Shown here one piece after another: positions 1 through 64,000 of a stretch of DNA of 64,000 nt. The stretch covers positions 3,528,165 through 3,592,164 of the forward strand of contig CAJFCJ010000005.1 in the NCBI GenBank assembly GCA_904063045.1, written 5' to 3'. Made by a program: the position numbers and the translations under genes. Source of the stretch: Dimorphilus gyrociliatus (taxonomy: Eukaryota > Animalia > Annelida). Below the pieces are notes generated by a model. That model saw only the letters and a program-made list of their open reading frames with translations, had not been told where the DNA came from and did not search any database. Position 1 is the first letter of the stretch. Every line of letters begins with the position of its first letter.

Positions 1-91
1 TATGAAAAAACACTTTTGTATACGCTCATACAAACAAAAGTATATACTAATACTATGTGTTTTATTGTATGGACATGTTATGTCTACTTAC

Positions 92-2604
92 GCTGCGTTT
101 CTTGCTCTAGCTATTGGGTCTTCAGGTGAAGCTTTAACGACTTTGTTTTTGTTAAATTTATTTAACCATTCGTAATACTTGTCATAATTTCCTAAAATGA
201 CTTCCTTATGCGGATTGGGGGATTGTCGATTATCTCCAGCCGCAACGGGAAATTTGGCAGGTGCAGGAGATGGAGATGGCGCTTGCTTCCTATCTTCTCC
301 TTCCAAAATACTTTTCCAACCAGCTTCTCGTGCTTTATTCATCCTGGCTACCTAATAAAAAATAATAATAATAATGCTACAATTTAACATTATGCCTTAG
401 CCTTTAACATACTTTTTCCTTATCAGCAAATTCCCTTTGTTTTCTAAGTGCCTCCTAGAAAAAAAGCATAAATGTACATTTTAATGATATTATAAAACTA
501 TAATTAATTAACTGTTGCATAATCATTAAAAAAGTCTAATAAAAGGATTATGTTTCCTTTTTTCCGGAACAAAATAATAACTGGAATTTTTACAATAAAA
601 AAAATAGAGCACTAAATCACATTGTTAGTAAGTAAGCTGAAATTAAGAAATAGAGAAAGGAAAAAAAAAGGTTTTTACAGTTTTGTTCTTTTTCTTATTT
701 TCCTCAGGTTTAGATTTCGATGAAACAATTATCTACGTTTTTTTTTATAAGTAAACTAATTATATTTCGAAAGAAAGAGTTTTCTCTTTTTAACAGAAAG
801 TCTGTCATTTGTATTACCCTTTTTCTTTCGTCTCTTCTTCTTCCACTTTCCAATTCTTGTTTTCTCTTTTCTAGATCTAACAGGTGTTGTCTATTCTGTG
901 CTGAAGACGGTCGCTTCAGGGGTGTTGGTACTGGTGTCTTGTTTCTCTTCGGTGCATAGGCTGATGCTGGATTATATCTTGGAGATGGTGCCGGAGTTTT
1001 TCGAGCTAATTAAAAAATTTATAAATGTAAAAGAAATTTTTTTTAAATGATTTATTTTTAAAACCTGCAGATGACGGTCTAGGAGGAGCTTTTATTGGTG
1101 ACGGTTTGACTACTCCATCTATTGGCATCAAGTTCTTCTTAACTTTTACTCCATGCATTACAGTGTGACTAAATTCGTCGAGATATTCCTTTGTAATAAA
1201 TTTTAACAATTAATTAAAAAATCAAGTACAAAGAGCTTATCACTATGCAGAAAGAAATGAGCGTAAAGTTATCTCACCGAGTGACTAAGAAAGTTAACAA
1301 TCCTCTTTTGAAGTAAAGGCTTTTTTAAAATGGCATTTATGGACGGACGATCACCTGGACTTCTTTTCAAGGTCGAGGCTATTAATAATCTTAAATCAGC
1401 TGTATACCGTGGAGGTGGAGGATTATAGCTGCCTCTACTAATTTTCATGATTAGTAGTTTCATATTTCCGGCTTCAAACTTGAAAAAGTATTTATTAAAT
1501 TTTGTATTCTATAAATTCACGAAAGTACTTACTGCATGCTTCAAAGTTGTCAATTCGTATAGAACGCAGCCAAGAGACCAAACATCAGATTTATTATTAT
1601 ACGGTTTATTTTCAACTATTTCAGGAGATAAATAATAAGGTGTTCCAATGCAAGTTTTAGCTAACTCAACAGTAGAATTTAGTACTTTAGCAATTCCAAA
1701 ATCACCCAATTTAACTATACCATTCCTTGTAAGGAAAATGTTCTAAAATAAAGAAGAAGTAGAGATAATCAATTTAAATATATTTAAATTTTAATAGCTC
1801 AATTATTTAATTATCACACCTGAGATTTTATATCCCTATGCAGAATTTTCCTGTCATGAATGTGTTTAACCGATAGACATATTTGAACAAACCAATCAAG
1901 AATCTTTAAAAGGAAGAGAAAATAGAATTTTTAATTAATTTATTAGAAAAAGTAATAGTTTCTTATGGAATAAAATATTTGCTAACTTGTTCTTCAGGGA
2001 AGAGTATACCCCTTTGAGCATTTATTTTCGAGTATAAATCTCCACCATCACAAAAATCCATGACAATGCATAATCTCTCGAATTCTATTAAAATAAAAAA
2101 TGCCATAATTAATTAATAATTAAATAATTCTTAAAATTAAAATACTAGATAGATCCTTATTTGTAACTTTGAATATAATTCGCTTTCATTAAGTATTATT
2201 CAATGATAAGTTCAGTAAATAGTAAAATAATAAATACGCAAAAAAATTTAGTAGGATTGCTCTATACTAAGTAAAAAACACAATTTTTTTATATATTATT
2301 ACGTATTTTAGCTAATAAAATACACGGATTAAGACCTTCAAAGGATTCCCGGTACGTTACTACGTTGGGGTGGTTGAGTTGGGCCAAAACAGAAACTTCT
2401 TTTCTAGCTTCATCTCTAGCTTTTTTATCCATCTATTGTAGAAATATTTTATATTGTTACATAAATTTAATATAGTTTTATCATTACCCGAGTCATATTA
2501 ACTTCTTTAATAACATATTGCTTCCCATTAGCTTTTGATCTAACTAACAAAGCTTTGCCAAATGAACCTTCGCCAATTTTCCTTTGAATTTCGTATTTAT
2601 TCAT
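92..2604 (-). CDS. NEK1: NIMA-related kinase NEK1-like, multi-exon; 3' part runs off the left edge of the window
   Basis: ATG at 2604. Spliced translation [21 protein letters not shown]..., [48 protein letters not shown], followed by coiled-coil/low-complexity exons. The exon at 92-~350 ends in a GTAAGT donor whose intron leaves the window. Confidence 0.93.
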
Positions 2605-2789
2605 TTTGTCTTGATAATTGAATAAAATATGCCTTTTTACTGAATTATATTGATTCCGATAATTTCATGATTTTAGTTTAACAGCCTCGTCAATTCGATG
2701 AAATTTAAAAACTTTTGTAATTTTTCACAAGAATGCAGAAAGGATAGATGGTCTACGAAAATATGTTGCGTATTAAAAGTAGAATATCA

Positions 2790-2850
2790 ACTTCCGGTTA
2801 TTCTGCTAAATGTTCGCTGCTCGTGCATTAGCTGTTTCGTCCGCCATTTT
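2790..2850. promoter_or_regulatory. Candidate bidirectional promoter core between NEK1 and SRRT (ETS-like ACTTCCGG and YY1-like CCGCCATTTT)
   Basis: ACTTCCGG at 2790-2797 and CCGCCATTTT at 2841-2850 lie in a locally GC-richer patch between head-to-head ATGs (2604 minus, 3397 plus). Function is inferred. Confidence 0.45.
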
Positions 2851-3396
2851 GTTTTTCGCCTAACTCTGGTTTGAAGTTAATTTTTAAGGTAATTTACCCA
2901 TCTCTAACATTTTAGAATTCTAATGCACTATATAAAAATTGATAAAGAGTTTAAAGGCCCTAAAATAGTATTAGTTGTTGTTTAATCAACGATGCGATTT
3001 GAATTTAAAATAACAGTCATACCGGTAAGAGTCCACCAGTATATTTTCTTACAATAAGATCATTCCGTATTGCAGCTAAGATCATCTTTGGTCAATGCAA
3101 AACATTATATTCTTACGATTAAATATTTTTACTTTAGGACTTGTTCAAAAATAACAAATAAAACTCTATGAGTATACTATTTACATATCGCATATTAGGT
3201 TCTTCATCCATTCATTCAAAGGAAATACATTGTTTGGATTTTTTTTACAGACGTAGCTCATAGTGCACAAATAATCGTAGTAAAATTTCATGTATTCAGT
3301 TCTTTAGGATCTAATTTTTATTTTATGTTTTCTTTACAGTAAGATATTAAGATTCGGATTATAACCCCAAAACTATATTTGTAATTGTTTGATAAG

Positions 3397-6300
3397 ATGG
3401 GTGACAGTGATGAAGAATTCGATAGACGAAGAAACCGTGATAAGTTTCGCAGAGAACGAAATGATTATGATCGGGGGGGCAGAAGAGACGGCTGGGACAA
3501 TAGAGTAAGAGACGATTGGGCTAGAAGAGGACCACCAATGAGTCGTTATGATGAAAGAAGACGCTTCAGTCCACCAAGACATGATATGAGTCCACCACCT
3601 CATATGAAAAGAATGAGGAGAGATTGGTAATTTCATTTCAGACAGTCGTTGATATGTTTACAATTATATTCATACTTTATTAGGGATGAAAGTGGCTACG
3701 GCGCTCCGGATCACTGGGATGGAGGTCAAAAGATGCAGGAACCAGATTATCCCACGCAGCCTGTAATGCAAACATTCAAGCAGTTTTTGCAATCACAAGA
3801 CGATTCTATCAGTGACGATGACGCTGTCAAGAAATATGCGGAGTATAAACAAGATTTTAAGAAACAGCAAATATCTGAATTTTTCTTGGCTCATAAAGAT
3901 GAAGAATGGTAAGCTAAAATGATTTTCAATCTATTAATAAATGTATGGCTCACAACCTATCAGCAAGCAATAGGAAATTATTTTGATAATTGATATATAT
4001 TTGATATTCATATATATTAGCAATATTATAATATATATATATATATATATATTAAGTATTCAAAAAGGTTCAAACTTTAATGATTCACATATTTTAAAAT
4101 ATTAATAATTATTATATTTAAAAAAGAAAATTTTGTTTGAGACAGTCTCTTAAAAAGAAGCTTTTTTATTTTGCTTTTAAAGAGTAATTATTGATATTAA
4201 TAGAAAGAAGCTACTTTTAAAATTCTCTCTAAAAAAAACCCAAAAGTTATTTATGTATTATTTTCTAAAAAGAAATACATTTCCATTTTATATATGATTA
4301 TAGGCTAACTATTCCTCCAAAATTAAGTAATTATCTTTATTTGTGCCTTTCGTTTATATTTAATTGCTTTGGAAGTGTTCTAAGTGAACGAACAGCCTAC
4401 TAACGCATCTTTGTATAACTGTTTTACTTTTCTCATTATAAACCAATAATAAGGCTTCGCTAAGCTATAAAAATGACATTTATTTTATATATATATATAT
4501 GCATACACTTCATGCTTATATATAATATATATGTAATCTGTAAATTTGAAATTTCCAATTTCATTTTAACAATTCAAATTTATTTATTTTATCAAGATTT
4601 AAAATAAGTATCAAAATGTCATTCAAGTCATTTTTATGGTTCCTTGTAAAGGAGTGGCCTGCTTTTATTCATCCAAATTAAATATTTTCAGCTAGAAACT
4701 ATATGGTTGGATGGTTTCTGCGAAAAATTGTTTTAAACTCGATATTGATACAAAAATAAACAAAACAGCTTAGTGAGACAGTTAGGGACTATTTTGATAC
4801 ACAGATAGGGCTTTTATTATGCAAAATTAGACAGGGTCAGCTAGTTAGTTAGGGAAGAAGAGAAGTTTTTAAAAACTTTAAACATCTGATATGATGGTAA
4901 GATGTGTTTTAGTGTATGTCATATTTGGCAATATGATAATTGATAACACAATTATCTAGGATTATTCAATTTTGAGAGAACATTGTTTTTAATTTATTTT
5001 TATAATTACTACTAGGTTTAAAGCTAAGTATCATCCGGATGAATGTGACAAAAGAAAGACTGAACAACGAGCTGCTATCAAACGGCGCTGTGATGTATTT
5101 TTAGAGTTAATGAATACTGGGTGGCTGGACAATCTTGAGCTCGATTGCGAAAAACAAAAAGATATTGCAAAAGTTAGTTACTTTTATATTGTTACGAACT
5201 TAATTAAATAAAATTTGGAGTTCCTGTGTTTTGGATACTTACGAAAAATTTTGGCTTTCAGATATTAGACGCAGCAGTTATTTTAATGGAAGGGGGAACA
5301 GATTTTGATCTAGCTGTGTTAGACCAGATTGAATCAGATATAAAAGAGTCTAGATCCGAACCGAAAATTGAGTAAGAATAATTCATTAAATTGCAAAAAA
5401 TTATCAACAAATAATGATGTGTATTTTTATAGAATAAAAGATCGAGTTCAAGAAAATAAGCCAATTGAAAACAAGAAAAAGCGAAAATTAAGTGGAGATG
5501 ACGATGATGACAGTAATAGCGGAATATCTAGTAATTCGCTTTCAGACAGCGAAGGTGAAGAAAAAGGTAAAGCTAATAATATTACTTTTCTTCGTTGTGA
5601 TAAGCTCAAACTCTTTTTAGCCGCAAAGCCAAATGCGAATAACGAAGTATCCAAAATGGATAATTCTATTGAGGACAATAACGTGTCACCAGCTAAAGAA
5701 GAAAATGATGAAACAAATAAAAAGGAGGACGAGGAGGAAGAAGAACCTGCTGAACCAGATGAAATAAAAGAAATAGAAAGTCCATCAGAGCAGCCAGAAG
5801 AAGAGAGAGAAAAAGGAGCGGAAGATGAAAATGGTTTGATTGAAACGATCAACTTCAGAATATTCTTAAACAATATGAATTTTTTACATTTACCAGATAG
5901 AGAAAAAGAGACTGAAGAGAAACAAGAGGAAGAAAAACAGGAAAAAGAAGAAGAAAAGAGTATACACCCCAGGGCTCTGCATAAAACTTTATCTATTTTT
6001 CTCAGAAATTTAGCACCTGCTATTACCAAGCAAGAAGTTGAATCGGTGAATATTATTTTTTGAAGTGTTGATCATACAAATTTTTACCCAAGTAATCATA
6101 TCTTTTTTCAGATGTGTAAACGCTATCCTGGATTTATGAGGGTTGCTATTCAAGATCCACAGCCCGAGCGTAGATTTCATAGACGAGGTTGGGTTACATT
6201 TGATCGGAGTGTAAACATTAAAGACATATGCTGGAATTTAAATAATATTAGAGTAAGTTGGAATTCCTATTTTTTTATATCATCCGAAAGATTTTAGTTG

Positions 6301-8427
6301 GCTAAATAAAATTAGAAAAAATCAAATTAAATTTGCTGATATCTTCAACGCACATTATGAAAAAGCTTAATTGTTTCCAGCTTAGAGATTGTGATATGGG
6401 AGCAATTGTTAATCGTGACTTGAAACAACGTGTTCGACCTGTAAATGGAATTGTTTCACATAAAGAGATAGCCAGAATGGATATACGTCATGCAGCAAGG
6501 GTAATTGTTGCACTAGATAATCGGGCTGACTTATGGAAAGAATCTAATCAAGAGGAAAATAAAACTCAACCTAGTGCGGAATTGGATTTAGGTTTAAAAA
6601 GCAAGAATCCTTTATTGAAAAATATTACGGACTACATGGTCGAGGAAGCTGACTGTGAAGAGCAGGAGCTCTTAGGAGCTGCGGGTGATGGTGAAGATAA
6701 GAAAGAAGGTGGTAGTACTAAAGTTGAGACTGATGACGAACTCAACAAGGTTTTAGATAAACTGATACTTTATCTTCGCATTGTTCATTCTTTTGACTTC
6801 TATTCTGTTGGCGAATATCCAAATGAGGATGAAATGCCTCATAGATGTGGCATAATACATGCTAGAGGGAGCGCCCCTATAAATTTAAATGCGCACGCTT
6901 TCAACACAGCAGTAACGGAATGGATACACAATTTTGAACAAAAAATGTTACCATGGGTAGAACTAAAGGTAAATATTTTGTTTTTCTTTTAAGTTATTTT
7001 GACTATTGGTTACGAATATTAGACGAAATTAAACGACGAAGATGCTGAAAAATTGGGCAGGAAATCTGAAGATGCTGAAGTAGAAAAGTTTATTGAAGCA
7101 AATACGCAGGAAATTACAAAAGATAAATGGCTGTGTCCTTTAAGTGGAAAAAAATTTAAAGGACCAGACTATGTTCGAAAGCATATTACTAACAAACATG
7201 AAGATAGAGTTCTTGAAGTGAAGAAGGAGGTGTCCTACTTCAACAATTACCTAGCAGACCCTAAGAGACCTCAACTTCCGGAGCATCCCAGCCGTTCTGC
7301 GACTACTATGCATACTAGAACTTCTGACTATCATCATCCACCCCATTCTTATGGACGAGGTCCACCAAATTATGGAGGTAAATATTTCAATATGATAATC
7401 TCAAAATAAACTGATAAATTTTACCTTGTACTTTATTTTCTTTTACAGCACCTCGCGAAAGAGCTAGAGGTGCGTTCAGTTTGCTTTTAAGCGCAATTAA
7501 ACAGAGAATGAACATTTTCTTTAGTTAATTATTAAAATTAAGAACAAAAGTCTTTGATCAATTGCCTTATTTTCTAAACAATCTCGATATAAGTCAAGGG
7601 TTATATATACGAAAGTATATGTGATTCTATTATATGATTTAAATGTGTATTTATACAGTATCATCAGATATTTATAACTATTCATTATATTACTTGACGT
7701 TTAAATGTTTACTTACTATAAAATGTTGTATTAAAGGTGAATTGCTTTAACCATGACAGTCGATATATCAGCATTCGACATTTCTAATTTATGGTGCTTG
7801 TTTTTATAAAAATTAATCAACAATAAGTAAAATGTATATATTTTTATTTTTAAAGGATCAAAAAATATTATAATTTTAAAATATTCTTTAAAGTAGCATC
7901 TCTCTTGATTAATTATACAAAAATTTAATTACTTGGTTAAGCAAAAAGATTTTACCTTGGAGTGGTTTTATTACTTAACGTTATCTAAAACTTTGTTTAT
8001 TTTCTTGTTTTAATTAGAAATGATATATAATCTATCAGAAAATGTTAGTTGAGAACTAACCAAATATCGAAGTATCCTACCTTCGATAAAAGCGATATAA
8101 TTTTCTAATGAGCTAGGTTTTAACATAAATAATAGCATTTTTTTTTATTAAGAATTACGTTAGATTTTGTTAATGTTATAGCAATGTTCATCACTGAAGG
8201 ATTCGATACAAAAAGAACATTTTACAAAATACTCAAAAAGTGCACAAATATATTTCTTTGGCTGTTTTGCAGGCGGCTATGGTTATCCACCTCCACCAAG
8301 GGATTATAGAGATAGGAGAATGCCACCGCCACCTCCTCACAGAATAATGGGCAGAGGCCGAATTGATCCAAGGCCGATGGTTGATTATCATGATTTGGAT
8401 GCTCCAGCGGATATGGATATACTTTGA
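3397..8427 (+). CDS. SRRT: Serrate RNA effector / Ars2, multi-exon, complete
   Basis: N-terminus [20 protein letters not shown], then [10 protein letters not shown]|FKAKYHP, an RRM ([11 protein letters not shown]...RRGWVTF), a zinc finger ([20 protein letters not shown]) and C-terminus [20 protein letters not shown] (TGA 8425-8427). Confidence 0.96.
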
Positions 8428-8846
8428 AAGAGCGAAACTTAAAAGGAGTTTAAAATTTAGATGTTTTAGTATACTTTTCTGTTGTGACTAAGTTCGAAGA
8501 GTAATGGACTTTTTTGTATTGTTGCAAGTATAATAAACATTTTCTACATCAGAAAAAAACACCTAGCAGATGAAGCAATATAATTCGATTTTAGTCTGCT
8601 TATTGTAAGTAAAGTGAACTCTTATTCTGTTGTAACAAAAAAATATTGAAAATATAAAAAGTGTTAAAACACCTTTACTGTTATATTTTATGTGACAAAC
8701 CAAACTTTAATAAAGTGCATGAGAACAGATATAATTATATTTGTAAATAGGATTTCAGTAACTACTATATTTTCTGATTGTTTGCTAATTGATTGAATAA
8801 ATGTTAAGACGAGCTGGCGTGTATTTCAACTTCTGCTGATCCGTAT

Positions 8847-9981
8847 TTAGATGGATTTTCTTCCATGTAGAATAAAAAATTGCCACTCTACAGTAAAAGT
8901 TGTGGTGTCTTCCAAGTTTTCTTTGTTTAAACGTTCCTTAAATCTAGTTGTATATATAAATCATTTAATTTCAAAGCATAAACGAATATTTAATTTTTGA
9001 AAGCATGCTCACTTTAGACAAAAATCTTGAAGAGGATCTGATGATTCCTTTGCTAGAAATTGTCTATAAGGTGACCAAGAACTCAAATATCCAGAGTAGG
9101 ATTCAAGTGTCATTTCTTTTTGCAATTTTAACGAATCGTTTCTGAATTGAAATAAGACAAATTCTTTAATACCAATATAGAGTATGATCATTTATATTTA
9201 CCTTCCAGAGTCATCGAAAGGTATTTTCCAATTTTTATAGCCTAGTCGAACAATTTCGAATTTTGGTGTTTTATATTTATCAATCGATTCAGAAAACTAT
9301 TACAGATAACTGAATTTTTAAAATATCATTAGAATGAGATAAGAACGAACTTTTTCCAATAATTGATCAAGGTCTTTGTTTAATTCATCAGAAAAACTTT
9401 TAATATGACTTTCAGAATAGCCAAATAATAATAAACAACCTCCAGGTATTAGAATCCTATCAACCTCTTTATAAAAATTCTCAATTGGTTCGAACCAATG
9501 TGCGGCAATTCCAGCATAAACAAGACTTACCGAGCTATCTTCGAAAGGAAGTTGATCAAAACTACCAACCCTACATTGAACAATGTATAGTGTTGAATAT
9601 ATAATTTGATTACTATTAATTAATATAAGATAGAGTCATACTTGTATTCAATATGTTTAAACTTATTTTCTTTCTTTGCCACAGTTATTTGAGCTTCGCT
9701 TATATCTATACCAACTATCTTTTGAAAATGGGATGCTAATAATTCTGTACTCTGACCAGAACCGCAGCCAACATCTACTGCAATTCTTCTAGACTCTGGA
9801 AGAGTCAGCTAAGAAGGAAAGTATTCAATTTTTTTTTCCAATGATTAAATTTTTTATTCGTGTCGTTCACCTTTTCATCAATATATTGTAATATGAAACT
9901 AGTCACAGAGGCGGGATAAGTAGGCCGAAAGTTTTTATATGCTTTAGCTATTTCAGTGCTTTGAAATAATTTCTTAAACAT
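8847..9981 (-). CDS. Class I SAM-dependent methyltransferase, DDB_G0268948-like (paralogue 1)
   Basis: Spliced MFKKLFQSTEIAKAYKNFRPTYP..., motif I VDVGCGSGQ, GIDISEAQ, AAHWFEP..FYKEVDRILIPGG, ending FILHGRKSI*. Confidence 0.85.
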
Positions 9982-10159
9982 CTTGTATTCTGGGTCACTG
10001 TAACGGATAATGCTCTAGAAAAAATTTTTAAAAATAGCCAATTGTATAATTGATAATGGGAAGGTAACTACAAATGATATGACATAGTTTTATGAAAATT
10101 TGAAAATTCAAAAGATTAAAGAAACTGTGCAAAAAAAATCCGGAACATTACATATAGAA

Positions 10160-11157
10160 ATGATCAAGTTAAAAAAACATTTATCAAAAATCTTTTTAAA
10201 TACCAATCATAAGATAACAGAGAACAAAACTAGTAAATTAGTGTCTATGTCATTTTCTGCAGAGAAATTTCAACCGTTAAAACCTACCAACAACTCTTTA
10301 ATACGAGATCGAAGAGTTAGTTTTAATAAGCACTCCGACGTAATCTTATTTGAGCCTGACAGCAGGACCGCAGATAAAACAACAACAACGAGGTCAAAAA
10401 CAAATACACAATTAAGATCACCGCCCCCAAGAAGAATTCGATTAGAGTGGGGTAAATTTTATTATTATTTTTAAATAGTTAATATAAAAAAAAGGTAAAC
10501 AATTGCCAAAAAATGATAGAATTCATTAACAATCAATCGTTAATCGATCTAATCATTTTGTAAAATTTAGGAATGCTACAAAAAAAGAAAAGCAAACTTT
10601 ACCAGCAACTTTTATCAAAATTTAATCAATTCGACAAAAATTCAATAAATCGTATTGCAACTGCAATAGACCGTCTACAAAGTGATATATATTCAAAATT
10701 AAACAATAGCCATAAGAATACCGTAATAAAGAATTATCATTACGATTGTTTTCAAGATAATTCTCAAAATGACGATAAAGGTTTAGAGGAATTTTTACAA
10801 GCATTTTCAGAGCAAATTTTTAATCGTCTGCCGCCAGGAATTGATAAGCAAACAGACTCATTAAAAAGTATAGAAGATATACAGCGAGCTCTTCAGTGGT
10901 ATATTCAGAGCCACTCTAGGCTTATAATGGAAGAGAAACCCTTACTACGGGTTCAATGTCCTCAGACTGAAAAAAATGATGGCAACATTAGAGGTCAGAA
11001 CAATTGTCATGCACCGTTGAAATTGGTAAAATGTCGGAGTTTAGAAGCATCTAAAGAAATTGAAAATATTTTTAAAAAAGCAAATAAAACTCAAGACCCG
11101 AGTTCAATAACCGCTAAGCAAAGGACATACAGTTGGAATAGTCTCTTTCATTCATAA
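10160..11157 (+). CDS. Two-exon uncharacterised protein of about 270-300 aa
   Basis: ORFs 10100-10474 and 10573-11157 join in frame through a GTAAAT...TTTAG intron (LEW-G-MLQ). The start is ATG 10160 or 10247. No family recognised. Confidence 0.65.
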
Positions 11158-11295
11158 TTTATTCAAAAAAAATATCTATTTACATATGTAAAAAGAGAAA
11201 TACAGTCTAAAAAAGCATTTTATATGTTAATTTAATTAAATTCAAACAAAACAAAGGTAAAATATGATAATATTAAATTGTACGAAATAAAATAA

Positions 11296-12050
11296 TTAAC
11301 TTTTCCCACAACATGGGCAATTAGAAGGTTTCCCCCCTAATTGGTTGCTAAGACGTGTTTCTTTGGAGATAGTTTTGAAATTTTCCTTCTCATGATCTAC
11401 CTTTGAATTATCTAAAACTATTGGAGGTTTACTTATTTGTTCTTGATCTCTATGTGGATAAATTACAAGCCAATCTTCCGTTTTTGGATGCTTAGCAAGG
11501 ACTCCTGTTTAAATAGAGAGAACACTTAGGTTTATTAGTATAATTTGTGAAAAAAATTGTTTAATATACCGTTATTATATGAATATGTTCTTCTTCCACT
11601 TTCTTTAATTGATTGTTTCATTTTGCTTTGAGACTTCCTTACTCTATAATCACTTAAAAAGTATACGAACTGAACAAATTGACTCCCAGTTATTATCATC
11701 AAAGTACCATAAGTTAGAACTATTAATGTTACAAAACCAATTGTCATCGCTATATTAGTTCGATACATAGTTATAAAGGATGCAGATTGATTGTTTCTAT
11801 TGAGGAAATCCATAACAAGGAAATGCGAATATCTATACTTGATATATGGTAGACTTCTATACCAAATTAAATTATAATGATCTTTAAACTTATGATCAAT
11901 TCCTTCCGTATTGTTTATCGTGATTTGACGACTCTTTCTATCTAAAATTACTGTATTATTTTTTAAGACAGTTGTTTCACTTCCATTCCCATTTGAATTT
12001 AAGATTATTGAACTTTCAATGAATAACACCAAACCTAAATAAAAAATCAT
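11296..12050 (-). CDS. Uncharacterised predicted type I membrane protein (two exons)
   Basis: Signal-like MIFYLGLVLFIESSIIL at 12050, several N-x-S/T sequons, hydrophobic IAMTIGFVTLIVLTYGTLMIITG, then a GTATAT...AAACAG intron and a tail ending NCPCCGKS*. Confidence 0.55.
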
Positions 12051-12739
12051 TTTACTTTTCAACAAGTTTACGCATACGTCATCTATTTCGAGTTCAAAAC
12101 AGAAAATGATGAAAACAACAGATTTAACACGGAATACTTTCAAATTTAAAAAATAAAATTGACGATAACTTTTTATTAATTGTATTGTTTTATTACAAGT
12201 TAGGATAATCTTTCTTTAAATATTAAGAAAACTTTTATTCATTTAATTTTTCTTTGACTGTCCGGAAATCCTGAAATGGCTCATAGATACTTATAAAAAT
12301 ATATTACAACTTTCTTTCGGGAGTAAAGTTCAGTGTACTAATACTTGAATTGAGCTTTTTGTTATCATTTAGAATATACTTTCAATAGTGTCATACACAT
12401 AGGCTTACATCCAATATTTATTAGTATGAAAAGTTCAAAAACAAGTTATAAGAATGAAAAATTGAGAATACTCTTTTAAAAAATAACAATTTGATGACGT
12501 CAATAGAGAATTGGTTTTATTCCAAAGCAATACGGATACTTATTTATAAACAAAAAAAAAGTCACTTATATCAATTTAATAGCTTTTATTTTCAATTTTC
12601 AATTAGTTCTATACTGTCAGTATTTATCATATAGCAATATTCAGCATGAAATTCATTTATATGAAAAGATGGCTACTTTATTACTAAGCAGAGTACATCG
12701 GAATTTAAATCTTATCATTGTTCTTAAATAACTGCAGAT

Positions 12740-13892
12740 TCAATTTCTACCACAAAGTAAAAAAACAGGCCACTCAACCGTGAAAGTAACGTTAGTCGGT
12801 ATGTTCTCTTCTTGAAGTGTTTCTTCAAATCTGTCGTTTTGTAAATAATAAATATAAACTATTCAAATTATTATTGTAATAAAACAAAAGAAACTTGAAT
12901 ATACCTTGAACGGAATAATTTTAATGGATCTGTTTTCCTGTTGGCTACGTAATTTCTATAAAATGACCATGAACCTAAATATCCTGCATAATCATCTAGA
13001 TTCATTGATTTGTTAGTTTTCATTGAGTTAATTCTGTAAATAAAAAATGAAGTTATTCTATAAATGAATCTCTTTTTAAAATAAATCTATTTAGTTTACC
13101 TTGTAAAATTGTTAAAAGGTAGTTCAAAATCTTTGTAATGATTGGCTACGTGATGAGTTGCCGGAGTTTTAAAATCATCCAATTCGTTAAAAAACTAAAA
13201 TAATAGGAAATTTCCAATTTTTTAATGATATTTCTTATTAAAGTCAATATTTAAGTTTTTATTTACCGTTAATCTAAAATCATTCAATTTTGAATTAACA
13301 TGGTCATCGAATTCTGCGACGAATGGTAATGCGTAGCTAAATACAGCAAGACATCCTCCAGGAACTAGAACTCTTTTAACTTCTTTATAAAAGTTTTCGA
13401 AAGGCTCAAAGAAGTGAAAAGCCGTTCCAGCAAAGATTAACGAAACCGAATTATCTTCTGCAGGTAACTTTTCAAAACTTCCAACACTAAACAATTTATT
13501 GTTGTCATTAAAATTAGTATTTGTTGAATTAATTAATTAATAATTTGTCTACTTACGTAAATTCTACATTATCGTGTTCATTATTTCTTTTAGCCTCAAA
13601 GATTTGAGCTTCGCTTATGTCCAATCCAATAATACGGTCAAAGTGATTGGCCATTAATTTTGTACTTTGACCGGATCCACAGCCAACATCTATTGCCAGT
13701 TTCCTTGAAAATGGTTTCTCAAGCTGATTTCAAAGAATAATGTAATGATTTTTTAGTTTGATGATTTAATTTCACCTTTTCATCGATAAATTGAAGAATT
13801 TCTTTAGCCAAAGATTCTGGATAAGTCGGTCTGAAAGTATGATAGGCTTTTGCTACATCTTTATCTGCGTAGAGTGTCTCATACATGCTCAT
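12740..13892 (-). CDS. Class I SAM-dependent methyltransferase, DDB_G0268948-like (paralogue 2)
   Basis: MSMYETLYADKDVAKAYHTFRPTYP..., DVGCGSGQ, FHFFEPFENFYKEVKRVLVPGG, ending VEWPVFLLCGRN*. Exon structure matches paralogue 1. Confidence 0.85.
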
Positions 13893-14514
13893 TTTCTTCT
13901 TTAAACAATTTTGAAACAAAGTAAAAATATCTTAAAAGTCGGTTTTCAAAAATGTTTAGGAGAAACAGGAGAACAGCAAATGACTGATTTGTAAAGTGAA
14001 CTGGAAGATCTTTGGCTATATATGTTTTCATATTCAAAAGATTTCTTTAAAAATTTATTTTTCATCGGAATCTGTCTTTGAACACCGCTTTTGTTATTCA
14101 TAAAGCATAAACTTGGCAATTTAGTTGACAGATAGATCTAATAGATATTCTCTCTGTTCTTGCTGTTAGTTTAGAAAGAATATAATAACTAATTAACTTT
14201 TTTGTAACTTTTTAAAGATAGTTTAGTGCTTGTTTCTCGCTTTGAATAGTCTTTAATTTAAGTCGTAAATCTTGATGACACTGAATTCGGAATACGCAAA
14301 GGCGGTTGTTTTTTATAGGTCTAGGTAGGCATTGTGGTACTCTTTATAACGTTGGCAAAAACGAGGACTTGGCCCAGGATAACATTGACTATTCCGTAGA
14401 AGTGTCTTATATGATGGACAAGCTTGTGATGATGACTCATTCTCTATTCAAACTGTTCAAAAATTTTTGTCTTCAGTTCAGAAGTTTATTGAACGCAAAA
14501 TAAAGATGTCTTTT
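13870..14514. repeat. Left arm of a 645-bp inverted repeat (partner 16278-16922)
   Basis: Its reverse complement matches 16278-16922, with only two mismatches spotted by eye. The ORF track gives the same peptide at 14306 (+) and 16486 (-). Confidence 0.95.
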
Positions 14515-14787
14515 GAGCGTTCACTAAAAGACTAGATTAAGGATAGCTATTATCTTAAACTGTTACTTTTAATAGCAATTCCCTTTATTTTAGCTAAGAA
14601 AGAATATATAGTTATATATAGAAACATTCTTTTGCTTTTTCAATATTCAGCTATTTGTAACAAGTCTTCTTATATATGTTTTAATATTTATTCGCCATTT
14701 TCAATACGACTTTGAAAAGCGAATGGGAAGGTTTCGTATCTTATTCACAAATTCTATTCGAATGGTAAAACATCAAACTTTCTCCAG

Positions 14788-15855
14788 ATGATGTTTAGTA
14801 AACTTTTCAGAGGCTATAAACTCGCCGATTCTTTTAATTCTATTGAAAGCTTTTATAAAGAATCCTTAAGCTCAATAATTATTGAAACTATGAATACTAA
14901 CGTAATATTTACATTTTTGATAATAAGTTTATTTTATTGTTGTTTCTAAATAGATTGGCAATTTTCAATGCGAAAATATAGCAGTTAACATTGGATGCGG
15001 ATCCGGACAGAGCATTTGCCATATGAGTCAATATTTTCAAAAGATAATTGCAATTGATGAATCTGTAGATAACATAAAACGTGCTAAATGTATTAACAAA
15101 AATGAAAATGTTGAATTTGCGTAAGTTAATAAAATGACATTCCTAAATAAAATATTAGATAATTCATTTTCTTTTATTATAGAATTGGTAGTTTTGATCA
15201 GATACCAGCTGAAGATAATTCCGTATCATTAGTATATTGTGGAACGGCTGTTCATTGTTTTCAACCAATAGAAAAATTTTATATAGAGGCAAAAAGGGTT
15301 CTGGTACCTGGTGGATATATAATTATACCAACCAGTTCGCCATCAGTATTGGAGGAATCTTTAACTGAAAACGTAATTAATCGCATTAAAATAGTTTATA
15401 ATACACTTTATATATCTTTATTCAATATAAGTAAAACTTGACTACGTTTTAGATTATAAATAGAAGTTTGGTTATACTTAAAATAATACTCAGCTATATA
15501 ACGAAAGAATGGAATTTTTGTAAAATATCACAACAAGACAAAAAGTAAGTAAAAGATTACGAAATGTCAGCACTTTTTAACTAAAATATAATTGAAAAAA
15601 AAACAGGAATATTTCAGTTTTAAATAGCATCAATCACTTACGCAAAGCTTTTTCAATGGAGAAATGTTCAGATTTTCTAAAACGACCTGATCGAACGTAA
15701 ATATTATATTTTTTTAATATTTCATTATTTAACAATAGAATTAACTACAATACTTGTTTTAATGAAACACATATAGGGAACACAGTGAAAACGAAGATCA
15801 CGAATATAAGTGGCCAATTGCTATTGGACGAAAACTCTTAAGAGCTCAGAGATAA
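14788..15855 (+). CDS. Divergent methyltransferase paralogue 3 (possibly degenerating)
   Basis: MMFSKLFRG..., motif I AVNIGCGSGQ, AIDES, VHCFQPIEKFYIEAKRVLVPGG. The first three introns are at paralogous positions. C-terminal exons are strongly diverged and the last splice site is uncertain. Confidence 0.65.
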
Positions 15856-16277
15856 ATATATATTTCCATGTGTTGTTTTATACATTTTTTATAACTATAT
15901 ATCTTAGTCTTATATTTGCATTCTAATATATTTAAAGTATAATTTACATTAAAATCATACATTTAAATAAATTCTAAAAGTAATACAACATTTTAACAAT
16001 ATTATTATAAAAGCAAATTGTCAATTATTACATTTCTTCTCAATGGCAACGTTTCATAGATTTGTTGAAAAAAGAAAGTACATTCTCAAATTCCTTTGAT
16101 CAAAAACGTAACGCCCAGTGACATTGAAAAATTATTTAATATACTATACTATAATATCAAGTGAATATCATATTCGATCTACTATTATAAGATAATAAAA
16201 GTAGAATGACTTTCTTCATTTCTCTTGTAATAAAGTGCCAATGTGACATCGATAAATATTTTAAACTAACCGTTTTT

Positions 16278-16922
16278 AAAAGACATCTTTTTTTTGCGTT
16301 CAATAAACTTCTGAACTGAAGACAAAAATTTTTGAACAGTTTGAATAGAGAATGAGTCATCATCACAAGCTTGTCCATCATATAAGACACTTCTACGGAA
16401 TAGTCAATGTTATCCTGGGCCAAGTCCTCGTTTTTGCCAACGTTATAAAGAGTACCACAATGCCTACCTAGACCTATAAAAAACAACCGCCTTTGCGTAT
16501 TCCGAATTCAGTGTCATCAAGATTTACGACTTAAATTAAAGACTATTCAAAGCGAGAAACAAACACTAAACTATCTTTAAAAAGTTACAAAAAAGTTAAT
16601 TAGTTATTATATTCTTTCTAAACTAACAGCAAGAACAGAGAGAATATCTATTAGATCTATCTGTCAACTAAATTGCCAAGTTTATGCTTTATGAATAACA
16701 AAAGCGGTGTTCAAAGACAGATTCCGATGAAAAATAAATTTTTAAAGAAATCTTTTGAATATGAAAACATATATAGCCAAAGATCTTCCAGTTCACTTTA
16801 CAAATCAGTCATTTGCTGTTCTCCTGTTTCTCCTAAACATTTTTGAAAACCGACTTTTAAGATATTTTTACTTTGTTTCAAAATTGTTTAAAGAAGAAAA
16901 TGAGCATGTATGAGACACTCTA
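16278..16922. repeat. Right arm of the 645-bp inverted repeat
   Basis: Reverse complement of 13870-14514. Contains a copy of the start codon and first 7 codons of methyltransferase 2, followed at once by TAA. Confidence 0.95.
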
Positions 16923-17002
16923 AAACGACCTGATCAAACGTAAATATTATATTTTTTTAATATTTCATTATTTAACAATAGAATTAACTACAATACTTGT
17001 TT
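16919..17002 (+). repeat. 84-bp direct copy of 15676-15759
   Basis: TCTAAAACGACCTGATC(A/G)AACGTAAATATT...TACTTGTTT occurs at both places with one mismatch. It overlaps the inverted-repeat end by TCTA. Confidence 0.9.
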
Positions 17003-17088
17003 ATTTATGGATATACTGTATATTATATCATATATCTTCTAATATTTACAATAATATTAATAAACGTGTCCTTTTTATTGTCAATTAA

Positions 17089-20000
17089 TTAATCCGTATT
17101 AAGAGTAAGACATACTCCTTGCAATACCCACAAACTAGGATGTTCAGCCGTAAAGAGATCAGCTTCAAATACTAGGCCAACACCCATAGCGTTTCTACGT
17201 TGTGATGTAACATATACCGGTGTTTTGAAAGTATTTTGTAATTTTAGTCTATGTGCTTCTATTGGAATCACTTTTAGAACAGGTAATTCTTGAATAAGCT
17301 CTTTAGGACGTTGCCTTATTAAGCAGCCTTTTTGTGCATCCCATCCCGCTCCTTCTAGATATAATCCTGAAACGAAACATCCTTGATGAGCCCTCTCTGA
17401 GACATCGTCGGCAGAAGCATGTTTTGTAACTGTGGTATAGAGTGTTGATTTATCTAATGGCCATCCATTCTTACGGCAAGTTGCTTGAACGAGAGCAGTT
17501 AGATATGATTCTGGAATATGTAGACCGGATAGCCACATTACGGCGGGTTCATTTTCTTCAACCCATTTGAAATACTGCTGGTGGCGTCGTTCGAAATGTA
17601 TCATCCAATTAGCAAGAGATTTTCTCGTATCGGGAGCCAACTTTCTCCAAATTGATGGTATGACACCGTTATATAGCGATTTAGAAAGATCATCCAATTC
17701 CGAACTCATGCCAACTTCACCTTTCAGCGCTCTCCTAAGAGTTGATAATGATTTATTCATACGGGAAATTAATCTATTAAATCTCTCAATTTCTTGTAAT
17801 AATACTACAGTTGTTGGCGTTATATCAATACCGTATTTCTTTCTTATTTTATCTAAATCAAATTCCTTTGGTAGTTTACCCAGAACATCTTGCGCAACCT
17901 TATCCATATATTCTTCTCTAGAAATACCTCCTCCGGTATCGCCTGTTTGAGGTTGTAGCTCGACTAATTGAGTCCACATTTCACGGGCTGCTTCTGTATA
18001 ATATCCAATTTCGGCGTTGGGATGTAAGCCAAATACTTCTGGAGTATTCGACAGCGGTAAAGTTTCAATATAATCAACATAGGTGTCTCTTGTTGGGGAA
18101 ATATCTTCGACGCCAGTTGGTATTTTGTAATCAACTTCATCATTAGTATAGAAATGGAAAGGTTGGAAAGTGTCAAAGATGAAATCTCCCATATATTCAT
18201 CCATATAAGTGTTCAATATACGCCTGTCAAAGTTGTCGATAGCCCTTCCACCATACATAACTTCTCCGATAAGGTACTTTAAGCTTCCCCAAGGAATTTT
18301 TGAATCCTTATTTTCAATAGCTTTTGTAAGATAGGTTCGTAGAATCTCCATACAAACTTGAAAGTCCGATTCGTTAAAGTCGTATCCAACGTTCCAACCA
18401 ATCTTACCATACTTTCTTCTCTCTTGAACTACAGCATGGAAGAAAGCCAAATCAAACACCAAGGCTGAAAATGAATCGTGGGGACAATCGGACAATGATT
18501 GAGCAGTAATCTTAAAGTAGGTATTTCTCATATTTAATTTCAATCCATTAGGTGGTTCTGTAACAACTTTTAGAGATCTCTGGAGGATACCAATCGGAAA
18601 ACTTGGTGTTGGATCCGTTGTCAACCATAATCTAAAATCTGGATGGGGTTTTGATAATTTTTCTAGTTGTTTCTCCAATTCTCTTAACCATTTAATCAAC
18701 AAATGACAATTTTGTAAGAGAAGCCATTGTCCTCTAGCAATAGCTGTTTCCAAGAGGTTCATAGCTAACTTTTCTTGACCTTGACCCAAAGATAGATATT
18801 TTAATCTATTACTGCCAAAACCGGTACGTTCAGCTAATTTCATAAGATCGGAAGTTGGATCGGATCCAGCGCTGAGTATGAAAACAATCGGAGATGTTGG
18901 TGTTGATTGTTCAAAGATACTCTCAAAGCTGATAATCGGGGGTGTGACATATTTTTCTCCCATAATCTTCGTTACGTACTCGGTAACTGCTCTATAAATT
19001 CTGTCTACTCTCATACAACGTAACAGCATCAACTTGTGGAAATCGTTAATTGAATTATATTTTGATGGGAAAGATACAGATTCCGGAGAGTCATGATTAA
19101 ACCAATTTTTCCAGGTTTTTTCATCTTTTTCAATATCGTCTAATAAGTTTGCGAAAACATCGGGTAAAACTTCGGAAAGCCTTACACAATCTTCCCATCC
19201 CTCTTCCGGAAACCAAGAATATGGCTTCTTTCTCTTACTCTTCTCAAGAGCTATGTTACCTTTAATGAAAAAGTCTAATTCCTCTTGTTTAACTCTCATT
19301 TCATCCATTTCCAATTTAACCGTTATTTGAAAAGAGAAAAGTAACTTATGCTTTTCAAAAATTCCAGTACAGCCGTAATTATAGACATTATGTGTTAAAG
19401 TATCCATAATATTCCTTAATCTCTTCGGAACAACCGTATCTGGCATACTCTTCTTTAGAGAAAACTCGAAAACATCTAAATAAGATGACAACGAGTACTG
19501 ATACATGCTATTAATTATAGACATTTCCGACAAGACAAAGAAGAGAATAGCCCCGCGTTTAGCTGCAGGCCTATAGCCATCTCTTGTTTTATCAATTTCA
19601 CTTGCAGTTTTGGCTCCTAATTTCAATTTTTCTGCAACTTCTGAAGCTTTTGATTTGGTATTTTCTAAAGTGTTGATCAAATCAACATTGTCCAACATAT
19701 TTCCAGTAGATGTCGCCAATTCACGAAGTAAAGAATCTTCTAGGTCTTTCAATAGCCGTTTGTTGTCACTGGTTTCTTGAATAAGACGTTCTCTTTGCTC
19801 TTCTAGTTCTTTTCTTTCGAATTTTACTATAACACTCAACAATTGATCTTCTAAACCTTTCAATGTTACAGTATAGTTTATTACCATCGATTTACCAAAA
19901 ACATTTGGCGTATATTTTGGGTTGGATAGCTTTGTGTTCAAGTATAACCGGAAATTGGGATCATAGTCAACTTCTTTATCTCCTAGCATAATAAACTCCC

Positions 20001-23000
20001 TTCCAGTAGATCCCTTAATGTTTTTCTCGAGAACATTGTCAATTACGGGATCAATATACTCATCTACGTCTTTAAATAGGAAGGGAAATCCGTATTTGAT
20101 AGCTAACTCTAACTGTTTCAAGAAATCCGAATCGTTGAAAGTACAAACTTTCAGGTTGTTCTTCTCCTCTTTCTTTTTTATCCAATTGAGTGCTTGTTGT
20201 TGTGGATCAATACACATTGGGAATCTTGACGATCTCGTTGTTAGGATACCGTTTTGGATAGATAATTCATCGGGTGGAAGAGATTCTGATGTCCATCTAC
20301 TCATTTCAACATCATTTGTCAATACTGCTTCGAGCTTGAATGGATCACTTAAAGGAATGTCCTTGGTTCTTATATCACTTTGCCAATCTGAGTAGATCAT
20401 CTCTGTCCTAAATTCCCAACTGAAAGCGCCAACGTAGCTGAGGAAAGCTGATGACAACAGGCAATCTCCCAGTAATTTTATCCTTTGATCTTTTAAATCC
20501 TGTAAATCCTTGGTCCAACGCTCATTTTCAGACCCTAAGCCTGATATAAGTTTATCAGCAGCTATTAATCGACGTTCCATAATTGCAGCTTCATTCTCTA
20601 ATTGTTGCTTTTCCGACATAGCTTCCTCATACATCTTCTTTAGTCTGTTAAGTTCTTCTTCAATGTTTAATACTTCTGTGTTAATTTTTTCCAATTCTCT
20701 TTTAGCTTGGTTATAGGTTCTTTCTAATTTAGCTACTTTTTCACGTTTTGGTTTAACTTCTCTTGCAACTTCGCAATATCCTACAACAGCTTCTACAAAT
20801 TTTAACAATCCAGCACCAGCCTTAGAAACAGCTTTCATAGCGTCTACTGTCATATCATCGCCACTTTTCAAGAATGATTTTACTGTATTCACTTGTCTCA
20901 AACCGATATCGTCAACTTTCATGTTCTTTAGACTTGCTAAAAAGTTAGCTTCCGACATCATACCCTTAGCAGATTTCCATGATACCTCTTTTATACCTTT
21001 CATTACAACAATACATTCACAAACAGTTTGAACTGGCCTTGGAGGCTTTGCAAATGACCTAATTTCAGTTACATCGCCTTTTTCAAGATCATCGAGAGCA
21101 GCTCTAGCTGCTTCTAATGCGGGTAGAGCCTCTTTTAAAGCTTCTTCCGCTTCTGTTTTTTCAACATGAATGATTTTACTCTGTTCCTCAATTTCTTTTC
21201 CTTTAGCAACGGCAAGTGTTTTCTTCTCTTCTGCCATTGTCGTCTTTTCTGAAATGTCGGCCAAAAGCTGTTCGCAACTTTCGGTCTTTTCTTTGAGGAC
21301 CACCTTTTGAACAGCTAATTTTTCATTTAATTCGTTTAATTGTTCGCTAGCTTCCACCAATTTTGTCATACCACCGGATAAACGTTCACACTGAGATAAA
21401 ATGAATTTGTCTTTTTCATCCAATAATTTTAAATAGGTATTAATAAAGTCCAAGTAATGTTTTGGTGTTACGTAATTATTTCTACGAAGCTTTTGTTGAA
21501 ATGTTTTCGAATAAGTCCCTACTGAGTTGTGAACCATTACCATATGGCTAACAATTGATTCACGATGAATCTCCGGCACCAAAGGATTCTAATAGCAAAT
21601 ATATCAGTTAATTTTATACAATATGTCAATAGATAACTTACATCTAGCGATATCGACACGCTAGCAACAGCGTAAAGAGCCTGCTCTGGCCATGGAAAGA
21701 ACCAATCAATGGAGGCATTATTTACCATACCTGGGAAGTTACGGCATCTAGTTCTTAAGGTATCACCTACAGGTGACATAGCCATAACAACATGAAGGTT
21801 ATTGGCACATTTCGTAACAAAATATTGCCAGATAGCTTCTCTAGCTGGACCCATTCCAGCTGCATTTGCTTCATTTCTGATCTGACCAATGATAGCTTCT
21901 TTTTCGTCATCAGCGTAAAGAGCAGGTACCATTCCGGATGTTAGCATGTTATTAATTAATTCTAAGAAGCCTTCCTCCACAACATGTTGGTCTGTGAAGA
22001 GGAATGATACTTTCTTATTTTCCATACCCAATTTATTGTACAAAATTTTCAAATCATCCCGGAAATTGCTTTCACTGTATCCTCGGCTCAATGTTATCTC
22101 AAATACTTCACATCCAGCTGCAAATGATGACAAACGGCAAATACTCTGCTTTCCCGAACCGCCTACTCCTACTAGAAGAGCGTGACCTTGATCCATTCTT
22201 AAAACTCTATGGACTCTTGTTATGTGATCTAAGGCATCGTCAAACAAAACCATGTTCATAGGAGTATGCCTTTCGTTGTATTCTTCCAAAATTTCTTGGA
22301 AAAGCGCTTTAGCGGCATCAAAATCTTGAATATCTTCGTATAAGCGAGGTTCAGCCTCTTCAAGAGTATTCCTATAATCCCCAAACAATATTGGATCTCT
22401 CATAACGTATTCTTTTAACGGCTTGAAATTTTCTTCTATCTGCGTAATCACTCGCTCCTGGACGAGTTTCTTATCGTCTTCAGAGATGAGACGATCAAAT
22501 ACAACTCTCATACATTCATTTCTCCATACCCTAATAAATTGATCTTGTCTACTGTAGCAATCTGGGGTTGTCAAGCACAAACCATTGTAAATCCTAGATA
22601 AATCTCTAAGATTAAAGATATAATGGAATTTTGATGGTGTAGGTGGAAGATCTTGGATGATATTTCTGGAAAAAGAGATTAAACAATTGATATATTAATG
22701 ATAAAAATAAACAAAGAGCTATATCAATTATTATACATACTTGTATATCTCCATTGTCATTTTTGTAATGTTAGGAACAATATCTTGAATATCTTGGGAG
22801 AAAGGTATAACGTGACCTTGCAAGATGGAATTATAGATCAAAAAGAGTGACTCGTCAGATGGGAAAGTCATGTTTATAACCGAGAATAATGATATAAATC
22901 TTGGATCAACATCATTTCTACCACCTCCTGGTTTACCCATTGCAGCTAACCATCCAATATCTTTCATTTTCTTCCAATTTAATTCTTTACCTCTGTCATA

Positions 23001-26000
23001 GCAACCTTGACGTTCCAAAAGTAATTTGAGTAGGGCAATAGGCTGTTGGGTACCATATTCATCCACCTGAGGCATATTCATATCATCTACAAACACGATT
23101 AGACGTTTGCCTGGTGGAGGACCGTATGTGTCCTTTGTACGCTTTTCTACGTTAGCTTCCAAATTTCTTTGAACATCTAGTGAAGTTGTTCTGCTAGAAA
23201 AGTTCATATTGAGTAGTAGATGAGTTTCACCGTCCAACGTTCTCAAATAATCAGCAGTGGTAGCAGTTTTGGAGGTACCTGTATCTCCTACAAGTAAAAT
23301 ACTCTTTTGCATTTCCAGATGAAGTTTCAGGAGCCATGTTGCTCTTACAGTATCAACAGTAGGAACGAGAATCTCATTAAATTTCCTTGCGGGATCATGG
23401 GTGTATTTTGTTACCTTCTTCAGCCATGGAACCCATACGTTCTGTTCTTGGTCAAAGAAATATTCGAAAAGAGTTGGTTGATTGGTTGGTAATTCTCCAG
23501 CTTTAGCAAGTTTTTCTTCATCATCCACTGATGTTATAGAGGCTATATATTTCACATGGTTGTCAAACTTGACACGACCATCTTCTAGTAAGGCTGCTCC
23601 TAAACTCCAGTACATACATTGCAAAAATGTAGCTTCAGTGACATCAGGATTATCAGTTGGCTGTAAAAGGGCATCTAACATTTGACAGAGTTGTGTAACC
23701 ATATTTAAGTTTGTTAATGGTACAATTGTTTTCAATTTTGATGCTTGTTTTCCATCAACTATTCCCTCTATAATCATATCAATACACGAATCCACGTATT
23801 TATTGAATAATCGGGATAGCTCCTTCCTTTCTTCTTCATTTTCTCTTTTGCCAACCCATTTTTCCCAGAATGGTTTATAACCTAAATTCTTAGGATCAAC
23901 GAAAACCATACCACAACGAGAAATTGTTGCGGGAGAGGCGTACTGCAAATCGTAAACTTCAAATAGTAGAGCACAGTGTTTTTGTAATCTTATACGTTCA
24001 CCGTTGGCTAATGTAAGCAATCTATTGTCGTCCATAACGGAGTTCATGTTTTCAACCCATAAGGCATCAACGTCACCATCAAAAACAATGTACTTTCTTT
24101 CATTCTTGTCTGTTGGTTTATTTATTTCTCTGAAGATATTTGATAACAGACCGTCTGTCCAATCTCTAGTGTTTGGATCTAATACTCCGTATAATTCAAC
24201 AACTGGTCTCTCCTTTGGGTTTATGGTAAATAATTTTGTTGTTAAGTTCAGTTTTGTTTGAGCTTGTGCCAAAGTGTTAATAACAACTGACTTTCCACCT
24301 CCGGTTGGTCCTACGACCATAGTTGTATGTCTAGTCATCATTGTTTCGTACAATTGTACAACTTTATCTACTTGGATTGGTAGCATAACGTATCTGTTGT
24401 CCTCAAGAACACTTTCAACAGCATCGTTAAAGTTAGGATATCTAACACGAGGGCAGTCGAGCCCAGGAAATAAATCTCCGATTAGACCCAAAAATAGTGG
24501 AACGTCTTCAAAGACGAATTTTGGTAAGTTCATATCTCTTAAAGCTCTCATAAGTACAACATTTTCTGGGAGTTCTGAAGCAGTTCTCTTCAATTCACCT
24601 GCCATTACGAGAACAGATTTTAAGGCTCTTAAGCCAAAATCGTAATGGTACTGCTTAGACAATTGTTCTTTAGCCAATTTATATAAAACTGTCATTTTCT
24701 TAGCAAGGACCTATACAATAAATGATTTAATTGAATAATTAATACCTCTTGATTAGATTTTATGTTTAGAAATTTACCTTAGCCATAAGGAAACCTTCTG
24801 AAAACAACATAATTTCGCAAATCTGTTGTAAATCTGGTACAATAACTACAACAGGTCGGAAAAGGGCTTTAACAGATTCTGGTAATTCAGTTCTGCCAGC
24901 ATAACCAGGATTCATAGTAATAAAAATACCGACACGATTATCCATTTTAATTTCTCCACCTTCGAACTGTTAAATAGATTATTTTATGTAAAATTGTACT
25001 TCATTCAATAGATATACAATTTAATAAAATAACTTACGAAAAATTGCTTTAATTTCATAATTAAAGCATTTCTAATTGTTGTTAATTGGGTGGAAATAAC
25101 AGAAAGTACAGAGACATCTATTCTGTTAAATTCGTCAAAGCATCCCCAAGCGCCGCATTGACAAAGACCAGAGAATATTTTACCTACAGCCTTATAATCC
25201 ATACCTTCACCGCAATTTGTTACTACGCAAAGTAATCCTAAAGCTTTTGCTAAATCTTTAGTTGTTTCAGTTTTTCCTGTACCAGCTGGTCCTGCTGGTG
25301 CTCCTCCAAGATTCATAGAGAGTGCTTGAGTTAAAGTGAGGTAAATACGGTCGGTTAAGGGTGTAATAACTAAACGACCATTTAATCCCATGTATTCGTA
25401 ACCATAGCCAAACGTTCCTGTACATTGTTTAACAATTAATTCATCTGGTTCTCTATCCCAATAAAATCTAAGCTGGCTCTCCCATTCGAATTCTCTCGCG
25501 TCCATAATGCTATCTCGTACGAAACTGTCAATAATATCTCTGGCGTGAACATCAATAATAAGTACAGAGTTGAATTTCTTTCGTTCATTGGATGTCATTG
25601 GAGATCTAACTTTAACTACTAAACCGTCAATTTGTCCGTGTAGTTTTTTAGCATAGTCTTTCATTGCAGTTTTAACACCCTTCTTAACTTTTCTGAACAC
25701 ATCTTCAACTTCCCATGTCCACCATACTTGATTACCAGCTAGACAAACCATACCTTGATATTCAAGCATCCAATCAACTCTATTTCTGCCTTCGGCGCAG
25801 TAGGTAAATATGGCTTCTTTTGTAATGAGTCTGTTTGTTCTTCGCATTTCTTCCAATACATTTGTCATCCAATCTTCCACTCTACCGTCGGCGGCAATAG
25901 GAGTTCTGAAAAGCATTTCTTCTCCTTCACCAGAAATCATACCCTGAGCTATCATATCGTTGTTAGGAGATTTTGAGAATTTCAATGCCGAAATATTATC

Positions 26001-29000
26001 ATACATCTTTATCATGTGTTCTTGTACACATTCTGGATCACTTGAACCCAGAATACTGAGCAATTCGTCATCAGATATGAAAAAGAATCTTGGGAATGCG
26101 TTACGCTTCGAATCTAGATAATCGTTCAATGATTTTTGACATTTTTCTAATCCAACGCTTAAATTTTGTAGATCGGATAACCGACTAGCAGCATGGCAAG
26201 CTTGTTTGATATTTGGTTGTTTATGGGTATCTGACATAATTTTTTTGAAAGTTTTATCAATTTGATCGAATTTTTTAGCTTCTTCCGGAAGTTGTGAACG
26301 AATGTCACCGCCGACAAAGATACCTTCTAAATACATCCACTTTCTTTGAACAACTAGCCAAATCTATAACAAAATCGTTAGGATATAGGATAATATTTCT
26401 ATTTAATTCATGCATATGATTCTAATACTTACGTCAATAACTTCGGATATATGAGAAAGACTCTTTTCCCAATTTTGAACTGCCATTAAAAATGGTCCAA
26501 TAAAACGGGATGCAGACATACTCTGCAAATTCATTGTATTATCATCAAGAGCTTGAACAATTTCATCGACGGCACCAATTATGAAACCGCGATCAGCAGT
26601 TCCCTTTGTATATTTTTGAACAGAAAATTTCATGTTACTCCAGATTTCTTCAACTTCCTTTACACCCTTTTCAATGCTCAATTCTTTCGTAGCAGAGGTA
26701 ACAATTTCAGCTATGGTATCGATGAAACGATGCAATTCCATAGCAAATACATTTTGTAAAGTAAATGTATCTGGATTCATTTCGAAGTCTTGTTCTGTCT
26801 TTTTCATCAATTCTTTCCAATGTCTTTCTCTAAGAGCTTCGTGTTTCAAATCGACAAACAACGGTAAAGAGTCTCTAAATTCTTTCATTTTTTCGTCCAA
26901 AGCTTTACCAATAGGCATATTTCTAACCTCTCTTGGCAGTTTTCTGAGTTGTTTCAAAAGTCCTTCAATACCATCTTGCAATAATTGAACATTCAAATTA
27001 GCCCACAAGGTTTCTGACCAGACTTCTCTTGCTTTCTGTTAAAGTAATTTAAAATTTGAAATAGGCTTATTAAGGTCTTAATTTGAAGTTCCTAATATTC
27101 TGTATACTAACCAATTGCTCCTCATAAATAGCATAAATCTGTTCATAGCCTTTCATATCTTTTTGAACTTGATACAACTGTTGATACATTGTTATTGGTA
27201 GATCAAACAGTTTTTCAGCGTTTCCGAGTTCTTGTTTATCCGATTCATACTTTTGTACTTCAACCGAATAAAGTTTCATTAACTCTAGTCCCTTATCGAG
27301 ATCTTTGCCAACTGCTCCAGGGCCATCATTGCGGAATCTTTCGGCAAACTCTTCTAATTCTAAACCAAATTTCTTGATTTGATCTTGAGTGATTTGAGTG
27401 AATTTACGCTTAACAATAATTAAGCTAGCATCAATATTCTTGGATTTCCAGACAAGATCATCGTACATATCAGGCAATTTATTGACCTTTTCAAGTTCCT
27501 CATCAGGGGCATTTAGATCATAATTTCTAAGTATTCTATAGCGTTCAGCTATATCTCGCATACTACTCTCAACATCTGTAGAAGTATCTCGAATATCGGA
27601 AATTGTTCTCAAAACGAATTTTAAATCATCTAGAGTTGCTGGACTATGATCCAAATCTTTATCCCTTTGCTATAAATAGTATAAAAATAATGTTAGTATC
27701 AAGAATATCATATTTTCTAAAGAAAGATAATTGAGATAATCATGAGAATACATTTTTTCTATCAAGTTCATCTGTATATGTAGGCCTTTTATTATTAAAT
27801 TATAGTATCGTCTGTTTTGTTTACTTGTTTGTTTGTTTTATACCGACTTACCATTCTTGCTTGATACTCTTGTAGATAAATTCCTTTCTCTTCAATGAGC
27901 TCATCTAAGCTCTAGTAATAGTGATATTTTGTGAAAGAAAGAATTGATCATAGTAAAATTAATTATTAGTATCTTTTTTGTCAAAGTTTCTCAAACGAGC
28001 AGAATAAATAAATAAACCAAAAAAAAATAGGTAACGGAAAAAGACTACGCGCCGCTTTTGCAAGATTTATATCTGAATTTTGTTTTCATTCCATTCAAGA
28101 ATAATAAACAAACTACTAAAAAATAAAAAAAGAAAGAGCATTCAAAAGTGATTTGTTGCTTTTGTTGTTGTTGTTGTTGCTGTTTTTGCCATTCAATAAA
28201 AATACTTTGTCAATTTTAAATCGTTCATTAAAAAAAAAATTGTACATGCTGGAGTATTTTTTTTATGAACGTTCAAGGAATGTTTGTTTCGTACGAATTG
28301 AAATTTTCCAATGTCATTCATTAATAATATGCAATAAGATTTAAAAGATTTTGTGTGTAAAATATGTCTAGTGAGCATATTTTATCATGCGTGTGTTCAT
28401 AAGGTTTTTACTAATATTTATAAATAAGACTTACCACTAATAGATCGTATGTACTATTTAATTTCTCTATTGCCGATTGGTGGAGTGTATCTCCGTATGC
28501 TTTTATCCACATTTCGGCATGATGTTTTATAGAATTTGATAATGGATTAAGTAATAGACAAACGCAATCGATATCTTTCTTAACCACAGCGCCGTTGAGT
28601 TCTTCGATAATTCTTCTATAATATTGAATATTTTGATCGAAATGAGCAACTTCTGGATCTTTTGCATAGAACTTTTCAACAATTTGAGTTTTATCTCCCC
28701 TCCAAATACTTCTGTAGCGACGCCATCTCTGAACAAAGTCTCTAACGGCTGTTAAAGTCGTTCTGATATTTCCTTGAATAGTTAAAATAACTTCAACGAC
28801 GTCAGGATGTTCGTTTATGTCGTTCATAAAGCTAAAGATATATGGTTCATCTTCTCCTTTAATAAACTGAGGTGGGCACTCGACACATGTTCCGTGTTGC
28901 CATCGTACGAATAATTTGGTTCTAAAAAAGATAGGTTGAAAATGATGTGAAATAGCAAGAAACAATAAGAAGGTTACCCTTCAACAATTTCTCTAGCGCA

Positions 29001-32000
29001 TTGTAAAACTTGTTTATAAACTTCGTTTCCTTGCGGATTTAATACTACGTCGGGTCCTGCAAGCATTGCCTGCATTTCAAACTTAGGACAGGGTCCTCTA
29101 ATAAGCATGTTACATCTTTTCAAATTATTTATAGTACACTGGAGAAGAGCATCGTAAATTTTCTTCTCCCAATGATTGTAATACGCTCTTAATTGTTCAG
29201 ATTTTCCTGAGTTTGTATTAGCAACAAGACCTTCCATTTTTGTTAAAAGTGGTCCAATAGCTCGATATTTTCGAGCCAGAGTTTCAAGATCTTTTGATCT
29301 TTCTTTGTCAATGTATTCAAAGTAGTCTTTGCAGGTAAGATATTGATTGTTTTCCCTAGGAGGATCTAGGCATAGATTGGTTGATTTGATAAGCTGTAGA
29401 CGTTTATTAATATCTTTAGTATTCTTGTGAATTTGATTAATAAGAGACTCGAATTTTCCAATGGCCTGAAATGATAATAAAAAATATTAAAGAAATCCTT
29501 ATTTAATTAGAACAATTGGTCTACAAATTAATTAACTTACCGTTTCGCATTTAACGATAAAATCAGCAATACCCAAAGAACTCCAATTAAGTCGTTTAGC
29601 ACCTGGCCTAATAACTCTTCTTAGTTCTTTGATATGATCAACAAGGAGATTAGATTCTGCACTGTCCAAACTAGCTAAAGCTAAATGACATCTATTTAAC
29701 ATGGCCTTTAATCCATCTTGATATTTAATATATTTCTCCTCCTGTAAAGCAATATTTCTGGCTATTTCAGGAACGGAAAAACCAATTTGTTCAATATATT
29801 TCGTTTCGGACATATTCTCCCTTAGAGTTGGATCAAAATCAACCATATACTTAATCTCCATTGGGTTTCCTAATTAAAAAAAATTAATATTCATAAGTAT
29901 TCGTAAATAATAGAAATAAATATTCATATATTTAGAATTATATGGTGAATTAAAGAAGTGGTAACATTTAAAGTGTGAAATAAATTGAAAATCATCCGTG
30001 CTGTTTTATTTTTTTTATATATAGTTAACTAGGTTAAACTGAAATAAACAAATAAATATATTAATTATATTTTCCCGCCAAAAAAAATTAAACAAAATAG
30101 AAGAATATACAGTATTATTTTGTGCTCTTATTATTATTTCTTTATTTGCTTTGTGCTTTTGTGTTCAAACATAAAGACAACAACGAAAAAGTTAACTTTT
30201 CTTTGCTATTAAAAAGTGTGGATGTGCTGTTTCTTTTTAAAAAAATATATAGTAAAAAGTGAAAAAAAAAGAGACGCTCTACTGATAGATATAAAAAATT
30301 TATCTTTTCTTTCTTTTAGTTGTTTTAACAGTGTTTTGTTTTTAGATATACCTTCAGGATCGAATAGCTTTAAACCGGGCTGATTAATTTGTAGAGAGAC
30401 ATCTTAAAAAGGTAAAAAAAAGAGAAAAATGTCTAAAAAATTATGTTCTTTTTATGGAATATTTTTGTTTAATAGTTACTTTGATACAAAAATTAACATT
30501 AAATAAGGGAAAAAAGTGAAAAGAAGTAAAATAACTTCCAATAAAGAAAAAGATATACAAGAAAGAGAATAGTTATTTATTATGGACATTGAAATTGCCA
30601 ATAGAAGGAAAAATTAACAAATTTAAGATGGCGTCCAACTAGATTCCATTTGCATTTTTAAGAGTTATTGTTTTGTATGTATGCATTTTGTTTCCGTTTC
30701 TTTTTTTGTGTAATGCTATATATATATATAAGAAACATCATAACATAGTTAACTTATAAACATATAAAAGAAAAATAATCGTATTCTGACCATCGTTTTT
30801 ACTATACACAACAATTATAAAACCTGAAATTCGTCTATTTTCTGCCCTAATTTCAGGTATTTGTGGAAACGATTCTAATAATTGAATTATAATATCAATA
30901 TAATGAAATATAAAGAAAAAAATCATGCTTATTCATTCTTCTAAATCCTTTAGCTTGGTGTTTTTTTTTTATTCTTTCGTTTGTTATTATTCTAATTACC
31001 AATAAAGTAATATGAAATCGTAACTTACTTCTATCATCTTCATCGTGCGAATCTCCAATTACTCGTTCCGACGGTTTAACTATAAGATTCTTTTTTAATA
31101 GAACTGGTATTGAAACTTCAACATTGTCACGCCAAGACTCATATAGAACATCTTCGAAGGCTTTCATTTGTTTGGCAACGTGTAGATACTTGGCTCTAGC
31201 CTAAAATAATTAATAATAACATTACTATTGTCATAGCGAACTTAATTAGAGTTAATTTTAATTCTCTGATATATCTTACAGCTTTTCCCTGATCGGAAGC
31301 AAGCATTTCTTCCATAGTCTGGAATTTTAGGACTGTTTGTTTGATACGTAGGAAGAGTGACCTTTCCCAGATAATTGTTCCACCGCATGGTGGTTGATTC
31401 TTAGAAATTGGAGGTTTCTCTTTATTAATTTTGAATAATTGGTCCATAATTTCAACTTCTTTTTCGTATTGTTTCAAAATTTCATTTAGTTTCATCATCA
31501 TTTGAGTATTAATAGCATCTCTTGATCTAATATGTTTGAACTTTTGTAGCATGTCAAAGGCTCCTTCAGCCGATCGTAGAGTTTTAAAAGATTTATCAAT
31601 AAACTTCTTAGCCTCGTTTTCAATTTGTTCAACCTCATTCTTAAATGTTTCCTTGAAAACTCGCCATTTAGTGATATTTTTGTAATCGAAACAATTGTAA
31701 GATAGCTGAAAAGTTAATTTGTTATACAAGTTTTTTTTACACATTAATCAATAACAAGCGTTTAAATACCTCAGCTATAGGCTTAACTAAGTTGTCGACC
31801 CTCTTAAGAACTTCTTCTATTTTGTTTGTATCTCCTGTAACCGCTTTCAATTCTGGACCAAATATGTTATAAAACTCTTCCAGAACTTGTGCAAATTCAG
31901 AAAGATCGGCACAAATATTTGACATATAGTCAGTTTTTTCAAAAAGCTTTTTCCTATCAAATTCCCATCTAGCGTCTCTTCCAGATTGTTCTATTCGTCC

Positions 32001-33751
32001 ACGGACTTCAAAGTAAGACTGTCTCCATAAATCTAACATTTGCTTTGCCTCTGAAGTTTTACTCTTTACACTCATTGGTGGATCGCTATAATGAATTTAA
32101 AATAGATGGTAATTAGAAGACCTAATTTGAATAAAAAGCTATTCTTACCTGAATAACGTTCGAACGTTAACGACGCGTTCTACTCTATCGGCCAATTGCC
32201 AAGCTATTCTTTCCATAAGAGGAACCATTCTAATATCTTTATTGTAATGTCTAGAAATAATCCATACCATACGTAAAGCATTCATCATTGAAGGTATAGT
32301 ATCGATAACAACGGCAAAATTGGCTCCATGAGTTACATTTTTAAAATGACGCTCTAAGGTTGATAAGAAACGGACGTTATCTTTAGCCTCCGTATAATAT
32401 TTAGTTAAATCTTGTTTAACATAATCAAATGAATTATCCAGTTGGGAATATATATCCAATATTTGTTTTACTTCTGGAATTCTAAGTTGTTCGTAGAGGG
32501 CACTGAATGCTGCATTTCTCTCCCTCCAATACTCAATTTCAGCCAAAGGACCTAAACCTACAGGTTTACGGTCTTGTTGCAATTCCATAGCCTTATTTAT
32601 TTGACTCGACCAATCTTTTCCTAATTCCTCGATTTGTTCTCGCAATTCTTTATTCTTGAGATTTTCTTCAGGGTTCGGAGACAAATTCAATTCAGGAACA
32701 TGTAATCTTACTTCACCTTCCAATTGCTGCATTGTTCTACTAATACTTGTTGCAAATTTTTGCATAGTTAATAGAAATTCATCTCTGAGAACGTTTAACT
32801 TTTGTTTTTCAGCTTCTATTTTAGCTTGAATCATTTTTTCGTATTTTTCATTGATCTTTTCAGCATCATTCAAATCTTTTGCGTCATCTTCGTCTAACTG
32901 TTCAGTCTGATCGTTTCTTGTATGTTGTAACAATTGAGAGTACAGCTATAAAGACATAACGAAAATAAGTAATTCGTATAAAAATTTCATTATAAAAGGC
33001 ATTACTTCGACAACAGCTTGATCCAACATTTCAATAACCGACGTATTGAAAAATCCATATTCAAAATACTTAGGAAGTTCGACACAAGCTTCTGCCATGG
33101 AATTAGGTAGAGGTACCATTCCACTAGAGTTTCTAACAAAATAGAATATTCGTCCCTTAATAGATTCGCTATTTGCGCCTTCGTAGCACATATGAAGGTA
33201 GGTTTTCATAAATTTGACAATTTCAATTCGCTAATAAAGAAAATTTTAGCTAGTTACAAATGTTTTTTTAAATAAAATATGTACAATAGAAAACTTACTG
33301 TCTTAATAGGTTTTGGTTCTTCTTCGTCTTCATCTCCTGGTTGTTTTTCACCTTCTTGTTCATTTTCACCGCCTTCTTTTTCACTCTTATCGCTTTCTCT
33401 ACCTTCTGGTGAGCTTTTAGAACCTTCGGGAGCTCCTATAGCTGAACCACTTTCGGCTCTGCTTCCAGTCCGGCTTCCATTGCCAGTTTTATCTTCTTGT
33501 TCGGCTTCAATATCTGGAATGGAGGGTTCGCACTCTACTTCTACTTCTTCCTCCTCTTCAACCTCTTTCTTATAAAACTTTATAGCTAACTGGTCTTCGT
33601 TTGGAGTTTCATTAAGGAATTTTGCTAGAATTCTTTCGCATTCTCCATCGTCTCTATTAATTAACTCTTCAAAAACTTCTCCGCCCTCATCTCTGATATC
33701 GAGACCTTTATAAACTCTGTCCCTTATCCATTCAAATCGTACGTCATCCAT
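17089..33751 (-). CDS. DNAH10: Axonemal dynein heavy chain 10, complete, about 16 constitutive exons plus candidate cassette exons
   Basis: N-terminus [14 protein letters not shown]...INRDDG typical of DNAH10. P-loops [24 protein letters not shown] (the non-canonical P3 of DNAH10) and GVGGSGKQ. C-terminus [12 protein letters not shown]...[13 protein letters not shown]. Confidence 0.96.
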
Positions 33752-33824
33752 AATTTACAGAAAAAAATTGCTAATATCAGAGAAGCATTCTGTTATGTTT
33801 CTTGTAGCGCGGTTGTTGCTACTG

Positions 33825-33839
33825 GTTACCATGGGTAAC
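33825..33839. promoter_or_regulatory. RFX X-box motif upstream of DNAH10
   Basis: GTTACCATGGGTAAC fits GTNRCC-N3-RGYAAC and lies 74 bp upstream of the DNAH10 ATG. A GTTGCTAC half-site is adjacent. Confidence 0.75.
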
Positions 33840-34318
33840 TCTACCGGTTTTTTCATTCTTAACTTTTTCCATTTAAAAATTTCTCTTATTAATAATTTTA
33901 TTTGAATAATATTAAAAATAAAAAAAACGTAAAATTATGTAAAAACTTTTTACTTTTTTATAAATTAGTAAAATTATTAAATTTTAGGATTGGCGCCAAT
34001 AATTTTTTTGAGCGATAAATGGGAAGTTATTATTCTTTTTATGTTTTTTTTACTCTTTGATTGACATAAAATTCTTTCTTGAATAATTTATTGAACATCT
34101 TCAATTATTAGATAAAATAACGATGAACATTTCAAATGCCAAAAAGAAGTAGTTTTACATGTAAAAATTTTATAAAAATTGGCTGGCAGCCCGTATACTG
34201 TATATATATATATATATATATACAAGAATATACAACAAAAAAAGATCCATTATAGGCTAACAGCTATTTGCATTTGAATATAGTCAATTCATTCTAGGAA
34301 CAATCAAGTACAGTATAA

Positions 34319-34891
34319 TCACTTCTTGTGATTAATACAGCAAACGCAATCGTCTCTCTGGCAATTGTAGTATTTATTAACCAATTTAGTAATATTGATC
34401 ATTAGTTCTCCTTCTTCGGATTCGGCTAGATTTAATCTATCCACTAAAATATCAATTACTTGTGTCATAACTTCTTTCTGAATTATATTCCTTTCATCTT
34501 GTATCCTTTCTAATTGTTGAAATAAATAGTCTTTGACACCTGTCGATTTAACCATGTCAAAAGGTTCGGCTGGATTTTTTGAACAAAGAGTCTTTTCAAT
34601 GCTATCGTCGTTTGATTCATGGATTTGGCTATCTAGTGTTGTTTGGTGATATAATCTCTTATAATCGGCATTTACGGCATCTCTAAATTAACAGGGGAAA
34701 AAAAACAGGTATTATATACTCAAAACAAACAAAACAGATCATACAATATTTTCTTACTCAAACTTTGAGAATTTTTCACAATTTTTTATGTTTATCTGAG
34801 AATTCGACCCGTTAAAAGTTAAATTACTATGTTTCTCATCCCCAATCGTCTCCTGGATATTTGTAAATTTGAGAATTCCATCAGTATTCAT
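34319..34891 (-). CDS. Two-exon uncharacterised protein of about 165 aa
   Basis: ATG 34891 (MNTDGILKF...), GTAAGA...TTTAG intron, then in-frame continuation into ORF 34319-34555 ending CQRDDCVCCINHKK*. Confidence 0.6.
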
Positions 34892-35627
34892 CTCTTTTCT
34901 ACCGATTGATGCGTCTTCTAGGCTTTTCTAAAGCCTTATGCAATCACCTTAGTCAGAATCTTAGTCTAGAGCGTAAACCTCTTATATTCAATTATCGCTA
35001 TTGCGGAATATTTTGCTTTGAAGATATAAATAATATTTAATAGCCTTTAAAACTATGAAAATTTTGAAAGATTAGCTAAAATTTTCATTGTATGATAAAA
35101 AATGGATAATTATCAAACTGTGTAAATTTATGAATGAGTATTTATTACTCAAATTATTAAAATATAACATAAAAAAAGATATTTTATACAAAACCACTAA
35201 AATTCTATTAAAATCCTTGCAAGAGTTGTGACCAACAAAGCAAATTAAATGAATGTTATGATTAGATGTTTAAAAGAGAGAACTTGATTATATATAAACA
35301 AATATGGTCTTATTTAATTCATAGAAAAGTTGAATTTTTGAAAAAAATTCTCCTCGATCTATCTAACCAGTTTTTCGAGATGATGAGCGATCTTTAGAGA
35401 AAATCAAACGTACATGGACGGCTTTTTTTCTCTATTTTACCAGTTAAGATAGACAAAATAAAAGTAAATTAACAATTATGTAAACATTAATTATTTTGAA
35501 AATAAGGAGTATCCTATTTATGTTTTAGGCTAAAGTTTAGCAAGTACTTCGAAGTTTTTGAGAGAAAACAAAGTGGCGGCTTCTTCTGCGTAAACATCTT
35601 CGTCCTAAGCTTGAAGAATAATCAATA

Positions 35628-36195
35628 ATGTTCAAAACCAACCTTAAGCTAAGCCTTAAATTAGTTAATTTCAGTTAGTATCAATGTTCAAAGTTTTTTT
35701 TAAGTTGTACTCTTAACTAGAGTAAAATTTGTACAACTTTTGTTTTACATGTGCGAGTGCTAACTAAAATCATCTATTATCGTTCAGACTGCATCACAAG
35801 GTCGAGATTCTCGATACAATCAATCAGAAGATGCCAAAAATCAACAAATATAAAGTTAGAGTTTGATGAAAAACAAGTGGAATATTTAGTATGTCCACTT
35901 AGTAAAGGAAGTTTAAGGTTAATATTAATCCTAAGTAGTTAGAATTATATTTATGTATTAAATTAATTTCGTAAGCTTTCTCTTTAATGAACAAACTTTA
36001 AAACTTTCCTTTCAATATTTTAGATATGATAAAGAAAATCAAGTATTAATATCAGACGAAATAGGGGTTGCTTATCCAATTATTGATGGAATACCTAACT
36101 TGATACCTTCAGACGCGAAGAGATTACTTACATATCAACATGAAGAAACAGTGAAAACCTTAGAAAGTAATAAAGAGAAGAGTATATTTTCATGA
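35628..36195 (+). CDS. PYURF: PreY / PYURF-like Trm112-domain protein
   Basis: Spliced ...EFDEKQVEYLVCPLSKGSLR|YDKENQVLISDEIGVAYPIIDGIPNLIPSDA is the PreY/Trm112 signature. The basic N-terminal extension resembles a mitochondrial presequence. The first exon (ATG 35628) is less certain. Confidence 0.8.
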
Positions 36196-36500
36196 TAAAG
36201 ATATGGAAATATAGTTATATAATTATAAATAATTTGCTCTATGGAAATGTTATACGGTTATTGACCTTCGGAGTAAGGACGTCGAAAGATCATTTTTTCA
36301 GATGCTATATATAGAGAAAAAATATATTTAATATGTTCTGTATATTTAAAATTTCACGTAAGTAAATCGGTATAATATAAACATTCTATTGAATTACAGA
36401 ACTTTGTCTTTTACTACGATGTACATCTTAGTAGTTAGTTGTTCTTGTACTTCCTAGCTTTCAATTAAAACCTGAGCAAATTGATTTAATTACATTGAAA

Positions 36501-37233
36501 TTACCAATATTTCTGTTTAAGCATTACGTCCATAAATTCTAGAAAAGAATAATAGATTAATAATTATTATATAGTATGTATATATATGTAATATATTAAA
36601 AAAAGTGACCATTGTAATTAACCATTCCGTCTCCGTCTGTATCAGCCATTTCGATCATTTCTTTAATTTCATTTTCACTTAAGTGTTCACCCAACTTGGA
36701 CATTATTGAAGATATTTCGTCGGCAGAAATGAATCCATTACCGTCCTTATCGAAAGCCTTTCAATAGACTTTATTTTTATTTTACGAGTCGTAATAACAT
36801 AATTATTATAAAGAAAGAAATTACTTTAAACGCTTCCCTGATTTCCTCTTCGCTAGTTCCATTTGAACTTGCCGAAAAGTTAGCCAACATTTCAATAAAT
36901 TGAACAAAATCAATGTTACCATCGCCGTGTTTTATATTCCCATTAGTCATTTCATCTATATCTCGGTCAGTAGGATTTTGACCTAAAGATCTCATAACTG
37001 TTTTTAACTCTTCGACTGTTACGCAACCATCCCCGTCCTTATCAAACATATCAAATGCAACCTTTAGCTCGGCAATTTGTTCCTCGGATAAGAACTGGGT
37101 CTGTTTAAAAAAGGTAAAATAAATAATTTAGGCTAATAAAAGAAGAAAATTTGATAAAAATTTGTTAAGGAACCGATGATATCCATAGTTTGTTTATTCA
37201 GTAAAGATATCTTTAACAAGGATACATTACCAT
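36501..37233 (-). CDS. Calmodulin-like four-EF-hand protein (EF2 degenerate)
   Basis: ATG followed directly by an intron (typical of calmodulins), then [31 protein letters not shown]..., [24 protein letters not shown], ending [11 protein letters not shown]. Confidence 0.88.
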
Positions 37234-38955
37234 ATTTCTTTAAAGTATATGCAGTAAACTAACAATTGACAAATAGTTAATTGATTTCCCAGTTATAAAT
37301 GAGTTGCTTTATAAAGATCCTAATCCTTTGAACAATTCATGTAGCTAGCTATTCCCAACTGGGATTTTAAAGCTCTAAAACTGGTTTATAGTTAAAAGGA
37401 ATATAACTAGATAAAAGACAATAAAAAAATGAGAGAGTTTTACACTTTAATAGTGTTAAAACAAAAGAAAACAAGTGTTTTTTTTTTACAATCCTAACCA
37501 CTTGTTGAACAATATCCTCTTCCCTTTTCTCTTCCTCTTTACCAATCAATCTCATTTTTTTTTATAAATTCATTCTAAAAGCTATCTTAATAAAGGCACT
37601 TGTCGTTCGTTATTGTTTTTCATAAATCTTATTAATATAGCATTGCGCTACTCCCAGCTTTATAATATATTTAAGTAGGTGATTTTTCTTTTTTAGTTAA
37701 ATTACCAATCACTAGATGATTCTATATTGTTTACACGCCATCTACCGTTAATTAAATGATTAAAGAGATAAAAAAAAGTAAAGCTATGTATGTATGCAAA
37801 TAAATAGTATAATAAAAAATATTCAAAAAGGCAGTTGTACAACAGACTAATGGAACATTGATAAAGGAGATTAACTATTATCTGTAAAATCTACAGAAAA
37901 AAAATATAATTTAGGCCTATAACCGAACTATAGTAAACAGAAAAAAGAAAATAATTTACAATTATTTTAGGCCGCCCTTTTCAATTTGATAGTTGTACTC
38001 GATAAATTGATATAATTCCTTTTTACATTATTAATAGTTTTTTATACCTTTGTCTATTTAATAAAGAAGAATATAATTTATTGGAAAAGAAAAAAAAAGA
38101 GGCAATTGTTGTTTCTTTATCTAAAATATTATATAATTGATAAAGATTGAAAAAATATTCCAAAGTATTATTTTTCCACTTCCGGTTTGAATTTTTTCTT
38201 TTTTTTTTTTTTTTATTTTACTTGAATAGAGAAATATAAACAACAGAAATATTTTTTAGTTTACTTTTAGTTGTTTTATTGATTTTTTTTTTAAAAAAAA
38301 AGAAAAAGAAAAGAAATAAGGACGCCCTAATCTTTCCTGAAGATTAATTTTTTTCTTTTATAGCTCCGGAACAACTATAAAACAAAACTGAACAAAGTTT
38401 ATTAATAATCTAACAAAACAGGTATAGATTTAATTAAAGCCTAAATTATATGTTAAAAGAATCTTTGCTCGTCTTCTTTCTTTCTTTAGAAAGCTCTAAT
38501 TAGACTATTTTAATACAATTGAATTGCAAGAAAAATGAGATAAATATAACCGAAATATATGGGTGAAGTTTATGATCAATGCCTATTCTTAACTACTGAA
38601 TGGCAATCAATGCTCTAAGATAATCATACAACTCTTTGTCACCGTTTTGTCGATACAGTTGCTAAGAGCATTCAACACTCCCACGTGACTTTATTCACGT
38701 AAACTGTTGCTCTCAGATACCAGTCTCTTAATTGGAAGAAAAGAGAAGGAGTGGGCGGAGGAAAAATAGCCCGTTCATATAAAGGATTCAAACGGCCAGT
38801 CTGAAGTCCGCTCTTGTCAAGTCTGTTTTGGTTATTGAATTTATTCGTAAGAGTTGGAATTTATTTCTTTTCATTACACCTATCAATTAACTTTGGAATA
38901 AGAAGAGACTATTATTATATTTTTTTCATTATCATTGTTACAATTCAATTCAAAA

Positions 38956-40014
38956 ATGATAATAACTGTCAAGTACGGTGGTAAGTTTAATCCTTAATAG
39001 TAAATATCAGATTAACGTAATAATTAGTTTGACTATTATACTAATATCTATTTCTGTTCAAATGATAACTAGTCTTTTATTTTGCTCTTTTGTTTCTTTC
39101 CATATTTCCTTTTTATAATAAAAGAATCCTTGAGAGCTTGTTTTTGTTTTTTTCACACTCTTTTAAACATTTTTATGCTATAAATACATCTTACATTGTT
39201 TCATGTTTACTAGCTAAACAAGAAGCTGTATTCAATCCTGAATGCTGGAATTATACCCTCTTAGAAAGCATTAGAGATCAATGCAAATGCTACGATACGG
39301 ATATTGAGTTATCGGATCCGAATGGAAACGTAAAACACCTTAGAGACAACCCATATAGATACGCTAGCGAGGCCCTAGACGATAGAGAAGTTTGCGTCTT
39401 ATTAAAAGTTGATTGTAATCAGGAAGGAGAAACTTCCTACCAGCCATTATTGGATGATACAGACGCCATAACAGATAAATTTCTTGGTAAGTAACAAGAA
39501 ATATTACTTTTCTTTATTCTCCTAACAATAAATCGTCTAAAAAAGAGAGAAAAACCAAAGAAATAGTGAGAATAGAATTATTAGTAAATAAGGAAAACGT
39601 TGACCTTAATATTTTCTTTAAACATGATCTGAAAATTTTAAGAAAGATAACAGCACGGTTCGAAAATATTTCAAAAGGATCTAAAAAGTGTTCAAACAGT
39701 CTTAAAAAGAAATTATATAGGCTTATTTAGAGAAGGGGGGGGGGAAAGAGAGGGAGAGAGAGAGAGAGAAAAGGAAAGAAAATGTAATAATAGATTTTTT
39801 ATTAAAAAAAAAGTATATACATATATAAAGAAAATAAAGTTGAAATTGTGTTTATTTAATCAAGTAAACTGTCTTAAATTTACAAAAAAGAAGAAAAACA
39901 ATTGGTTGCTGTAATACGAAAATCTTATTGTTCTCTCTATTGTTTTTCTTGTGATTCTTTTCATTCTTCCTAACTTATTGTTGCATTACTTTATAACAAT
40001 ATTTACTTTACTTA

Positions 40015-40045
<31 letters not shown>

Positions 40046-40402
40046 GTATTTAGATAAATAAATGATCAAATAATACCTAACTTGCATTCTTTTATAAATT
40101 AATCTTTTACCCAACGACCATTAAATAAATATATATTTTTAATAAAATATTAAAATATATAAGAAACTTGTCCCTAAATTAGTTAAGTGCTTCTTTTCAC
40201 ATATAGGCTTAATTACCGCAAATTAAAAAGTTTTCTTTTGCTAATATTTATTATTGTTGTTTTCACTAAAACAGAACAACTCCATTCAAAAGTTGATGAT
40301 AAGAATATAATGAAAAAGCGTAATCAGAAAAAGACTGTATTAAATGGTATTAAAGTTAAAACGCCTAAAGCCCGAAGTAATGGAAAGTTGAGTGCAAGAT
40401 AA
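38956..40402 (+). CDS. CXorf65/C22orf15-family protein
   Basis: MIITVKYG|AKQEAVFNPECWNYTLLESIRDQC..IELSDPNGNVKHL...YASEALDDREVCVLLKV...YQPLL resembles the family pattern recalled from human CXorf65/C22orf15. The basic last exon is at about 40277-40402, with a possible alternative last exon at about 39654-39730. Confidence 0.7.
40016..40041. repeat. (TA)n microsatellite (others near 4032, 4490 and 34202; (GA)n near 39750; (TTG)n near 28162)
   Basis: Directly visible simple repeats. Confidence 0.9.
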
Positions 40403-41444
40403 GATATGCTCTGTAACTTTTTACTTTACTTGAAAAAATATAAAACAACAGACTTTTTTTTTTAAAAAAAAAAATAAAAAATATATTAAAAAGAAGAAAA
40501 GAAGAATAACGATGAAAAAACAGCTACAAACAATTGTGCCAATATGTTTATACTAATACAGTGTATACAAATTTTCCATACAGATATAAATTTAATTTTA
40601 AAGGTGGCGTGTAAATAAGAAAACAACCTATATTTATACATTCAATGTATACATTCACTTATTTACATTTAATGCTATTTACAAATTATAGACTCTGTAG
40701 GCCTGGTTAAAAGGAAACGAAGAATCTATATATTATAAATAAATTTGTTTTTCTTAATATATATTTCAAGAAAACATGTACTAAAGATAGTATTTTTTAT
40801 AAACGCTAATATCGTATATACAGTATATATATGTATATATTTATATACCATAATTCAATATAGTATACAATATATTTGTTCAATACAATCGCTTTCATTT
40901 CCTCAACCACTTACAACTAGAACTTCTCAAGTCTTGCTTTTTTTTAAATGCTTCTTCACTAAAACATGAATGCCTGTCCTCCTCCTTATTATAAAAAGAT
41001 AAGGAAAACTACATCAATAACTAATATACCATTTAACACACTTTAAATTTTAGCAATTGGTGCTATTTTACATAGACCTAATAGATATTAATAATTGATA
41101 AACTATTCAAAAGGTTTAATGATAGTGCCATCTAGTTTCAAGATAATCAATGAACTCTTTTGAACAATTGTGCAAGATACAAAATGCTTGAATGTAGCTC
41201 CTGCTCTAAACGTTTAACATATTTACTTTCTTTTTTACTTTCTGTTAATTGCTACCAAATTTAACGGTGCGATAATAAACCGGGCAACAGCTCCTACACC
41301 ATTTATCGTAGAAAGAAAAATATAGTATATTCAAAAGTGATCAGAACGGAAGTCATGTTTATACTGCATAATAAACCCATGGTCATTTTTCTTGAATGGT
41401 GTTCTCGAGTGTTAACACTGCAGTAAATTTAATATTTTGTAGCA

Positions 41445-43325
41445 ATGGCTAAGCATCCGCAGCTAATTGGCATTAAACAGAAAATTCAAAAAGATGTTGA
41501 GTAAGGAATATACTTATAATCCTTATATAAACTTTCTTATGATCTATCAAAGAAATATCTATTTTTTTTGCTTTAGGCAAACCGAAATCCCGATGTTGTT
41601 GGATTCTGAAGATAAAGTGATTGTCAGGTATAAGAAAAAACTAGCTTTTTATTTTTCTGTATATTTCAATGCAAATTCTAGGGCGGAAGCGCATGCTTAC
41701 AAACAAACTTTTCCGAAAGCATGTAAAATAAATGATCTTGAAACGTGGAAATTGAAAAATTTCGACATGGAAAATTTGCGAAAATTTGCTCCTTTTCTAA
41801 TTGAATTATTCGGACTTACACCCTTAGAATCGAAAAGCAAATTGAAGTTCGCTGTTAAACCAATTGGCTATATGTTAGCGATTTTTGTCAACTTGTATAG
41901 TGGTAAATGGAATGGCAAAAGAATAAAGAAAAATGAAGGATCTCAGATAATTTTGGAATTGATTCGCTTGATTCTATCCTGTGGTTTTCTCGTTTACCCA
42001 CCGGGTGATCTTCAAGAAAACTGCAATGCCCGTGCAGCAACGTTTTCAAATTATCTGATTGTTAATCTTGGATTTAATAAAAATAACAAGGTCTGACTTC
42101 AAAATATTCAGTAAAAAATAATAATAATACTTGTACTTTGCTACAGTGTATAGGAGTAATAAGCATAGACCTATATCAAAACAAAATCTTAAACATTACA
42201 TTTAGGACTAAAGACGATTCTATACAAAGAAAAGAAAAACAGGAAAATAAAAAAAGGAGGCAGCTTCATGACAAAAATTGTTCTTTCATAGACATAAAGG
42301 AAAGAATGGATATGTCGAATGTCAACTGTAAAATGGAGTGTGAAACCTCAATAACATGTACAGTTGTTTTCCAACAGCAACCTTCAACAAGTGACAAATA
42401 CTTGTATAAGCCAGATTCGGACCAAGCTGACAAGATCATAGTTAAAATACCAGGTTAAAACAATTATATAAAATTAGTCCACATTTTTTGATATTATTAT
42501 ATCTTGAACAATACAGAAACTGAAAATGAAGAAAGATGCCAAAATAATACCAACAGAGGAACAGTTTCAACATTTAGTAAGGATGTCAGATTATCTACAG
42601 TATACAAATCTAAATTTTTGTTTTTGATATATAGCTACTGAAGAAGTTAAACAATCAGTGGATGAGTATAAAAACGCTGATGGGAATATGTCACTGATAC
42701 TTAATAGTAACAGCGATTGGGTAAAACTTTAAACGTTACATTTTAATGTTCAGTATAATCAATCAACATTCTCTCATCTAATAGAAAGAACTGCAACGAA
42801 CAAGAGATTTTATTGATGTTGAGAATGAAGGTACAAAATTAAATTGTATTTAATTGATACTGTATAAATAAGGATAAAGATTCTAATATTTAATAAAGAT
42901 CCGTATGGAGCAGATAAAATTTTCCTGGAAAATTTAGCTGAAGATCAGGAATCCTTGTATCATTTTTCGAAGATTGAGGAAATTTGCAACAAAGGTACGT
43001 AAGATAATTTAAAAGGTCATTATATTATGTAATATTAAATTATCTAAAGTACTTACAACCTCTCTATATGTTCATACGAATGCTATATTATTTAAAAGAT
43101 TACAACTATTCAGACGATGGTCAAGCACCAGGGAAGTTATTAGATGATGGAACCAACAAAGAATGTTGTTTTTATCGGAAAGGCAAAAGAAAAGGGAAAA
43201 TTAAAGGTAGAGAAGATATTTCATTGTTGATAAAAAGAATTATAATTTGAATATATTAAATAGATCCTACATATAGGAAGAGCCGGAAGGAAAATTTCTA
43301 TGATAGAAGACACAAAATCAAATGA
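41445..43325 (+). CDS. Array member A: NRF1/EWG-like domain protein with acidic tail, apparently intact (about 9 exons)
   Basis: Continuous spliced frame MAKHPQ...ENLRKFAPFLIELFG...KPIGY...ILELIRLILSCGFLVYP, followed by small phase-compatible GT-AG exons to TGA 43323-43325. Confidence 0.65.
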
Positions 43326-43587
43326 TTTTAAATAAAAAATTCATCCTTGTTTGTACGATGGAGAAAATGTATTCGTCATAAATGATATAATGATGATAAA
43401 TCTATTCCTAATACAATATAGGGAGATTTTAGGATGACTATAAATATGAAAATCACTTAGTTTTGCTTTAAAGTAATGTAGTTAGCAATATACTTTCTCT
43501 ACAAATTATTAGTTTCTTCAAAAGGATAAACGTTAATCTGAGACGCTGTTTTCAATTATACAAATTATTTTTTCCTTTTACAGGTCA

Positions 43588-45800
43588 TGTTCATGAATTC
43601 TTTACAAGATTCGTTTGTTCCTCGTATTACGGAATTGCTAATAATTCCATATAAAATTGTATTTATAATACTGTTTATTTGTCCCGATGACTTGACATCA
43701 AGTCAACTGTCCTAGATTTGACTGAGTCAAACACCCTCTTAAAGTAACGCTAGCATACTAACATATATTCACTGACTCATACTAACACATAACATCCAAA
43801 CGTTCTGTTCATTCTCCCGCAAATAGTAGTTCACCCGCGGCTCTAATAAATGGCCCCTTTTTGGTCTCGATCCTGCACTTTCTATAAATTCCGTCGTGGT
43901 TAGATAGGATTTCAGCTAGGAATCCAGTTATCCATTTATGTCTCGCTTTTTGTTTGTTCGAGATTAGGACTTTATCTCTGACTTGCAGCTTTCTTCCTCC
44001 TCTCATTTTCCGTTGTTGCCTTACAAGTTCTTGGATGTATATTTTCTTCAATTGTCTTTCGATTTCATTCTATCGCTTCTTATTTCACATGCCCTCACTT
44101 CATAGTAGTTCCCTATGTCGCCTTTTAATCGTGTTGGACGTTACCAAAAATTGGTCAGGGTCGTCCAATGGCTGCTGAAGTGGCTTGTCGTCCATAACCT
44201 TTTCTACCAACAGCCACAGCATCTGCCACTTTCTTTCTTCTCTCCCTGCCCCATGTTCTTTCCTGTGACAGCTTGGTTGAGTTCGCGTCGAGACCCTCCG
44301 TCATCTCAAGCCTCACCATCTTGCTCTGTAGGCATATGAAGAGACGTAAAGTTTTCCCCTTTTTTCTGCCTGAATGTTCCAAAGTGGTCGATACCACTGT
44401 ATCTGAATATTTCTAGCTCGTTTCCGATTTGGAAGGAGTAGGGTTCATTGCCTTTCTGCTCATATCGGATCTTTGATCCGTATTTTTACTCCCTAATGAT
44501 TTGTCGTATTGTTGTGACCTCATTGAGTACCCGATAGGTTTCTCTGAGGATTGCTCTTATTCTAGCCAAAGGGGCGTGGCAATTATCTTCGTAGACCTTC
44601 TTTACGAGTAGTTTTCCTATTCCGGATCTTCCATCCAAAACTCTAGGGTTCTCGTATCACTCTCCTTTTTGCTTATTCGTCTCTGTTGGATTCTTAACCC
44701 ATCCTTTTCTCTCATTATGGCATTTTTGCCGGTCTCCCTCCTTCTATCCTTTGTCCCGCGACCGACCATCCTAGCTTAGAGCACATAGCAGCAAGTTCAT
44801 CCACATCTCCTTCCAATATTGTTCTGCGTGGCATCATGTCTATATAGCCCCACCCTATCAATAGGTCGACTTGCCGGTTTCATAACTCTGGTACCTGGAT
44901 ATCTTTTAAATACGGCCATTTCATTCTTTCTGGTTCAGTGATGGCTTATTGGTTTATGGTAGCAATCTGTTGATATTCCAGGGCTTCCAAATCTCCTCCC
45001 TTAATTTAGACGGTATATTTCGCAGCCCCTTATGCCGCTCTATTCTTCCCGTTATTGCGAGATCAACTTTTACTATCTCAATAGGTCTTGTATTAACCCT
45101 TCTAGCTGCCTCTGTTGTAATGATTGTCATATCTGCCCCGGTATCCTGTATTATTACAAGATTACCGTTTTAGGTGTTTAGTTCTAGGGCAGTCATCCCA
45201 TTCTCTTTCTCAATCCTTTACTATCATAACCCTTTTGGTGGTACCCATTTTTTCGCATTGGTGCAACAAATAATTCTTTGCTGCCCACATATTTTACATC
45301 TAGGTTTCCAGCATTCCGATGGGTTGTGGTTGCTAGTTGTACAGTTTTCGCATAATCGTGATTTTCTCACTAGATCTTCTATATCCATCCTTTTAAACTG
45401 TGGACAGTTTCTCAGGGGGTGGGGCTTATCGCATGCATAACACTCCAACTCTTTTTTATTTCCTTCTCTTCATTCACTCTTATTCTCAAGGCTCAGAATT
45501 TGTTGTTGGTCTATTGCTCTTTCCAGCCCCCGACTCTGTATCTATAAATTCTGCCATGTCTTCGATAGATAGGCTTGTTTTCGCTATAGCCTCCTCGCTA
45601 TTCCATCCAGCTCTTAGCCGAGCGTTCATGTTGAGTTTGCTTACGACCACTTGCATTGCCTCTAGTTATTTGTTGTCCAAGTCATCCCGGTCTTTTTAGT
45701 CGGCATAGACTTCCATCAATATCTGGCTTAGTTCTCGATGCTGATGGATGTTATCATCATGTATTCTACCCAACCTCTCCAAAGAACAGGTAGCCTTACT
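43588..45800 (-). mobile_element. Decayed, internally deleted BEL/Pao LTR retrotransposon
   Basis: Gag Cys/His knuckles (CYACDKPHPLRNC..CENCTTSNHNPSEC..CKIC), protease IIQDTGAD, DLLIGG..LGW, integrase (GIDHFG..LFICLQSKMVRLE) and a C-terminal DUF5641-like VRDKVLI...W..G...DGIYR. Multiple stops and frameshifts. No RT/RNase H or 5' LTR seen. A putative 3' LTR lies at about 43588-43811. Confidence 0.85.
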
Positions 45801-45839
45801 TTAAATAGATCTATTTATAGAATCTATTTTATAAAATGT

Positions 45840-46497
45840 TGGTTATAGGACAGATGTACCGTGGAGAGATCCCAACAACTGGATGGGAAGTTCAGAATTG
45901 GAAAAGCCAAGGGCAATTGAGCTAGACAGAATGATCAATGAAATAATAAGGGTAATCAAAGTATACGGCGTGTTGTACTTTGGCACTGAAGAGACATTAA
46001 ACAATTTGGTTGATGTCAAAATTCTTCAATCAGGGGAAAATAACATCCACGAATATCTTAAAGATGATATTGATCTTAGGCTGACATACCAATCAGAAAG
46101 CACTGATAGGGAAGTCAGTGTAGAAATGGGAAATTCTCCAGGCATTCACGAATAGCATCAACCATCCCCAGAAATAAAATAGAATTATCAACTGAGAAAA
46201 ATCATCTTCAAATGGATTATCAACAATTTGGACAAATGCCGGAAAAGGTATATTCTACTGAAACTCAGCCATGTAAGGAAAACGCCACTTTTGATCCAGG
46301 ACATGAAAATAATCCAGAACAATTCGACGGTATGTCAGCAAACCTTTTGTTAAACTTCTATAGTCTATGATTATGAAATTCCAATAGATTTTTTCGATAC
46401 GTTTCCCGTCGACAAGGTGAATGCTGCTCTAATCGGGCATAATGACGAAAATTTGAATGCTTCAGCCGTTCAATATCAAATGTACACGGAAGACTAA
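45840..46497 (+). pseudogene. Array member B: 5'-truncated chimeric pseudogene
   Basis: GYRTDVPWRDPNNW...MINEIIRVIKVYGVLYF, in-frame TAG at 46153-46155, then a frameshifted join at 46170 to a copy of the last exons of member E. Confidence 0.75.
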
Positions 46498-46603
46498 GAA
46501 ATCTAGAAATATCCAGCGTTGAACCATCTATCAATTTTAAATTCAACTCTCACGATATATTGAAATAATATCTAATATTTTATTTAATATTCACTTCTTC
46601 TGT
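46170..46603 (+). repeat. 434-bp direct repeat identical by eye to 53851-54284
   Basis: Base-by-base comparison found no mismatch, including within an intron. Confidence 0.93.
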
Positions 46604-46658
46604 CTAGAATAAAGAAAATTTTGATGAAAAGATGATAATCTCATTGATAATAGGTTAT

Positions 46659-46784
46659 AAAAATGATGTAAAACTACCAAAAATCAAACAAATGAAGAGA
46701 ATAGATCCAGTTAAAATGTAGATATGTTTAATTTTTAATACATGGGGTTTATGAATTGCGAACCACCTTTCAACAGCTCTTGCT
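46659..46784 (-). pseudogene. GPCR fragment (TM3-TM4) paralogous to the GPCR at 54876-55001
   Basis: Translates AVERWFAIHKPHVLKIKHIYILTGSILFICLIFGSFTSF. About 11 mismatches in 126 bp against the intact gene. Confidence 0.85.
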
Positions 46785-46792
46785 CCCTAGCT

Positions 46793-46885
46793 TTGGCTGA
46801 GTCAAATTCCCTTTAAAGTGACGCTAATATACTGACCTACATTCACTAATTCAAACTGACACATAAGATGCAAACTTTCTGTTCA
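46793..46885 (-). repeat. Diverged copy of the BEL/Pao 3' end (43719-43812)
   Basis: TTGGCTGAGTCAAA...TAAAGTGACGCTA...CAAACTTTCTGTTCA aligns with TTGACTGAGTCAAA...TAAAGTAACGCTA...CAAACGTTCTGTTCA. Confidence 0.7.
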
Positions 46886-47598
46886 ATTTCTATCCAATAG
46901 TTTTCGGTATTTTCCAAGTTTCACTTAAGTTTGAAATGATTCCTAGAAAAGGTTTCGGCGAGTCGCAAATACAATACTGTATATCCTTTGCTAATGTTTG
47001 CCTTTGAATGATTTTCGCTTCATTTATCGGTTTGGATAATAATAGAATTATTTGCTCGTTTTTGTATGACCAGAGAACCTGTAGCCTTATTTTAATTAGT
47101 CTTTATCGCAAACTCCATTGACGGAAACTGATAAAAAAAGTAGACTGGAAATGATAAACGACAAAGAAAATACCTTGTCCTGAAGTGTATTAGGAAGAAC
47201 AGGAAAAAGATCTGCATTATTAAATAAATCCATATAGAAGTTTTTTAAAAGATATGAAATTTATATTAGCTATGAAATTTGATCATAAAGACCTGGAATT
47301 GTCAATAACACAATATTGTAACTTTGCAATTCTTTAACAATTACTGTCGTGAGTGAACTATGCTGTTCAATAAATTTTAAACTACGCCTATTCAATCGTT
47401 TTGGTATAAAATATTAAAATTTTGTGAAAGCTTTTTCGTATTTATTCGTTTTTCTTTTATTAAAAAAAAAGTAATTTATTAATTATTTATTTACCTATTT
47501 GCTAATTTCTTTTATATCCATAGTTATTTTTTACCCAGTTTTCTAATAGATCAGAGGTACATTTCACCAAAACATACATAATTTGTTGCGAAGAAAAT

Positions 47599-50166
47599 AT
47601 GTCATCCAGACTTTCCGAATTCGATCTGATTAAAATTTCAGAAACGTTAAAGAAACAAATTGATAACATCAAAAAGAAGAAAAAAGCAAGAAAGTAAGAT
47701 GGAAGTATACATTGAATATCTAGTGATAGTTATTTTGTTGTAGACTTGAATATAAGGCAATGGAACTTAAAGAAGATGAAAATGACTTTAGTGAAAAGTA
47801 TAAGGACATTTCTCCTCTTTAATTTATTTAACAAGAGTATTTTGCAGGAGAATTTTTACGGTGTTGTACAAGTCTGCATATCCAGATCTTTTTCAATCAA
47901 ATAACGGTGCCTTAGATCACTGGAGTACCAAGAAATTCAACACAAAGCAAACTATAGAGTTTTGCAGCCAACTTATTAAGCATCATAAACTTATACAAGT
48001 TGAAGACGACTGCCAACAAGACTATAAAAAAAAACCAATAGGCTACAAATACAAAGAATTCATAAACTTAAGTAGCGGCACAATAAATGGACATCGCAAT
48101 GTTGCGGAACAACGAAATGAAACACTCTTGGAACTGCTTCGACTAATTCAAGAAAATAAAGGATACCTTGTTTATCCATATGTTCCTTCACGTAAAAAGC
48201 ATCTGTTAGAAAGTCGAGATGATTACTTTTTGGTCACTCTCAAGAAAAGCCAAACAAGCGAAGTACGTTTTTGATTTCAAGGATCAGAATTAAGGTTATA
48301 GCGTCCAATGGGGAATAGGGTATTGGACAAAGCCATTTCCTATTACCTTGACTCGTCTGCTTTTAGTATTAATTAAAATGCATACAAAATCTATGCATTA
48401 ATTGTTTAATATTCTACAGTGGTATGAAGTGATCGATGTTACACCGATGACAATCATAGATGAAGAATGCTCATCTACTACATCACATTCGTCCCCGAAT
48501 TCAGAGGACGTGGTTAATAATAAGGGTAAATTCAATTTCTATAAATAAATATTATAACCTAATGAATTTACATTTTCAATAGTTTTAGTTGATTTATCAA
48601 CTAAATCAGGACAGAGCTGTGAGACAGAAGAAGGATATGCAGCTATCAAGCTCTTTGAGAGGAATGAACGAGAAAGTTCTAATGACACAGCACGTTCAAG
48701 CGAAAGATTAGAGAATCAATCTAAGGATGGAGAGATACATCATATACGAACTTCTTCAGGTATTATACTAACACATTCTAAAGGAAACTGTTTAAAACTT
48801 ATCTTTATATTTCCTACGATTAGATTACTACAATTGCAATAACGGCAGTAATGGACTGACAAAGAAACAAAACAATAACTTTCAACACTGTCGATCAGCG
48901 ATGGAAAAATGCACCTATGTAGAAGGCTCTCCTAGCAGTTACTCACAAGGAAGCAAGGTCATTAGGGAAATGCAAGGTTAAAACAATTCCATATGATAAT
49001 CTATATTTTTTAGTATTATTGAACAATACAGACAATGAAAATGAAGCAAGATGCCAAAATAATACCGACAGTGGAATAGTTCCAATATTTAGTAAGGATG
49101 TCAAATTATCTATTGCATGGAAATCTAAATTTTTGTTTTTAATGTATAGCTGCTGAAAATTCATCTCTGAATTCATATGAAAGCGATAATGAGAATGTGT
49201 CACTAAAATCAAACACTCAAAAGAATTCGGTAAATTTTCAACATTAGATTTTAATATACACCATAATTAATCAACATTCTCTCATCTAATAGAATCAAGA
49301 GCAACAACTACCAAGAAGCTATGTTGACATCGAGAATGAAGGTAAAATTGAACACTGTGTTATAGGGATATTAATTCTATTATTTGAAAGATCCGTATGG
49401 AGCAGATGAATTTGTACACGAAGCTTTAGCTGATGATCAGGATTTAGTGTATAAACTTTCCGAATTAGACGAAATTTTCCCATCAACCAAAGGTAAGTAA
49501 GATAACTTAAAAGGTCTTTTATTATTTAATATAGTATTATTAAGGTGAAAACCCTATCAAGTCGGAGAAAAATCTTGACAAAAGTTCCAATTCAGATAAC
49601 ATCTTCGGGAAGAATATAAATGATACAGTAGGTTCATAAATTACAATAGCACATATGAACTAGTTTTATCCTGCTTTAGACCGAAATCATGGATACAGCG
49701 CAGCGTTTAGGTATAGTATCATCTATCTAAAAAATATAATAACTGTTATTTATACATATTAAGTATTATCAATAATTTTTCTAAAAAATAAAGGGGAATT
49801 TGCAGTTGCCTTTCCGACCGATGATGTAATAAATCCATCCATGGATTGGGGGCCTACCGGCATCATGAAAGAGACGACGGAACATTCTAAGGATCAAGTG
49901 GCAGTGACGAAATCAAATATGAGTAAATATTTCTAATAGAACAAGAAGATTATATAAAATATAAGCTTTAATAAGGATAGCGTTATGATTTTAATATACT
50001 TTATTGTCTATGTTTAGTGGAAGACCATAACCACATCAAAGAAGTGAATGAAAGTTTTCCCATGAAACAGGAAAGGATAATTAAAAGAATCAAAAGAGAC
50101 GAAAAAAACCGCCAGAGAATTGAATACTGTTCTCTGGCAAAACAGGATATGGACACGTCTGATTGA
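47599..50166 (+). CDS. Array member C: NRF1/EWG-like domain protein with long acidic tail, apparently intact (about 13 exons)
   Basis: MSSRLSEF...KKKKKARK, then KKPIGY...LLELLRLIQENKGYLVYP and a chain of phase-compatible small exons to TGA 50164-50166. Several exons and introns are visibly paralogous to member A (49010-49520 vs 42490-43020). Confidence 0.7.
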
Positions 50167-50560
50167 AAAAGATGTTTTATTCTATTATTCTATGATAGTT
50201 GATACTCTGTCGTTTCTTTTTCACATGTTTTCTCGATACAGAATATTTGTGCTATGAGCTGTGATTGGACCTTAAAAAATTAAGAGATGATTACCGTGTG
50301 TACAAATATATAGAATGATTTTGTCACAAATCTTTGATACATTTTAAGCATTTAGACTAAAGTTTATCCCTCTTCACCATCCGATAACTTTCTGAAATTT
50401 TCATTACAGCTTGCAGGAGAGAATTTCTATTTAAAAAGCGTTCAGTATAAACATTAACGCCCTATCGTGGAATATCATTATTTACGTACCTTCATCATAA
50501 ACTAAGTCATAGCTAAATACAAGTTCACTACTGAACGGAACACAACTGAGTTCACAGATA

Positions 50561-51556
50561 ATGAAGCGAGGAAGAGTTAGACGAAATGAAGCTTTCCCAT
50601 ATTTTTCTTTCTTACAAGAGTTGACTCGTAGAAGGTAATTTTATACTTTGTATAGAACAGATATGTAAAATATATAAATATAAGAATAGGCCCAAAAAAA
50701 CCCATATATTGCTAAGCATTGCTTACGGCTTCCTTCAAAAAGATTGATATTTCTGCTGACATGAGTTGGTGGGAAAGTTATAATATTGATGACAAGAGGA
50801 AGCATTGCACATCACTTATAGTTATGTTTGGATTTTTACTTTGTGGAAGTCAACAAGGAATTTATGAGAATAGGCCATTTGGGTATAAGAAAGGTGAACC
50901 GCGGCCAGATCCCAACAACTTGATGAAAAGTTTAGGATTTAACAACCAGTGGAAGATAACATCCACCAATATCTTAGAAATGTCATTGATCTTAAACTGA
51001 CATATCAGTCGGAACACACTGATAGGGAAGTCAGTTTAGAAATCGGGAATTATCCAGGGATTTACGAACAGCATCAATCATCGACAGAAGTATCCGCTAA
51101 TGAGATAAACTCTCGTAGCAGATACGCACAGAGAAGCCCGGTAATAGTCGAAATACAAGGTTAAATTTACCTGCCAAACAAAAATAGGAAAGGCAACTTA
51201 AACGGTAATTTTATGATGAAACATTATTTCTGTCTAAAGTGCTTACAAACTCTCTGTATGTCCACATAAATATTATATTATTTACAAAATTTTAACTATT
51301 CAGATGATAGTCAGGCACTAGGAATGTTATTAGACGATGTAACCAATAGAGAATGATCTAATGATAATTTATCGGATAAAAAAAATCAATAATTTGAATA
51401 TATTAAACAGGTCTCATATGTAGGAATTTGTGTGATAGAGATAAAGGGAAAATGGTTGTTACTTCTTCGATCGAAGAAATAATTAGTCAATACAAAAACT
51501 GGTCTGCTGATGAGTACGAAATGAGGAAGGCAGATTTTTTCATCTATCTAAAATAA
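50561..51556 (+). pseudogene. Array member D: pseudogene with internal deletion
   Basis: MKRGRVRR first exon, stop/frameshift near 50713, RPFGY...PDPNNL, about 124 bp missing relative to member B, and tail exons similar to members A and B. Confidence 0.7.
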
Positions 51557-52349
51557 GATAAAGAAATACTCTATCTATCCGTTTCGTTGATAGCACGTTT
51601 CTTTCACTCATCCAAATCTTTATAATCTGTTCACGGAAAAGATAAGATTATTTGACCTAGTAATATGATTTATTATTATTGAATAAATGTCATTAAAAAG
51701 AGGTAAAATAAACACAGGGGGAAATGAAAAATCACTTTATTAATTTCTCTCTTTATGTTCTGCCTTTGTGTCTTTTTAAATATTTTCGGGTATATTCAAA
51801 ACACGTGTTTCCTATGACGTTTTTAAAACACAAATTACCTGTAACCGTACTAATCATAAGGCACATATATACTTTTTAATAAATATGGTTATCATTTTAA
51901 GGTATAACCATAATGGCGGCAAGCGGAGCTCAAATTATGTTTAATCGTAGATATTTGGCTAATAAACCTCACTTTAATGATTATCTAAGGTTAATTCTTT
52001 GTTTATTTATATATAAATTTATATTCGTCAATATTTATTTATATCTTAGGTATATCAATTTCGCTTGATTGCTAATCCAGCAACTAAAACTAAATCCTAA
52101 ATAACTGTTGATTCAATCATAAGTCAGTGAAATATTTCATCAGAGTTAATTAATCAGGTCACTCTCTATTAATGAAAATAATAATAGGCCTACAGCATAC
52201 GATTTTAAAATTACACCAAAACGGATAATTGTTTTAAGATACTAAAATTTACAAATATATTTTAATAATCATAGAAGATTAAATACTGCTTTTTAGAGAT
52301 GATGGTGTTATCAACAGACTGCCGATGAGAGGACGCCAACGATCGGACA

Positions 52350-54178
52350 ATGGTATATAAATTTTTCATTTAATTGGTTCTATATTTTTTCATAGTATTG
52401 CTTGTTTTATCACGGAAAAGCCATACGAGTCAGGTTCTTGATCAACACATTTTCAACAACGATGATAGAACACTTTCCCCCCAATCGTCCATTGAAAGCG
52501 GAACAGTTACGTAAGATAATACCAGTAAATATTAAGATTTATGGCTGTTGTGAGGCAACACAGAATACTTCACATAAAGATATCTGGAAAAACGGTAAAC
52601 CTGCATTCTGGGATAAAGATGTTTACTTCGGGGATCCCAACAACCTATGCTCCATGTTGGGGCACAAGCCAAAAATGGAACAACTGATTCCGATGTATAC
52701 AGAAATAAAAAGGCTGACTAAGAGAGATGGTTTGCTGCTATTTAATCCTAAAACAGTAGAGGATGGCTGTCTCTTGATCCCAGATTGTGCTGATCATCTG
52801 TTCGAAGAAAATTCGTTTACGGTGATTGTTAGAAAGACAGGTCTTTAAATTTGATTAGCGATTTCTATTAATATTATAACAAACTCCTTAAATATTGCAG
52901 ATATTGAAGGATCAAGAGAAAAACAAAATATCCCGCAATTTCAAATTCCAAATTGGAATCTTCTTGGGATTGGTAATTCTCTACTTGTTCTCAGAATTAT
53001 AAATCTATTTAATAAATATTTCAGATGCATATCCTTCCACTTCTTTTGATAGACAAGCTACGTATGCAGAAGAAGATAATGTTCTAACTCCTACAAGTAT
53101 TATACTAAACATTCTAATAGAAACTGTGTGAATATAATGTTTTTATTTCTTCCCATTAGTTTCCTGTAGTTATGCTAACACCAATGATGGACTGGCCAAA
53201 AGCAAAAAAATTGAAAAAGAAGAACACCCTATGGAATTGGATCAACAAACTGAACAAGAAGAAGAACCTATGAATTTGGATCAAGAAAATGAACAAGAAG
53301 AAGGATTTTGCAAAAAGCCTGTAAGTTTATCAATTCTTAATCAATATGAAAAAGAGTGCATTCAATTTTATTTACAAATTCTTTCCTTTTTTGAACAGAA
53401 AAATGCTTTGCAGGGTATGAATACTATCATTAAATATTATATAATCAATTTTAATCACAATTTTTTCACTGTTCTCTATGATAACTCTAAGAGAAACAAA
53501 GTACAGAGGAGGAATACGTGGACGTCAAATCAAACACGTCAAAATCATTTCCAACGTTTGAGAACGATACTACCGAGAGTTCTGTTTCTTGTGAAACTGA
53601 TATTAATGATTTGCATTCGGATTGTCGGATACTAAACACTAGGCCGATGCATTGGATGACAAACAAAGCAGCAGCATTGAGTCAAGCAACGGAAATCAGT
53701 TTGGGAGCTGAAAATAATGTTTGTGATTTGAATAATCAGCAAAGACACACTCTTAAAAATCGATCTACCAAAAGTAGTGAAAACACTAACCAACAGGCAA
53801 GACAGTTAAAAAATCAGCCATTAAACACTGGGTTGATGGTTGCCATAAAAAGAAATAAAATAGAATTATCAACTGAGAAAAATCATCTTCAAATGGATTA
53901 TCAACAATTTGGACAAATGCCGGAAAAGGTATATTCTACTGAAACTCAGCCATGTAAGGAAAACGCCACTTTTGATCCAGGACATGAAAATAATCCAGAA
54001 CAATTCGACGGTATGTCAGCAAACCTTTTGTTAAACTTCTATAGTCTATGATTATGAAATTCCAATAGATTTTTTCGATACGTTTCCCGTCGACAAGGTG
54101 AATGCTGCTCTAATCGGGCATAATGACGAAAATTTGAATGCTTCAGCCGTTCAATATCAAATGTACACGGAAGACTAA
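52350..54178 (+). CDS. Array member E: NRF1/EWG-like domain protein with acidic tail, apparently intact
   Basis: ATG|intron|YCLFYHG...EQLRKIIPVNIK...KPAFWDKDVYFGDPNNL...MYTEIKRLTKRDGLLLF, followed by phase-compatible exons (including a 16-nt one near 53400) to TAA 54176-54178. Confidence 0.7.
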
Positions 54179-54370
54179 GAAATCTAGAAATATCCAGCGT
54201 TGAACCATCTATCAATTTTAAATTCAACTCTCACGATATATTGAAATAATATCTAATATTTTATTTAATATTCACTTCTTCTGTGTCTAGAACAAAGAGA
54301 ATTTTAATGAAAAGATGATAATATTATTGATAACAGGTTTTTGTGCTCCGTAAGTTAATTAACGAACTCT

Positions 54371-55291
54371 TCAATGAGTTGTTGCATAAGCATTAGATGT
54401 TGGCGCCATACTTAGAGTCGTAATTCGTGATGATCTTCTGAGAATACTTTCTTTAATATTCTGTCTAAAAGTTTGTTTAAAGATCATGTAAACAAAACAA
54501 TTTGTTGAATTATTAAAGTAATATGAATATTTAAGTGATATATTTAGATTTTTCAAATAACTATCTAAAATAGAAGGAAGCCAACAAATGAAAAATATTA
54601 ACGTCACTCCAAAAAGCATTGTAGCTGATTTTATTTGACTTTTCATTTTTCCAATCATTTTATTGCTATCATTCGTCCGTTTCTTTTTTGTGTCTTCTAT
54701 CTTTCTTAAAGCAACCCTAAATATGGATATATAGGCTAAAACAATTCCGAAAATTAGTAACATAAAAGCAACATGTGACATAATTGTTGTCAATTTTGAA
54801 AAGGAATTATTCACATTAGGTTGACATTTTATATAGATTATAGTAGTATTTTCATAAATTGTTACATTTGAATAGAAAAATGATGTAAAACTACCAAAAA
54901 TTAAACAAAAGAAGAAAATAGATGCGGTTAAAATGTAAATATGTTTAATCTTTAATACATGTGGTTTATGAATTGCAAACCACCTTTCAACGGCTATTGC
55001 TGCTGATAAGAATATAGAACATATAGTTAAAATATGTAGAAGAGATGATACGCATTTACACATTATAGTACTCTCAATTATTCTCAATTCGTTTACAATA
55101 GTTAAAGGAATTGCTATTGAACAAGTTAGCAGATCCATTATCGCTAACACTTTAATAAAAAAGTTTGCTAATGTTGAAAATTTAGCTTTAAAAGGATAAA
55201 ACTTTAGTATAATAATATTTGACGGAATACCAATAACTGTATACATTGTCATTAAAGGAATAAATAATATCAAATCGCTATACATTTTCAT
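54371..55291 (-). CDS. Single-exon orphan class A (rhodopsin-like) GPCR
   Basis: Seven hydrophobic segments with GIPSNIIIL (TM1), LAIMDLLTC (TM2), AIAVERW (TM3), FFICWLP (TM6) and NNSTNCFVY (TM7). First in-frame ATG at 55291. Confidence 0.88.
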   Translation of the reverse strand: MKMYSDLILFIPLMTMYTVIGIPSNIIILKFYPFKAKFSTLANFFIKVLAIMDLLTCSIAIPLTIVNELRIIESTIMCKCVSSLLHILTICSIFLSAAIAVERWFAIHKPHVLKIKHIYILTASIFFFCLIFGSFTSFFYSNVTIYENTTIIYIKCQPNVNNSFSKLTTIMSHVAFMLLIFGIVLAYISIFRVALRKIEDTKKKRTNDSNKMIGKMKSQIKSATMLFGVTLIFFICWLPSILDSYLKNLNISLKYSYYFNNSTNCFVYMIFKQTFRQNIKESILRRSSRITTLSMAPTSNAYATTH

Positions 55292-55864
55292 ACCAAACGT
55301 GATAAGCAAGAAGATTTTCTCAGGAGAAAATTGATGTAAATCCACTTATTTCCAAGTTGGTAATGATGTAGAATGTAGTAGTGCATTAAAGAAAAGTGTT
55401 ATAGTACATAAACCTAACACTATCCGCATTATTAATTAGTAATTACAGAATATATATACAGTGCATAGACTGTATATATTAGTATAAAGATATATAGTAG
55501 TATTTCTTTCATTATGGCTTAGACATTATATCAGTCAATATGCTTTCTTCTTTTTCCTATTGAAGTAACTTTTTTTGTGTAATACACAAATTAAAAGAAT
55601 GAGATATACGGTATATAAATGTAATACTTGTTTCATATATATAGTAAAACCGTCTAAATATGTTTTCTCTGTAAACAAATATAAACAAAAATGGCGGAGG
55701 GGTATAGTCAATAATGAGTCTATTTTTTGGTACTACTACATAAGACTATCGTATCGTAATAGTAATATAATACGATATTTAAGTATTTAATGTCAATAAA
55801 CTATGTGAGTTTCTACTTTTTTTCAAATGTATAAATACTTTTAAAGAATTATCAAAATGGAGTT

Positions 55865-57346
55865 TTATTTAACAATAGGTATTTCTTCAATTTCTTCGTC
55901 AGTATCATCAATATCATAAATACTACTATCGCTACTTGTAATGCTTATAGTACGTTCTCTACTGCTGCTTAAACGTTTTGGTCCATAAAAGGGCTTTTTC
56001 TTTTGAGGTTCCCCAGGATCGTCTATAGTCAATACCAAATGGCTACCTAAAGTGTTCCTTAAAATTTTCAGTCTTCTATCAGGTGAATAACGAGGACATC
56101 TCTATAAAATCAAACCAATAGTAATTTATTATGTTATTTAATATTATTATTATATTACTTCTCTGGCTTCACGTAAATAGTTAATTTTTCTATTTATCAT
56201 ATCGTCAAAAAGTTTCAATAATTTTCCATTAACAACTTTTATTTCGCTATTATCTTCTCTCTGATCGATAATTGAATAAAGCAGCTTTCCAAAACATTCT
56301 AACGCCTATAAATAGATATTATGGAAAAAAAAAGTTAATTAGTATATAAACATGTGCTTATAAAAAAGTACAACATCTTTAAGATTCTTCGTCGTTTCAC
56401 CCCAGGCAATATTTATCCTTTTTTCCGATATTTTTATTTGATTAGTTTTCTTTAAAATGAATATCCTTTTTTCAAAGATCTCTAAAACATCAATAATAAT
56501 TATGTAGCATAAATTTTCATCAAATTTCGCATACGTTTTTATGATATCATTTAAAAGCATTTCTTCAGTTTTTCAGTTGGAAAAGAACTACTAAATTAGT
56601 ATTGAATGTCTCTTACAAGTACTCAACTTATTTTTAGCATTGATACAGAGAGCATTAATACATATTGTCATCATACAATATATACTGTATCTAATTCTCG
56701 TGTATTAATTGATATTTTCGAAAAATACCTGAGCTTTGATACTTGTACTAAACATACTATTTATTGGTTGTGGCTAATACTAATACTATTATTATTAAAC
56801 ATTATATAAAGTTTAACAATGCGTTTCCTTCTTTTTCTTACTTTCTTACTTTCGTTTCGTAACTGTTCCTTTCAAACTGTCGTTTCGAAATTGACGGTTC
56901 GTTTTGCATAATTTGTTATTCTTAACTGTTTAATCACAATAGTATATCGTAGTAATAAAAATTCATTGACTACTTGAAGTAAATTGACTATTACTAATAT
57001 TTACATGTAATACATTTCGCGATTAAGTTAAAAACACTAATCTATTCGAAATTATATTCAATAACACTTTTTGAATATACAAATAAAGCTAAATGAATGC
57101 ATAAACCACGATTCTCACAAAAATAACAAAAAAAATAGAGGATAAGAAACTGGTATTTATCTTCAAGAAAAGAGAACGACGAATTTTTTGATGATCTGGT
57201 CTTTTTAGATGATTCATTATATAACCGTTATAATTTATTTTAGTTTCATAATTTGCTCTGAGAAAATTATAGTGTGAATCATTTTTCTTTGGCTTATGAT
57301 ATTTTTCATCCAGGAAGTTTACTAAATTTATATAAACCCTAATCAA
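55865..57346 (-). CDS. Multi-exon uncharacterised gene or pseudogene; 5' end unresolved
   Basis: GT-AG-bounded open segments at about 57150-57358, 56845-56930, 56350-56590, 56160-56310 and 55865-56103 (RCPRYSPDRR...DDTDEEIEEIPIVK*). One internal join could not be made in frame. Confidence 0.45.
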
Positions 57347-57498
57347 CGACTGATCTTACAGCATTCGAGGGTCTCGCCTCGTCCGGAAAAATCGACTAAA
57401 TTTCCACCAAGTTTAGGAAGAAATTACATTTTCCATTGTTTCTTTTTGTACATTGTGACAATATTTTAATTTAAAGACAGAATAATAAGAAAACGAAT

Positions 57499-58842
57499 AT
57501 GCGAATAAATGAAAAGGACACTATTAACAGAAGGGAAATGGGTGATTTCTTTATTGCCATGATAGAGAAAATAAGACAATTCTCTCATAATAAGTAAGTA
57601 GATTCCATATATTTGCATATATTACGATCATTTTAAAAGGTATCAAAAAAATTTTGTGACAATGCCCAAGATTAAGAGTAGTGGCTCAACGTAGAATAAA
57701 TATAATAAATATACTAATATCTAATGCTAACTCTTTTCATATGGCAGCAACCAAATAACTAATAGGGTAATTGCCAGCCCAACTGAAATTAACAATATTT
57801 TAAATGAATGTAAGTATATGAAAACTTGTAATGCAACTTTTTAATACAAACATTACACTTTATGTTATTTAATCTTTATAGTTCATTCAAATACTGAAAA
57901 TGTGATTGAAGTACGATGGAAAGTTAATGAATTTAGATTAGAGACTATCAGCAAAATTAAAATGTTATTGAATTACAACGATTGGAGACAATTAAAGGTT
58001 GAACAACTAAGATCTCTTATAGCAATCATTATAAGAATGTTTTCGTGTGGACCTAACTTAAATACTGGATCAATTTTTTTACACAAACCTCAAAGCTATA
58101 GCCATGAGATAATATTCGGAAATCCTCATAATTCATTTAGACAAAGCAAAAATAAATTAAAAAAAAACAATTTATTGGACATGCTAACAGAATTATCAAG
58201 AGTTATAAACCTGCATGGATTTCTATTCTATAGCAAGGTTTTATCAGTTGAAGTAAATTCGCCAATGATACCTTTAAGAAACCAACCGTGTTGTTACTCT
58301 TCTTCAATATCATTCCTTTTGCTAAAGGAAACAAATGTTGCAAATAATGATTCAATGAAGTTTTCTACTGAAGAAGAAAGTTTTCACGATTTAGAAGTCA
58401 TAAACCCACGTAAATATTACAACTAGACAACCTAGTGATAATTCTATATACAAATATATTATTTTACGAATTTAGAGGTAATTAACGATGATAACTGGAA
58501 TAGAAGTAATTTATCTTCCTATAATTCATTATATGAATACTTTCAAGATGATAGTAATAAAGAACAAAGTATTTAAAAATTGTTCACTCATTTTAACTTT
58601 TGTAAAAATTTACTCTTTCTCCTATTCTACCAGACGTCGAAAATCGTTATACTGAATTGAATAATTCTACAATCACAAATGTCTTTTCGCCATGTGGAAC
58701 AGAGAATGTCAACTATTCCAACACGGACTATAAAACAGGTATAATCTTAATATTATAAAACAAAAGAAAAAACTAAGGAATAAAGTATAGTTCGTATTGA
58801 ATTTTTTTTCCTTTTGATAAATTCCCCTTCGTTTTAGCTTGA
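57499..58842 (+). CDS. Array member F: most divergent NRF1/EWG-like domain protein
   Basis: ORF 57902-58426 contains WRQLKVEQLRSLIAIIIRMFSCG...HKPQSYSHEIIFGNPHN...MLTELSRVINLHGFLFY, followed by small acidic exons. The 5' exon joins are uncertain. Confidence 0.55.
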
Positions 58843-60171
58843 AATGTAACATCGTGAATCATCAACTACTCAGAGAATTTATTAGGGAAGTAAACTTAAC
58901 CGACGATACAGGACTAATTTTAATCAACAGAAATATGTAAATATAAAGTATTTTGCTACTACAATCTGTAATTTCCGAAGGTGAATTGACAATTTTTGCT
59001 AACTTATTTACAAAGATTCATTATGTATAAAGCTTCTTTTCATCTTAAACATTTGACTAATTTATTTTTACTTATTTATACAAATATAATATATTAGTAT
59101 ATTATATATATTTACAACGAATCCTCTTTTCATAACAAAATTGCGTACAGTCTTTGTAAAGCTCTTGTGAAGGACGATCATCTACGCATTCCATGCAGTA
59201 TTTTTTTTGCCCGGGTCTTCAATTCATATTCGAAATATTCTCGGTGGAAGAGTTACATAAGACTTTTTAAACTATTAACATTTCTATACAATTCACAACT
59301 CTTGTTACTATTCTCCAAAGAGTTAAGGTTGTCGCAAAAAATATGACAAGTTTAAATATTTCACCTTTTTCTAATCCGTACTTAAAACACTGAACACTGA
59401 ATATTATGGTATTAAAACTATTAGACTTTTTCCTTAATTTATTTACCTAAACATTCTTTTCTTTTTAAAAAAAAAATTTAACAAAACCTAAACATTTCTT
59501 CGTTTTCATTTTTATATTTGAGAAGAGTTTTTTTTAATTGTTATTGCGTAATTTTCAGAAATTCCTTTACAAATCCCTACAGCAGCTAAGTAAATTGCTT
59601 CGGGACATCTTAGATGTAGCTCTCCAACACAATAAGAACACTTGTGTTTAAGAGTCGAATTTGACCTATAACTATAGTCAATTTTAGCTTATAATAACAC
59701 TAAAAACTTATTATTTACATGTTTTCTCGCTTTTCCTTCATCTTAAAAATAAGTTGAAGTAAGAAGGAAGAAATATTTTTCCAAAATTGTTTATTACCTT
59801 CCTGTATAACATCTCTAAAAACAAATTAGTAATAAATCTCTATACAGACGTTTTTGTACCAAAATATTACGTCAGTGCGATCCTAATTAAATTAAATTGT
59901 AGAATTTTACTTATTTTATCATATTTTTGGTTTATTTAGGGAAGAATAACAAGTTTGTTTAAAAAAAAGTAAAAAAGAAACATTTAGAAGTTTTTAATCA
60001 ATTATCGAATATGTTTCGAATGCGTTTACGCTGTCCCTTTGAAGGTGAAAATATGTAATATCAACTTTGTATTTTGAACCAGTTCCTCCGGTCATTGTAG
60101 GTCAGAGCGTATCACGTTATCAACACAATTTACTTAGGCTCCGCTCTGCAAACTATACAACATAATAAATA

Positions 60172-61712
60172 ATGAATTCTATTAGAAGAGGAATAGTTGG
60201 TCTAGTTGGAAGAACTCCAATGATAAGACTAAATCGAATGAGCGAGGATACTGGTAAAAAACTATCTCAATAATTACTCAATTAAAATAATAAATGGCAC
60301 ATAACTGAATTATCCAGGTTGTGAAATTCTTGCAAAAGGAGAGTTTGCAAGTGCTGGTGGATCAGTTAAAGATAGGGCAGCCTTATATTTAATTAGAGAC
60401 GCGGAGAAGAAGGGTTTAAAGCCGGGCGGTACTATTGTTGAAGGAACAGCCGGTAATACAGGAATTGGTCTTGCTCATTTATGTTTGGCTATGGGCTATA
60501 AATGCGTTATTTTCATGCCGAATACGCAATCCCAGGTTAATTTTCCTTTTTTTGCATTGTCATTATTATTATTATTATCTTTAATGACCTTTAAAACTAT
60601 CTATTAAAAACATAATAATAAAATACCCAAGATTACCAGTTTTAACTTTATTTAATAAACTTTCTAAATATAGAACTAATCAATCGATTAATATATTTTT
60701 AGGAAAAAATGGAGTGCCTTACAACACTAGGAGCGGAAGTAAGAGCCGTTCCAGCAGTGCCATTGACAGATGAAAATAATTACAATCATCAGGTAGGTTT
60801 TTAATTTCAATTGTCTATATAATATTCAAGTATACATGCGTGTGTGTATATAGGCTAAACGATATGCTGACGGTATCGAAAACGCAATATGGACAAACCA
60901 ATTTGACAATACGGCAAATACTTTAGCCCATATAGAAACGACTGGCCCCGAAATATGGGAAGAAACTGGAGGTAAGGTTGACGCGGTTGTCTTTGGAAGT
61001 GGATCTGCCGGCACAATTGCTGGAGCAGGAATATATTTAAAAGAAAAAAAAAAGGACGTTCAAGTCGTTCTTGCCGATCCAGATGTAGGTGTATTGACAT
61101 GCAAATGATGCATTTCTTACAAAAAAAAAAACAGTTATAAATGATTGCCGAAAAACCCTATCAATCTTAAAATTCTATGATCTTGATGTTTTTTACCCTC
61201 AGGGTAGTATGTTATATAACTATTTCAAGCACGGAAAACTTGAGAGAACTGGTACCGGATCAATCACAGAAGGTATTGGACAAGGCCGATTGACAAACAA
61301 CTTTAAACAAGCTCCATTAGATGACGCAATGAACATTCCTGATACTGATGCTGTTAATATGGTATTTAAAGCGCAAATGCTTTTAATTAGCGGAAAAAAT
61401 ACAATTTCCAATTACAGACTTTTAGGTTACTTCACGAAGAAGGATTATTCGTTGGTGCATCGTCGGGTTTAAATGTCGCCGCAGCTGTTCGAGTAGCCAA
61501 AATGATGGGTCCTGGACATACAATAGTTACTGCTTTATGCGATGGAGGACAGGTTTGAAGCTCTAAATACCTTTTACATTGACAATCGAAGGATGCATTA
61601 TTGTTTTTTTTTCTCACAGCGTTACTACAATAAGTTGTTTAGCAGAGAAGAGCTCAAAACCAGAGGTTTATTAGATTGTATACCAAAGGAATACCAAGTA
61701 TCTCTGCACTAG
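60172..61712 (+). CDS. PLP-dependent cysteine synthase (O-acylserine sulfhydrylase), fungal CysB/Cys11-like, 7 exons
   Basis: GGSVKDRAA (PLP lysine), [72 protein letters not shown] and [13 protein letters not shown]. All introns are canonical GT-AG. Confidence 0.92.
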
Positions 61713-63018
61713 TATATACATCTATCTATTTTATATTAAAATACATTTAAATGTATACTTTATAATTGTACTTAGGGGAAAAACACCCTAACTGAGAAAA
61801 TGCTAGTAATACTGAAATACAGTAACACAGTATTAAATTTTTTAATAATTAGTGTTTTACAACCTATTAGGAATTCTATCAAATGACTTAATCGTAGACG
61901 GGTGAAGGGGGCGGAAAAACACTAGGAGGGGGTAGGAGAGACTCTATGGTCAAATTTCAATACTATGTTTCCATGTACAGAAGTAATTAATATTCATTAA
62001 AAGAAAAGAAAGAGGAATAATAAATTCTTACATTTAAATGAGAAGATTTTGTACACTTCTTATTAAGGTCGTTAAGTAGTTTTTTAGCAATAAATTATAA
62101 AGCTATTCAAACAAAACTGACCTTATGCACGTGTCCGTAAAATTTCATATTCACCCAACTAATACTTCGTTCCCAATAATAATACAAAAAAAAAGATGGG
62201 AAAGAAACATTTATCAAATACCTCCTTAAAATTTGTTTGAACAAGTATTCAACCGTCGAAAGATGGCAGTGAATAATACGCGTAAATCACCTTTTATTCG
62301 TAGAGGCGTTGACGCGTTTTTATTGAAGTGCTAAAATTTCACTTCCATGAATATTTAAAATATGCTAATTATTTCAACTGGCTTCTTCCTATTTAAGCTA
62401 ATAGAGACAATTTACTTTATAATTAACTTGAATTCACAATCGATAATTACTTTTTTGCAACATTTTCTCAGCCCATTTTACATATAATAAGGCCTAATTT
62501 AAATATACTTTTCTTATCATTCCGTAATACTCGATCTAATTTATGCGTATGTAAAATATGCGTGTGTGAACACTTATAAAGCTGTTGAAAAATTCATCAA
62601 TTAACAAATTAATAATAAAGCTCTTCCGTTTAATTAATAATTTATAGTAAATTGTATTTTGTACATTTTGGAAAGGCGATATAAATAAGAATGAAAAACA
62701 TAAAGAGATTTTATTTAATGCTTTTCTTTTTAAAAAAACAAAATGAAAAAATAGTAAAAAATAAAAGTAGAAACGACCAAGTGATTGAGCTCTCAATCAT
62801 GTTAGATATAATACAATATGTACACTTAATGTATATATTTATATAAGAGTAGTCATGCCTCACATTTATGGTCCTTAAGCACATCCAAAAAACAAACACT
62901 AGAATAGCCTGAAGCTTGATTCGGATTAAGCCATTAAGATCAATTAAATTCCTCCAATTTCATATTTATAGCCACTAAGCATTGGAATTCGAGGAATTTC
63001 ATCCTTAAGAAAAATTAT

Positions 63019-63144
63019 TCAAGAAACAAGATTAATCTCTTCATCGCTCTCTTCTTTCTCTTCCTCTTTGTTATTGGACGATAAAATTTCACGTTCCTTT
63101 GAGTTTCGCCATTTCATTCTTCTATTTTGAAACCATATTTTAAC
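63019..63144 (-). CDS. Dbx: Last coding exon of a Dbx-class homeobox gene (upstream exons not found in the window)
   Basis: TTTTAG acceptor followed by VKIWFQNRRMKWRNSKEREILSS...*. The WRNSKERE(L/I)LSS extension after helix 3 is characteristic of DBX proteins. Confidence 0.85.
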   Translation of the reverse strand, partial: VKIWFQNRRMKWRNSKEREILSSNNKEEEKEESDEEINLVS

Positions 63145-64000
63145 CTAAAATTATAAAAAAAGGAGAATGATGAATGTTTTTAAATAAGCTAAAAAGAAAA
63201 AGATCAAATAGATAGTTAAATATAAATGTTTTTTGAACGAGAGGAGGTTTTATATCACCTATTTAAGGATTAAATATGGGTCGTAAAATGTAGCAAGCGG
63301 TTCGTTTAACTCCATCAGGCTAATAGACTTATCTGGCTAGAGATCTAAAGAGCAGTCTCCTGCTCATCCCGCCTCCCCCTCTATGCATGACTGTCACATG
63401 GGAGCTCTGGTTAATTTGTATATTCTTAGCAGCAGGGACAGGTGTCAGGATTTTCTAATAGCTTATTTTACCTTATTTATTGTATACTGTCTATGAGAAA
63501 AATTGTAAGTTTCTCTTGTTTGAACACACAAAAAACCGTCCACTATACTTTACTACTTTTACTCATTTTCTCTTCTCAATAATTATCTTTCTTACCAGTT
63601 TATACAATTAAACCATTCATTAATATTTCAATAACTACTTAACAAGAAAAGTTAGTAAACAAATAGTTTATATATTATATTTTGTAAAATTAATAAAAAC
63701 GCCTACAAACAACATTACTAATAATGTAGTATACACCTATTGAGAAACAATACTATTAGTTATTGCTATTATATATTTAACAGTGATACGAGAGTAGGGA
63801 AATCTATTCATTTATTCATATAATTTTACAATTGTCAGGAAATAAGCTTGATCTCATGGGCATAAATATGTTTATGTAAAAGTCGTATACTTGTCAAATG
63901 TCCGCATGAAGGCGTAATGATTGTATTGCATGCGTACAACTAACATTTGTTTAATATATGAATTACACATTTTTTTACATTTTTAATAAAACTTTTTCAA

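Follow-up and report, generated by a model that had tools for sequence, protein, structure and literature searches.

A 64,000-nt stretch of the Dimorphilus gyrociliatus genome (referred to here as the window) contains six related loci, A to F, which are all located on the plus strand within 17 kb (Table 1). The first-pass annotation had reported six genes at these places. All six loci are present, one at each place, and their similarity exceeds chance, but only four of them (A, C, E, and F) are intact genes, while B and D are decayed copies. A profile search of 989 six-frame open reading frame (ORF) pieces revealed no copy beyond A to F within the window.

Table 1. Coordinates of the six loci and of their main parts (window positions).
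Feature	Position	Strand	Evidence
Gene A, predicted	41445..43280	+	ORF list; tblastn A-C 6e-14
Domain ORF of A	41467-42093	+	ORF list
Copy B, decayed	45841..46656	+	sequence, blastn, B/D alignment, profile match 6e-5
Gene C, expressed	47599..50330	+	1851-nt transcript contig with GT..AG joints
Copy D, decayed	50719..51426	+	blastn blocks, alignment
Gene E, expressed	51736..54400	+	GT..AG joints, splice check
E exons	ATG 51913, to 51989; 52297-52352; 52421-52840; 52901-52972; 53025-53096; 53160-53320	+	RNA joints
E exons, continued	micro-exon 53399-53413; 53491-54010; 54069 onward, stop near 54176	+	RNA joints
E domain exon (whole domain, 139 aa; piece used for folding)	52421..52840	+	AlphaFold, phmmer
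Gene F, domain ORF, intact, predicted	57902..58423	+	ORF; tblastn E-F 5e-10; external-only profile 0.002

RNA reads of one transcriptome run document both splicing and expression for genes C and E. Gene C has a putative ATG near 47599, a domain ORF at 47861-48271 and a stop codon near 49934, and its transcript ends at 50330. Nine RNA-supported introns of 49-83 nt are located between 48526 and 49793, and the frame remains open for 327 aa from 48420. Its start is of the KKKKKARK type and its tail is rich in S, N, E, and D. Since an exhaustive search found ambiguous splice paths upstream of 48420, the end of the C domain exon is approximate. The frame of E is open over ~500 aa across the joined exons and comprises a basic 44-aa start (pI 10.8), the domain in a single exon, and an acidic 317-aa tail (pI 4.6).

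The tail exons of the predicted gene A are homologous to the tail of C (42445-43043) and to that of D (42988-43279), with 73% identity over 608 nt (blastn) and no stop in 95 aligned codons; homology with the C tail suggests that A encodes an acidic tail as well. The intact genes appear to share a plan in which a short basic N-terminus precedes a basic domain, and A, C, and E continue into a long acidic tail of low complexity. A basic N-terminus and an acidic multi-exon tail had been ascribed to every copy; this description fits E and C and probably A, whereas the predicted tail of F appears to be short.

What remains of the domain in copy B is its C-terminal half (45841-46152), and a stop is found immediately upstream of 45841. 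A premature TAG follows at 46153, where the corresponding site of D reads CAG in the alignment of both copies, and the segment 46170-46656 is a 98% copy of the last exons of E (blastn). D has lost 124 nt that are present in B (45900-46026; blastn and alignment). Consequently, its domain ORF (50719-50997) lacks the last motif and helix and the frame shifts to 50949-51161. A tail remnant resembling the tail of A is found at 51177-51426. The RNA contig over D has a depth of just 3-7, falling to zero at 51061-51257.

The copies are paralogues. Similarity between loci is above chance in tblastn comparisons (A-C 6e-14, E-F 5e-10, B-D 9e-16, B-E 0.006). When a profile built exclusively from proteins outside this genome (see below) was run against all 989 ORF pieces, the top matches were E (2e-12), F (0.002), and B (0.06); after addition of E and F to the profile, the top five were E, F, B (6e-5), A (0.026), and D (0.067). 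An hhalign comparison of an A and C profile with the enlarged profile gave P 0.0016 over 80 columns, with the motifs in the expected register. The domains share only 18-38% pairwise identity and the tails are mosaic. Adjacent paralogues on one strand, including the truncated and stop-bearing B and the frameshifted, deletion-bearing D, are what tandem birth-and-death evolution produces, and the divergent family of this kind that had been proposed is thus confirmed.

The common domain spans ~85 residues, is basic (pI 8.6-10), lies within a single exon and occurs once per protein. Its four motifs can be followed through the alignment of the window copies as described in the first-pass annotation, except that B contributes the second half only and D lacks the last motif. 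The loop of the domain reads DPNN, NPHN, NLYSG, or NLSSG, depending on the copy. No family match was obtained by Pfam at E<=1 for the six domain ORFs and two further tail ORFs, while a GPCR ORF tested alongside was matched. A word-indexed search with E, covering relatives of up to 259 aa, gave no match.

Sequence comparison places relatives of the domain outside this genome, and the family is therefore not lineage-specific as had been supposed. A phmmer search with the E domain exon reached the protein P0001 at 5.8e-4 among 1.8 billion proteins, and nine unnamed proteins (P0001-P0008 and P0012) carry the same domain with the pattern VKTLRKxIP...KPADWP..IPFKDPNN. They come from metagenomes and transcriptomes and measure 235-694 aa, with P0003 and P0008 being apparent fragments. 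E is 41% identical to the external family over 85 residues. In the external members, too, the domain is single and lies close to the N-terminus, and the C-terminal part is acid-rich. In contrast to the window copies, they are far more conserved in the domain (45-95% between members) and lack the ending E..R.I...G.L.[YF] common to the cluster. In 17 kb read around P0001 one copy was seen, as opposed to the tandem cluster in the window. A metagenome locus scan returned only the contig of P0004 itself. P0001 also gave a weak Ndc80_HEC match (E 0.003, below the cut-off), which was judged to be due to chance. In the databases searched, neither the cluster proteins nor the external ones have a Pfam domain or a name.

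The first-pass annotation had likened the domain to the DNA-binding domain of the transcription factor NRF1, which binds a GCGCATGCGC palindrome as a homodimer. The Pfam search that it recommended did not detect this family: PF10491 (Nrf1_DNA-bind) produced no row for any of the six window ORFs or for P0002, P0004, and P0007 at E<=1, nor for P0001 at E<=10. Similarly, the family profiles A1, A2, A3, and P0004 did not reach the NRF1 chains among PDB sequences at E<=10 and returned chance rows only. However, the three NRF1 motifs quoted in the annotation match the external family, which had not been available to it, in the same order (z 4.3-5.4, p 0.0007-0.002, around 0.001), in a test whose input consisted of short fragments picked for resemblance and is thus not selection-free. 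Language-model features include an Nrf1_DNA-bind cluster (0.79).

In human NRF1, the DNA-binding domain comprises residues 201-284 (alpha5, the long linker2, and alpha6-7) and contacts bases through R206, N242, and R244, while a MADS-like dimerization domain occupies residues 54-172 (PMC10810270). When contact residues are assigned by motif register, rather than by residue-level structural alignment, the equivalent of R206 is the arginine of LRK. This residue is found in A, D, E, F, and every external member, whereas C lacks it. Neither N242 nor R244 is conserved; their sites correspond to D and N of DPNN, or to N/S in A and C, so that two of the three base-reading residues are replaced. The dimerization domain is absent from E, where 44 residues and then one low-confidence helix precede the domain within a total of only ~70 residues ahead of the first domain helix. 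In P0004, ~87 low-complexity residues lie ahead of the domain. No strand-rich element is predicted in either protein.

Structural comparison relied on two AlphaFold models, of the E domain exon (m1a97945e56fa) and of P0004, both derived from the same 13-sequence alignment. The E model has a core of residues 21-110 (pLDDT ~71-94) with four helices and a two-strand bridge. The Foldseek search that had been suggested gave a divided answer. For both models, the NRF1 DNA-binding-domain chains 8k3d and 8k4l occupied ranks 1-2 among 350,542 chains, at probabilities of 0.28-0.41 compared with at most 0.09 for every other row, yet with E-values of 0.3-1.9 and TM-scores of 0.33-0.41. VIA, which is independent of Foldseek, placed NRF1 at ranks 5 and 9 of 48,161 with weak Z-scores of 4.0-4.9 over 78-82 residues; one alignment (Z 4.9, rmsd 3.8, 82 residues) pairs model residues 9-101 with NRF1 182-275. 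Identity to NRF1 (17-18%) was the highest among the top ten VIA rows for each model. An ESM Atlas structural search remained uninformative, as all TM-scores were below 0.5. On the basis of these models, the NRF1 DNA-binding domain is the best structural match found, although every score falls within the range of noise. The proposed NRF1 likeness is partly supported, by structural rank and motif order; the scores are weak and the dimerization domain is missing.

Alternatively, the domain may represent a new fold or family without kinship to NRF1, in which case the likeness would stem from a common small helical arrangement and chance motifs, and the domain might serve protein-protein binding. 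All Z-scores are below 6, the Foldseek E-values are as high as stated, and neither PF10491 nor the NRF1 chains were found by sequence profiles. Moreover, unrelated helical domains score equally or higher, the ANT C-terminal domain being placed above NRF1 by VIA with Z 5.7. We nevertheless consider this explanation rather unlikely, as NRF1 had been named beforehand and then came first and second in Foldseek and within the top nine in VIA for two members, the four motifs follow the NRF1 order at similar spacing, and the basic domain is joined to an acidic tail. This combination is typical of activators.

The domain might instead have its nearer kin in the GTF2I-like repeat of TFII-I, with NRF1 being more distant, or a single superfamily might unite the three. 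This appears improbable: the repeat is neither on the Foldseek list nor in the top 50 VIA rows of the P0004 model, no PF02946 row was obtained by Pfam for the six window ORFs and the external members tested, and cluster and external proteins contain the domain once, without repeats. In its favor, the E model shows four helices and a two-strand bridge and aligns with 2dn5 (Z 3.3) and 2eje (rank 7 of 48,161 in VIA), the latter being level with NRF1 for this model at Z 4.5. Also in its favor, language-model features score 0.86 for GTF2I-bearing clusters versus 0.79 for the Nrf1 cluster. On the other hand, GTF2I aligns less closely than NRF1, with an identity of 10-11% and an rmsd of 5.3-5.9 (5.9 for 2eje). 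Language-model features of E list phage N6_N4_Mtase clusters at 0.87, and methyltransferase genes occur elsewhere in the window (ORF 13222-13494), so that DPNN could be regarded as the degenerate DPPY of a former N6/N4 DNA methyltransferase. That value is below the trust level of the tool itself, no Pfam methyltransferase match was obtained and the ~85 residues contain no SAM-binding motif. PF01555 was rejected on the basis of fold, as the all-helical E model has no Rossmann sheet, and this explanation is effectively refuted.

On balance, the cluster is best explained, with somewhat better than even confidence, as an array of tandem spliced paralogues, four intact and two decaying, which carry a stand-alone, distant NRF1-type domain and function as putative DNA-binding regulators under birth-and-death evolution. 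For the domain, we infer that it is homologous to that of NRF1, binds DNA, and acts in transcription. As an NRF1-like domain is present without the pairing domain of NRF1, the proteins probably represent an undescribed offshoot of this regulator type. In the proposed mechanism, the major groove would be read by the first helix, with LRK equivalent to R206, and by the long KPxxW...DPNN loop, which takes the position of N242/R244, while the acidic tail would recruit the transcription machinery. Variation of the reading loop between copies suggests that they recognize different sites. The cluster probably evolved by tandem duplication, with tail segments being exchanged, sequence being deleted, and one truncation that is associated with a retroelement. 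More tentatively, and with less than even confidence, the findings may point to an undescribed animal transcription factor family in several marine animals, in which an NRF1-type domain without dimerization domain had its base-reading loop rewritten to DPNN and variants and which expanded in tandem and diverged quickly in this genome; the sequence and fold of such a family might link the NRF1 domain and the GTF2I repeat as a superfamily.

NRF1 is regarded as a single-copy regulator that binds DNA in a manner peculiar to itself. In the structure paper of 2023, no structural relative of the NRF1 DNA-binding domain was named (PMC10810270). If the NRF1 link is correct, a free-standing and diversifying second family on this domain would illustrate how the fold may change DNA specificity and would offer a natural series of loop variants. 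It would also add a regulator class to spiralian gene sets, which is counted as unannotated because these proteins lack a Pfam domain or name in the databases searched. Should the link fail, the cluster would still represent a genuine orphan family that is expressed and has relatives in other animals.

Among known systems, the GTF2I-like repeat (TFII-I, GTF2IRD1; PF02946; 2DN5, 2EJE) resembles the cluster domain in size, helical fold, and the short strand pair and, among the language-model features, is the highest-scoring row to which a Pfam family is assigned, but occurs as several repeats per protein, whereas the cluster domain is single. NRF1/Erect wing/P3A2 (8K3D, 8K4L) differs in the absence of a Pfam-level match, in its MADS-like dimerization domain, in the replaced N242/R244 and in being a single gene instead of several tandem copies. 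Its likeness to the cluster domain lies in the order of elements, with the helix LR..IP (R206) followed by a long loop of KP..W and [IV][PY][WF] and then by a final helix that closes with G..LL[YF], and in a basic domain within a protein that has a presumed activation tail.

Judged by their sequences, all six loci (A-F) are paralogues, in line with the first-pass annotation, which had described six mutually related domains. Three pairs gave firm tblastn matches (A-C, 6e-14; E-F, 5e-10; B-D, 9e-16), B-E reached 0.006, and A or C against E or F yielded E-values no better than 4-8. All 989 pieces obtained by translating the window in six frames were searched with a profile of E, F and an external protein family; the best five were E, F, B (6e-5), A (0.026) and D (0.067), and no further piece was matched. 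Aligned with this profile by hhalign, A plus C gave a P of 0.0016 over 80 columns in the correct register. The kinship is also drawn from tail DNA common to the loci (42445-43043 vs 48968-49540, 73%; 42988-43165 vs 51177-51355; 48717-48876 vs 53054-53211; 46170-46656 vs 53851-54339, 98%). The copies are 18-38% identical to one another over the domain, whose core is basic (pI 8.6-10.0) in all but B, where the half-domain has a pI of 6.3.

Matches elsewhere indicate that the domain is not limited to the Dimorphilus gyrociliatus genome. A phmmer search of 1.8 billion representatives with E returned a single match, P0001 (5.8e-4, 41% over 85 residues), and word-indexed searches from P0001 and P0007 added P0002-P0008 and P0012, of which P0003 and P0008 are fragment-like. 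These proteins are unnamed, no Pfam domain was found on them, and no description of the family was found in the databases and papers searched. They share the motif VKTLRKxIPxLR...KPADWPxxIPFKDPNN...KKPxKxEL.M..FL, and a profile of the external members alone reaches E in the window at 2e-12. L001, an AT-rich (28% GC), eukaryote-like ENA metagenome contig, encodes P0001, the nearest of the outside relatives, as an ORF of 425 aa without introns, and carries one copy within the 17 kb examined.

The cluster lies in an AT-rich window (GC 27-37%) among ordinary animal genes and a decayed retroelement, and its intron lengths of 49-83 nt are consistent with a compact genome (PMC7854359).

Features of the cluster and its surroundings
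Feature	Position	Strand	Remark
ARS2-like gene	5-7.4 kb		ordinary animal gene
Axonemal dynein heavy chain gene	17-34 kb	-	ordinary animal gene
A domain ORF	41467-42093	+	ORF listing
BEL/Pao-type LTR retroelement fragment	43809-45750	-	decayed, GC-rich (42%); integrase C-terminal DUF5641 (E 2.8e-8); directly 5' of truncated B
CCHC-knuckle ORF	45224-45448		within BEL/Pao-type fragment
B half-domain	45841-46152	+	sequence
C domain ORF	47861-48271	+	ORF listing
D domain ORF	50719-50997	+	ORF listing
E domain ORF	52402-52845	+	ORF listing
Rhodopsin-type GPCR gene	54371-55345	-	intronless; 7tm_1, 1e-22; between E and F
F domain ORF	57902-58423	+	ORF listing

Two copies are decayed. B is immediately preceded by a stop, its first domain half is absent anywhere upstream, and it carries TAG at the position of CAG in D; its 3' part consists of copied last exons of E (98%) followed by a copied GPCR piece (90%). 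This corresponds to a recent segmental duplication to the B locus (46170-46784 vs 53851-54339 and 54873-55001). D lacks 124 nt encoding the last helix, a loss that shifts the frame. At the DNA level the tails of A and C match at 73%, with introns (84%) more similar than exons (72%) and a dN/dS of 1.07 over 95 codons. Since no DNA similarity was detectable between their domain exons and surrounding DNA, the tails must have been swapped or copied long after the domains had drifted apart. Both tails retain an acidic motif, ENEDPYGAD..F...LA.DQ..Y, which may be an activation motif.

One public run, stored as contigs and mapped over 48500-54400 (C, D and E), behaves like a transcriptome and contains 15 GT..AG joints on the + strand. 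The C transcript of at least 1851 nt has nine tail introns and ends at 50330, and an open frame of 327 aa extends between 48420 and about 49933. The E transcript spans 51736 to past 54400 and appears to enter the 3' end of the GPCR gene. Once the joints, whose dinucleotides were checked, and a micro-exon are taken into account, E can be read without a stop over 500 aa: a 44-aa N-terminus (pI 10.8), a 139-aa domain exon (pI 8.8) and a 317-aa tail (pI 4.6). The 15-nt micro-exon (53399-53413, +; AAAAATGCTTTGCAG) has the support of loose contig ends on either side and keeps the frame open. Contig depth over D is just 3-7 and falls to zero at 51061-51257. The joined C and E models served frame and composition checks only, while searches and folds took single exons.

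The claim that these are NRF1/erect-wing-like DNA-binding domains fared unevenly. Pfam searches of window copies and relatives did not report PF10491, and the NRF1 chains in the PDB were out of reach of the family profiles; structural ranks and motif order speak for it. AlphaFold models were made for the E domain exon (pLDDT 70, core about 71-94) and for residues 78-190 of P0004 (pLDDT 79); they are not independent, as the same alignment lies behind both. With either model, Foldseek placed the NRF1 chains 8k3d and 8k4l at ranks 1 and 2 among 350,542 chains (E 0.33-2.7, TM 0.33-0.41, prob 0.28-0.41 vs at most 0.09 for all others). VIA-align superposed residues 9-101 of the E model on NRF1 182-275 (Z 4.9, rmsd 3.8, 82 residues). 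Chance is unlikely to place a target named beforehand so high; the scores by themselves would prove nothing, and the models lend weak but consistent structural support. Three NRF1 fragments quoted in the first-pass annotation also match the alignment of external members alone, and they do so in the order expected (AQLRAFIPEMLK with KTLRKYIPVLRM, KPIWWPEDIPWAN with KPADWPEQVIFKD, plus the last helix), with R206 and N242 at positions that accord with published residue numbers (PMC10810270). The match stands out against shuffles (z 4.3, p<=0.0007) and natural triplets (z 5.4, p<=0.002), a test just partly independent because the fragments were chosen for likeness to the window copies.

A Foldseek-independent scan of 48,161 representatives placed NRF1 at rank 5 (Z 4.4) and rank 9 (Z 4.5), with the highest identity (17-18%) within the top ten of both lists; an ANT helical domain, itself unrelated, scored above it (Z 5.7). 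That the domain is a new helical one of no kinship to NRF1 is a minority reading and rather unlikely. In the same scan the GTF2I repeat 2eje equalled NRF1 for the E model (Z 4.5), and a language-model feature search scored GTF2I-bearing clusters at 0.86 and an Nrf1_DNA-bind cluster at 0.79; closer kinship to GTF2I repeats, or one common superfamily, is improbable, and no paper connecting the two domains was found in the literature searched. That the DPNN motif is a decayed methyltransferase motif deserves next to no credence. The domain is probably a true homologue of the DNA-binding domain of NRF1. The earlier observation was largely right, and its interpretation is partly supported.

We lean slightly towards a mechanism in which the proteins would be nuclear and use the LRK helix and the KPxxW...DPNN loop to contact DNA, binding as monomers or with an unnamed partner and acting through the acidic tail, while diverged loops would give each paralogue distinct targets. 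NRF1 requires a MADS-like dimerisation domain (aa 54-172) in addition to its DNA-binding domain (201-284) and reads TGCGC via R206, N242 and R244 (PMC10810270). In contrast, no dimerisation-domain-like stretch lies ahead of the domain here. The R206 equivalent is retained except in C, whereas the positions of N242 and R244 fall in DPNN in E, B, D and the external family, in NPHN in F, and in NLYSG and NLSSG in A and C.
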